From: Mobula hypostoma
Lineage: Eukaryota
NCBI RefSeq assembly: GCF_963921235.1
Contig: NC_086097.1
Span: 12,214,001 to 12,278,000, forward strand
Length of the DNA: 64,000 nt
Direction: 5' to 3'
Shown: positions 1-64,000 of the stretch, piece by piece
Layout of the letters: every line of letters begins with the position of its first letter
How positions within the stretch are numbered: position 1 is the first letter of the stretch
Position numbers and translations under genes: made by a program
The notes under the pieces: model-generated
What the model was told of the DNA's origin: nothing
The model's database searches: none
Seen by the model: only the letters and a program-made list of their open reading frames with translations

Positions 1-733
1 CCTGCTGCGTTCTCCGGCAACTTTTATGTGTGTTGCTTGAAAATCCAGCATCTGCAGATTTCAAAACGCAAACATGAGGAATTCTGCAGAATTCTGGGTG
101 ATCGTTTCGCTGAACACCTACGCTCTGTTCGCCAGAGAAAGCAGGATCTCCCAGTGGCCACACATTTTAATTGCACGTCCCATTCCTATTCTGATATGTC
201 TGTCCACGGCCTCCTCTACTGTAAAAATGAAGCCACACTCAGCTTGGAGGAACAACACCTTATATTCCGTCTGGGTAGCCTCCAACCTGATGGCATGAAC
301 ATCGACTTCTCTAATTTCCGCTAACGCCCCACCTCCCCCTCGTACCCAGTCCGTTATTTATTTATATACACACATTCTTTCTCTCTCTCTCCTTTTTCTC
401 CCTCTGTCCCTCTCACTATACCCCTTGCCCATCCTCTGGGTTTCCCCCCCTCCCCCTTTTCTTTCTTCCTGGGCCTCCTGTCCCATGATCCTCTCATATC
501 CCTTTTGCCAATCACCTGTCCAGCTCTTGGCTCCATCCCTCCCCCTCCTGTCTTCTCCTATCATTTTGGATCTCCCCCTCCCACTTTCAAATCTCTTACT
601 AGCTCTTCCTTCAGTTAGTCCTGACGAAGGGTCTCGGCCCGAAACGTCGACTGTACCTCTTCCTAGAGATGCTGCCTGACCTGCTGCATTCACCTGCAAA
701 TTTGATGTGATCTGCAGATTTCCTCGTGTTTGC
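1..733 (+). mobile_element. Penelope-like element 3' fragment: end of an upstream pseudo-LTR (1-61), short inverted piece (62-90), GIY-YIG C-terminus (95-324), pyrimidine-rich pseudo-LTR with HHR
   Basis: Translation LGDRFAEHLRSV...PVATHFN...H..SDMSVHGL...EEQHLIFRLGSLQPDGMNIDFSNFR* matches the endonuclease C-terminus of the long copy at 28614-28880; 325-733 is near-identical to the reverse complement of 28227-28613. Confidence 0.92.
616..653 (+). ncRNA. Minimal type I hammerhead ribozyme motif
   Basis: TAGTC (stem I) CTGACGA (621-627) A GGGT-CTCG-GCCC (stem II) GAAAC (641-645) GTC (646-648, cleavage triplet) GACTG (stem I'); loopless palindromic ACGT stem III. Confidence 0.85.
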
Positions 734-818
734 ATAGAAAGTGATTGCTGGAACATAAAATTAGAGCACAAGAGGCCACAAATTCTGTAATCTGGAGCAA
801 CAAATAATCTACTACACA

Positions 819-898
819 CAGGGGTTCCCAACCTGTGGTCCATGGAACTCTCAGTTAATAGTTGGAATTTGTGGCATAAAAAAGGTTCTGAATCCCTG
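819..898. mobile_element. 80-bp MITE with hAT-like termini
   Basis: CAGGGGTTCCCAACC...GGTTCTGAATCCCTG; a second 80-bp copy lies in the opposite orientation at 31908-31987. Confidence 0.6.
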
Positions 899-1089
899 TG
901 AATCAGCAGGCAACGCAGTGTTGATGTGAATAAAGGAACCATTGATATCTCAGGTTGGTTCAGGGTCTCTGCCTTGAAAACCTGGCAATTCCTTTCCTCC
1001 CACAAACGCTGTTTGACCTGCTAAGTTTTTCCAGCAGATTGTTTGTTGCTCTCCATCCTTCACTTCCATTAACCACTTTCAGAGTTGCA

Positions 1090-1290
1090 ATATGAGTTCT
1101 TCCCGGGACCGCGTGGGTTTCCTCGGGCTGCTCCCGTTTCCTTCCACAGTCCGAAGGCGTACCAGTTAGCAGGTTAATTGGTTGCTGTAAGTTGTCCTGT
1201 GAATTAGACTAGGGTCAATAGTTGGGTTGCTGACTGGCACAGTTTAGTGGGTCAGATGGGTCTGTTCCGTGATGTATCCCTCAGTAAAGA
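1090..1290 (+). mobile_element. V-SINE (HE1-like) fragment
   Basis: V-domain-like GCGTGGGTTTCCTCGGGCTGCTCCCGTTTCCTTCCACAGTCCGAAG, repeated many times in the window. Confidence 0.75.
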
Positions 1291-1783
1291 AATGACATTT
1301 ATTTATTTTAATTGCGATACTGCTTTGGTCGGCTTGTCAATCCATTTCCTATGATTGCAATAGATGGGAGTTTGAGATGAATTGGCTTTTGTTTGGGACA
1401 AAATGCATTATCTCATTGGAGTCTTTTCATGGATCGTGGTGGTGTCATTCCCTGGAAAGCAAAAAGACAAGTTAGGAAAACTAAAACAGACTGGAGCAGG
1501 GAAAGAAGTGAACAGACGACATTACTAACACTTTGATTCATAGTCTGTTATTTTTCAGATGTTTCGCATGCAGCCTGAACTTTGTGTTTCATGAAAATAT
1601 GCCAGAGAATTGCAAAGTTGAAAAAAGGGTTATAAATAAAGACTTACATTGATATAGAACTTATCATGATGTAATAAAGGATCTTACATGTCGAAGAATA
1701 TAAACATCCATTTCCTCATTATTGATCTGTACTGCTAAACATGTTATATTTGACTCTAACATTCAAAAAACTGAGCTGCTGTT

Positions 1784-2750
1784 ACACAGAAACACAGAAA
1801 GCCTACGGCAAAATGCAGGCCATTCGGCCCACAAAGCTGTGCTGAACACTTCCTTACCTTAGAAATTACCTAACGTTACCCACAGTCCACTATTTTTCTG
1901 AGCTTGATGTACCAGTCCAGGAGTCTCATAAAAGACCCTATCGCATCCATCTCCACCATCATTGCCGGCAGCCCATTCCACGCACTCACCACCTTGTGTA
2001 AAAAAAATTATCCCTGACATCTGCTCTGTACCTGCTTCCAAGCACCTTAAAACTGTGTCCTCTCATGCTAGCCATTTCATCTCTGGAAAAAAGTATCTGA
2101 CTATTCACACGATCAATGCCTCTCATCATCTTGTACACCTCTGTCAGGTCACCTCTCATCCTCCATCGCTCCAAAGTGAAAAGGCCAAGTTCACTCAACC
2201 TATTCTCATAAGGCATGCTCCCCAATCCAGGCAACATCCTTGTAAATCTCCTCTACACCCTTTCTACGGTTTCCATATCCTTCCTGTAGTAAGGCGACCA
2301 GAACTGAGTACAGTACTCCAAGTGGGGTCTGTTCAAGGTCCTATATAGCCGCAACATTACCTCTCAGCTCCTAGACTCAATCCCACAATTGATGAAGGCC
2401 AATGCCCCGTATGCCTTCTTAACCACAGGGTCAACCTGCGTAGCAGCTTTGAGTGTCCTATGGACTCGGACCCCAAGATACCTCTGATCCTCCACACTGC
2501 CTGGAGTCTTACCATTAATACGACATTCTGCCATCATATTTGACCTACCAAAATGAACCACCTCACACTTATCTGGGTTGAACTCCATCTGCCACTTCTC
2601 AGCCCAGTTTTGCATCCTATCAATGTCCCGCTGTAACCTCTGACAGCCCTCCACACTATCCACAACACCCCCAACCTTTGTGTCATCAGCCAATCTACTA
2701 ACCCATCCCTCCACTTCTTCATCCAGGTCATTTATAAAAACCACGAAGAG
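1784..2750 (-). mobile_element. CR1 LINE 3' fragment (RT C-terminus, 3' UTR, short tandem tail)
   Basis: ORFs LFVVFINDLDEEVEGWVSRLADDTKVGG...WAEKWQMEFNPDKCEVVHFG and RMRGDLTEVYKMMRGIDRV are typical CR1 ORF2; tail (ACACAGAA)2. Confidence 0.92.
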
Positions 2751-3222
2751 CATGATTACATAGCTCTAATGACTGGGGAGAAACTTCTGGTCAAACTATT
2801 TCTGATGCATGGTCACTATTGAAATGAAGAGCACAAGGCATCTAATTTGCACACAGCAGGTTCCCTCAAATAACATTAAACCTATTAATTATTGTAAAGT
2901 CTAGATAGAGTGGGTGAAGAGAGGATATTTCTATAGTGGGGGAGTCTAAGACCAGAAGATTCAGCCTCGGAATCAGAGGATATCCATTTAGAACAGAGAA
3001 GAGGAGCAGTTTCTCTAACCAGATAGTCGTGAATCTGTGGAATTCATTGCCACAGACAGCTGTGGAGGTTAACTCCTTCTGTATACTTAAAGCAGAGGTT
3101 GATAGATTCTTGATGAGTCAGGGTGTCAAAAATTACAGGGAGAAGGCAGGAGAATGGGGTTGTAAAGGATAATAAGTCAGCCATGGTGGAATGGCAGAGC
3201 AGACTCAATGGGCTGAATCAGT

Positions 3223-3260
3223 TAGTCCTGACGAAGGGTCTCGGCCTGAAACGTCGACTG
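3223..3260 (+). ncRNA. Minimal type I hammerhead ribozyme motif (copy 1 of tandem pair)
   Basis: TAGTC CTGACGA(3228-3234) AGGGTCTCGGCCT GAAAC GTC(3253-3255) GACTG. Confidence 0.85.
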
Positions 3261-3631
3261 TACATCTTCCTAGAGATGCTGCCTGGCCTGCTGCGTTCAC
3301 CAGCAAATTTGATGTGTGTTGCTTGAATTTCCAGCATCTGCAGAATCCCTGTTGTTTGCGTTTTTAAATTCACTACTGCGAAGCCTCTTCCGGTGATGCC
3401 TACACCGAAGAAGTTTAGATCCTCTCTTCGACAGAAGTTCGGTGAAACCATCTCTCACTGCTCCCCATCTGTAATTTCTTCGGCTCTTCAACTTTTCGAC
3501 CACATTTTGACTCAGATTCGCTATCACAGCCAGCTCTTGGCTCCATCCCTCCCCTTCCTGTCTTCTCCTATCATTTTGGATCTCCCACTCCCCCTCCAAC
3601 TTTCAAATCTCTTACTCACTCTTCCTTCAGT

Positions 3632-3669
3632 TAGTCCTGACGAAGGGTCTCGGCCTGAAACGTCGACTG
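3632..3669 (+). ncRNA. Minimal type I hammerhead ribozyme motif (copy 2 of tandem pair)
   Basis: TAGTC CTGACGA(3637-3643) AGGGTCTCGGCCT GAAAC GTC(3662-3664) GACTG. Confidence 0.85.
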
Positions 3670-4854
3670 TACCTCTTCCTAGAGATGCTGCCTGGCCTGC
3701 TGCGTTCACCAGCAAATTTGATGTGTGTTGCTAATTCTGCTCCTATGTCTTAAGGTCTTATGGTATTGTGGCCTAATTATTATTGGAAAATAATATACTA
3801 GCATTGATTGTTAAATTAGTATTACCCAGGACAGTGAGGACAAATTCTTCTGTGACAACTGAGCAACACGATCACAGATCATATAGAACTCCCTCTGCCC
3901 TGTACTGGAGACACTACCTAATTATTGTAATCAGATCTCTGCAGTGGGATTTAATTCCACAACCTGATGACCGTCAGACTAAAGTATAACTGAATGAACC
4001 TTAGCTGACAGCTCATATGCCAAAAAAAAATTGTTTTACGGATGCGTTGTGACTGCATAAAGATGATTTGTATTTCATTTGCCTCTAATGAAAGGAGTTG
4101 CTTCCTTACCTTTGGGCTAGTCAAAATGTTCTTAGCCCAACAAATCATTTAGCATCAAGTTCCTACCTTTACAAAACTTGTAGAAAATGGGACAACTATT
4201 ACAGTGGCTTTGTCAATAATGTTAAGAGAATTCAAGTCGTCACCTTAATCTCCTTAGGAACTAGGGGTGTTGCTGTGACTTCTTGTTCAGGGAGGGAAGT
4301 CTCTGCCCAGTGATAATCTGCCGGTGGGAAGATTATAGTAATATTTCAATGGTGCCAATATAATTTGCTCAATCTGCTCAGTGGAGCTTCCAATGAAATA
4401 GTGACTTGTGCACTTACAGTGGATGGAGTATGGGCCAGTCTCTATGGTAACGGGGGAAGCATTCGTTGCAGATGCTGCCGTGCCTGTGGCTAGCCTGTAT
4501 ATTCCACTTTAATTGCCACTGGTGTTGTGAGATGCTGTATGGCAGGTTCTAAATCAACAGCCGTGGTGAGGAGATGGCCTGCAGCAAAGGTACAGAAACA
4601 GCAATTGATGCTCACATTAGGGGCTGTGCTGTGTATCCAGGTCAAATGGAGCAAGTAACAGGAGATACCAACAGTGAGAGGGAAATGGAGTAGAATAGTG
4701 TTTTACCTGCTGCCCTCACATCCAGTGATCCTGAGACACAATTTCACCCAACGGGGCATTTGAAACGTTAAACAAGTAAATCAAGAAGGTAGTACCAGTG
4801 CTTTAAACTACCAGTAAAGGTAAAGTGAGGTAAAGGCCACCCCCCCCCACACAC

Positions 4855-5040
4855 ACACCTTGTTTGGTGCAATGGGCAGCAATCTTGCCATTTCTTTTGT
4901 GTTTGCCTGTTATACGAGGACGATTTGCGAGCTCGACTCTCAACCCAGCACAGATGGAAAGCAAGCAAAGGAACTGGCTGGATTCGAACCCAGGACCATC
5001 TTGTTCCGAAGTCCAGGTGTGGATGCCACTACACTATCTG
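4855..5040 (-). mobile_element. tRNA-derived SINE (family shared with 58361-58556)
   Basis: Minus strand has A-box-like TAGTGTAGTGG, GGACTTCG, B box GGTTCGAATCC, and body TTTCCATCTGTGCTGGGTTGAG...ATGGCAAGATTGCTGCCCA also seen at 58440-58530. Confidence 0.65.
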
Positions 5041-5224
5041 TACGGACATAACTACCATAAAAATCTATCTGGTTCAAGGTAAGAATTTGCCCCCATTACT
5101 TTGTCCCATTTGTGACTCTAAACTGCTCCGCAGAGTCATAGGCCCCTTGACGAGTCAATGCTGACAAAGATAGCTGTCTGTGAAAAGACCTAGTAGATTA
5201 CCACTTCACAGAGCAATTACATTC

Positions 5225-5742
5225 CTTAGAATGTAGGAGTACGAGGGGAGATTTCATAGAGGTAGAAAAAATTATGAGTTCTATCAATAAATGCTTTTTT
5301 CCCTGAGGTTGAGTGAGATTAGAACTAGAGGCCATAGGTACATTTATTTCTAGGTGTAGTTATTTATTGAGATACAGCATGGAATGTGTTTTTTCCAGCC
5401 CTTCGAGCCATACTACCCATCAGTTCTCTGACAAATCCTAGCCTAATCACAGGACAATTTATGACCAATTAACCTACCAACTGGTATGTCTTAGGACTGA
5501 AACCAGAGGAGCCAGAGGAAACCCACATGGTCATGGGGAGAACGTACAAGCTCATCACAGGGTGGAAGATAAATTGTTTGAGGGGAACATGAGGGAGACT
5601 TCTTCACTCAGAGGGGTGAGAATGTGTAATGAGCTGCCAGAGCAAGCGGTGGACGTGGGTTTGATTTCAACGTTTCAGAAAACTTTGGATGGATACATGG
5701 ATGGAGGGGTATGGAGTGTTATGGTCTGGATGCAGGTGGATG
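5225..5742 (+). mobile_element. CR1 3' relic interrupted by a minus-strand V-SINE (about 5362-5560)
   Basis: CR1-like GAGGGGAGATTTCATAGAGGTA...TTCACTCAGAGGGGTGAGAATGTGTAATGAGCTGCCAG; SINE-like GAGGAAACCCACATGGTCATGGGGAGAACGTAC. Confidence 0.65.
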
Positions 5743-6000
5743 GGTTCATTCATTATGTGCCATGTCATATGATGTGGGCGATCATGGTCTTTCCATGACC
5801 ATGATTGTTCTTGGCATGTTTTTCTGCAGAAGTGGCTTAACATTGCCTTCTTATGGGCAGTGTCTTTACAAGATATGTGACCCCAGTCATTATCAATATG
5901 CTTAGAGATCGTCTGCCTGGTGTCAGTGGTCACGTAACCAGGACTTGTGATATGCAACAGCAGCTCATACGACCATCCACCACCTGCTCCCATGGCTTCA
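5743..6000 (-). mobile_element. About 400-bp non-autonomous repeat with RTE/BovA-like 3' end (partial copy)
   Basis: Minus strand GAAGGCAATG...CCACTTCTGCAGAAAAA..GCCAAGAACAATCATGG...GGCACATAATGAATGAA; six copies in the window. Confidence 0.7.
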
Positions 6001-6779
6001 GGCACACATCTTTCGCTACTAGAGCACAAAGGAATTTAAACTGCAAACAATAAGTTGTCATCGTTGGCATGTTAAGTATATTCTGTGATTATACATAATC
6101 ACATTTCCTTTACCTGTTTCTGATGTTGATGGTGTTGACAACGTGGAGTTGACAATGATTTGTCTGTAGACTTTAAAACTGGCTTGCTTATACTGATTTT
6201 ATTGAAGAAATTATTCAGTGCACACTTGTCACTAGCTAAAAAATTGCACAACACAAGACTTTTGCATGCACTAGATGTTACAAATTGGAGGGAACATTGG
6301 TTATGAGCCAAATGCGTCATTGGAGATAAAGACCAGACTTAATAAAGGCGGCAGATTGACATTAGGATTTGCTTGTGTTGTGGTTCAGATGTTTGTTCGG
6401 TCTGGTGGGGTTTGATGGCATTAATCTGATGTTGTTGGTGAACCTGTGAACCACCTAAAGTCAACAGTCAACTCAATGCCTAGAACTACAAAGGATCCAG
6501 ACTCAGTTGACACTTTTAAAACCAGCTCAAAGCCTATTTATTTAACCTTGCATTTAACTAACATCATTTTGTCTTTTATATTCATGTTTGTTTTATTTTT
6601 TTATTTTCACGTTTGTTCTTTCATTCCATTGTAAAGCATTCTGAACTACATCATCTGTATGAAAAGTGCTCGCTATATAAAATTATTATTGTAATTATTG
6701 TTATATTTTTACTTTTTTCAGCTCAAGCAGGTAAAACCTGAGGTATGGACATAGCTAAGCATTTCTCAATTGCTAGGAA

Positions 6780-7156
6780 CTTTCGGACTACTCTAGTGCT
6801 GTTTAGCTTCCTTCATTGCGCCATAGCTTCCTCTCAGTTTTCACTACTGTGAGTCATGCAAGTCCCGGGTGGAGTCTCAGGAATACTGTCGCACTCAGGT
6901 GTTGAAGGATTCTTTATTGATGTTTCCATAACAATTTTGTTTTACCAGTCAGGGTTGTTAACCCCGAGCTGAAACCCAAACCTTGAGGATCATTGGACTA
7001 CTCTTATTTTGGTCTCTGTCCTTTGATGGGCTTGGCATGGGTGACCCTACCAAGAGCCAAAGCATGAAGCACTAACTCCAGCCAACATGGCTCTTTGGGT
7101 CTTTGAAGCATGCAAGCCTCAAAACTCAATGATAAGGTTGTGGTCCTCTGGGAGGT
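6780..7156 (-). mobile_element. RTE-like 5' UTR-derived repeat (second copy at 33600-33925)
   Basis: Shared CAGTCATGCAA.TCCCGGGTGGAG.CTCAGGA...TAACAATTTTGTTTTACCA; minus-strand start GGACCACAACCTT resembles RTE/BovB 5' ends. Confidence 0.55.
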
Positions 7157-8394
7157 TTATGACTTAATTTTTCATTAATCTTTGTTAACCTATCTTTGCA
7201 GCTGCAGTTAATGTAATATCAGAAGAAAAGGAATAATTGCATTTATATGAACCCTTACAATAGAATTCTCAATGTCCTTTGCAACCAGTGCCATGCTTAT
7301 TCCAAGGAATAATCATTGTAATAACATTGGAAATATGGCATCTTATCTGTGCATAGCATAATCTGATATACCACATAAGATGTGATGTTCTAAGGTTGTT
7401 AACTGAGTGACAAGTACTGATCAGGAGAAAACCATTTTTTAGCCAATGTACCACACTAGAAATTTCAGGACAGTGAGCTTCCTATTTTATCTCTACATGT
7501 TCCTCATCATTGAGTATGTGATCAAGTGGCCTGTATTTACTTAAGACTGCTAATTACGATTTGAAAAATACACCATTACTCGTAATAAGTTGGACTATTA
7601 AGCTATTATTTTGCAGGGCACATGCTGAATGTGTTTTTGAATAAGAGTGGTAAATTAATTTAGCTCAACCTCGTAAATTGAAGATGACATCTCATTCAGG
7701 ACATAATGGGCTGCTCTGAGATTTTTTTCAGTTTAAGTAGACAGAAAAAATATGTTAATTTAGTCTAAATGACATTAACAACTGAGTCCTGATTTTGTGT
7801 AGATAGGATAACAGTATTTTACCAGCCCAGATCACAAAGACTGGAAAGAGATGACAGTTTCTGAAAAGAATGGGTTGTCCACCTCTGTGTCTCCATGCGG
7901 TCACTCAAAAGGGTTAGAATCAACTTAAAAAAGATGCTGAAATCTATGAACAGCTAATATTGTTATATCTATGCAGCAATTCATTGATTGTGTTTACAGT
8001 GCACTCTGTATATCAGGTTGTATTTCTCAGTAGCATGATCACTTTCTTCATGACTCGGATTTCCACCTTTTCAAGCTGATTAATTACTGAACTTCATTTT
8101 ATTTGATTATCTATTTATTTATTTATTGAGAGACAGCACAGAATAAACTAAATAAACTAATGAACTAAACAGAATAATCCTAGGCTATTTTAATGACTGC
8201 AGTACGAAGTTTCGTATTTTGTATTTTTCACTTGTTTTTTGCCATTTGTGCAATTTGTTTTTTTTTTGTGTGAGTGTCGGGTGTTTAATGTTTTCTTTGA
8301 GCAGGTTCCATGTATTTTTTTCGCGGCTGTCTCTGGGAAGACAAATCTTAGGAATGTATACTTCATACATACTTTGATAATAAATGAACTTTGA

Positions 8395-8680
8395 ACTTTG
8401 AATAGGCCTTTCCGGCCCTTCAAGCGATGCTGCCCAGCAAACTCCCAATTTAATCCTAGCCTAATTACGAGACAACTTACAAAGACCAATTAATGTAGCA
8501 ACTGGCATGTCTTTGGAAGGTGGGAGGAAACTGTGTCACCCAGAGGAAACCCGCACTTTTCATGGGGAGAACATACAGACTCCTTACAGACAGCGGTGGG
8601 AATTGAACCTGGGTTGCCTGCACAGTGAAATGTTGTGCTAAGGGCCCAATGTACACCACACTCCTAGCAAATATCACTAG
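8395..8680 (-). mobile_element. V-SINE, adjoining a LINE 3' end with (ACTTTGA)n tail at about 8190-8402
   Basis: Reverse complement of the V-domain (TCTTTGGAAGGTGGGAGGAAAC...GAGGAAACCCGCAC); AATAAATGAACTTTGAACTTTGA tail. Confidence 0.7.
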
Positions 8681-8809
8681 ACCAGGAGGTCAGTGGTAGG
8701 GTAAAGCATTGTACTAACCACTATGCTAGAGTGCCATCCCCTTCTACAATTTTCTACAATTCCTTTTACTTTTAATTTAGATTCAAAGCAAACTGAATTC
8801 AAGGAATTT

Positions 8810-9248
8810 GGGTGTCATGGCAGCAGAGCCGTTAGTGCAATGCTCAGGGCATTGGAGTTCGGAGTTCACTTTCGGCGTCTTCTTGGAGCCTCTGTACATC
8901 CTCCCTGTGGAATGCATGGGTATTCCCAAAGCGCTCCAGTTTCCTCCCACAGTCCAAAGACATACCAGGTAGATTAATTTAAAAACGCAAACATGAGGAA
9001 ATCTGCAGATGCTGGAATTTCAAGCAACACACATAAAAGTTGCCGCTGAACGCAGCAGGCCAGGCAGCATCTCTAGGAAGAGGTACAGTCGACATTTCGG
9101 GCCGAGACCCTTTGTCCTGACTAATTGGCCATTGTAAACAGCGCCGAAGTTAGGTTAGGGTTAAATTGTGATTATTGGGGGTTAGTGGGGCTGGTAGGAT
9201 CTATGGCTGGAAGGGCCTTCTCCATGCTGTATTGCTAAATAAGTAAAA
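8810..9248 (+). mobile_element. V-SINE interrupted by a minus-strand PLE pseudo-LTR piece (8981-9122) with a decayed HHR
   Basis: SINE ...CCCACAGTCCAAAGACATACCAGGTAGATTAATT | insert | CTAATTGGCCATTGTAAA; the insert is the reverse complement of the pLTR end. Confidence 0.8.
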
Positions 9249-9304
9249 AGTCTGGCCTAATTATGTAAATGGCATCAGACGGCATCTATGGGGAGAGAAT
9301 GTTT

Positions 9305-9598
9305 TATTTTATTCAGAGGTAGAGTGCAGAACAGGCCCTTCTGGCCGAGCTAACCACACCACACAGTATTCACCTATTTAACCCTAGCATAATCACAGGA
9401 CAATTTTCAATGATCCATTACCTCACTAACCGATGCGCCTTTGGACTGTGGGAGGAAATCGGAGCACCTGGAGGAAATCTACGCTGTCACAGGGAGAACG
9501 TTAAAAACTCCTTACAGACGGCACCAGAAATGTACGCTGAAGTCCAACGTCCCAAGCTATAATACTGTCGTGCTAACCACTTCACTACTGTGGTGCCC
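9305..9598 (-). mobile_element. V-SINE
   Basis: TTTGGACTGTGGGAGGAAATCGGAGCACCTGGAGGAAA is the reverse complement of the V-domain; tRNA-like head at about 9570-9598. Confidence 0.8.
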
Positions 9599-9957
9599 TA
9601 GAATAGTGTTTAGATCAATAACCAAACATCAGAACTGGAAAAAGAAAGAAATATTTTCAAATTTTAAGCAAAAATGAAGGCAGGGAAAAGGAGGGAGAGG
9701 GGATGAATAAGAGATATAATGGGAGGAGGCAAGAGGGATGGATTGACAAAGGGGCAATGGTGCAGGCTGAAAGACAATAGCAATTAGATGAGGAAAGATT
9801 TAATAGATGGGTGTTAACAAAAAATAGATATAATTGGGTATCAAAGAACATAAACTGCTTAGACTAAAGATGCTATACGTGACACAGCTCCTTCACTCAG
9901 CAATCAGGAGTATCTGTGGTTTTGAGAATGCAGACCCTTCCTCAGAACTCTATTTCT

Positions 9958-10336
9958 GATGTGCTGGCATTGGAGAAGGTCCAGAGGAGATTCATGAAAA
10001 TAATCCCAGGAGTAAAATGGGTTAGCATATGAGGAGTGTTTGCTGCCTCTGGGCCTGCATGTGCTGGAGATTAGGAGAATTTTGGGAGGGGAGGTGTCAT
10101 TGAAAACTATCGAATATTGAAAGGCCTAGATAGACTGGATGTGGAGAGGATGCTTCCTATAGTGGGGGAATCTAGGACCAGAGGATACAGCTTCAGATAC
10201 TAGAGATGTCCATCTAGAGTAGAGATGAGGAGGAATTTCTTTAGCCAGATGGTGGTGAATCTTTGGAATTCATGGCTACAGGCAGCTGTGGAGGACCTCA
10301 ATGGGTATATTTAAAGTGAAGGTTGATAGGTTCTTG
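9958..10336 (+). mobile_element. CR1 ORF2 C-terminal relic
   Basis: LEKVQRRF...GLDRLDVERMLP...RRNFFSQMVVNLWNS-like coding remnants. Confidence 0.75.
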
Positions 10337-11272
10337 CAGCACACACAAAATGCTGGATCTCAGAAGGCCGGGCAGCATCTATGGAAAAGAGCATAGTCGA
10401 CATTTCAGGCCGAGATCCTTCATCAGGACTGAAAGAAAAAAAGATGAGGCATAGGAACTAGAAGGTAAGAGGGAGGGGAGGAAGAAACACAAGGTGATAG
10501 CTGACCAGAGGAGGGGAGGGGTGAAGTAAAGAGCTGGGAAGTTGATTGGTGAAAGAGATAAAAGGCTGGAGAAGAGGAAATCTAATAGGAGAGGACAGAA
10601 GGCCATGGAAGAAAAAAATGGGGGAAGGGGACCAGATGGAGATGATGGGGAGGTAAGGAGATAGGGCGAGAGACAGAAAAGGGAATGGGGAATGGTGAAG
10701 GGGAGGCATTAACGAAAGTTCAAGAAATCAATGTTCATGCCATCAGGTTGGAGGCTACCCAGGCAGAATATGAGGTGTTGCTCCTCCACCCTGAGAGTGA
10801 CCTCATCACAGCAGTAGAGGTGGCCATGGACTGACATGTTGGAATGGGAATGGAGAGTGGAATTAAAAACAGTGGCCTCTGGGAGATCCCACTTCCTCTG
10901 AAGTACGGAGCATAGGTGCTTGGCAAAGTGGTCTCCCAACCTACGTTGGGTCTCACTGATATACAGGAGGCCGCACCAGGATAGAGTAGATGACTCCAAC
11001 AGACTCACAGATGAAGTGTCGCCTCACCGGGAGGGACTGTTTGGGGCCCTGAATTGTAGAGAGGGAGGAGGTGAGGGGCAGGTGTAGCACTTGATCCGCC
11101 TGCAAGGATAAATGCCAGGAGGGAGATCGGTGGGGAGAGACGAAGGGACAAGGGAGTCCTGATCCCTGTGGAAAGCAGAACGTGGGAAGAGGGGAGGAGG
11201 AAAAGATGTGCTTGGTGGTGGGATCCTGTTGGAGATGACTAAAGTTCCAGAGAATTATGTATTGGATGCAGA
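10337..11272 (-). mobile_element. Older PLE copy, 3' part (GIY-YIG plus pLTR with HHR at about 10395-10431); continues at 15610-15961 beyond the Copia insertion
   Basis: ORF 10709-11008 CGLLYISETQRRLGDHF...LQPDGMNIDFLNFR; colinear with 28227-29195; minus strand CAGTC CTGATGA AGGATCTCGGCCT GAAAT GTC GACT. Confidence 0.88.
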
Positions 11273-11868
11273 TTTTTCATTTGTTTAAACAACTTTACTC
11301 TCAACGTCTCCCTTCAATACCTGAGGGCCACCACCTTTATATCCCATAATTCCTTTTCCACCACACACACGCTCACGCATAACAAGAGAGAGTGCACAAG
11401 CGTACTAAATACTTACAAAGCCCAAATGAACAAAACTCAACTATCTCCCATCCTTTTATAAGTAAAAACTAAATTATTAAAATAATTAGATTATTCAAAT
11501 ATCCAAACAACTCCAATGTCCATTAGGATATAGGAATCAGTTCTAACCTTTGAAGTTAATACAATTCTTAAGGGACCAAGTGGCTTCAGCAGCACAAAAG
11601 TTGGAGCTTCCTTCTTTGTGAGACAGTCAGCTAGTTGTTCCTTTGTAGTTGACCATAACAGATGATGAATTTTCTGTGCTTGGATAAGTTCTTTGATGCT
11701 GCTTATCTCTAGACAAAGCCTCTTTTCTGTAACTGACTTGGTGGATTGATAACATCAAACAAAGGTGACGCAAGTTATATGGAGGCTGCCCTTCTTTGGG
11801 TCACCATGGAAAAGCTCAGAACAAAGTGTGACCAGAAAAACAGCATTGGCAATACCTTCAGACATTGC

Positions 11869-11968
11869 AACGTACATCAAAGTTGCTGGTGAACGCAGCA
11901 GGCCAGGCAGCATCTCTAGGAAGAGGTACAGTCAATGTTTCAGGCCGAGACCCTTCGTCAGGACTAAC
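11869..11968 (-). mobile_element. Solo 100-bp PLE pseudo-LTR/HHR insertion with 11-bp TSD
   Basis: TCAGACATTGC at 11858-11868 and 11969-11979; insert has CTGACGA AGGGTCTCGGCCT GAAAC ATT GACTG (cleavage triplet mutated). Confidence 0.85.
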
Positions 11969-13877
11969 TCAGACATTGCCAGGGTTTCTCTTGCCAGCAT
12001 ACACCGTACAAATCTTTGGATCCTTCTTGATTGCCAATAGAGTGGTGCAAACCTTCCCTCTTTTCCCATCAGTACAATAAGAAGGTGTCCCCCTTGAGTA
12101 CCCCATCAGGAAGATTTCCAAGTCAAGCATCACTGAAGACAGCGAGCCTCAGTGAATTGTCTTTTCCAAGCTGTTGAAACTTCGAGACTACTTTTTCAGA
12201 TTGAATTCCGTGCACTACATTGTTTACCTCATGTAAAGTTTGTACTGCGGCATTTTTGTGCTGGATGCCAAGTTGCAGGCATCAAACATGATGTCAAGTC
12301 TACTCTGTCTTGCCACCCATAAAATTTGGCCTATCTTTGACCGAAGTTGCTCAGTTTCAACTTCACTGACAGGTGCATGCCGCTGTGTGGCACAAGAGGA
12401 TTCCATGTGGATGGTCTGAAGATTCCCGATGTAGCTTTCTTGGTGCAGTTGTACTGTTCCATCAACAGCAAGGAGGTCTACATAGTAGAATCATGTTCCT
12501 CCCCTCCAACCTGAACGGATGACTTTAGCTGAGGGATAACTGTTGTGGGAAAGTTTTGTGACCCTCCCCATATGAAGTCATTTACATGAGAGGCAAGAAT
12601 TCCAATCTCATGATATCCCGAATCTTGCCAGTAAAAATCAGCTGGATCCACTTGTGATCTTTCCACCTGTTTTCAACATTATCTCCTTGAGCTTTTTATA
12701 CCAGTAGAGTGATGCATACACACACTTTTGAGTTTCCACAGTGTTCCTTCATTTCTAACTTCAGCTGGGGGTGGGGGTGGGGGTAGTTAATAGAAGTGAC
12801 ACGTGATAGTTCCATTCCCTGTATGAATGCGGATTTTACGTCCATACAATGGGGTTGCTAATGCTTTTGACTTATCGTTGACAGAAGTAGTCGGAGAGAC
12901 CCTGACGAACATGCTGGTGAGTCTTTTCAGAGTTCTATGTTCAGTTTGTCGAAACCTCTAGCCACTCAACATGCTTTTGGTATAATTACTGGTCGGGATT
13001 CTTTCCGGGTGTTTACCCATCTTGAGGACACTGTCTTTTGGCCAATGTCCCTGCTTCCTCAAACACTCTATTATTTCTCCAACTTCTGATTTCATCCTGT
13101 TTTGCAGATTCAAATGACACCTCTTTAGTTACTAGGACACTTCATCTTGATACTTCTCAGAAGTTTCAGCCTGATCTATACTTGATTCAATATGAAGTCT
13201 GTCTACATTATGACATGTCGTCCGACCCTGCGGCACCAGTGACCGTGACTGGTTCTAGGTAATTCAACTTTTGTTTCTCCCAGTAGCTTTGCCTACTCAT
13301 CCTAAGGCTTCAGCTTTGCATAAGATACCAGAGTTTTGGTCCATAAATCTCACAGTTTGTCCTGTTTCAAGACTGAAACTTCCATGTTGTATTTGCAATA
13401 TAATTCCTGTTCAGGCAAGTCTGGTGTGTTCCCAACTGCAATCTCTTCAGCACTGTCTGTGCCACCATTGAGCAACTCTGGTGGGTCCTTAGCAGCACTC
13501 TCCTCATCCCTGTCTCTGCCGTGTGACCGGATGCTAGGTAAGTGCTTTTCATTTTTTGTCTCATTCTCTGTGGAGTTCTGAATGTCTTCCGTTTCTGCTT
13601 TACGTAACCTGGAATGATGCATTTTCACATATATACCTCCATGTTTCATGAACATCTCAACTCCATCCTGACCAATGACAACTCCAGGACCTTTCCATTC
13701 TGTATAGACTGCTCTTTTGTAATACACTTTGTCCTCTGTGTCATATTTGTCATTTGTAGGACGGACCTGTGCCCTCAGTGCTCTTCGACTTCTCTTTGAA
13801 CACTCTGCTTCAGTGAAAGCCTCCCTTGATACATGCAGTGCTGAAATATGTTTTCCAACCCACTCACTCCTTATAGT

Positions 13878-13971
13878 AACACGCACAACATGCTGGAGGA
13901 ACTCAGCAGGTCAGGCAGCATCCGTGGAAACGAACAGTCAACGTTTCAGGCCGAGATCCTTCGTCAGGACT
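13878..13971 (-). mobile_element. Solo ~95-bp PLE pseudo-LTR/HHR insertion (second subfamily) with 12-bp TSD
   Basis: ACTCCTTATAGT (13866-13877) and ACTCCTTGTAGT (13969-13980); minus strand AGTC CTGACGA AGGATCTCGGCCT GAAAC GTT GACTG. Confidence 0.82.
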
Positions 13972-15609
13972 CCTTGTAGTGCCCTCTAGAGCAGGTGGTC
14001 TGTCAACCAGTACAGAGGGAAGGTCTGGATTCTGACCAAACACCAACTGATACGGGCTATAGCCATGTATACTGTGCATGGGTATTCTTCACCATAAGGA
14101 CCCAGTCCAGGGCTGTGTTCCAGTCACAGTCATTGCTTTTCTTTATCTTCAGCATTATTTCAATAAGTGTCTGATTATGTCGCTCCAGAAGTCCATTACT
14201 CCAAGGACTATACGCTGCTGTTGTCTTTGTTTCAGTATTAAAGTCCTCTACCATATCTCTGAATTCATCATAATTAAAATTTCCGCCATTATCACTGAGT
14301 ATATTCCGAGGTGAGCCATGCACGCTTATCCAGGAATGGATGAAGTTTTTACTATCTCTGAGGGTCTCTTTGTATTTATGATGCTACCGGCACTGAAACG
14401 TGTGAACTCACCAATGACGTAGAGATACCACGATCCTTGCTCCAGTTCATGTAGGCCTATGGCTACTGTCTCATTGTTTTCAGATGCTAGTGGCAGACCA
14501 ACTGTAGGCTTGGGCTTTCCAAACTTTTGGCATGTCTCACAGTTGTCAATTATCTGCTTTCGAATGGAAAAATAATCTGCATCTTTGTTTCCTGAACTCC
14601 AGAGCAGTTTCTGAAGTCTGTCTATTGAAGTGTGTCCAAACTGCTTGTGAAGTTTGAGCAACATTTTGCATTCTCATTTATGGTCATGTTTTGTGTGACA
14701 TTTAGTGCTTCACTCTCACATTGGTTCTCAGTCGTGTCTTTATCTAGAATGTTCACACAGTAATGTCCAGAGCTGCTGAACTCAAGAGACACTGCCTCTT
14801 GAAACATCATTGCTTGGTCATTCTCCATATCCAGTACTGCTCCTGCTTTCTCTCAAGAGTAATGGAATGTTCACTGGTACCACCTCCATTTCAATGTAAC
14901 ATTTTGTTTGCCTTATTTTTGCAGGAAATATACTAATAAATACACTTGACTCTTTTTTTTTGAAGGAAGGATCGGATTTATGAGGCATATTCAGACTTTG
15001 ACAACATTTATAAAGACAACTCTAAAAATATGGCTGATTAATTTATTGATTTTGAACCAAATTACACTCTCGTACATAAATACAAAATGGAAACTTCCTG
15101 ACGCTGTATTAGCTTTTAAATTGTTTTATACTGCATGTCTAGACATAAAGGGCAGATGGCTAACATTAACAGTATGTACAGAACTTATATCCGCATATAT
15201 GAAGATTGTTGGAGAAAAGGCCTCTTAAGGCAACAGTCGGAATTAGTTTGAGTAAAGTCTTCCACAGAAATTCCCATCATGGTCTCTCTTGCTCTTTCCA
15301 AAAGCACCAGCGCATGCACCAATGTGCTAAGACTTGCTTCATCTTCTCCAGTTCCAGCACACGAGTCCACAATCCAGCTTTTCCAGCTTGCATAAGGCTT
15401 GCTCTCATCAAATGCTGGTGGGACCCTATAATTGGAAGCCATTCTCTGCTATCACTGCTAACGAGCAAACAACAAGGACACATTTTTCTTTTGTTTAAAT
15501 AACTTTACTTTCAATGTCTTCCTTCACTTCTTCCACAAGCACGCACACGCATAACAGGGAGAGTGTGCATGCGTACTAAATACATTACCCAAGTGAACGG
15601 AACTCAACA

Positions 15610-16315
15610 GACAAGAGGAACCCTATCCCTGGTCGGGTGGTCAGAGGATGGAGTGAGGGCAGACATGCGCTCAATGGAAGAGATGCGGTTGAGGGCAGTA
15701 TTGATGGTAGAAGAGGAGAAGCCCCTTTCTTTGAAGAAGGAGGACATCTCCTTCATTCTGGAATGAAAAGCCTCATCCTCAGAGCAGATACAGTGGAGAT
15801 GGAGGAATTGAGAGACGGGGATGGTGTTTTTACAAATAACAGGGTGGGAAGAGGTATAGTCCAGATAGCTGTGAGGGCCAGTGGGTTTATGATTGACATC
15901 AGTCGATAAGCTGCCTCCAGAGATAGAGACAGAGAGATCGAGAAAGAGGAGGGAGGTGTCAGTGTGGCCTCCTGTATATCGGTGAGACCCAACGTAGGTT
16001 GGAAGACCACTTCACCAAGCACCTACACTCCATCCGCCAGAAAAACTGTGATCTCCCACTGGCCACCCATTTTAATTCCACTTCCCATTCCCATACCAAC
16101 ATGTCAATCCATGGCCACTTCAACTGTCACAATGAGGCCACACTCAGATTGGAGGAGCAACAACTTATATTCTGTTTGTGTAGTCTCCAAGCTGATGGCA
16201 TGAACATTGATTTCTCAAACTTCTGGTAATGATCTCCCCTGCACCCTTCTTCAGATGCTACCTGACCTGCTGAGTATTTCCAGCATCTTCTCTGTTAATT
16301 TCACAGTTCCAGCGT
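15610..16315. mobile_element. PLE remainder: RT-thumb region on minus (15610-15961) joined to an inverted GIY-YIG/3' segment on plus (15962-16315)
   Basis: 15610-15961 is colinear with 29217-29567; ORF 15999-16229 ...LEEQQLIFCLCSLQADGMNIDFSNFW on the + strand. Confidence 0.85.
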
Positions 16316-16760
16316 CTTAAGTTTATTTAGCACTCTGGTTGACGTTGAACTTTACCAGATTAGTCAGGGTGTCTATCTTCTTCTCAAGCTTCATATTCAC
16401 AGATCATCACCAGTCTGGACATCTCCTGTGTGAAGTCAGCATCAAACATACCTCTCTCTCTCCCCCTCTCCTTTTTAATGGCCAGAGGGGCTGATGCTTC
16501 AGCAAGTTTTTAGTCCAGTCCATCATCATCCTCCTCATTCTCCTCTTAACTGTCCTCATAAACAACAGTAGGCAGAACACTTTCCTTTTCAACTTCTCCG
16601 TGCCTCCATTTAGGACTCCAGATGGTCTCTCAAGCCAAACAGTGAGGTATTGATGTTCTTTTCTGTGTATTCTCTGTATTCTGCTTATAGTACAAACTCC
16701 ACTATATTGGAGAAACAAGATACATCTATCTATCTATCGATCTACCTATCTATCAATCTA

Positions 16761-18318
16761 CAGTGTCTATAAAAGCTGTTCACCCACACCCACCTTGGAA
16801 GTTTTTCATGTTTCATTGATTTACAACGTTAAGTCACACTGGATTTAATTTGCCTTTTTTTTGACATTGATCAACAGAAAAAGACTCTTTCCTGTCAAAG
16901 TGAAAATAGATCTCTGCGAAGTGATCGAAATTAACCGCAAATATAAACACTAAATAATTGATTGCATAAGAATTCACCCTCCCTTTAATATGATGCACCA
17001 TATCCTCACTGGTGCAGCCAGTTGGCTTTAGGAATCACATAATTAGTTAAATGGAGATCTATTTTTGGAGACCTGTGTGCAGTTAAGGTATTTCAATGGA
17101 TTGTAGTGAAAATACACCTGCATCTGGAAGGTCCAACTGCTGGTGAGTCACTATCCTGGCAAAAACTACACCATGAAGGCAAAAGAACACTCCAAGCAAC
17201 TCCGCGATAAGGTTATTGAAAACCACAAGTCAGGAGATGGATACAAGAACATTTCCAAGTCACCGAATATTCCTTGGAGTACAGTTAAGTCAAGCATCAA
17301 AAAATGGAAAGAATATTGCACACTGTACATCTGCCTAGAGCAGACAGTCCTCAAAAACTGAGTGACCGTGCAAGAAGGGGACTGGTGAGGGAGACCACAT
17401 ATGACAACCCTGGAGGAGTTAAAAGCTTCAGTGGCTGAGATGGGTGAGACTACAGATACAACAGTTGCCCGGGTGTGTCACCAGTCACAGCTTTATGGAA
17501 CACTGTCAAAGAGAAAGCCACAGTTCAAAATAACTCCCATGAAATCTTGGCTAGAGTTTACCAGAGGCACGTGGAAGACTCTGAAGTCAGCTGGAAGAAG
17601 GTTCTATGGTTGGATAAAATGCTATGTTTGGCATAAACCAAACACCACGCATCATCAAAAACACACCATCACTTAGTGAAACACGGAGGTGGCTGCATCA
17701 TGCTGTGGGGATACTTCACTGCAGCAGGCCCTGGAAGGCTTCTGAAGGTAGAGGGTAAAGTGAATACAGCAAAATAAAGGGAAATCCTTCAGGAAAGCCT
17801 GATGCAGTATGCAAGAGATCTGCAAATTGGGAGAAGATTTGTTTTCCGGCAAGACAATGGTCCCAAGCATAATGCCAAAACTACGTAGGAATGACTTAAA
17901 AATAACAAAGTTAGTGTTCTGGAGTGTCTATGTCAGAGTTCAGATCTCAATCCAATTGAGAATTTGTGGCTGGGCTGTAAAAAGCCTGTTCACTGACAAT
18001 CCCCATGCAATCTGACAGAGCTTGAGCAGTTTTGTAAAGAAGAATGGGGAGAAATTGCAGTGCCCAGATTTCCAAAGCTGATAGACCTATCCACATAGAA
18101 TCAAGGTTGTAATTGCTGCCAAAGGTGCATCTACTAAATACTGACTTGAAGGGGGTGAATACTTATGCAATCAATTATTTTGTGTTTAATATTTTTAATT
18201 AACTTAGATCACTTTGTACAGATTTGCTTTCACTTTGACACAAATGAGTCTTTTTCTGTTGATCTGTATCAAAAAAAGCCAAATTAAATCCACTGTGATT
18301 GAATTTTTATAGACACTG
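16761..18318 (+). mobile_element. Tc1/mariner DNA transposon, IR/DR type (Passport-like), decayed
   Basis: TA-CAGTGTCTATAAAA...TTTTATAGACACTG-TA; long imperfect TIRs (about 16761-16985 and 18147-18318); inserted in a (TCTA)n microsatellite. Confidence 0.92.
17173..18144 (+). pseudogene. Tc1 transposase pseudogene (frameshifts, stops, deletion)
   Basis: MKAKEHSKQLRDKVIENHKSGDGYKNISK...STVKSSIKKWKEY; VKHGGGCIMLWGYF; FRQDNGPKH; SSDLNPIENLW; ends AAKGASTKY*. Confidence 0.88.
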
Positions 18319-18442
18319 TATCTACCTATCCATCCATCTATCTATCCACCTATCAAGCTATTTATTTATTTGGAGGTACAGCCCAACGAGCTGCGCCACC
18401 CAGCAACCCACCTATTTAACACTAGCCTAAACACAGGACTTA

Positions 18443-18825
18443 AACTACACCACTCTCTGCAGAGTCCTACGATTGAGGGAAGTATAGTTCCCATACCAGG
18501 CAGTGATGCAGCCAGTCAGGATGCTCTCAATTGTGCCCCTGTAGAAAGTCCTTAGGATTTGGGGATCCATACCAAACTTCCTCAACCGTCTGAGGTGAAA
18601 GAGGCGCTGTTGTGCCTTTTTCACCACACAGCTAGTATGTACAGACCACGTGAGATCCTTGGTGATGTTTATGCTGAGGAACTTAAAGCTGTTCACCCTC
18701 TCAACCCCATATCTATTGATGTCAATCGGAGTTAGCCTGTCTCCATTCCTCCTGTGGTCCACAACCAGCTCCTTTGTTTTTACGACATTGAGGGAGAGGT
18801 TATTTTCTTGACACCACTGTGTCAG
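18443..18825 (-). mobile_element. Rex1/Babar-type LINE RT C-terminal fragment
   Basis: VERVNSFKFL..ITKDLTWS.HT..VVKKAQQRLFHLRRLRKFGM..RTFYRGTIESILTGCITAWYG. Confidence 0.85.
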
Positions 18826-18984
18826 TTGAAATCAATGTCTTAATATATAAGAGCTAAATACATACTGAGGTTTAATAAATACAGAATAGACTCAGAAAGG
18901 TCCATAACAGACACAGCTCTCCCTGCCATTGAGGACATCCTCAAGAAATGGCATCCATCATTAACTGGGGGTAGAGTGGAGATA

Positions 18985-19340
18985 GGGGTGACAGGGTGGA
19001 GATATATCTCTGTCAAAGGAGATGGAAGGTGCTCCATCCTTCCGCTAGCCTGCAGGTCTTCCTTGGGCAAGGTGTAGCACCTGCTTAGCACTCCCGTCAG
19101 GGTTACATGATACCATGGGGGCAGGTGGTCCATATCGTAAGTTTTGGTTATGCGACCACTGACGCCAGGCAGACAAACTCTGAAGGGTGTTGATAATGGC
19201 TGGGTTCTCCCATCTTGTAACAACACTGTCCAGAGGAAGGCAATGAGAAACACTTCTGCAAAAAAAAATTTGCTAAGGACAGTCATGGTGATGGGAAGGC
19301 CATGATCTCCTACATCATACAATACAGCTCATAATGAACA
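18985..19340 (+). mobile_element. About 400-bp RTE-tailed non-autonomous repeat inserted in a Rex1 relic
   Basis: Reverse complement of the copies at 36015-36412 and 48640-49006. Confidence 0.75.
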
Positions 19341-19502
19341 AACTTTACAGGACAAGCCCTCTTCTCATTACTATCAATGGGGGGAGGTACAGGAGCCTGA
19401 AGATCTACACTCAACAATTCAGGAACAGCTTTTTCCCCTCTACCATCAGATTGTTGAATGGTCCATGAATGCTACCTTATTATTCCTTTCCTTTTGACAT
19501 TA

Positions 19503-20157
19503 GTGGATCTGGGGTTGAGAGGGTGAACAGCTTTAAGTTCCTCAGCATAAACATCACTGAGGAGCTCATGTGATCTCTACATACCGGCTGTGTGGTGAAA
19601 AAGGCACAACAGCACCTCTTTCACCTCAGACAGTTGAAAAACTTTGGTATGAGCCCCCAAATCCTAAGAACTTTCTACAGGGGCACAATTGAGAGCATCC
19701 TGACTGGCTGCATCACTGCCTGGTATGGGAACTGTACTTCCCTCAATAGCAGGACTCTGCAGAGAGTGGTGCAGACAGTCCAGCGCATCTGTAGATGTGA
19801 ACTTCCCACTATTAAGGACATTTACAAAGACAAGTGTGTAAAAAGGGCCCGAAGGAACATTAGGGATCCGAGTCCCCCAACCACAAACTGTTCCATCTGC
19901 TACCATCTGGGAAACCGTACCGCAGCATAAAAGCCAGGACCAACAGGCTCTGGGACAGCTTCTTCCACCAGGCCATCAGACTGATTAATTCATACTGATA
20001 CAGCTGTATTTCAATGTTATATTGACTATCCTGTTGTACATAATATTTATTATAAATTACTATAAATTGCACATTGCACATTTAGATGGAGACGTAGCGT
20101 AAAAATTTTTACTCCTCATGAATTTGAAGGATGTAAGTAATGAAGTCAATTCAATTC
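19503..20157 (+). mobile_element. Rex1/Babar-type LINE 3' end
   Basis: ORF 19592-19930 VKKAQQHLFHLRQLKNFGMSPQILRTFYRGTIESILTGCITAWYG, then RYRSIKARTNRL..SFFHQAIRL-like sequence and a (CAATT)n tail. Confidence 0.85.
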
Positions 20158-20309
20158 TTTGATTATTTTAATTATTTTGCAATTTCATTGTAATTTTATG
20201 TTGTTGTCCTATATTGCTATCACCAAATAACAACTTCCACATCATACAAGACAGTGATAATAAACCTAACTCTCAATGCTGATCTTCTCACTCAAAATTA
20301 CTCTATTAT

Positions 20310-20475
20310 GTGCACATGGATTTCCTCCAGGTCCTCCCACAGTCCAACGATGTACTAGTTATTGGTTAATTGTCCTGTGATTAGGCTAGGGTTAAATCGG
20401 TCAGGTTGCTGGGTGGCGTGGCTTGGTGAAGCGGAAGGACCTGTTCTATACCATTTATCTGAATAAATTAATAAA
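20310..20475 (+). mobile_element. V-SINE fragment
   Basis: CTCCCACAGTCCAACGATGTAC...GTCCTGTGATTAGGCTAGGGTTAAAT. Confidence 0.7.
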
Positions 20476-20625
20476 TATACAGGCTTCCCCTCGACGACTG
20501 TGGTCCGATATCACAGGAATCAAATGAACAAAGCTTCTTTCAAAACAGCTCTTAACACAAGGGGATTAGAAACCCACGGCTCCTATCCAAGATTATCAGA
20601 CAGATAATTTGCACAAACAGGCGAA

Positions 20626-20765
20626 GGGAAAAGCAGATGGAGTAAACTGCTCCCTCTTTTACTTTATTTGCCACATTAGTCATCTTGAGCCAAGCCAAGG
20701 CAGGCTAAGGGAAAAGCAGATGGAGAGAACTGCTCCCTCATTTGCCACATTAGCCATCTTGAGCC
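20626..20765 (+). repeat. Local direct duplication (two ~60-bp copies, 83-bp spacing)
   Basis: GGGAAAAGCAGATGGAG..AACTGCTCCCTC...ATTTGCCACATTAG.CATCTTGAGCCA occurs twice. Confidence 0.85.
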
Positions 20766-20989
20766 AGTTGTAAATTTAGTGCCAATTTAGACATGAATTA
20801 TGGATAGCTGGTATAGTGAACTCATGGCCACCAGCAAATGTGTTAAAACCTCTTACATTGCAAAAGAGGGCACTTTTATCATACCATCTTGGGTTTGGTT
20901 CAAAGCTGCTCCAAGGCTGGTGCAGGATTTGGTAAGAATGTCATAATGATGATGGGCAATACCATTGACACATCCTTGATTTTTAAAAA

Positions 20990-21215
20990 CTTATTTAGAG
21001 ATATAGCATGGTTACAGACCGCTCAGGCCCAACAAGCCTGCACCACCCATGTGACCATGTGACTAATTAACCTACTAACTGGTACATCTTTGGAACGTGG
21101 GAGGAAACCGGAACATCCAGAGGAAACCCTTGTGGTCACAGGGAGAATGTACGAACTCCTTACAGACCGTGGCGCCGTAACAGCATTACGCTAACCGCCA
21201 TGTTACCGTGTCACC
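20990..21215 (-). mobile_element. V-SINE
   Basis: CTTTGGAACGTGGGAGGAAACCGGAACATCCAGAGGAAACCC. Confidence 0.75.
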
Positions 21216-22701
21216 ATGTAATCATCTTTCAAAAACAATCTCAACACAGTAAAATATGTAATTATGATCACTAATGGAAAAAAATAGTACGTTAAAAGTC
21301 AGGGTGTTTTTCCTTGTTAAAGCCTCACAATAAGTACTGATGAACTCAAAGAGCATCCATTTAAATTGGAAGGATTCATACTGAGGTCGGATTGGAATTT
21401 CATTTGAAAAAGAAGATTTTGAAATATATTGAAAGATTTTGAAACATTGAGAGTTGATATTACCTTTAACTTTGAACTTTGATGTAATATTATGCGTGAC
21501 ACAACTGAACTAGTATATTTTGACACTGTTTCACTGACTGCTGGTAGAATGTGTTCGGCAGCATTGAAAAAGAGTATATCGAACAAAAAACTGAACATTA
21601 CAATTAATTATTGTCCTCATGTCTCTTTCTGAATATCTCAAATGCCCTTTGAAGCCAATAGAGTATGTTTGAACTGCAGTCACTGTGACAACCAATTTGT
21701 GCACAGTGTTCCTCTAGCAGGAATTATAGAATGTAGAATAAAGCAATCTGTTTGGTATTAGTATTGGTTCATTATTGTCACATGTAGTAAAACAGAACGA
21801 AGAGCTTTCACTTCGCATGCCAGCCAGCCAGATTCTGCCATACAGAAGTGCATTGGTGTACTAAAAATAAAGTGGAATGCAGGATATGCAGTATCTGCAG
21901 CAGCCGCTGCAGAGAAATTGCAGTTCAGGTAGACAAATAAAGATACTAGAGCCACAACAAGGTAGATTGGGAAATGAAGAATTCAAGACCGTATCTTCGA
22001 GAGTATGAGCGTTCTGCTCTACAGACTGATAACAGTGGGATTGAAGCTGTCGTTGAGCCTAGTGGTTATGGATATCAGGCTTCTATATCTTCTGTCCAGT
22101 GGGAGAGGGATAAGAGAGACAGACCTGGGTGGGAATGGTCCTTTGTTATGTTGCCTGATTTTCCTCGGCAGGGAAGTGTATGATAGGAGGTTGGTTTCAT
22201 CTATGGCTAAAGTAATTTCTCCACTGTTGCTGCTTCCCTCCATTCTTTGAATCTGTTTTAGAAATGCAGGTTAATGGATAAATATTGGCCATAACTCCTA
22301 GAGTTACTCTCCTGCTTCTCTTCAAAATTGTTCTGTGGCACTGTTTTAATACATCCATCTACAAAGGCAGCAAAGGCCTTGCCTAATTGTCCCTCACCAA
22401 AGACAGTATCTATGACAGTGTGGCACTCCTCGGAAAGTCTGTTTAGATTCACAGGTCACTGATGTGGCTTTTAAAGCTGTAACCTTGAATGACACAAAAG
22501 AGTTCCTACCGATTCAACAAGCATTGACACATTTTGTGCAATGACCAGACTCCATCCCTCAGTATGACATGAATAATTTGGATGCCTTGGCTCTTTTCAA
22601 TCCTTTAGCTTTGTGTTTCAAGACTGGTGCTAAAATTAGGTGTTATCTGCTTGCTAGAGATTACAGAACATAGAATAGTAGAATTAAAGGTAACCGAGCA
22701 C

Positions 22702-22990
22702 TGGGGTGCCACGGTAGCGTAGTGGTTAGCGCAATGCTATTACAGCTTGGAGTGTTCCAGAGTTCTGAGTTTAATTCCAGTGCCATCTGTAAGGAGATTG
22801 TACGTACTCCCATGAGTAGCGTGAGTTTCCTCCGGGTGCTCCGGTTTCCTCCCACTGTCCAAAGACGTACCGGTTGCTAGGTTAATTGGTCTTTGTAAAT
22901 TGTCCTTTCATTAGGCTGGGGTTAAATAGGTTGCTGGGTAGCATGGTTCGTTGGGCTGGAAGGTACCATCTGTCCGGTATCTCTAAATGA
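22702..22990 (+). mobile_element. Full-length V-SINE with tRNA-like head
   Basis: A box TAGCGTAGTGG, B-box-like GTTTAATTCC, V-domain TTTCCTCCGGGTGCTCCGGTTTCCTCCCACTGTCCAAAGACGT. Confidence 0.85.
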
Positions 22991-23199
22991 AGGCAGAGCA
23001 CGGGAGTTTTCCTGGGTAATATTCATGCCTCAACAACGTCACTGAGAAAGAACACATTATCTTATAATTAATGCGGTGCTATGCCCAGACTTACAAAAAT
23101 ATTTCATTGGCTCTTAAGATATGTAGACTGTCTTGAAGTTTGAAAAAAACACATTGGTGCAGAGCTGCATTATTATTGTTTATTGTTTTTATTATCTGC

Positions 23200-23813
23200 A
23201 CTGCGACGGACAGGAAGGCTCTCTACACGGGTAGCCAAAACTGCCCAACGCATCACCTACACCAGTCTACCCACCATCAAGGACATATACGCAGACAGTT
23301 GCCAGCCACCCTGATGACGGATCCCACCCATCCTGTTCATGGACTGTTAGTCCCACTCCATGCCAGGACCACCACACTCCAAAACAGTTACTTTCCCCAA
23401 GCGGTAAAGCTGATTGACACCTCCACCCACTAATCCACCACTCATCACCTCCCCACCACCACTAATTTATTATTTTCTGGCAGAGTCACCTGATGTACAA
23501 TAATTTACTTTATTGTCGCCAAACAATTGATACTAGAACCTACAATCATCACAGTGATAATTGATTCTGCGCATTCCGCTCCCTGGATTACAAATCGATA
23601 GTAAATATTAAAAATTTAAATTATAAATCATAAATAGAAGATAGAAAAGGGAAAGTAAGGTAGTGCAAAAAAAAACCGAGAGGCAGGTCCGGATATTTGG
23701 AGGGTACAGCCCAGATCCGGGTCAGGATCCGTTCAGCAGTCTCATCACAGTTGGAAAGAGGCTGTTCCCAAATCTGGCCGTACGAGTCTTCAAGCTCCTG
23801 AGCCTTCTCCCGG
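23200..23813. mobile_element. Rex1-type 3' relic on plus (23200-23470) followed by a younger Rex1-type 3' end on minus (23497-23813)
   Basis: DPTHPVHGL...RTTTLQNSYFPQAVKLI on +; RRLRSLKTRTARFGNSLFPTVMRLLN on -. Confidence 0.7.
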
Positions 23814-25224
23814 AGCTTCAATAGCATCATTCTATGGACATAGAATCAATATATGTATATAAGCTTTCTTATGTATTTATTTTTTTATTATATGATTTGT
23901 ATTTTCTTTCTCTTTGTGCGCATGGGGGTTGATCTTTTTTTTATTGGGTTCTATTAGGTTTCTTGCTTTATGGCTGCATGTAAGCAAAGCAAACAAATCT
24001 CAAGATTGTATAATTTATACATTCTTTGATAATAAATATACTTTGAATCTTTGAGACTCTGAATCGTATGTATTTATGCTTATTGTATTTTTTTTATTAT
24101 TGTATTCTTTATCTTATTGTGTTTTTTTTGTGCTGCATCAGCTCTGGACTAACAATTATTTTATTCTCCTTTACATTTGTGTACTGGAAAAGATTGAATA
24201 AAATCACATGCTCCAAAGGGAAAGTATTTCAAAACTTCACACTCCAAAGATTTTTCTCAGCTCTCAACTCATAAAAAGAAATGGTGGTTGTGTTACCTTA
24301 CAAATCTTGAATGTGTGACCTAAAATGTACTATGGGTTTTTTTTTCAAATCACTGAGAAAAAAAATTGTACAGCGTAGTTCTTCTACAGTTTAATCACAT
24401 CAATTCATTAGATATCAATAAGAAAATAAGCTAATTTTAGGATCTGTCGTAGTGGAAAAGCCCAGAAGATTGATGTGGTGGCATGATGTTAGCACAGCGG
24501 TTAAACAAAGAATTTATTTTCTAAGCCCTTATTTCAATTGAACTCTTGTAGATCCAAGGGAACCCATCAGCAGTCGACACTTAAAAAATCCCAAAGAGTC
24601 CTCAGCATTCGTAATTCTCTGAGAGTGCACTCTAGTGAAAAATCACAACTCTCTTAAGAGTATAATAAATTTTCAACACAGATAATTAGAATTTCAGCAA
24701 ATGACAAACTGGGATCTGGGTAATTACTCGGGATGTGATATTAGACAAAAATTACACATAATTTCAGGTGCATACTTCAGAAGAATAACAGAAAATATAC
24801 AGCAGTGCTAATATAAATTTGTCTCCTTAAATTTTATCCTGCCTTTTATACGAATACAGTCAGTGAGATTTGAATGCAATATACACATATTATGCACCAT
24901 CCACACTGTAGTTAGGAATTAAGATGGCAAATAACTCACTTAACGGTTGAGTCCAGTTAGGCTGGGCTAACACGTTTTCAAAGGTTTCAGGATTTAATGC
25001 AAAGCATAATGTAGCATATGATGGTTATGTCCTGGAGCAGTAATTCAGGTTTAAATGACAAGCTGATGGCTCCTGTAGACACAATGGCTCTGTTTAAGCT
25101 GAAAGGGGAGGAATCCAGAAAACATTCGGGGTGATTCATATTAATTGTCCCTGTTTCATCTCTTTCTCTGCTTCACTCTCTATCCCTATCCATCTACCTG
25201 CACTCAAAACGTCTTTTATATTTT

Positions 25225-25492
25225 ATTTTTATTTAGAGACACAGTCAGAAGTAGGCACTTCCAGCCCTAAGACCCACACCACCTCCAACCCCAAATTTAA
25301 TCCTAACCTCAGCACAGGACACTTCATAAAGACCAATTTACCCAGCAAAAACATCTTCTGACTGTGGGAGGAAACCAAGCTCCGGGGCGGACATACCAAC
25401 TCCTTGCAGATGACGGCGGAATTGAACTCTGAACTCTGGAACCCTCCAAGCTTCAATATCGTCATGCTAACTGTGACAATACCATGGTGCCC
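25225..25492 (-). mobile_element. V-SINE
   Basis: GACTGTGGGAGGAAACC...GGCGGAATTGAACTCTGAACTCTGGAAC matches the reverse complement of the 22702 copy. Confidence 0.75.
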
Positions 25493-25839
25493 ACGGTATA
25501 CACTGTACACTTTACTCCCTCCACCTTAAAAAGGAATTTCTCTCCCCTTTCCACTCCTCCTATTACTTGGCTTTCCTTAACATGAACAAAATCAAGCATA
25601 AATAAAAGGAAGGAACTTTTAATAATTATCATAAATGAAAGAGTGGAAAGGATAAATAGGTGAAACAGGTGACAGACAAGGTTAATAAATATACAGTATT
25701 AACAGTCTCCCCCCAAGAATAGCAAGCTATGCTGCAGTCATAAGAATCTCTTCAAAAAAAGATGTAGACATTATTTCAGTTTAAAATTTTAATTAATAAA
25801 CTTTTATTAGGTCGTGGTGGCCTTTGGGAAATCAAGGAC

Positions 25840-25957
25840 TTAAGAATCAGAATCAGAAACAGGTTTATTATCACTGACGTATGTTGTGAAATTTGTTGTT
25901 TTGTGGCTGTAGAATGATGCAAGACATTAAAAAGAACTGTAAGTTGCAATGAAAATG

Positions 25958-25992
<35 letters not shown>

Positions 25993-26590
25993 ATAGCGCT
26001 GGTGAGGTAGTGCTCATGGGTTCATGGACTATTCAGAAATCTGGTGGCAGAGGGGAAGAAGCTGTTCCTAAAACATTGAGTGCGTTCCTTCAGGCTTCTA
26101 TACCTTCTCCCTGATGATAGTAATGAGGTAATGAGAAAGACCATGACCTGGATAGTAAAAGTTCTTCATGATAGATGCCACCATCTTGAGGTGCTGCCTT
26201 TTGAAGATGTCCTTGATGGTGGAAAACCTTATGCTAATGATGAAGCTAGGTGAGCCTAGAATCCTCTTCAGTGTCTTTTGATCCTGTACAGTGGACCCTC
26301 CATACCAGGCAATGATGCAACCAGTCAGCCCATTCTCCATGATACAGTCAATGGACTTATTTGGAAGAGTACATAAGCACAGCAGAAAAACCACTTCCTT
26401 CGAAGTTTGTGAAGATTTGCATGACGTCTAAAACTTTGACAAACTTGTATAGATATATGGTGAGAGTATATTGGCAGGCTGCATCACTGCCTGGTATGGA
26501 AATACCAATACCCCTTAAAGAAAATCCTACAAAAAGTAGTGGATATGGCCCAGTCCATCACAGGTAAAGTCTTCCCCACCATTGAGCACT
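25840..26590. mobile_element. Rex1-type relic with internal inversion (minus 25840-26345, plus 26350-26590), containing (TAAA)n at 25958-25994
   Basis: GLTGCIIAWYGG on - and GCTGCATCACTGCCTGGTATGG on +, facing away from a junction near 26345. Confidence 0.6.
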
Positions 26591-27497
26591 GTAATGCTTT
26601 TATATATTACACTGTACTGCAGCCACAAAAAAAAACAAACTTCATTACCCATGTGAGTGATGATATATCTGATTCTGATATGGGTCTCTGTTGTGGACTG
26701 AGAGTGGTAAGGGAGCAGTGAGAGGGGAACCATAGTTGGGAAAAGAGGAAAGGAGAGGGGAGAGAGTGGGGATCACGAGAGGGGCATTCTATAATGATCA
26801 AATTTAGTTAACTTGAGTGAGCTTGGCTTTGCATGTGATTTTTCTCCAAATCTCTTCCAAACTGTGATTTTTTTGACAAAAATTATTGTTGAGGGTTGGG
26901 CACTGGGTGTTCTGTACATGGGGTTTAGTAAAACATTTGATAAGGTCCCTCACAGTAGGCTGACACAGAATATTAAGTCACTTGGTGACTTGCTGATTGA
27001 TTGTGGAAGACAGGGTGGTGATGGAGAGGTGATTTTCTGACTGGAGGTCTCTGACCAGTGCTGTTCTTCAGGGATTAGTGTCTGTAACAAATATAAATAA
27101 TTTGGATGAAAACGTAGAGGTAATAGTGTAAATATTGGTGGAGTTATGTATAATGAGGTATGTTATCAGAAGAAACAGCAAGATGCAGATCAGTTGAACA
27201 TTTGCGTGGAGAAATGGCCGATGGTGTTTACCGTGGACGTGTGAGGGACTGCATTTTGCAAGGTCACATGCCAGAGGAGAGCATACAGTAAATGGCAGGA
27301 CAGGCCACCCAGAGAAGAATTTCAGAGTTGTATCCACTTGTGTTACCTCATTCAGAGGCCATAGCTCTCTGAATGAGGTAACACAAGTGGATAAAATAGT
27401 AAAGAAGACGCTGGCCTTCATTGGTCAGGGCACTGACTAGAAATGTTGTGACGTCATACTGTGTAAAGCATTTGTGAGGCCACAAATGGAATATCCT

Positions 27498-28013
27498 CAA
27501 ACACGAGGAAATCTGCAGATGCTGGAATTTCAAGCAACACACAAAAAAGTTGCTGGCAGCATCTAGTACAGTCGACGTTTCGGGCCGAGACCCTTCATCA
27601 GGACTAACTGAAAGAAGAGCTAGTAAGAGATTTCAAAGTGGGAGGGGGAGAAGGAGATCCAAAATGATAGGAGGAGACAGGAGGGGGAGGGATGGAGCCA
27701 AGAGCTGGACAGGTGATAGGCAAAAGGGATATGAAACGATCATGGGACAGGAGGCCCAGGGAGAAAGAAAAGGGGGGGGGTAGAAGCCCAGAGGATGGGC
27801 AAGAGGTATAATCAGAGGGACAGAGGGAGAAAAAAGAGAGCGAGAAAAAGAATGTGTGTATATAAATAATTAACGGACGGAGTACGAGGGGGAGGTAGGG
27901 CATTAGGTGAAGTTTGAGAAGTCAATGTTCATGCCATCAGGTTGGAGGCTACCCAGACGGAATATAAGGTGTTGTTCCTCCTACCTGAGTGTCGCTTCAT
28001 CTTTACAGTAGAG
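27498..28013 (-). mobile_element. 5'-truncated PLE (GIY-YIG tail, pLTR, intact HHR at 27569-27606) with 22-bp TSD
   Basis: GAGGCCACAAATGGAATATCCT at 27476-27497 and 28014-28035. Confidence 0.9.
27569..27606 (-). ncRNA. Minimal type I hammerhead ribozyme motif
   Basis: Minus strand TAGTC CTGATGA AGGGTCTCGGCCC GAAAC GTC GACTG: complete core and stems. Confidence 0.85.
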
Positions 28014-28226
28014 GAGGCCACAAATGGAATATCCTGTATGGTTCTGGTTGACACATTATTGGAAGGATGTAGTGACATTGGAGAGGGTGCAGAAGAGGTT
28101 CACCGGGATGTTGCCTGCATTGGAGTGTTTAAGAGTGTTTGGACAAAATAGGATTGTTTACTCTAGATCATCAGAGCCTGAGGGGTGACCTGATAGAAAT
28201 AAATAAAAACGTGAGAGGCACAGGTA

Positions 28227-31200
28227 ACACACATCAAAATTGCTGGTGAACGCAGCAGGCCAGGCAGCATCTCTAGGAAGAGGTACAGTTGACATTTCAG
28301 GCCGAGACCCTTCGTCAGGGCTAACTGAAGGAAGAGCTAGTAAGAGATTTGAAAGTGGGAGGGGAGGGGGAGATCCAAAATGATAGGAGAAGACAGGAGG
28401 GGGAGGGATGGAGCCAAGAGCTGGACAGGTGATAGGCAAAGGGGATATGAGAGGATCATGGGACAGGAGATCCAGGGAGAAAGAAAAGGGCGGGGGGGAC
28501 CCAGAGGATGGGCAAGGGGTATAGTCAGAGGGACAGAGGGAGAAAAAGGAGAGTGAGAGAAAGAACGTGTGTATAAAAATAAATAACGGATGGGACGAGG
28601 GGGAGGTGGGGCATTAGCGGAAGTTAGAGAAGTCAATGTTCATGCCATCAGGTTGGAGGCTACCCAGACGGAATAAAGGTGTTGTTCCTCCAACCTGAGT
28701 GTGACTTCATCTTTACAGTAGAGGAGGCCATGGATAGACATGTCAGAATGGGAATGGGATGTGGAATTAAAATGTGTGGCCACTGGGAGATCCTGCTTTC
28801 TCTGGCGGACAGAGCGTAGATGTTCAGCGAAACGATCTCCCAGTCTGCGTCGGGTCTCGCCAATATATAGAATGCCACATTGGGAGCACCGGACGCAGTA
28901 TATCACTCCAGTCGACTCACAGGTGAAGTGTCGCCTCACCTGGAAGGACTGTCTGGGGCCCTGAATGGTGTTGAGAGAGGAGGGGTAAGGGCATGTGTAG
29001 CACTTGTTCCACTTACAAGGATAAGTGCCAGGAGGGAGATCAGTGGGGAGGGATGGGGGTGACGAATGGACAAGGGAATCGCGTATGGAGCGATCCTCGC
29101 GGAAAGCGGGGGGGGGGGAAGGGAAAGATGTGCTTAGTGGTGGGATCCCGGTGGAGGTGGCGGAAGTTACGGAGAATAATATGTTGGACCCGGAGGCTGG
29201 TGGGGTGGTAGGTGAGGACCAGGGGTACCCTATTCCTAGTGGGGTGACGGGAGGATGGAGTGAGAGCAGATGTGCGTGAAATGGGGGAGATGCGTTTGAG
29301 AGCAGAGTTGATAGTGAAGGAAGAGAAGCCCCTTTCTTTAAAAAAGGAGGACACCTCCCTCGTCCTGGAATGAAAAGCCTCATCCTGAGAGCAGACGCAG
29401 CGGAGACGGAGGAATTGCGAGAAGGGGATGGCGTTTTTGCAAGAGACAGGGTGAGAAGAGGAATAGTCCAGATAGCTGTGAGAATCAGTAGGCTTATAGT
29501 AGACATCAGTGGATAAGCTGTCTCCAGAGACAGAGACAGAAAGATCTAGAAAGGGGAGGGAGGTGTCGGAAATGGACCAGGTAAACTTGAGGGCAGGGTG
29601 AAAGTTGGAGGCAAAGTTAATAAAGTCAACGAGCTCTGCATGCGTACAGGAAGCAGCGCCAATGCAGTCGTCGATGTAGCGAAGGAAAAGTGGGGGACAG
29701 ATACCAGAATAGGCACGGAACATAGATTGTTCCACAAACCCAACAAAAAGGCAGGCATAGCTAGGACCCATACGGGTGCCCATAGCTACACCTTTAGTTT
29801 GGAGGAAGTGGGAGGAGCCAAAGGAGAAATTATTAAGAGTAAGGACTAATTCCGCTAGACGGAGCAGAGTGGTGGTAGAGGGGAACTGATTAGGTCTGGA
29901 ATCCAAAAAGAAGCGTAGAGCTTTGAGACCTTCCTGATGGGGGATGGAAGTATATAGGGACTGGACATCCATGGTGAAAATAAAGCGGTGGGGGCCAGGG
30001 AACTTAAAATCATCAAAAAGTTTAAGAGCGTGAGAAGTGTCACGAACATAGGTAGGAAGGGATTGAACAAGGGGGCATAAAACCATGTCGAAGTATGCAG
30101 AAAGGAGTTCGGTGGGGCAGGAGCAAGCTGAGACAATAGGTCTGCCAGGACAGGCAGGTTTGTGGATCTTGGGTAAGAGGTAGAAACAGGAAGTGTCGGG
30201 TGTGGGAACAATAAGGTTGGTAGCAGTGGATGGGAGATCCCCTGAGTGGATAAAGTCGGTGATGGTGTGGGAGACAATGGCCTGGTGCTCCTTAGTGGGA
30301 TCACGATTGAGGGGTAAATAAGAGGAGTTATCCACGAGTTGTCGCTGTGCCTCGGCAAGGTAGAGGTCAGTACACCAGACTACAACAGCACCCCCCTTAT
30401 CGGCGGGCGGGTTTAATAGTAAGGTTAGGATTAGTGCGGAGGGAGTGGAGAGCAGAGCATTCCGAAGGAGTGAGGTTGACATGGGAACAAGGTGTGGTGA
30501 AGTTGAGACGGTTGATGTCCTGTCGGCAGTTAGCGATAAAGAGATCCAGAGCAGGCAGAAGACCAGAGCAGGGTGTCCATGAAGAAGAGGAGGGTTGAAG
30601 ATGGGAGAAGGGGTCATCGGTGGGGGTGGAAGAGTCCTTGCCGAAGAAGTAGGCTCGGAGACGGAGACGGCGGAAGAAGAGTTCCGCATCATGGTGAACA
30701 CGGAACTCGCTGAGGTGTGGGCGAAGGGGGACAAAGGTGAGGCCCTTACTGAGGACAGAGCGCTCTGCCTCCGACAGTTGAAGGTCGGAGGGGATGGTAA
30801 AGACCCAGCACGGATGAGAGCTGGGATCAGAGGGGGGAGGGGGGAGGCTAGGGGTGTCAGTGGAGAGGGGAGGGTTGGGGTGAGAGAAAGATGGAGCCTC
30901 TGAGGGCCCAGGAGTTGACGGTGGGATCTGAGGAAGACGGGGCTGCGGAGTGGTGGTGGGGGAAGGGGAGACGGGAGTCACAATAGCAGCACATGAAGAC
31001 CCGGCCTGGAGTTCAAGGCTGGAGTCGCAGTTGGTGGTTGTGCAATCACTTTGAAGGTGTCCATGGTCGTTGCTGGAGTCCGGGTTTTGAATATGCCCTG
31101 AGGTGTTGGAGCCGGCGAGATCACTGGCAGAGGCAATCTGAAGTTCATGCCTGCTAGTTTCAGGGCCAGCAGGTTCTGTAGTCCGCAGATGTAGGATCTT

Positions 31201-31309
31201 GCAATCTTTGCCTAACATGACAAAGTCAAAAAAACGGCGATTGCAGGCGTGGATCCGACGGAGGATGAAATATCGGGTAGGACCATTACAGACGGCGAAG
31301 AAAGTGTAC
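28227..31309 (-). mobile_element. Penelope-like retroelement (Neptune-type), 5'-truncated, near-intact, 10-bp TSD
   Basis: GGCACAGGTA at 28217-28226 and 31310-31319; RT and GIY-YIG motifs; 3' pLTR with HHR variant at 28286-28323 (CTGACGA...GAAATGTC). Confidence 0.95.
28614..31309 (-). pseudogene. PLE polyprotein (Pro/Ser-rich N-terminal region, RT, Cys linker, GIY-YIG endonuclease), three frameshifts
   Basis: LSKGLTFVP; IKP|ADKGG; FYLLPKIHKP..PGRPIVS; TMDVQSLYTSIP; QTKGVAMGTRMGPSYA; RYIDD; FLDL; CKWNKCYTC; VIYCVRCSQCGILYIGET. Shifts: 4-bp duplication near 30405, G-run near 29108-29118, 1-bp deletion near 28676. Confidence 0.93.
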
Positions 31310-31394
31310 GGCACAGGTACAGTTGATTTAGTCACAGCCTTTTTTCCCCAAGATTAAAATGGCAAATAATCAAGGGTGCAGTCTTAAGATAACT

Positions 31395-31640
31395 TTGCCA
31401 TGGACGATCCCAAGTGTAGCTGTGAAAGGAGGAGGGTTTGACACGGAGTGAGCAACCTCAGCTTGTAAAAACCCAGAGCTACAGAAATACCAGCAGAATC
31501 TCCAAAGGCCTCATCCCTGGGAGAAGAAGGATCTTTGTCTGGGGGAGGTATGATGGTCTGGGGACAACTTGAAGGATTGGCCCAGGACAGAGCACTCTGA
31601 TGGGCCAATGCCCCAATCGGGGTAATGGGTTTAAGAAGAA
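31395..31640 (+). mobile_element. Short RTE-derived non-autonomous repeat with (AAG)n tail (second copy about 56290-56545)
   Basis: Shared CTGTGAAAGGAGGAG..TTGA...AGCAACC...TAAAAACCC...CCCTGGGAGA.GA.GGAT...TGGCCCAGGA.AGAG.ACTCTGA. Confidence 0.55.
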
Positions 31641-31907
31641 AAAGAAGTTTTTAGTTGAGAGGTAGAAAGTTTAAAGGAGGTGTTTGAGGCAATTTGTGGT
31701 TGGTGCCTGGAACGTGATGTTAGGGAAGGCGGTTGAAGGAAAGACAACAACATCATTTAGGAGGCATTTAGAAAGACCCAAAAATAAGCATGGATAAGAG
31801 GGATACGAACCGTGTGCAGGCAGATGGAATTAGTTAGATTGGCACCAACATGGTGTGTCACAGTGCCTATTCCTCTGCTGTACTACTCTACACTTTCTGG
31901 TCTAATG

Positions 31908-31987
31908 CAGGGGTTCCCTACTTTACTTACGCCATGGACCAATTCCATCAAGCAAAGTGTCTGTGGATGCCAGGTTGGAAATCCCTG
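31908..31987. mobile_element. 80-bp MITE with hAT-like termini
   Basis: CAGGGGTTCCCTAC...GGTTGGAAATCCCTG; same length as and related to 819-898. Confidence 0.6.
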
Positions 31988-32394
31988 AAACTGAGCCAAA
32001 ACAGGTAAATATAATCGAGAGGGAGATCAGGCCTGAGCTAATCCAAAGACAATCCAAAGGTGTTGATGTCTATCTTCAGTTCTTTCAGTCCTGGCAGAGA
32101 AATGAGAAGTTGCAATGTTTTAATTCCAAGTTCAAGATTATTATCATTCAACCATAAACATGTATTTTGCCAAACGAAACAACGTTCTTCAGGACCAAGG
32201 TGCACAACACAGTACATATAACACACGCATAACACATAAGGTGCATTTACAACCCAAGTTAATAAGTAAACAGTATAACACTACAGGCGCTTCATACATG
32301 ATGAAACCTGCGAGAGGCAGGGAGTTCAGTAGTTTAATGGCCTGTGGGAAGAAGCAGTTTCCCATCCTAACATTACTAACAGTCTAACAGTCCA

Positions 32395-32828
32395 TTAGAC
32401 CATAAGACATAGGAGTAGATTTAGGCCATCTGTCTCATCACATCTGATCCACCATTCAATCATGGCTGATCTTTTTTTTCTCCTCCTTAACCCCAGTTTC
32501 CAGCCTTCTCCCTGTAACCTTTGATGCCATGCCCAATCAAGAACCTATCAATCCCTGCTTTAAATACACCCAATGACCTGGCCTCCACAGCTGCCTGTGG
32601 TAACAAATTCCATAAATCTACCACCCTCTGGCTAAAGAAATGACTTCACATCTCTGTTTTGAAAGGGCACCCCTCTATCCTGAGGCTGTGCCCTCTTGTC
32701 CTAGGCTCTTCCACCCTGAGAAACATCCTTTCCACATCTACTCTGTCTAGGTCTTTCAACATGCGAAAAGTTTCAATGAGATCACCCCTCATCCTTCTGA
32801 ATTCCAGCGAGTACAGACCCAGACCTAA
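32395..32828 (-). mobile_element. CR1 3' end
   Basis: LGLYSLEFRRMRGDLIETFRMLKDLDRVDVERMF...RTRGHSLRI; 3' tail AGACCATAAGACATAGG. Confidence 0.85.
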
Positions 32829-33599
32829 CAGTTTTTCTTTTTTACTTGCTGAGGAATGATGAAAGTATTTTGTGAAGAGCTTAGACCAGTGATCAAGGTA
32901 AATATTATCACTAAAATATCTCAAATGTAAATAATGGCTTAGAGGCACAGTAATGTACAGTAGTTATGTAGGCAAATAGTGTGACTGTTGTGTGCACCCT
33001 AATATCAGACAAAATGCACTGAGGTTTAAAATTAAATTCTGATAACTAGTTAATCTGTTTTGGTGAAATTGAAATTCATTCACTCAGTGCCTTGTGCAAA
33101 TCCTAATAGGATGTTGGTAGCATAAATGCTAATATATTCCAAACTGTTTGATATGAGACAGCTTCATGAGTGAGATTTAAGCTTTATTAATTCCAAGGCA
33201 GAGATCATAAGTTAAACCCCAGAAAGTTCCTTGATGTAGAGTTAAGGTGAAGAAGGAAAGTTTTTGGGTGATGTCTGATAAATATCCTTGTCTGGTTATT
33301 GACCTTGGATTTCTTATAGAATTTCTTACCTTTTGTCCTCAAGGTTGAGTTCCTGATCCCACTAATCTTAATCAATAAAGATAACATACTCTAAGACACA
33401 ATGACTGAAAAAATAACACCCAGGTATTTAACTGTTAAGATATGGCTGTGGCATTAGTTTTATCCGTGGGCATTGCAGACTTTACCGATCTAAGCATTGA
33501 GTTATCTAATGCTATTGGAATTTCATTGTGATCAACACAAAGCACTGAATGAATGAATTTTAACCCTAATTGTTGTCGCGGCTTTTTACTTACTTGCTG

Positions 33600-33925
33600 T
33601 TTATTACGCCACTGGCATTTAGGGCAGCAATGAATGTTCTCCATCTCTGGCCGTGTTCTGGGCTTCCTTCATCATGCCAGTAGCTTCCTCTCAGATTTCA
33701 TTACTGTCAGTCATGCAAATCCCGGGTGGAGACTCAGGACTACCATCACACTCAGATGTAGAGGGATCCTTTATTGCTGTTTCTGTAACAATTTTGTTTT
33801 ACCAATCAGAGTTGTTAGCCCTGAGATGAACTCCAGAACCTGGAGGTCCAGTAGACCCACTCTTAGTCTGGCCTCTCCCCTTTGACCTGTTTGGCATGGG
33901 TGATCCTATCAAAAGCCAAAACCCA
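33600..33925 (-). mobile_element. RTE-like 5' UTR-derived repeat
   Basis: Colinear with 6800-7065. Confidence 0.55.
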
Positions 33926-33999
33926 ATGATGAAGTTGTGTTCCTTTTGGAGGTATTGGGGCTTTTGATGTCACTTACATTGAATATCATCCAGCCAAGA

Positions 34000-34460
34000 T
34001 GGGGCACTATGGTAGCTTAGTCGTTAGTTTGATGCAATTACAGCTTGGAGCGTCGAAGTTCGGAGTTCAATTCCAGCACCGCCTGTAAGGAGTTTGTAGG
34101 TTCTTTCTGTGATCACATGAGTTTCTTCCAGGTTCCCCAACTTCCTCTCGCAGTCCAAAGGTGTGCCAGTGACTAGGTTAATTGGTCATTACAAATTGTC
34201 CTGTTACTAGGTTAGGATTAAATAGGTAGGTTATGTTCCAGCTCATTGGGCCAGAAGGGCCTGTTTCTCACTCTATCTCTAAATAAATACTAAATAAGAT
34301 TCTGACTTCTTCGCCCTTCCTTTCCAGTCCTGATGAAGGGTCTCGGCCTGACATACCAGCTGCTTATTCCCATTATTAGATGCTGCCTGACCTGCTGAGT
34401 CCCTCCAGTACACTGTGTGTATTGCTTTAGATTTCCGACATCTGCAGTACCTCTTGTGTC
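34000..34460 (+). mobile_element. V-SINE (34000-34290) followed by a PLE pLTR piece with decayed HHR (34300-34460)
   Basis: V-domain; CAGTCCTGATGAAGGGTCTCGGCCTGACA (GAAA changed to GACA). Confidence 0.75.
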
Positions 34461-36014
34461 TACACTAAATAAGATATTGGGACTTGTGATTAAACACATG
34501 GTTGAAGTGCAAGTTTTAAGGAGAATCTTAATAGAGGGAAGATGAGGAAGTGAGACTGGAATCATTTAAGAAGTATGCAAAAATCAGCCTGTTTTCCTTG
34601 CTTCACAATCGGTACTGTGCAGAAATCATTTTATTCAGTTTGGAAATGACTGAATAAAATTACTGACTAACAGACCATTCACAGATGTTGTGGAAAGGTT
34701 ATCAGTGAGTTTTGTATTACAAGCTCGGTGACAGAACCAAGCGCTTGTTAATCAATCATGTGACCATTACCAGGTTATTTGCTAACCTTAAACATTTTAC
34801 AAAGGAACTATTTTAATTATCATTAATAATTAATTGGGTCTGAAGGGTTAACCATCCAGAAAATGTAGCCTTCAATCATTTGCATTAGAAAGAAAATCAT
34901 GAATGACAACTACAGAAATTAATAAGTAACTGAAATATTATTCTTTCAGCTTTTATGACAAGATATCAGTACGAAGAATGGCTTTCGGGTATTACTGTCA
35001 GTTAAGAATGCATAAGATAAAAAGTCATTAACGTATCCTTTAACATGACAAAAGTCACCAGATGTTGTAAAGGGCTGAACAAGAAACAGCTTTTGGAAGT
35101 TTAAACCCTAGAGCTTTGATTGGTTCTTCATGGAAAGAGGCCCTATTGTGCAGTCTTGTGACTGCATTGAGTCTCTGTGTAATATATTACTACAGGTACT
35201 TGCTCAGCTCATAAATCTGCAGCATTTAACCATGCAGTATTAAGGACATCTCGAAACGCAATAAATTACAAAGCATGGAATGAGTGTATTAGTTTTTTTT
35301 AAATCCATCTCCAAGGCCCGTAGAAAGAGGCCAGTTCTAAAATGCAGCCATATTTTACTCTGAGAAAGTGGAAAAAAAGATTTACTTGCACACAGCACAG
35401 AGCGATGATGCAAATATTCTCCTTTGTCTTCTTTTTTTTCCCCCTCCAGTTTTCCACATAAAAATTGCTTGCAAAATGCCAGAAATCACAAAATCTGGGA
35501 TACTTTGAAGCACGTGGTAAGAATGGAACTCACTGGGACATTTTCGGCCCTGTGGTATTACTGTCTCTGTTGTATACGAATAATTTCAGAAGCATTTCTT
35601 GACACCTTCTGCCTGGAAGTGACTCAGTTCTATTCCCTCAGTTTGATGTTTCACTCAGATACAGACAGATGACAGACTGAAAAATAAAGAAATCCTTACT
35701 GGGAGCAGTAGCTATACTTATCTAGATAAATACCTTGTGCAATTGTTGACTTGCCAGTCTGGGTTTGAAGGCTGTAGAACTCACCATCAAGTGTATTTCA
35801 ATAAGCAATGCCTGTAGAAGGTGGCATCCATCATTAGGGATCCTCACCACCCAGGAAATGCCCTCTTTTCATTACTAATGTAAGAAACACCCACACTCAA
35901 TGTTTTAGGAACAGCTTCTTACCCTCTGCCATGAAAGTTATGAACAGTCCATGAACTATTCTGCTCTCTTTTATCGCTATATATTTATTTATTTACTTTC
36001 ATTTTTTTTTATTG

Positions 36015-36412
36015 TTCATTCATTCGTTATGTCCCATGTGGTACAATGCAGATGATTAAGGTGTTTACAAGACCATGATTGTTCTTGGCAAGTGTTTCTC
36101 CACAACTGGTTTGCCACTGCTTTTTTCTGGGCAGTGCCTTGATAAGTCGGGAGACTCCAGCCATTATCAATACTCCTCAGAGGCCACTCTGCCTGGCATC
36201 AGTGGTTGCGTGACTAGGACTTGTGATATGCACCAGCTGCCCACACAACCATCCACGACTATCCCCATGGCTTCACGTGACCCTAATCGGTAGCGGGGGG
36301 TGGGGGGGGTGGCTAAGCAGGTGTTACACCTTGCCCAAGGTGACTTGCAGGCTAGCAGAGGGAAGGAGCACCTTACACCTCCTTTGGCAGAGACGTATCT
36401 CCACCTTGCTGC
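36015..36412 (-). mobile_element. About 400-bp RTE-tailed non-autonomous repeat
   Basis: Same family as 5743, 18985, 42090, 48640 and 60730. Confidence 0.75.
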
Positions 36413-36569
36413 CTATTCCTTTTTGTAAGCTATAGTATTTTTATGTAATTGCACAACACTGCTGCTGCAAAACAACAAATTTTATGATATACAGTATGTC
36501 AGTGATAATAAATCTGAATAAACCAGATTCTGATTCTGTTTCTAAAAAGTCTGTTGACTGTGATCATAG

Positions 36570-37148
36570 TAGTAGTAGTAGGTAGCCATCGATCCCAGGG
36601 GATCATGGGTTTGCACCTCTGGTGGACTGTGTCCTCTTCAGGGCGCAAGCCTGGGCGGGAAGATTTGAAGAACCGGCTGTTGCCCATGCTGCGGGTTCTC
36701 CCTCACTACGTCACTGATGTAGTCCAGGGGAAGGGCAATCGCTGATACAGCTTAGCACCAGTGTTATCGTAGAGGTCACCAGAGTGAAGTTGTAAACAAC
36801 ATCAAATTGACTTAGGGACCCCGGCTCCAGATTTCTTCCTCGGGGTTTACACCCGAAGCCTTTCCCATGGGTGGGTATGGCCACGAGGCAGTGGAGGTTT
36901 AAAATCAGCGTTTTCCTTCTCCTAGGTGGGCTGCCATCCAAGGTTGATGAGCCCCACCTGCCTGAAGCAACTGGTTTTGAGTCGCCAGTGGTCTGCCTTC
37001 TCTTGTCAGTAGAAACAGTTCCGTTGGGCCTAGTAGCTAAGCCACACGTGAAACCAAAAGTTGGACTTGGCTGTCAGAAGCTGTTAGAGTTGCATGCCAT
37101 TTAATGCACTTTATAGGTAGTGGGAGCTTATCCCCACTACCACCCCTG
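36570..37148 (-). mobile_element. About 580-bp non-coding RTE-like repeat with 5' hairpin and (CTA)n tail (second copy 61698-62262, +)
   Basis: Minus-strand start GGTAGTGGGGATAAGCTCCCACTACC; shared TTCAC..GTGGCTTAGCTACTA...TTTCTACTGACA.GAGAAGG; 3' part is shared with the SINE at 40783. Confidence 0.65.
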
Positions 37149-37574
37149 GATATGACAACCATGTGACATATACACATATATACTATAATATATATGGTCC
37201 TTAATGACGGAAGCCACCATCTTGAGGCATCACCTTTAACAGTAGCTCTCCTTGTTGCACGACTGTGCCTTCCATTGTTCTTGAATCGTTCACTAACTGG
37301 AAAAAAATCTCTTTTTGCACCTTGCTTAAAACAGTCACAGTTTTGCACATCCCAATAAATCTTCCTTAACAAACTTCGTACCAAGGATAAGAACCCCAGG
37401 TTGCCCAGGATAAACTAGTCACAGAATTCCTTCATTCCTTGAGTATTCAAGTAAATGGTTCTAGGAATATGTGATTAAGCTAGAGATGGCGCAGAAAGGG
37501 CTCACAGGAAAGATCTGATGTAGATTGGGGGATTGCCTCGCTGAGCAGCTTTGTTCCATGCAAAAATAGCAGGG

Positions 37575-38175
37575 TTTCCTCTTGGTCGACCTTTTTAACT
37601 CCAATGCATATTGGCCATTTCAAATCCAGTCCTCTTTCCCATTCCAACATGTTGGTCCATGGCCTCCTGTTTTGCCATCATGAGGCCATTCTCAGGTTGG
37701 AGAAACAACATCTCATATTCTGTTTAGGTAGTCTCCAATGTGATAGCACGAACATAAATTTCTCCAACTTCTAGTAAATTTCTTTTCACCTTCCCTGTTC
37801 CCTTTTCTTCATTTCCCCACTCTGGCCTCTTACCCTTTCTCACCTGCGTATCGCCTCCCTCTGGTCCCCCTCCTCCTTCCCTTTCTCCCATGGTCTACTC
37901 TCCTTTCCTATCAGATTCCTTTGTCTCCAGCCCTCTGTCATTTCCTTCTATCACCTCCCAGTTTCTTACTCCAGCCCCGTCTCGCACCCACCTATCTTCA
38001 CCTATCACTTTCTAGCTTGTACTCCTTTCCCTCCTCTCACCTTCTTATTCTGGCATCTTCCCCCTGCCTTTCCAGTCCTGATGAAGGCCTTGTCCTGACA
38101 CGTTGATGGTTTGTTCACTTCCATAGATGTTGCCTGACCTGCTGAGTTCCTCCAGCATTTTGTGTGTGTTGCTCT
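37575..38175 (+). mobile_element. Old PLE 3' fragment (GIY-YIG tail plus pLTR, decayed HHR near 38073-38105)
   Basis: GTCCATGGCCTCC...CTCAGGTTGGAGAAACAACATCTCATATTCTGT...; CT-rich tract; CAGTCCTGATGAAGG. Confidence 0.8.
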
Positions 38176-38372
38176 CCGGATAGCGTAAGAAGAGTTTGGA
38201 CATTTTTTTTTCTTTCCAGAACAGCAAAGGCTGAAAGGACATCTTTATGAACATTGTGTAGGTGGAAGGGATCAGTTTAGTTTGGCACAACGTCATGGGC
38301 CAAAGGGCCTGTTCCTGGTCTGTACTGTTCTATATCCAATGTCCCTGTGGATGAAACTGGCCGACTTTAATC

Positions 38373-38505
38373 TGCAAACACGAGAAAATCTGCAGATGCC
38401 GGAAATCCAAAGCAACACACACCAAGTGCTGGAGGTACCTCAGCAGGCCAGAAAACATCTATGGAAACGTATAAACAGTCAACGTTTTGAGCCGAGACCC
38501 TTCTT
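38373..38505 (-). mobile_element. PLE pLTR end with partial HHR
   Basis: GCAAACACGAGAAAATCTGCAGATGC...CAGTCAACGTTTTGAGCCGAGACCCTTC. Confidence 0.75.
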
Positions 38506-38717
38506 TAAGGCTTTAATCAGTGGCAGGGGCCTCTCATCCCCTGAGTTATGCTTGAAGCCAATCAACATCGTGGTTAATCATCAGCAGATCAGGAGGAATC
38601 GGCTGAGAGAAAAACAGTACTAACATTGACTGAAAATGCCAACCCAGCTTCTTTCCTCACAGCTGCTTAATGTTTCTGAATTTTTTTGCATTTATTTCAG
38701 GTATTAAAGAAGGAAAG

Positions 38718-39215
38718 TTATAAATAAATTGAAAGAGTGCAGAGAAAATTTATAAGGACATTGCTGGGACTAGAGGACCTAAGTTATATGGAAAGATTGT
38801 ATAGGTTAGGACTTTATTCCTTGGAAGGTAGAAAATTGAATGGAGATTTGAAGAAATGTACAAAATTATGAGGGGTATAGATAGGGTAGAAGCAAGCAGG
38901 CTTTTCCCACTGTAATTGGGTGGAACTACAAGTAGAGGTCATGGGTTAAGGGTGAAACGTGAAAAGTTTAAGGGGGTCATGAGGAGAAAGTTCTTTACTC
39001 AGAGGGTTCAGAGAGTGTGGAACAAGCTGTCGGTGTAAGTGGTGCATGCAAGCTCAATTTCAACGTTTAAGAGCGGTTTGGATAGGTACGTGATTGGTGG
39101 GAGTATGGAGGTCCCGGTGCGCAGGTCCATGGGAGTGGACAGCTTAAATAGTTTGGCACGGACTAGATGGGCTGAAAGACCTGCTCCAGCGGTGTACTTT
39201 TTTATGACTCTACGA
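38718..39215 (+). mobile_element. CR1 3' end
   Basis: IERVQRKF..LLGLEDLSY.ERL.RLGLYSLE...RGHGLRV-like sequence; (TGACTCTA) tail. Confidence 0.8.
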
Positions 39216-40382
39216 CTCTATCCAGTATCCACAGTTTTGTTTTTCTTTAATCAGAGCATTGCTGCTTGTGTCTGTTTCTTGCAAAAATCCTCAGAGCAAG
39301 AGGGCAAAATGAGCTGTGAGAGGTAGCAGCACTGCAAACAAGGGGAACAGCTTAATCCTATGTCAGGCTCCCTTGGCCTCCTTTAGGGGGTCTGCTCATG
39401 TTGGTGGTCCTTTATTTTATCGTTTCTTTTTCTCTTTTTTTAGGGATTTTTGAAGAGCACGTCTCGACTTTGCTTTTACAAATTTCTCTCTCAACCCACG
39501 ACACCACCTCCTCCCCACCCACCCCCACCCCCATTCCAATTCCCAAATTAATTCACTGGCTGCAAAAGAGGGTCCAGGCAGCCCTCGGGGTGCTGAGCGT
39601 CGCAGCATAAATACAAGTCTTTCCTTTTGTCTCTGCTGTTCCTGTTCAGCATTTTTAGCACCCGAGTTAAGTCCCACTTTAAGCAGAGTGTCATGTATTA
39701 TGCTGCTGTATAAACAAGGAGGAACGATCTCCTAACTCCCTCTTTAGCTTCAGTCAGATAGAGGGGATAATAGCTGGAGAAAAAAGGCATAAAAAGCCTC
39801 AGAACAGTTGTACAGCTACAAATTGCCCTTGTTTATGCAGTGCTGACTACTACCTTGAATGGGTCTTTCTGCTCATGCTCAGCTCTCAACATTACAACTA
39901 ATTTGTACAAAGAGGATAAAAAAGATTGATTTATTTTACAACATATCAGTAATTGTACACTACAAATAAGTCTCTAATGATAATCAACAACATTTTTTAA
40001 TGTAATTTAATTTCACATTTCCCAAGAGGTAGCTAACACAATAATGTTGCCACTGTGATGGACCCTGGCGCAGTTAATCACTGACTGAATATGCAGACAA
40101 TCCCAATATTGTATTGACACATATTAAATTTCCCATTGGCTCCAGCAATCAGCAGCGGTAAAGTGATTAAAAGTAATAAAGGCAGCAAAGCCTGTCCGCA
40201 GCCAATTAAATTTCTGACCAAAAGCCCATGGCAGATGCCTTTGATTACAGAATTTTTTTTTGCTACTACTGAAGAAGGAGTAATAATATTTTAACCCTTT
40301 GAGTACTGTGGTTATGTGTCCATGATGCACCAATCCCTGTATCGTAGCGTATGCGATCTCCTTGGGAATGTGCCATTATTCC

Positions 40383-41185
40383 AAGGAAAGTGGCATCCAT
40401 CATCAGGGACCCCCACCTGCCAGATCATGCACTCTTTGTGCTGCTGCCATCAGGAGGAAGGTACAGAACCCTCAGGACCCACATCACCGGGTTCCAGAAC
40501 CATCGATCAAGCTCTTGAATCAGAAGAGATAACTTCACCCAACTTCACTTGCCCGTCGCCAAAATGTTCCCACAACCCATGAACTCACTTTCAAGGACTC
40601 TTCATCTCACATTCTCAACATTTATTGCTAATTTATTTATTTATTTATTTATTTGCTTGTTTGTTTGTTTCTTTGTTTATTATTTCTTTCTTTTTCCATT
40701 TGCACTTTGTTGTCTTTTGCATACTGGTCGCACACCCAGTTGGTGCGGTCTTTCATTGATTCTGTTATGGTTATTGGATTTAGGTGGACACGTGGCCAAG
40801 TGGTTAAGGCATTGGACTAGTGACCTGAAGCTCGTGAGTTCGAGCCCCAGCCGAGGCAACGTGTTGTGTCCTTGAGCAAGGCACTTAATCACACATTGCT
40901 CTGCGACGACACTGGTGCCAAGCTGTATGGGTCCTAATGCCCTTCCCTTGGACAACATTGGTGTCATGGAGAAGGGAGACTTGCAGCATGGGCAACTGCT
41001 GGTCTTCCATACAACCTTGCCCAGGCTTGCGCCCTGGAGAGCGAAGACTTTCCAGGCGCAGATCCATGGTCTCGCAGGACTAACGGATGCCTTTAATTAA
41101 TACTTTAAATTGGATTTATTGAGTATGCCTGTAAGAAAATGGTGATATATATGTACTTCGATAATTAATTTACTTTGAATTTTGA
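40383..41185 (+). mobile_element. Rex1-type 3' end hosting a SINE
   Basis: GCATCCATCATCAGGGACCCCCAC...CTGCCATCAGGAGGAAGGTACAG; mirrors the minus copy at 58143-58960; ACTTTGA tail. Confidence 0.7.
40783..41108 (+). mobile_element. Young tRNA-headed SINE with CORE-like middle and RTE-like tail, 10-bp TSD
   Basis: A box TGGCCAAGTGG, B box GTTCGAGCC, GTGTCCTTGAGCAAGGCACTTAA; TSD ATTGGATTTA at 40773-40782 and 41109-41118. Confidence 0.85.
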
Positions 41186-41494
41186 AGATTATTTTAATTC
41201 CAGATTCCTACATAGTACTCATATACAGATATAATTGTGGAATCAAGGAGATCTAAGTTATCAAAGTTAATTTCAGCAATAGATTTAATGTTTCTGCTCG
41301 AAGACCCTTTGCCTGTACTGAATTTCAACTTAATCAATGTCTATATTTTCATATTTGCTAAGTGCTTCCAGTACTTTCTAGTTTTATTTCCGGTTTCCAG
41401 CTTTTGCAGTACTTTTGTGATATTTCAGCGCTAGACTTGTAGTCTCCCCATCGCTATTCTCACTTCTATTATTTTCATATTTGCGAGCTTTTGT

Positions 41495-41940
41495 TGCAGC
41501 AGCTGCAGGTCCCTGTTCAGACAGGACCTAACGCTAGCCATGACCAACCTCTCAAAGCACTTCATTATGGTAGATGTGAGCACGACTGGGCCACAGATGA
41601 TGAGGCAACTCATTCTGCTTTTCTTGGGCACCAGGTATGATTGTCACCTTTTTAAAGCAGGTGGGAATCTTTGACTGGAGCAGTGAAAGGTTGAAGATGT
41701 CCTTGAACTCTCCAGCTAGTTTCTCGGAACGGGTTTTCAGCACCTGGCCGGGTACACAATTGGGGCCTGACGCCTTGTGAGAGTACACCCTCTCAAAGGT
41801 TGTTCTGACATTGTCCTACAAGACAGAGATTTCAGGGCTGCTGGATGCCCTATGGATTCACAAGGTATAGTGTTTTCCTTCCTTCCAAAGTGTGTATAAA
41901 AGGCATTGAGCTCGTCAGGGAGTGAAGCATTACAGCCATT
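41495..41940 (-). mobile_element. Rex1/Babar RT N-terminal fragment
   Basis: KASGPNCVPGQVLKT..EKLAGEFKDIFNLSL..PTCFKKVTIIP; PVVLTSTIMKCFERLV. Confidence 0.85.
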
Positions 41941-42089
41941 TAGGTTTTACCTTATCGGCATGCAAACTCTGCCCGAGTTAAGTCCAATGAAGTCCAATCC
42001 AAAAATGTTGATTTGAAATTCATCATCAGGAACAACATTAAGTGTGCAAAAGCCCGCTCAGTTCTATGACAGGTCACTAGCCTGACAGG

Positions 42090-42465
42090 ATAGTGTGGTG
42101 GAAATACATCTCTACCAAAGGAGGTGTAAGCCTCTCCTTCTCTCTGCCAACCTGTAGTCCTCCCTTGGGCAAGATGAGGCACCTGCTTAGCCCCCTGATC
42201 AGGGTCACATGAAGCCATGAGAGCAGGTGATGGATGGTCGTATGAGCAGCTGGTGTATGTCACAAGTTCTGGTTTATGTGATCACTGATGCCAGGCAGAC
42301 AACCTCCAAGTAATATTGATAATGGCTGGGGTCACCCATCTTGTAAAGACAGTGCCCAGAAGAAGACAATGGAAAAACTACTTCTGTAGAAAAATTTGCT
42401 AAGAACAGTCATGGTCAAGACCATGATCACCCACGTCATGTGACACGGCACATAATAATGATAAT
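42090..42465 (+). mobile_element. About 400-bp RTE-tailed non-autonomous repeat
   Basis: Same family as 18985-19340. Confidence 0.75.
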
Positions 42466-42474
42466 GACTACCCT

Positions 42475-42666
42475 CGAAAAAATCTGCAGATGCCAGACAT
42501 CCAGAGTAACTCACATAAAATTCTGGAAGATCTCAGCAGAAAGCATCTATGGAAAAGAATAAACAGTCAACGTTTTGGCTCGAGATCTTTTCCGAAACAT
42601 CGACTGTTTACTCTTTTCCATAGATGCTGCCTGACCTGCTGAGTTCCTTTAGCATTTTGTGTGTGA
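42475..42666. repeat. Two PLE pLTR ends fused in inverted orientation at their HHR stems
   Basis: GCATCTATGGAAAAGAATAAACAGTCAACGTTT ... GAAACATCGACTGTTTACTCTTTTCCATAGATGC forms an imperfect palindrome. Confidence 0.8.
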
Positions 42667-42804
42667 TACCCTGCCAGGTCTACCATGTTGAGAATGCTTC
42701 CTTCATCCCTTTATTACTGGTTCCGCTTATCACCTTCCCTGCTAATCAAATTCCAACATCTGCATCCTCTTAGGCCTCCACAATCACCTTCCAGCCCCTG
42801 GACG

Positions 42805-44755
42805 CACCTGCCTATCCCACACTCCACTGGCCCTACCTGCCTCTATCCCACACTCCACTGGCCCTACCTGCTTCTATTCCACGCTACACTGGCCCCACCT
42901 GCCTATCCCACACTCCACTGGCCCCACCTGCCTCTATTCCACACTCCACTGGCCCCACCTGCCTCTATCCCACATGCCACTGGCTCCACCTGTCTCTATC
43001 CCACACTCCACTGGCCCTACCTGCCTATCCCACACTCTACTGGCCCTACCTGTCTCTATCCCATACCTCACTGGCCCCATTTGTCTCTATCCCACAGTCT
43101 ACTGGCCACACCTGTCTCTATCCTATACTCCACTGGACCCACCTGCCTCTATCCCACACTCCACTGGCCCCACCTTTTCTATCCCACACTCCACTGGCCA
43201 CACCTGCCTCTATCCCACACTCCACTGGCCCCACCTTTTCTATCCCACACTCCACTGGCCCTATCTGCCTCTACCCCACACTCCACTGGACCCACCTGCC
43301 TCTATCCCACACTCCACTGGCCCCACCTTTTCTATCCCACACTCCACTGGCCCTATCTGCCTCTACCCCACACTCCACTGGACCCACCTGCCTCTAACCC
43401 ACACTCCACTGGCCACATCTGCCTCTATCCCACACTCCACTGGCCCCACCTTTTCTATCCCACACTCCACTGGCCCTATCTGCCTCTACCCCACACTCCA
43501 CTGGCCCTACCTGCCTCTATCCCACACTCCAATGGCCACACCTGTCTTTATTCCACACTCCACTGGCCCTACCTGCCTCTATCCCACACTCCACTGGCCC
43601 TACCTGCCTCTATCCCACATTCCACTGGCCCAACCTGTCTCTATCCCACACTCCACTGGCCCCACCTGCCTCTATTCCACACTCCACTGGCCCTACCTGC
43701 CTCTATCCCACACTCCACTGGCCCTACCTGCCTCTATCCCACACTCCACTGGCCCAACCTGCCTCTATCCCACATTCCACTGGCCCAACCTGTCTCTATC
43801 TCACACTCCACTGGCCACACCTGCCTCTATCCCACACTCCACTGGCCCCACCTGTCTCTATCCCACACTCCACTGGCCCCACCTGTCTCTATCCCACACT
43901 CCACTGGCCCCACCTGTCTCTATCCCACACTCCACTGGCCCCACCTGTCTCTATCCCACACTCTACTGGCCTGACCTGCCTCTATCCCACACTCCACTGG
44001 CCCCACCTGCCTCTATCTCACACTCCACTGGCCACACCTGCCTCTATCCCACACTCCACTGGCCATACCTTCCTCTATCCCACACTCTACTGGCCTCACC
44101 TGCCTATCCCACACTCCACTGGCCACACCTGCCTCTATCCCACACACCACTGGCCACACCTGTCTCTATCCAACACTCCACTGGCCCCCACTTCCCTCTA
44201 TCACACACTCCACTGTCCCCTCCTGACTCAGCCACAGACTCCACTGGCCCTGTCACCCTCTACCCCAAACTCCACTGGCCTCTCCTCCCTCTGACTCAAA
44301 CTCCACTGGCCCCACCTGCTTACCCCACAATCCTGTGGCCCCACCTGCCACTATCACAGACTGTACCGGACCCACCTGCCTCTGCCCACACTCCACTGGG
44401 CCCTCCACCCTCTATCGCACATTCCACACTCCACTGCCCCCTCCTGCCTCAGTCTCACAATCCACTGGCCCCATCTCCCTCTACCCCAAATTCACTGGCC
44501 CTACATTCTTCTATCCCACATTCCACTGGCTCCATTTCCTTCTGACTCAAACTCCAGTGGCTCCTGCTCCCTCTGCCCCAAATTCCACTGGCCCTTCCTG
44601 CCAGTATGCCAATGTCCACTCGTCCCAACTTCCTCTATCCCACACCGCACTGCCCCCACCTCCCTCTGTCCCACACTCCACTGGCCACCCTCCATGTATC
44701 CCACATTCTACTGGCCCCTCTTCCCTCTATCACACATCACACACTCCACTGGCCC
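42805..44755 (+). repeat. Minisatellite, 31-bp consensus CCTGCCTCTATCCCACACTCCACTGGCCCCA, about 60 units
   Basis: Period 31 is visible directly (for example 43820-43960); 30- and 27-bp variants; degenerates after about 44170. Confidence 0.97.
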
Positions 44756-44789
44756 AGTTAAATTAAATAAGCAGGTTAAAAATAGAACA

Positions 44790-45028
44790 ACAAAGTAGTG
44801 ACATAGTATTTGTGGGTCCAACATCCACTCAGAAATCCAATGGCAGAAGGTAAGAAGCTGTTCCTAAAATATTGAGTGTGTGTCTTCCGATTCCTGTGCC
44901 TCATGATTGATAGTAGCAATGAGAAGAGGGCATATCCTGGGTTGTGGGAGTCCTTAATGATCAATGTCACCTTTTGAAGGTGTCCTGGATGCTTTAGAGG
45001 GTACTGCCCATGATGGAATTGATTGAGT
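44790..45028 (-). mobile_element. Rex1-type 3' relic
   Basis: IIKDSHNPGYALFSLL...THTQYFRNSFLPSAIGFL. Confidence 0.7.
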
Positions 45029-45307
45029 TTTGCTTTGCGTCCCAGCAGTTGCTGTCTCTTGTGTATCCAGATGATCCCGGAGTTAGTAGGATGGAGCCTG
45101 ATGCGAACTCTCGTGGAGGTGAAGGATCCGAGAACACTGGGGAATACGGAATGGCAGAAGTGGGAACCAGAAGCAATGAGGAGGGATTTAACGAGGTTTG
45201 GATGTCTCATGAGATTAAGAAGCACTGACGATGCAGTCTAGGTGCGTATGTACCATTAAAATAATCACAGAATGCATATTGGTTTGGGATTGTTTCAACA
45301 TGTAACA

Positions 45308-45752
45308 TTGAACATAGAACAGCACAGCATAGGAACATGCCCGTCAGACCACACTGTTGTGGTGAATCAAATAAATTAGTCATAAAATGATTAACTAAAC
45401 TAATTTCTTATGCATACATAATGTCCATATCCTTCCATTTTCCTCACATTCATGTATCTATCTAAACATCTCTTAAAGTCGCTAATGTATCTGCCTCTGT
45501 GCATTCAAAGGACCTTGCTCCCCACATGTCCTCTGAAATTACCCCTTCTCACATTAAATGCATGCCCTCTGCTATTAGACTTTTCACCCTTGGAGAAAGA
45601 TACTGTCTACTCTATCTATGCGTCTGATAATCTTACAAGCCTCTGTCAGATCTTCTCTCAGCCTCTGCCAACCCAAGTCTGACCAGCCTCTCTAATCCAG
45701 GCAGCATCCTGCTAAACTCTTTCTGCACCCTCTCTAAAGCCTCGACATCCTT
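45308..45752 (-). mobile_element. CR1 3' relic with deletions
   Basis: KDVEALERVQKEFSRMLPGLE; (AACATAG)n tail. Confidence 0.7.
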
Positions 45753-46549
45753 CGAGGTGCTTCTTCCTACTGACCAGCATGGATGTGGGGAACAGAGGGA
45801 TATTGTCATTAGTAGGAGAGGGTGGAGGGGCAAACATTCAGGTGCTCATCCCCCATCCTCCACAAATCTCCAGCCCTCTCCAGAGTCACACACCCATTGT
45901 CAGCCTCTCCCCAGATTTATGCTTTTGTCTGCAGGTGTTTAAGTGTAAATGTTCTGCTTGCTAAAATAGATGGACAGAAAATCATAGCCCGATATGCACT
46001 CTTCCAGTCAGTGCCAGGATCACACTGTTATTGAGATGGCTGATTAGACAGCTAATAATAAATAGAAAATGCAGTATGTTAAAAACTAAAACTGCCTCAA
46101 CAAACAACAAAAGTTTATCATTTATCCTTTTCAAAATGTTAAATACAAACCATTAAATTTAAAAAATGATTCAAGAGGATCTTTAATTGGATACAGATAA
46201 CCAAAAACAATGATTGATTAAAAGCATTCATTCCTTCTAAACTTTCTGTTTTTCTTTTACAACTACCAACAAAGCCAAGCAGTGAACAGCTGTTGTTATT
46301 CGTATTGCTGCCTCTGACATGATAACAGTTATTTGTCTTCAACCATGCTGCTTTTGTTTTTTTTTTCTGTAAGAAGTTCCCAATAGAAAAGCACAAATAC
46401 AATTTATTTATATGAATTCATCACTTGCCAGAAATAATAGCTTTGAGAATGCAGATCTTTCCAAAAGCCTCTTGGATGGTGCAAGATACCTTCCACTCAT
46501 CACAGCACACGAGGTTGTAACCTCAAATCTTCGGGATCTCAGGGAGCAG

Positions 46550-47140
46550 GGCAGAGTGGTCGTGCAGTGGTTAGCACAACACGTTACAGTACCTGGGACT
46601 CAGGTTCATTTCCTGCCACTGCCTGTAAGGAATTTGTCTGTTCTCCCCTTGACTGTGTGGGTTTCCTCTTGGGGCTCCCGGTTCCTCCCACAGTCCAAAG
46701 ACATAACAGTTGGTAGGCTAATCGGTCATTGTAAATTGTCATGTGATTAGGCTAGGGTTAAAACGAGGGTCGCTGGGCGGCACAGCTTGAAGGGCAGAAA
46801 CGGCCTATTCCAATTGTATTTCAATCAATCGATCAAAAAAATAATCAATCAAAAACTTATGGGGTGCACAGTAGCATAGCAGTTAGCACGATGCTATTAT
46901 AGTTCAGGCTGTTGGAGTTCAGAGTTCAATTCTGATGCAGGGCTATAAGGAGTTTGTATATTCTCACCATGACCACGTGAGTTTCCTCTGGGTATCCCAG
47001 TTTTCCTCCACAGTCCAAAGATGTACCAGTTAGTAGGTTATTTGGTCATTGTAATTTGTTCTGTGATTAAGCTAATGTTAAATTGATGGGCTGGTTGGAT
47101 TTAAGGACCAATTCCATACTGTATCTCTGAGTAAATAAAT
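46550..47140 (+). mobile_element. Two tandem V-SINEs (46550-46830, 46860-47140)
   Basis: Two tRNA-like heads and two V-domains CCACAGTCCAAAGA. Confidence 0.8.
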
Positions 47141-48385
47141 AAGTAAAGTGAATAGACAACAGTTTCCTCAGTTCAGTGTTGAACTAGTCCATTTGTATAA
47201 GTGGAAGATTGCTGTCTGATTTCAAATTCTAAGTAACTGAGAAGATTATTATCTTCATTAGTATTCCAATCCAATAAACTATGGTTTCTCTAGAAATGCG
47301 GCTCTGCCCAAATGGAATATCAGATGAATAGTCTCTTATTATCATGTTTGTGAAAGGGTCAAAGTGCAGGTTAGTTTGCATTCATGTAGAACCTTTCACA
47401 TCCCTTTCAGATAGAACAAAAGAAATTGGATTAGCAGCAAGATATTTTGTTGCTCTAGCTAATTCTGATTATCAGTGAGTTCAGGATTGAGATGATCTTT
47501 GGCCTTGACTCCTCCTTCCTGCCTGCTCACACAACCCTCAACTCCCTGTGGCCCAAAAAGTCCGTCTGATTCAGCCTTGAACATTTGTCATAACTCTGCA
47601 TCCACAATTCTCTGAAGGAGAAAGTTCCATTGATTCAAAACCCTCTGAGGGAAGAAATTCTTCCTCAGATATAGGAGGATTGAAATGGGTATCTCTCAAT
47701 CCTCAGTTGTAGTTCTACATCTCCCAGCTCGGCAAATATAAATATCCCCATCACATCCACACTCTCACCTATGAGAAAATTATGGACAAAAATTTAATCT
47801 CCATCGTTTTTATACCATTACAACAGCAATAACAATTTCCCTTATGATGTTTCACAAAGCTCTTAAAAATTATGAAATTATGAAATTCACTATCCCCAGT
47901 TCCAAACATGCAATCTTCCTTCCTAATCCTATTCTAGCTGTGGGCTCAGCTCCACCTACCTGTCTTTTCCTCATTAAGAAAATCTATCCAACTGTATCTT
48001 AAATATATTTAATGAGGTAGTCTCTACAGTTTTCCCTGGGCTGAGAATTCCACAAATTCACTACTCTCTGGGAAAGGCAGTCCCTCCTTTTGTCTGTCCT
48101 AAATCTATTCCCCCAAAACCCTATTCCTTTCATTATGTTGTATATTTTGAGAGGATCCTGCTCTCAATCTTCTGAATCACAGGCAACCCAATCTCTTCTC
48201 ATAGGTTAATCACTTCATCTCTGGTATCAAACAAGTTCCCCATGCTAGGATCATTTCCCCAAAGATCTGACTTGGGAAGTTACACTGCAAGAGATATACC
48301 ACACTTGGCGAGTGTTTCTTCAATTATTGTATGTTTGATATGGAACAGAATGGGTTGAGTTGTTCTCTGATCTTGGCAATCCACT

Positions 48386-48427
48386 TGCAAACGTTTCGTC
48401 ACCATGTGACGAGACATTGTCAGTGCA
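48386..48427 (-). ncRNA. Decayed minimal hammerhead motif from a different PLE family
   Basis: Minus strand TGCA CTGACAA TGTCTC GTCAC-ATG-GTGAC GAAAC GTT TGCA; the core differs from CTGACGA by one CpG-type transition. Confidence 0.55.
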
Positions 48428-48639
48428 CTGTTGATTGTGATGATATGGAGTGAGTGTGTGCTACCATGATAGAAAGGACCACTTTCATTTTGAAAGATTT
48501 CTGGCCACCTGATTTTAAGGGGAAGCCACTGAGGCCTCCAAGTGGATGCAGTGATTGGGATCCCAGTGTGGGCCAGTCTACTTGTGGTTCTCTGGACAGA
48601 GATGAATGAACCACTTTGTGCATGACTTTAGGATAGATG

Positions 48640-49006
48640 TTCATTCACTCATTCTGTGCCATGTCGTATGATGTGGGTTATCATGGTTTTAATGACCATG
48701 AATATCCTTGGCAAATTGTTCTACAAAAGTGGTTTGCCATTGCCTTCTTCTGGGCAGTGTCTTTATAAAATGAGTGTCCCTAGCCATAATCAAAACTCTT
48801 CAGAGATTGTCAATGGTCGCATAACCAGGACTTATGATATGCACCAGCAGCTCATGTGACCATCCACCACCTGCTCCCATGGCTTCACGTGATGCTGATC
48901 AGAGGGCTAAGTAGGTCCTACACCTTGTCTAAGGCTGATCTACAGGCTAGTGGAGGGAATAAGTCCTTTTCCTCCTTTGGGAGAGATGTATCTCTACCCC
49001 GCCACC
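48640..49006 (-). mobile_element. About 400-bp RTE-tailed non-autonomous repeat
   Basis: Same family as 36015-36412. Confidence 0.75.
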
Positions 49007-50247
49007 CTTTTTAAACGTAATAATCCATTAGAGCCTTCAACATTATTAAAAATGTGAAGCACATCCAATATAACTCAAATTAATGTGGTTGAAAGCCTCA
49101 TCAGAAATGAACTTCAGGTGTTGCAGAAGTGTTGACGACAATTGCTTTGAAGTGAATGCCAGGGAATCAATGCTAGAGTACATGAAGTTCTCACAACACT
49201 AATGTATCCATCCTAACAATGAGATCTTGCTCAGAAAGTGATTAAAATTGATTAATGAGCCAACTTGCCAGTACAACACCACAGTGTATTTCTAGATCAT
49301 AAAACTTTAGTAAGATCAAAGAATATAAACTCAGTATTTTCTGTTCTTGCCCATCACACACTGATGCTGGAAACCTCTGATGTTTCAATAATACTTTTTA
49401 TAAGATTTGTACTTTTTAACAAACTCATGTACTTTTCACACTCACTTGCAGAAAGTGGTATAGCAGCTAAACTAACGGTTTATCACCTTTCTCATTTTTT
49501 ATTGGCTAAGTATTAGCACATAACCCACATGATGTAATTCTTTTAATTATGTAACCTATCAACTAATTCATTCCTATCTAAGGAATTTTCCTTATCTTAT
49601 TATGAAAGTGATAGATTTTCAGAAGTGCCATCTTGATTTCTTGGCCATCTTCATTCCTTTGTCCCATTTTGGCATTGTCTCTCTGCTCTTTATTTAGTTT
49701 GCTTAGTATTTTTATGCTTGTTTGTACTCTAAAATAAACTGAAATGTAGGAATTAGGGCTGCTCATCATTCGTGACTCCTGGAATTACCCTAAGGACCAG
49801 AGATCCACCAGCAACTTGGAATCAGTTTGTTGAGCCTTTGTATGACTACTACTACTACTACTTTTCTACAATGCCATGGCACTCCATATATTAAGTGCAG
49901 TCACCATTGCAATGTAAGTAATTGCAATGTAGCAAAATGTAATAGTCTTCTGCTTGTCTGTAAAGACATGGAGATTTGCTGTTAGCATTGGTCATAATTT
50001 TGCAGTGAGGAGGACTTTTGCATAATATAAAAATTATTAGACATTAGAAGACCATGATGCCTTTGGTCGTGGTAGTCAAGTGATACAATGCCATGGCTAG
50101 AAACTGACACTAGTGCAACATCAGGTAATTGGCCAAGCACACTGTTCATCTACAGTCATTGGATGTACTTATGATGCCAATTGAAGACCCCAGTGTGTAG
50201 CTTGAGAAACCTGGTGTTTGGGTGCTAATGTACATACCTCAGTAAAG

Positions 50248-50888
50248 ACTAGATTAGATTAGATTATGAGGACACGCAGTCCTCTTTTATTGTCATTTAG
50301 TAATGCATGCATTAAGAAATGATACAATGTTCCTCCAGTGTGATATCACACAAACACAGGATAAACAAGACTGAAAAACTGTCAAAGGCCACATAATTAT
50401 AACATATAGTTACAACAGTGCAAAACAATACTGTGATTTGATAAGAACAGACCATGGGCACGGTAAAAAAATGTCTCAAAGTCTCTCGGAAGTCCCATCA
50501 TCTCAAGCAGACGGAGAAGGAAGAAAAACTCTCCCTGCCATGAGCTTCCAGTGCCGCAAACTTGCCGATGCATCACCCTGAAAGCACCCGACCACAGCCG
50601 GCTCTTGAGGCCGTCCGAAAATTTCGAGCCTCCGACACCGAGTACCGAGCACTACCTCTGCCGAGCGCTTCGACCCCGGCCCCGGCAACAGGCAATAGGC
50701 AAAGCTGTGGATTTGGGGCCTCCCTCTCCGGAGATTCTCGGTCGCACAGTAGCAGCGGCAGCGAAGGGGGCATTTCAGAAGTTTCTCCAGATGTTCCTCC
50801 GTGCTTCTCACATCTGCTTCCATCAAATCAGGATTGTGCACGGCATCCTACTTACAAATACGATATCATTTCGGAGCGGCCGTGCACG
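50248..50888 (-). mobile_element. Young CpG-rich non-LTR element with AATAAA and (TCTAA)n tail; family not assigned
   Basis: Minus strand ends CAATAAAAGAGGACTGCGTGTCCTCATAATCTAATCTAATCTA; 50500-50888 retains many CpGs; no recognisable ORF. Confidence 0.55.
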
Positions 50889-52191
50889 TCTGTACTAACT
50901 CAAAATAATTTTAAACCAGCTTCTTTTCAAATAGTACAGAGACATGGGATCAAAGTAAGAGAAATCTCGGATATGATGATAGACCCAAGAGGTACTGCAG
51001 ATGTTGAAAATCCAGAGCAATATGCACAATGTGCTGGAGGAGTTAGCAGGTCAGGCAGCATTTATGGATGGAAATAAACAGTTGACGTTTTGGGCTAAGA
51101 CCTTTCAGATGATAACAGAGTGATTGACTAAACAAGGCAATCCAGCACTACACATTAAAAGACTTAGGAATGGGTCCAGGAATGATCCAGTGATACCTTA
51201 TGCAGATCCTACATCCCGTTTTCTCCCAAAAGTTGCCATACTTATCTTGTACGTACTTGAACATTTTTAAGTATTTTGAAGGTGGATTGCATTGTGATGT
51301 CCTTGAAAGAAAACCAAGCTGATGAAAATTTAAATAAACCAGAGATCTTAGTTATTCTGAGGTGCCTTCTTTCAAAAGGAAAGATCGACAGCAACATTTC
51401 GTAGGTTTTGTTGACCGATTCAGAGCTTCGTTTGATTTCGTCAAGATGTCATCTGTATTTCCCTTTTATATGGCTGCTGTAAAACGTGCTCCAGTATAAA
51501 TGAGAATAAAACAGTCAATAGTTATTCTTTCACATTTTGCTCTTCAAAATGCTGCATATTATAAAGCAGAGTTAATAAATATATTCTTTTTAATTTAGTT
51601 TTCAAATATAAACCCAGTGGTTGTTCAGTCATCCTGGCAACAAACACAGTTGAACTGCTGGTTGAAAAGAGCACTTTGAATCCTGAAGGTTTTGTGACGG
51701 CTTTGGAAGTCCCTAGATGTGCTTCTCCAAAGGAATCATTATATTTTCACATTGGGTTTCATAAACTAGAACTTATATTTAAGAAGAATGACAGCTGGCT
51801 GGAAATAGCAGGCTTATAAAACCCAAGAGTGATCTAAACATTTCTCTTCACTGTTTAATCAAATCTCTTTTCCATCTTTGTGCATCCTTTAAAAACTGTT
51901 AAACCTCTCCCAGTTCTGCTGAAATATTGACCTTATTATGCTCTCCATAGTTGCCACCTGACCAGATAAGTACATCTAGCAGTTTTGGTGTATCTCTTGA
52001 CTTGAATATAAATTGTTTTAATCCATTGAATTGGCTTCCAAAAATATATGTTTGCATAATGCAGACAGACCGTTGTTGGTAAGTATAATGTCATGTAAGT
52101 CCCATAGAAAGGCTCTGCTTTTTAAGTGTGGTTTTGAATGAACTGAAACAGAGAGATTTCTGTTAAAGAAAATCAGGGAATAATTATATTG

Positions 52192-52698
52192 TAAACTATG
52201 TTGCAGCTATATAGGACCCTGATCAGACCCCACTTGGAGTACTGTGCTCAATTCTGGTCGCTTCATTACAGAAGGATATGGAAACTATAGTAAAGGCACA
52301 GAGGAGATTTACAAGGATGTTGCCTGGATTGTGGAGCATGACTTACGAGAATAGTTTTAGTGAACTCGGCCTTTTCTCCTTGGAACGATGGAGGATGAGA
52401 GGTAACCTGACAGAGGTATACAAGTTTTAAGGTGCTTGGAAGTAGGTACAGAGGAGATGACAGGGGTAAGTTTTTTATGCAGAGAGTGGTGAGTGTGTGG
52501 AATGGGCTGCCGGCGGTGGTGGTGGAGGCGGAAATGATGGGGTCTTTTAAGTGACTCCTGGATGGCTACATGGAGCTTAGGAAAATAGAGGGCTATGGGT
52601 AAAGCCTAGGTAGTTCTAAGGTAGGGACATGTTCGGTACAGCTTTGTGGGCTGAAGGGCCTGTATTGTGCTATATGTTTTCTATGTTTCTATATTTCT
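52192..52698 (+). mobile_element. CR1 3' end
   Basis: LQLYRTLIRPHLEYCAQFWS...; reverse complement of the 1784-2350 copy; (TGTTTCTA)n tail. Confidence 0.88.
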
Positions 52699-52877
52699 AA
52701 AGTCCTCACTGACATCATCCCCATTGCTAGGTATCTGATGTGATAGAGGCACCAGGCCACAGGCAGTGGAGTCCAGCAGAAGCATTGGACACCTAGAAAT
52801 AATTTGCATATCATTTCCTCACTCCAGTCCTAGCCCAACCCAGGATTCGATGACAGGATTCTTACCCATTCCACTCA

Positions 52878-53338
52878 ATATCTGATCACAACTCTTGCCC
52901 ATATCTGATCACAACTCTGCCCATATTTGAGCATGAACATATCCTTGGCCCACCCCTGGATTGTTGGATTGTGAGCCACCCCACACCCATCCCCAGGTTG
53001 TGAGTTAACTCTGGAAAATGAGCCGCCCTCAGATTGTGAGCCACCACTTGCCCACAACAGCTTGCACGACCAACACTTAACCACACCCCCAGACTACAAC
53101 CTTCTCACCCATTAGATTAGGATCTGAAGCCTTACCAGCTTCCTCTATTGCAAGCCCAGCACTTCCCCAACTTCCCCCACGTTGCAAGTCCAACACTGCC
53201 CTAAGTCTCCCTATTGCAAGTTCAAACCCTCCCAAGTTCCCCCATTGCACGAACAACGCTCCCCATTGCAAGATCAACCCTTCCTCCTCCCAATGCAAGT
53301 CCAACTCTTCCCCAGCTCCCCCCATTGCAAGTCCAAAC
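52878..53338 (+). repeat. Two degenerate short tandem arrays (about 23-bp ATATCTGATCACAACTCTTGCCC; about 20-30-bp units around CCCATTGCAAGTCCAA)
   Basis: Direct inspection: 52878-52950 and 53141-53338. Confidence 0.7.
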
Positions 53339-53539
53339 TAGAAGTACTGAGAAGTTATAAATAAATTCATAATTTCATATTCCAACACTTTTGTTCATGT
53401 ATGCCAATAAGAACTAGTACCCTAATTTTGCCAATTTTACTAGTTTAAATGAAAAATAATCATTTGAAATTCAGATACACGTGATATTAAGGGAATATCT
53501 GTACTGATATTCTTCAGTTTAGGGTTTATAGATGGGGCA

Positions 53540-55135
53540 AACTCAGTGTTCACTTTATTAGATACACTTGTACATCTGCTCATTAATGTAGAGATATAGT
53601 CAGCTAATCAGCAACTCAATGTATAAAAGCATGCAGACGTGATCAAGAGGTTGCTCAGACCAAACATCAGAATGGGGAAGAAATGTGATCTCAGTGATTG
53701 ACCGTGGAATGATTGTTGGTATCAGATAGAGTAGTTTGAGTATCTCAGAAAGTGCTGATTTCATAGAACATAGAACCTACAAAATCTACAGCACATTACA
53801 GGCCCTTCAGCCCACAATGTTGTGCCGACCGTGTAACCTACTCGACAAGCTGCCTAGAATTTCCCAACTGCATAGCCCACTATTTTTCCAAGCTCTGTGT
53901 ACCTATCTAAGAGTCTCTTAAAAGACCCTACTGTATCTGCCTCTACCACCTTCCCTGGCAGTGCATTCTATGCACCCATCACTCTCTGTGTGAAAAATTT
54001 ACCTCTGACATCCCCTCTGTATCTGCTTCCAGCACCTTAAAATTATGCCCCCTTGTGATAGCTATTTCAGCCCTGCGAAAAGTCTCTGACTAACCACACA
54101 ATCAATACCTCTCATCATCTTATACACCTCTATCAGGTCACCTCTCATCCTCCGTTGCTCCAAGAAGAAAAGGACAAGTCCACTCAACCTGTTCTTATAA
54201 AGCATACTCTCCAATCTAGGCAACATCTTCTCTATACTCTCTCTATAGTATCCACATCCTTCCTGTAATGACCAGAACTGAATGCAGTACTCCAAGTGGT
54301 GTCTAACGAAGCTTTTATACAGCTGTAACATTACCTCATAGCTCCTGAACTCAATCCCACAGTTGATGAAGGCCAACATACCATATGTCTTCTTAGCAAC
54401 ACTCTCAACCTGCACAGCAGCTTTGAGTGTCCTAAGGAAATGGACTTCAAGATTTTGCTGTTCCTCCACACTGCCAAGAGTCTTACCATTAATATTATAT
54501 TCTGCCTTCAAATATGACCTACTGAAATGAACCACTTCATGCTTATCTGGGTTGAACTCCATCTGCCACTTCTCAGCCTAGTTCTGCATCCTATCAATGT
54601 CCCGCGACAACGTCAGCCAACCCTTCGGACTATCCACAACACTCCCAACTTTTGTATCATCAGCAAACTTACTAACCCACCCTTCTGCTTCCTCATCCAG
54701 GACATTAATAAAAATTACAAAGAGCAGGGGTCCCAGAATAGACCCCTACAGATCATTACTGGTCACCGTCCTCCATGCAGAATACAAACCATCCACAACA
54801 ACCCTTTGCCTTCTGTGGTCAAGCCAAGGATTTTCATGTACATTAGTCTCTAGAATTTACAGGGAATGGTGCAAATAAACAAAATCATCCAGTGCGCAGC
54901 AGTTATGTGGTCAAAGAGGTCAGAGAAGAATGGTCAGACTGGTTCAAGCTGATAGGAAGGCAACAGTAACTCAAATAACCATGCCTTACAGCTGCAGTGT
55001 ACAGGAAAGTATCTATGATGCACAACATATCGAACCTTGAAGTGGATGGGCTACAGCAGCAAAAGACCACAAACATACACACAGTGGCCACTTTATTAGG
55101 GTACAGGAGGTGCACAATAAAGTGGCCACTGGGTG
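53540..55135 (+). mobile_element. Non-autonomous Tc1 derivative (transposase N-terminal HTH region only), split by a CR1 insertion and ending in a double-TIR hairpin
   Basis: Left TIR-like ACTCAGTGTTCACTTTATTAGATACAC; MGKKCDLSD..RGMIVG....LSISESAD | GFS..VSRIYREWC...RGQRRMVRLVQADRKATVTQIT...MGYSSKRP; right end 55078-55135. Confidence 0.8.
53762..54822 (-). mobile_element. CR1 3' fragment
   Basis: MEFNPDKHEVVHF...VRHHLEYCIQFWS...RMRGDLIEVYKMMRGID; tail CATAGAACATAGAA. Confidence 0.9.
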
Positions 55136-55459
55136 TATATTATTTGTACAGTCATAAGGCAGAAGTTTCCTGCGCCCAGGATTGGAGGATAAAAGCCCAG
55201 ACTTTGTTTCAGAAGGGGACACATGATACTGGGATACTTGATGCTGGTGGAACTCAGCAGGTCAGGCAGCACCTGTGGAGGGAAATGGGCACGTTAGTGT
55301 TTCAAGTCAAGACTCTTCATCTGGATTATTCACTTAGCAGGGGTAGGAATAGAGAGGGTTAATAACTAGCAAAATAGCACCCTGTGTTGATGTGGTGGCG
55401 ACAGGAATCCACCAATGAGGTTCCACAGCAGAGAGATGAGATGTTAGGACAACACTTTA

Positions 55460-55710
55460 GAGTATCAGTGACCTGGGTTCAATTCTCGCTCCTGTCTGTG
55501 AGGAGTTTGTACATTCTCTGCTGCGTGACCATGTGGGTTTCCTCTGGGTGCTCTGGTTTCCTCCCATAGTCCAAAGATGGATCGGTAGTAGGTTAACTGG
55601 TCTTTGTAAATTGTCCTGTGATTAGGCTAGGGTTACATCAGGGGTTGCTGGGAGGTGTGGCTTGAAGGGCTGGAAGGGCCTGTTCCTTGCAGTATCTCAG
55701 TAAATAAAAC
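55460..55710 (+). mobile_element. V-SINE
   Basis: GTGGGTTTCCTCTGGGTGCTCTGGTTTCCTCCCATAGTCCAAAGA. Confidence 0.8.
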
Positions 55711-57017
55711 AAATATTTAATTAACTGCAGCAAGGTACAGAGTCTTGATGAATATGTTATAATAGGCAATTAGAGATGCGGCTAAAACTTTGGTTAGCTG
55801 CTAACTAAGTTAGACTTACTAGCAATTAAGTGTTTCATTCGGTAACAAAAACATAGTTTTACTATTATTAAGCCTCAGTAATGACTTAATTGGAGAAACG
55901 TAACAATCATAACTTAGATAATTTTCAGTGTAAAAAATGTTTGCAAAGAAGTGTATAAGGTTGTTCCAAAATTGTGGTCAGGAATTAATTATCAGCCTAG
56001 TCGAGTCTCCTGGTGCACACCACTTTTGAAAAAGTCACTCTTTGTTCAGATGCCAGCTCCACGTTGCCTTGGTTGTTTTCTCCTACAATTTGTTGTGGTT
56101 GGCAGGATATCCTACTGGATCGCAGGGAATTATCAGGCTCCTGGTTGGGTGAATATGTTGAAAATCCCACCCTTTTAGGTCAGGGGTAAACACCTAGCTA
56201 GTGTGACTGTAAATTATAGTACAGCTTGACCAACCTGAGGTTATGCATTTGGGATGGAAGATTAGATGGGGTCATAATGGCATGCCAACACCATGATAGA
56301 TGGTTCTAAGCTCAACTGTGAAAGGAGGAGATTTGAGCATCCAGCTAGCAACCCCATCCCATAAAAACCCGGTGCTGCAGAGAAGCCAACAGGAGCTCGA
56401 AAGACCCTGGGAGAGGAGGGATGCACCAAGAAGATGGGCTACAGCTGGGGACAAGGTGAAAGACTGGCCCAGGAGAGAGGACTCTGACGAAACTCTACTC
56501 TATTGTTGGCAGCCCATGCCCCCGTAGGAATGATGCAGCTTAGCTAACCACTGTAACAATGATGACATATATGGCGCTGAGAAATGGACATCTGGAAATT
56601 ACACGGCGTTAGAAGTAATATCTGGTGAAAAGTACCTGTGCATGAGAGGGGGATCTCATGACAATACTTACCTTACCTTGTGGTGAACAAACTTACGTGC
56701 GACAATGGAAAGTGTGCGGTAATGCGACAAGGCTGCTCTGTTCAGTAATCTACAACAGCACCAAAGTTTACTGACAGCCATAGGGATACTGGGGAAATAG
56801 AGTTAGTTTTGGAAGTTGCAGGTCAAAAGGGTCGATCTGGTACCCGGCTCTGGGCATCTTTAGATAGTTTTTAACCTACCTGCTTTGTGATTCACCTGTC
56901 GGTGTGTGGCAGTACACATTGCGTTTTCCATTTATTCTGTGGGCAAGTTATTCATGGTGAATTTAGGACAGGAAGGCAGAGAAGGAGAAGAACAATTAGG
57001 AGCAGGATATGCAGTGG

Positions 57018-57455
57018 ATAAGACCATTGATATAGGAGCAGAATTAGGCCATTTGGCCCATCAAGTCTTCTCGTCCATTTCATCATGGCCGATCCTTTTC
57101 CCCTGTCAGCCCAATATCCTGCCTTCTTGCTGAATCCCTTCATGCCATGCCAAATCAAGAATCTATCAACCTCTACCTTAAATATACCCAACGACTTGGG
57201 CACCACAATCACCAAAGAATTCCACAGATTCACCACTCACTGAGTAAGGAAATTCCTCCTCATCGCCATTCTAAAAGGATGCCCCTCTATTCTGAGGGTA
57301 TATCCTCTGGTCTTGGACTCTACCACCACAGGAAATATTCTCTCCACATCTACTATATCGATGCCTTTCAACATTTGATAGGTTTCAATTAGGACACCAC
57401 TCATTCTTCGGAATTCCCGAGAGTAGAGGCCCAGAGCCACCAAATGCCCCTTATA
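57018..57455 (-). mobile_element. CR1 3' end
   Basis: ALGLYSREFRRMSGVLIETYQMLKGID.VDVERIFP; VNLWNSL...FKVEVDRFL. Confidence 0.85.
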
Positions 57456-58142
57456 TGATACATCCACAGTTAATACATTTGATATAGCAGTGACAGATTC
57501 ATAAGTCAATTCTCTTCAGCTGAAATTGAAGTGGATCATAAGTCAAAAAATTGGTGATCTGGAGCAAGCTAGTAGAATAGGGAAGCATGGGGCTGAAGTA
57601 GTGCTAGAAACTATTTAGTTATTGCAGCCATAACTAATGGGATTATTGATAGAGTGAACAATGACACCTGACACCATGAGGGATGTAGCTTGTACGAGAC
57701 ATGCTGCCTGTCTGTTCTGTATAGTTGAAGCAAGCAGTCTACGGCTAGAAAGCCATAGAGTCTCAGCTTGGATATTGAACAATCAATCAGTTGAAAGAAT
57801 GGGTAGGTGAATGGGTGAGATTCCAAATGTGCCATGTGTGGGATTTCACATTAACTAATCTGTCACTGCAAAAAATGAAAACAGTCCACTGTATATTGCA
57901 ACATCCTCCTTATTCCTTGACAACATAACAATCAGATGTACCCTCTTATGACCATTGTTATATGGTTATATGGTTATATGACAGTCCATCGTGTCAGAAA
58001 GTGCCATGAGAGAATGTGAATATCTCTGAGCAACATGCCAACTTAGGCAATGGAGTTGCACAAGTCCAAGAGGGGGGTGGACTAGATGCAATGTTACCAG
58101 AGGGAAGATGACTGATCTTGTCCAAAGGAGACTACTTGAAGA

Positions 58143-58960
58143 AAGTTCAAAGTAAGTTTATTATCAATATATATATATCTCACTATATACAACTATGAGA
58201 TTCATTTTCTTGTAGGCAGACTCAATAAGTCCAGAATAAAATAGTAACATAACAGAATCAATGAAACAGAGCACCAACCTGGGCATTCCACTCATGTGCA
58301 AAAGACAACAAACAATGCAAATACAAAAAAGAAAGAAAAAGTAATAAATAAATAAGCAATTCAGTAGTGTAGTTGGCATCAGCACCGGACTTCGAGACAA
58401 ATGGTCCCAAGTTCAAATCCGACCAGCTCCTTGTACCCTTTCCATCTGTGCAGGGTTGAGCATCAAGCTAGCAACTTACCTTGCAAAAACCAGTCAAGTT
58501 CTATGGAAATGGCAAGACTGCTGCCCAATGCACCACAAGGTGTGAAAAGAAACAACAAGCAATAAACATCAAGAACATGAGATGAAGAGTCCTTGAAAGT
58601 GAGTCCATAGGTTGTGGGAACATTTCAATGATGGGGCAAGTGAAGTTGAGTGAAGTTATCCCTTTGGATCAAGAGCCTAATGGTTGAGGGGTAATAACTG
58701 TTCCTGAACTTGGTGGTGGGAGTACTCCTGTATCTCGTTCCTGATGGCATCAGTGAGAAGAGAGCATGCTCTGAATGTTGGGGGTCCCTGATGTTGGATG
58801 CTACTTTCCTGCAACAGCATCTCACGAAGATGTTCTCAATGGTGGGGAGGGTTTTATCTGTGACAGACTAGTTTGTGTCCACTACTTTTTGAAGGATTTT
58901 CCATTCAAGGGCATTAGTGTTCCCATCCCAGGCTGTGATGCAGCCGGTCAGTATACTCTC
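58143..58960 (-). mobile_element. Rex1-type 3' end interrupted by a tRNA-derived SINE (58361-58556, +, flanked by AAGCAAT)
   Basis: ESILTGCITAWDG; IRDPQHSEHALFSLMPSG.RYRS...FRNSYYPSTIRLL; AAGCAAT at 58354-58360 and 58557-58563. Confidence 0.78.
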
Positions 58961-59224
58961 CAATATAAAAAGCCTGACAGAGGTTGGTTTTTCTACATAA
59001 GGTGACTGTTTCCTGTCAGTTTTGCCCATTAATAATGGGACCTTGCTGAAATATGCTTTGGTGAACAACATCTACTGCATCACAACTTTAGCACCAGCAT
59101 ATTACAAGGGCCACTATAATGCAATCTAACTGCTATAATGTGGCTATGACTGATATTCCAGTTGAATTGATTAATGATTGTGGGCGAAACTTACCTACAC
59201 CAACTGCAGAAGAGATGATAGAGT

Positions 59225-59770
59225 TAGAGCTTACCATTCATTTGGAGTATTCAATATGCTGTTCTGGTCACTCCATTATAGGAAGTACGTAGAGGCTTTG
59301 GAGAGTATGCTGAACAGGTTTACCAGAATTACAGGACATGTGCTATAGCAAGAGTTTGGACACACTTGGGGTGTTTTCTCTGGAGTAGCGGAAACTGAAA
59401 GGAGATCTGAAAGAAGTTTATAAGGTTAGGAGAGGCATAGATAGGGTAGACAGACTGTATCTTTTTCCTTGGGTTGAAAAAGGGCAGGAGAAAGGGGGTA
59501 ATTTCAAAGGAGATGTGATGGGCAAGTTTTTTTTACACCGAGTGCTGGGTATCTGGAATGCAATGCCTGAAGTTGTGGTTGAGGCAAATTCATTAGAGAC
59601 CCATAAGAGACATTTAGAGAGGCACACGAATGTGAGGAACCTGGAAGGATATGGACATTGTGTAGGCGGTGGGGATTAGTAAGGTTTCTCATTTGATTAC
59701 TAATTTAATTGGACTGGCACCACATTGTGGGCTGGAGGGTCTGTTTCTGTGCTGTATTGTTCTATGTTCA
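59225..59770 (+). mobile_element. CR1 3' relic
   Basis: HLEY....FWSLHYRKYVEALE...KGDLKEVYKVRRGIDRVD-like remnants. Confidence 0.7.
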
Positions 59771-60351
59771 ACTGTATCATAGTGACAATGAACAGCACAC
59801 GTATGTAGCCACAGTATTGTCACCCGTCCCATACTTCACCGCTGATTGGTAAAAGATCACCCAGGAGGACAAGGAGGTCACCAAGCCATGGAAAGCACTG
59901 TCAAAATGGATCAGAAGAATGGGGCCAAAGTATCTCTGGCGAACTCCTTGTTTTGGACAGTATTTATGGTTTGAACGTAAAAATCCATCCCTGGATTTGA
60001 CATTTTTTGCATGCTACTGTTGGTGCACAGATGATTGCTTTATCACAGATGACTGTTTTGTCCTGATGAAGGGTGTTGGTCCAGTCAGCTGTTTGTTCAT
60101 TGCCATGGATGCTGCCTGACATGCTGAGTTCCTCCAGCATTTTGTATGTGTTGCTCTATTTCCAGCATCTGCGGAATCTCTTGTTTTCATGACCGTCTTA
60201 ATGGCTTGTATTATTTTAATGTGTATACTGTGACAATTGTTAAAATATTGGCATCAGTGGGAGGGCAGTTAGAAGGACCGACTGAAGTAGTGTTGGGGCT
60301 AGAATCTTGTAGGCCTATTGCTACTATAGGCCAAAACCCTAGAAAGTGGAT

Positions 60352-60580
60352 TCTTATAGTCATAGTCATAGTCATACTTTATTGATCCCGAGGGAAATTG
60401 ATTTTTGTTACAGTTGTCCCAGCCAAGAATAGAGTATAATATAGCAATATAAAACAATAAATAATTAAATAGTAATATGTAAATTATGCCAGGAAATAAG
60501 TCCAGACCAGCCTATTAGCTCAGGGTGTCTGACCCTCCAAGGGAGGAGTTGTAAAGTTTGATGGCCACAGGCAGGAATGA
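60352..60580 (-). mobile_element. Rex1-type LINE extreme 3' end with (ACTATG)n tail
   Basis: SFLPVAIKLYNSS; GGGATCAATAAAGTATGACTATGACTATG on minus. Confidence 0.65.
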
Positions 60581-60729
60581 AATGGGAGGAATATATGGAA
60601 TATATGGGAGGAATAGAGAAGATTTAATAACTATTAAAATAGGATGCAACTTGTGCTGATCTGGTAAAAGGGAAACACTGATGAGGTTCAACAATAGGGA
60701 GATGGAATGAACTGTAACCAAGGTTTGCT

Positions 60730-61076
60730 CGTTCATCATGGGGGATCATGGTCTTTCCATGATCATGATTGCTCTTGGCAAATTTTCTACAGAAATGGTT
60801 TGCCATTGTCTTCTTCTGGGCAGTGTCTTTACAAGATGGATGACCCCAGCCATTACCAATACTCTTCAGAGATTGTCTACTTGGCGCCAGTGGTCACATA
60901 ACCAGGACTTGTGATATGCACCAGCTGCTCAAACGACCATCCACCACCCCTGCTCCCATGGCTTCATGTGACCCTGTTCAGGGGGATATGCAGGTGATGC
61001 ACCTTGCTCAAAGGTGACCTGCAGGCTAATGGAGGGTAGGAGTGTGTTACACGTACTTTGGTAGAGACGTATGCAC
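60730..61076 (-). mobile_element. About 400-bp RTE-tailed non-autonomous repeat
   Basis: Same family as 36015-36412. Confidence 0.75.
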
Positions 61077-61697
61077 CAAGGTACGGAGGCTTGATGAAGA
61101 TGTTATAAAGACCAGTACCTGAAACTTGTTTCCTGTAAACTAAGGTAATTAAGTGTTTTGATTTGTAATGAAAACATTGTTTTACTGTCATTGAGTCTGT
61201 ATAATAACATCATCAGAGAAATATAAAAATGAAAGTTTAGTTGATTAAGTTTGCTGTGTAATCACGTATGCAGAGAGGTGTAATGGGCAACCCCAAAATT
61301 GTTTTTTGGGAGATGAGCTTTGATTGATCTCCTGACATGGACCAGCTTTTAATAAATCACCCATTGCCTGGACACCAATTCGATGCTATTTTTGTTGTTT
61401 TCTACTACAGTCGAGGTGAAGGGCCTTGATGTGAAAAACACTCCCTGTCCATTTCCCTCCATGGATGCTGCCTGAGCTGTTGAGTTCCTCTACCATGGCA
61501 CTTTGGTTCAGAAAATGAGGCTTCAGATCTTCCGTTAGTGCAAAGGAATAATGTAGTAGCTTGAGAGTACTCCACTTCCAGATCTTAAGCTGGCCCTGAA
61601 TGTCTCCTCAGGCAAGATACCATAGCACAGCTTTACAGAAATGTGAGGGGGTTATTATGGACTTATTGGCCTATTTTAATCCTTAAGGTTGTGATAG

Positions 61698-62262
61698 CTG
61701 GGAGGTGGTAATGGGGATAAGCACCCACTACCTATTAAATGCTCCCAACAGTATGTGTCTCAAATAGCCTTTGTCAACCAAGTCCAGCTCCTGGCCTTCA
61801 CGCGTGGCTTAGCTACTAATCACAATGGAACCATTTCTACTGACAGGAGAAGGGAGTAAGTCTGGTCACTGATGCTTTAAGGCCAGTCACTTTGGGCAGA
61901 TGGGGCTCGTCGGCCGTGGTTGGCAGCTCATCTAGGAGAAGGGAAACGCTGATCTCAAACCTTCACTGTCTTGTAATTACATCCACTCATGGGGAAGGCT
62001 TTGGGAATAAACCCCAAAGGAAATATCCAGAGCTGAAATCCCTAAACTATGTTGAGTTCAACACTGACTGGCAACTCCTGCAACACTGCTGGTGCCAAAC
62101 TGTATCGGTCTCTGCTGTTTCTTTGCTTCTACCAGATGCTTGGAGAGGGGGAGATTGCTACATTGGCAGCAATTTGCCCTCCATATTGTATATCCCTGGC
62201 TTGCATATCTAGACAGCAAAGATGCAACATCCATGATCGACCCTCACCGAGGAGACCTTCAA
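61698..62262 (+). mobile_element. About 570-bp RTE-like non-coding repeat
   Basis: Colinear with the reverse complement of 36570-37148. Confidence 0.65.
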
Positions 62263-63494
62263 AGATGTTATCCTCACAAGGGCAGGTTATTGTGAGGCAT
62301 GACATTGGTTGTTATAGCAGCATGTTGTGCATAAACTTCCTACAATAAAACAGACTATATTTCAAAATTGCTTCATGGTTGGTAAAGGTTTTTTTTATAA
62401 AAAGATTAAAAAAAACATGAGGAGTGATGTATAAACAAGAATCTATCCTTCAGTTTCCCGCTCCAGGAATCTCACCTAAGGTATTTGTAAGACATCTTGC
62501 AACTTTTAATCAGGGGTCAAATGTCCGCTTTAGAATACCTACTGTATGTCTCCTTTGAGGTACTGAGATCTCTTGCACAATGTACGGTAACATGAAAGAT
62601 GTCAAATGTGAAATTAGAAAGGTATCAGAAGTCTTTCAGCAGTCAAAGATCCTCTTGCTGTTCAGTCCCTGAGGTTTCGTTCTGTCTATCTGTCAGATAA
62701 GAAGTAAGTCATAGATATAGTCTGTTCAACCATCTTTTTTTTTTGAAATTTGACTACAGCGCTTAGACCAGCTCCCTTTGAGGAAATAACAGTTCTGTAA
62801 CATTCCCCAGTTGGCCAACAAGAGGTCAGTTACCCAGATTCCTTAAAGGACTTCCATTTCACTTTGTTCTATGAGCACCACTTTATATCTACCATGGGTT
62901 GTATGCTTAATGCCTTCCACATGTTGGGAGTTTCAATGTTGCAGGTGTTTGGTGATAAACCTTACCAGCTTATCCCACCCCCACTCCTGTGCCCCTTAAA
63001 TCCCCTGATGTTTGAGAGGAATCTTGTTATAAACGTAGAGAAGAAAAAATATTTGTCAGATTTTAGAGTATCATCAATAATGGGCGACATTCAAAGCCTA
63101 GCCTGCAGCAAGCAGAAAAAAAAGAGGAATTTCTCCGTCTGTTTATAGCCCACCTCAAAATAGTTAGAAAATACCAAACAACCCTTCTTCTTTGTACTTT
63201 ATATTTCAAAGGTTTGTAAACCATTATGTCTGTGCAGCTGGCTTAATCTATTCTGTAATCCTCAACATTTAAAGTAAAGATCTTTTATCGATGGGAATAT
63301 AAAAGAAAATCACATGCCGAGTTTACAGTTTCTGAATGGTTTCAGGATGTATAAATCTGCTCAGCAACTGAGCACTTTGGTCAGTTCTGCTGAGATTTTG
63401 AAAGGAATTTAGAGAAGTTGGTGTCATTCATTTACCTGAAACCAAGCAACCTGTTTTTAGGTTTTATTATTCTTTCAAGCTCCCACAGCTGCCT

Positions 63495-63890
63495 CTTAGG
63501 AGTTTGTATGTTCTCCCCGTGACAGTATGGATTTCCTCCAGGTGCTCTGATTTCCTCCCACAGTCCAAAGACGTACCAGTCAGTAGGTTAATCAGTCATT
63601 GTAACTTGTCACGCAATTAGACTAGGGTTAAATAGGGAGTTGCGGGTCGGCATGCTGTATCTCAATTTAATTTTTATAAATTAAAAAATATATTAACAGC
63701 TCTATAATAAGGAGTGCTGTATATGCAGGACCCTTAGCATTGTCAATGATCCCTCCCATCCGTCCTAAAATCTCTTTTTTCCCCTGGCATCAGGCAGGAG
63801 ATATTGTAGCATTAGGACAAGAACTGTTAAGATGAGAAACAGCTTCCTCCCTCTGGCTGTGAGACTACTAAACCCACTGCCACCATCCAG
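63495..63890 (+). mobile_element. V-SINE fragment (63495-63665) and Rex1-type 3' relic (63715-63890)
   Basis: V-domain CTCCCACAGTCCAAAGACGTACC; DPSHP...SGRRYCSIRTRTVKMRNSFLPLAVRLLN. Confidence 0.7.
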
Positions 63891-64000
63891 ATGTCATCAC
63901 ACACGAAGCATCAGTAGAGTTATACTATTTACTTCTTAACTTGTGATATAAATGCATGTTATTATTTGTTATTTTAACGAGTATCAGTGGAGTTAAATTT

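Follow-up and report, generated by a model that had tools for sequence, protein, structure and literature searches.

Layout of the insert and its flanks

The window, by which we mean the whole stretch of 64,000 nucleotides of Mobula hypostoma DNA that was analysed, carries near its left end a 514-bp insert within a high-copy host repeat, which we take to be a LINE-type 3′ end. The insert consists, in this order, of a pLTR stub with a hammerhead, a tail and 5′UTR, codons 1–46 of a PLE polyprotein, a jump, a pLTR with a second hammerhead and a 68-nt tail (Table 1). With a direct repeat of 106 nt at its ends and 68 nt beyond cut site B it shows the structure of a partial tandem with direct pLTRs and a 3′ tail.

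Table 1 Features of the insert, its flanks and the related PLE copy (positions of the window)
Feature	Position	Strand	Evidence
Left flank, high-copy host repeat, interrupted by the insertion	3100–3218	+	Matching copies in the window, near 32.4 and 57.1 kb
Upstream pLTR stub (38 nt), up to predicted cut site A after 3255	3218–3255	+	Family pLTR match from 3218
Minimal type I hammerhead motif A	3223–3260	+	Sequence, motif scan, folding; activity predicted
Rest of terminal repeat, "tail", putative PLE 5′UTR	3256–3395	+	Window copies match to 3370; contigs of other copies
Codons 1–46 of PLE polyprotein (N-terminal domain)	3396–3533	+	phmmer homologues
Internal deletion junction, probable 3-nt microhomology	3530–3532	+	pLTR match starts at 3530
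3′ part of downstream pLTR, 68 nt past cut site B	3530–3732	+	Window copies
Motif B, a minimal type I hammerhead with the same sequence as A; cleavage predicted after 3664	3632–3669	+	Motif scan, folding
Right flank, same host repeat continuing	3731–3764	+	Contig joints, paralogues
Related 5′-truncated, frame-broken PLE copy with RT, CX4CxxC linker, GIY-YIG and a pLTR with degenerate hammerhead	28226–31309	−	Pfam, motifs, frames

Loose contig ends behind 3218 lead into uninterrupted host repeat in 52–572 contigs per run. The insert lacks a target-site duplication, and comparison with the paralogues suggests that about 3 nt of target were lost relative to other copies of the host repeat. Contig joints running from 3218 to 3731 were considered as an empty allele and rejected; their source is paralogous host repeats.

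The stub begins 10 nt before core position C3; two short copies elsewhere in the window (9127 and 11969) have nearly the same start, 8–10 nt before C3. The completeness of the first hammerhead motif is thus explained by a 5′ end at a start point common to other short copies. At the other side of the coding part, 3530–3732 is 92–95% identical to window copies at 520–709, 27566–27708 and 28226–28424. A jump back into the pLTR near 3530 had been seen in an earlier, sequence-only reading of this DNA and can now be placed exactly, as the pLTR match resumes at 3530 in all three longer window copies. All six protein homologues (see below) have His at the position where the frame of the insert turns to Gln, and for this reason the three nucleotides 3530–3532 would fit both sides of the junction. 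We estimate that about 3.1 kb of the parent PLE is missing at this point. In agreement with the sequence-only reading, RT and endonuclease are absent from the insert, and the 112-aa frame that it contains has no Pfam match.

Hammerhead motifs

A motif scan of the window detected the two hammerhead cores (CTGACGA…GAAAC-GTC) in direct orientation, with C3 at 3228 and 3637 and with GTC triplets ending at 3255 and 3664, which corresponds to a spacing of 409 nt. They are part of the 106-nt direct repeat (3218–3323 and 3627–3732), whose single mismatch (3264 A vs. 3673 C) lies outside the core. Two direct minimal type I motifs at this distance, as proposed earlier, are therefore real. In motif A stem I pairs 3223–3227 with 3256–3260 (5 bp), the core extends from 3228 to 3234 and is followed by an extra A at 3235, stem II pairs 3236–3239 with 3244–3247 (4 bp with a G-U closing pair) and is followed by GAAA, stem III is the loopless palindrome ACGT at 3251–3254, and C17 is position 3255. 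Both motifs show the conserved core, the extra base after A9 and the palindromic, loopless helix III of PLE minimal hammerheads. The two motifs can be arranged in a nested fold in which their ACGT sequences pair with each other, as the earlier reading had suggested. Lunse et al. are said to have worked on such PLE hammerhead dimers.

The base pair G10.1-C11.1, described as highly conserved in PLE minimal hammerheads (Cervera and De la Pena 2014, PMC4209133), is G-U in motifs A and B. Thus, the description of both hammerheads as intact applies to the cores, which are complete, but not to position 11.1, where U replaces the conserved C. Among the eight motifs of the family in the window, position 11.1 is U in six and C in two.

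A relaxed core pattern matched 11 times in the window, and since eight of these matches, including 3228 and 3637, come from one repeat family, a chance origin of the motif can be discounted. Core and palindrome are both kept in half of the eight family motifs (621, 3228, 3637, 27601). Rfam returned no match at the gathering threshold and four chance matches at E ≤ 10, none of them a hammerhead. As Rfam has no matching model, the hammerhead call relies on the description of minimal HHRs in PMC4209133.

Alternatively, the two motifs could stem from separate, stacked PLE insertions into one site, one a 5′-end fragment and the other a solo pLTR end. PLEs tend to insert beside PLEs, and elsewhere in the window a spacing of 717 nt between two motifs (27601 and 28318) did arise by independent insertion. 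Nevertheless, the two repeats of the insert differ from each other at only 1 of 97 sites, whereas either of them differs from four other copies at 4–11, and a minority letter at 3307/3716 is common to both. These shared alleles largely refute stacking. In addition, neither host sequence nor a duplication is found at 3530, and a fragment reaching from the pLTR to codon 46 is not a normal 5′-truncated product, so that we regard this origin as highly improbable.

The middle segment and the parent element

The segment 3357–3530 had been described as about 170 nt of unique sequence. This applies to the window only; elsewhere the segment occurs in many copies and belongs to the same PLE. In two DNA runs, one for each of two related organisms, the summed contig depth of 3394–3504 was ~1e5 to 3.6e5 compared to 13–35 in the single-copy flank, a ratio of 2,800–10,400; such a sum does not translate into copy number. 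The depth of the middle segment is about 2% of the pLTR depth. Contigs of other copies join the pLTR tail to the middle segment (3315–3428, 3353–3470, 3355–3468) with a divergence of 8–13%.

The 46 codons starting with the ATG at 3396 align with the first 41–45 residues of homologues in six of nine phmmer matches, with 53–62% identity. All six are shark proteins, from four genera, and each of the three that were compared with the pre-RT frame of the PLE copy in the window (30400–31353) matches it as well (E 1e-8, 2e-9 and 7e-38). The remaining three matches (P0001, P0002, P0005), short internal stretches of tandem-repeat proteins, were dropped as chance. Word-indexed protein searches with the 46-aa peptide and with the pre-RT frame were negative, in contrast to phmmer. 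The alignments and the contigs that join tail and ORF start support the view that the middle segment represents the 5′UTR and the first 46 codons of the parent PLE itself, with the N-terminus of a shark-type PLE protein, and they bear out the earlier description of the insert as a PLE deletion derivative.

The open frame that starts at the same ATG was expected to cross the junction of a predicted circle with 112 aa. This number belongs to the linear frame, whose stop is formed at the join of element and flank; in a 409-nt circle the frame would have 126 aa. Neither version was retained as a gene, since the frame is a chimera of codons 1–46 and pLTR read-through without a Pfam match. A second pLTR copy likewise has this frame open, with 0 stops in 28226–28420.

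The related copy at 28226–31309 matches RVT_1 (E 2e-5) and GIY-YIG (E 9e-4) in Pfam, both under the curated cut-offs, and contains the DKG, YIDD and linker motifs. The linker, CKWNKCYTC in frame 28640–29545, has the CX2-5CxxC form that marks Neptune/Nematis PLEs (Craig et al. 2021, PMC8557442); the assignment to this type is by the linker motif only. The copy starts near codon 120 of the shark homologues and is split over three frames. It had been put forward as the autonomous family that mobilises the insert. It does reveal that family, but being 5′-truncated and frame-broken it is not autonomous itself. That the family of the insert encodes RT and GIY-YIG is indicated by the 92–95% identity of the terminal parts to the window copy and by the shark N-terminal homologues common to both.

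Other insertions of the family and further repeats were noted in the window. The 3.1-kb truncated PLE is flanked by a 9-nt direct repeat (28217–28225 and 31310–31318), recognised by eye and likely a target-site duplication, which the 514-bp insert does not have. A solo pLTR-end insertion with an internally shortened tail (27498–28013, minus strand) lies between identical 22-nt direct repeats (27476–27497 and 28014–28035), likely a long target-site duplication; by this independent insertion its intact hammerhead came to lie 717 nt from the degenerate one. Positions 1–732 hold a compound PLE insertion, in which a pLTR tail runs off the start of the window and an apparent short inverted tail piece (near 62–90) is followed by an element 3′ end with internally shortened tail and the best-preserved hammerhead of the window (621, C11.1). 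Older PLE-related fragments with 71–85% identity to the main family are located at 10336–11266, 13876–13971 and 15610–16231, two of them with variant hammerheads. Furthermore, an inverted repeat of 286 nt (18445–19774; arms 91% complementary and 758 nt apart) is a possible non-autonomous DNA transposon, and a minisatellite of about 2 kb with 31-nt units (42750–44700) yields long low-complexity open frames.

Abundance of the deletion junction

With three mismatches allowed, the ORF-to-pLTR junction occurs once in the 64-kb window, and each DNA run has about 200 contigs in which 3530 is preceded by ordinary pLTR sequence. The letters of the locus at 3435, 3441 and 3517 account for at most 0.15–0.46% of depth in the two DNA runs, equal to 5–13 single-copy equivalents among thousands, and the locus allele 13 nt from the junction for at most 0.21% and 0.35%. 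This depth excludes a large family of the locus haplotype, unless the changes arose after insertion.

Searches with the exact 20-nt junction gave no match in viral and none in metagenome contigs, which is uninformative for a vertebrate repeat, and none of 596 pattern matches was confirmed in a metagenome search for related loci. In two presumed-RNA contig sets, which contain other copies of the family, the locus letter at 3517 had a depth of 0 of 530 and 0 of 153, and the unique right flank (3801–3911) was uncovered. As contigs drop rare variants, this result is no evidence on expression. A sigma-70 promoter scan was set aside as irrelevant to a vertebrate.

A single difference in 106 sites separates the repeats of the insert. 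In the unique part, by contrast, about 12 of 303 positions depart from the family majority among the listed variants (Fisher p 0.019), hinting that the template had already diverged before it was copied. In that case the insert could be a copy of the second generation within a small lineage of non-autonomous PLEs: the deletion would be older, and the mini-element would have been mobilised again in trans, from tandem read-through RNA that did not have to be cleaved. The near-identical repeats next to a more diverged unique part fit such a history, as does the observation that all four listed coding differences change the residue, one of them at a Thr common to all six shark homologues. The likely cis-signals, namely the end of the pLTR, the hammerhead, the tail and the start of the ORF, are still present in the mini-element, in a region analogous to the minimal RNA described for an Anolis PLE (first 172 nt of the ORF, internal RT start; PMC11167929). 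Moreover, pLTRs are reported to suffice in trans in rotifers (PMC3846280), and putative non-autonomous PLEs have been described (PMC8557442). Nevertheless, the ~12 differences include common subfamily alleles (3598 and 3617, at up to 25–47% of depth), and with only the three rare alleles the contrast in divergence vanishes (P 0.12, listed variants), at a locus chosen for its matching motifs. The 5–13 single-copy equivalents that the rare alleles allow could be reached by independent mutation among thousands of copies, and the window holds a single junction. A small lineage is therefore unlikely, though not negligible.

Folding of the 409-nt unit

Non-LTR retrozymes are described as units of ~170–400 nt with less than 50% GC (PMC7229834). 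The monomer of the insert is marginally longer (409 nt), has 48% GC and contains neither RT nor endonuclease. It is bounded by two complete hammerhead motifs, but the insert comprises 1.26 units only (514/409 nt). The circular minimum free energy of −82.4 does not differ markedly from that of 60 shuffles (−77.7 ± 4.2, z −1.1), 52% of the bases are paired, and no ribozyme is formed in this structure, so that a stable self-paired circle with a free HHR was not found. The fold with both motifs as a paired ribozyme is topologically possible and has no broken pair, but lies 23.5 kcal/mol above the minimum. In a nearest-neighbour calculation the hammerhead junction was penalised by 13.8–27.3 kcal/mol in all six family copies tested; as every copy carries this penalty, the argument from folding against a paired ribozyme is weak. 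The core of motif B is held in a modelled competing hairpin with the upstream pLTR, giving a pair probability for stems I and II of <0.005 vs. ~0.3 for motif A. With C at core position 7, the isolated motif is predicted, in four of six copies tested, to form an inactive rod in which the core GACG pairs with the CGUC of the cleavage strand; this modelled rod is possibly a built-in off state of the hammerhead.

A working non-LTR retrozyme would cleave itself by paired hammerheads, ligate the 409-nt circle and give rise to the 1.26-unit insert by rolling-circle reverse transcription. Two complete cores in direct orientation and a paired fold without broken pair are what such an element should have, length and GC content lie at the limits of what has been reported (PMC7229834), the inserted sequence exceeds one unit and includes the cut site twice, and one chondrichthyan is reported to have PLE-derived retrozymes with a mean of 363 bp (Li et al. 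2026, bioRxiv 10.64898/2026.07.22.740005). However, the same terminal redundancy is expected of any partial-tandem PLE, an array is absent at 1.26 units, and the circle is no more folded than its shuffles. The G-U at 10.1-11.1 also speaks against a retrozyme, as do the poor in vitro cleavage reported for PLE minimal HHR dimers (PMC4209133) and the lack of cleavage reported for eight of nine Xenopus dimer elements (bioRxiv 10.64898/2026.07.22.740005). Furthermore, nearly all of the upstream pLTR, the site of PLE transcription start, is missing. A working retrozyme is consequently very unlikely. The suggestion that the locus already belongs to a circRNA-producing retrozyme family found no support, given the 1.26 units, the unremarkable circle fold, the disfavoured paired fold, the single junction in the window and the rare locus allele.

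That the insert is on its way to such a family, the other half of the suggestion, keeps a small probability, as the likely cis-signals are retained. A retrozyme at its birth in a cartilaginous fish would be a related case. Here, the microhomology jump would have shrunk a PLE unit of ~3.5 kb to 409 nt with both hammerheads and the RT-loading region, and the product would have been re-mobilised in trans at least once and cut and circularised on read-through. We consider this quite unlikely. If true, it would establish a PLE-to-retrozyme route by internal deletion instead of local amplification of a solo pLTR.

Proposed origin of the insert

The insert is probably a copy of a high-copy EN+ PLE in the usual partial-tandem layout from which an estimated 3.1 kb, reaching from codon 46 to the downstream pLTR, has been lost, and likely a one-off, dead insertion. 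The two hammerheads would then owe their closeness solely to the loss of the coding part that once separated them. A layout with partial tandems and tails is described as standard for PLEs (PMC8557442), and both junctions at microhomology without target-site duplication and copies disabled by microhomology-mediated internal deletions have been reported for them (PMC3846280).

RT and endonuclease of the family would be supplied in trans. Reverse transcription may begin in the tail of an uncut tandem PLE RNA, or of a re-ligated unit-length circular one, and 203 nt would be copied before RT jumps at the 3-nt microhomology to codon 46. From there it would run through the 5′UTR and the upstream hammerhead and stop at the favoured truncation point of the family just outside the ribozyme. 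Alternatively, the same product could arise by a microhomology-mediated deletion of DNA after insertion; we infer a slight preference for the jump of RT. Both cut sites lie within the insert, which therefore reflects a template that was uncut or had been re-ligated and is no record of cleavage. This agrees with in vitro work on an Anolis PLE, in which unprocessed RNA was used, RT started inside the RNA and HHR cleavage was not needed, and whose hammerhead is reported to cut only with protein (PMC11167929). PLE transcription starts in the upstream pLTR. Nearly all of this pLTR is missing at the locus, and both motifs would thus be transcribed only by read-through.

Comparison with known systems

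The insert resembles EN+ PLEs of the Neptune/Nematis type in its order of pLTR, ORF start, pLTR and tail and in a parent with RT, CX4CxxC linker and GIY-YIG (Craig et al. 2021, PMC8557442), and EN+ PLEs in general in the junction without target-site duplication and the microhomology-mediated internal deletion (Arkhipova et al. 2013, PMC3846280). Unlike these elements it is devoid of almost the whole ORF, and its hammerheads are 409 nt apart instead of an estimated ~3.5 kb. A literature search found no description of this PLE family, and none of the papers listed for shark and skate retrozymes names a retrozyme, which is weak evidence of absence. The chondrichthyan retrozyme families in the supplement of the 2026 preprint may include the unit. 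Being likely a one-off deleted copy, the insert matters little in itself, and such PLE copies have already been described.

With the minimal HHRs of metazoan PLEs the motifs share the core, the extra nucleotide between 9 and 10.1, the loopless palindromic 15.2-16.2, the 5-bp stem I and the presence in both terminal repeats (Cervera and De la Pena 2014, PMC4209133). They differ in the G-U that replaces G10.1-C11.1 and in a stem II of 4 bp vs. 7–8 bp reported for schistosomes (PMC4209133). The insert offers a natural, compact two-hammerhead substrate on which a possible intramolecular paired cleavage by vertebrate PLE minimal hammerheads could be examined, which gives it a modest value.

As in the Anolis Poseidon PLE PAc, whose copies are described to end internally downstream of the HHR in a tail and whose uncut RNA serves as template (Frangieh et al. 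2024, PMC11167929), the insert ends past a cut site. The start codon of PAc is located within the HHR, whereas that of the insert follows 141 nt past the cut site, and the insert ends 68 nt past the cut, before the ORF (PMC11167929 for PAc).

Metazoan non-LTR retrozymes are likewise described with a type I HHR at each end, a unit of a few hundred nt with less than 50% GC, no RT or endonuclease and an origin from PLEs (PMC7229834; Li et al. 2026, bioRxiv 10.64898/2026.07.22.740005). In contrast to their canonical HHRs and arrays, the insert has minimal HHRs and 1.26 units, its monomer is weakly folded, and PLE coding sequence is kept (PMC7229834 for retrozymes). The PLE origin of animal retrozymes is already contained in the preprint, which gives an average of 363 bp for chondrichthyan retrozymes with one species sampled and, as presented there, argues for the link from co-occurrence and pLTR trees (bioRxiv 10.64898/2026.07.22.740005). 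Should the junction turn out to be multi-copy or a circle be found, the insert would be a concrete intermediate between a PLE and a retrozyme.
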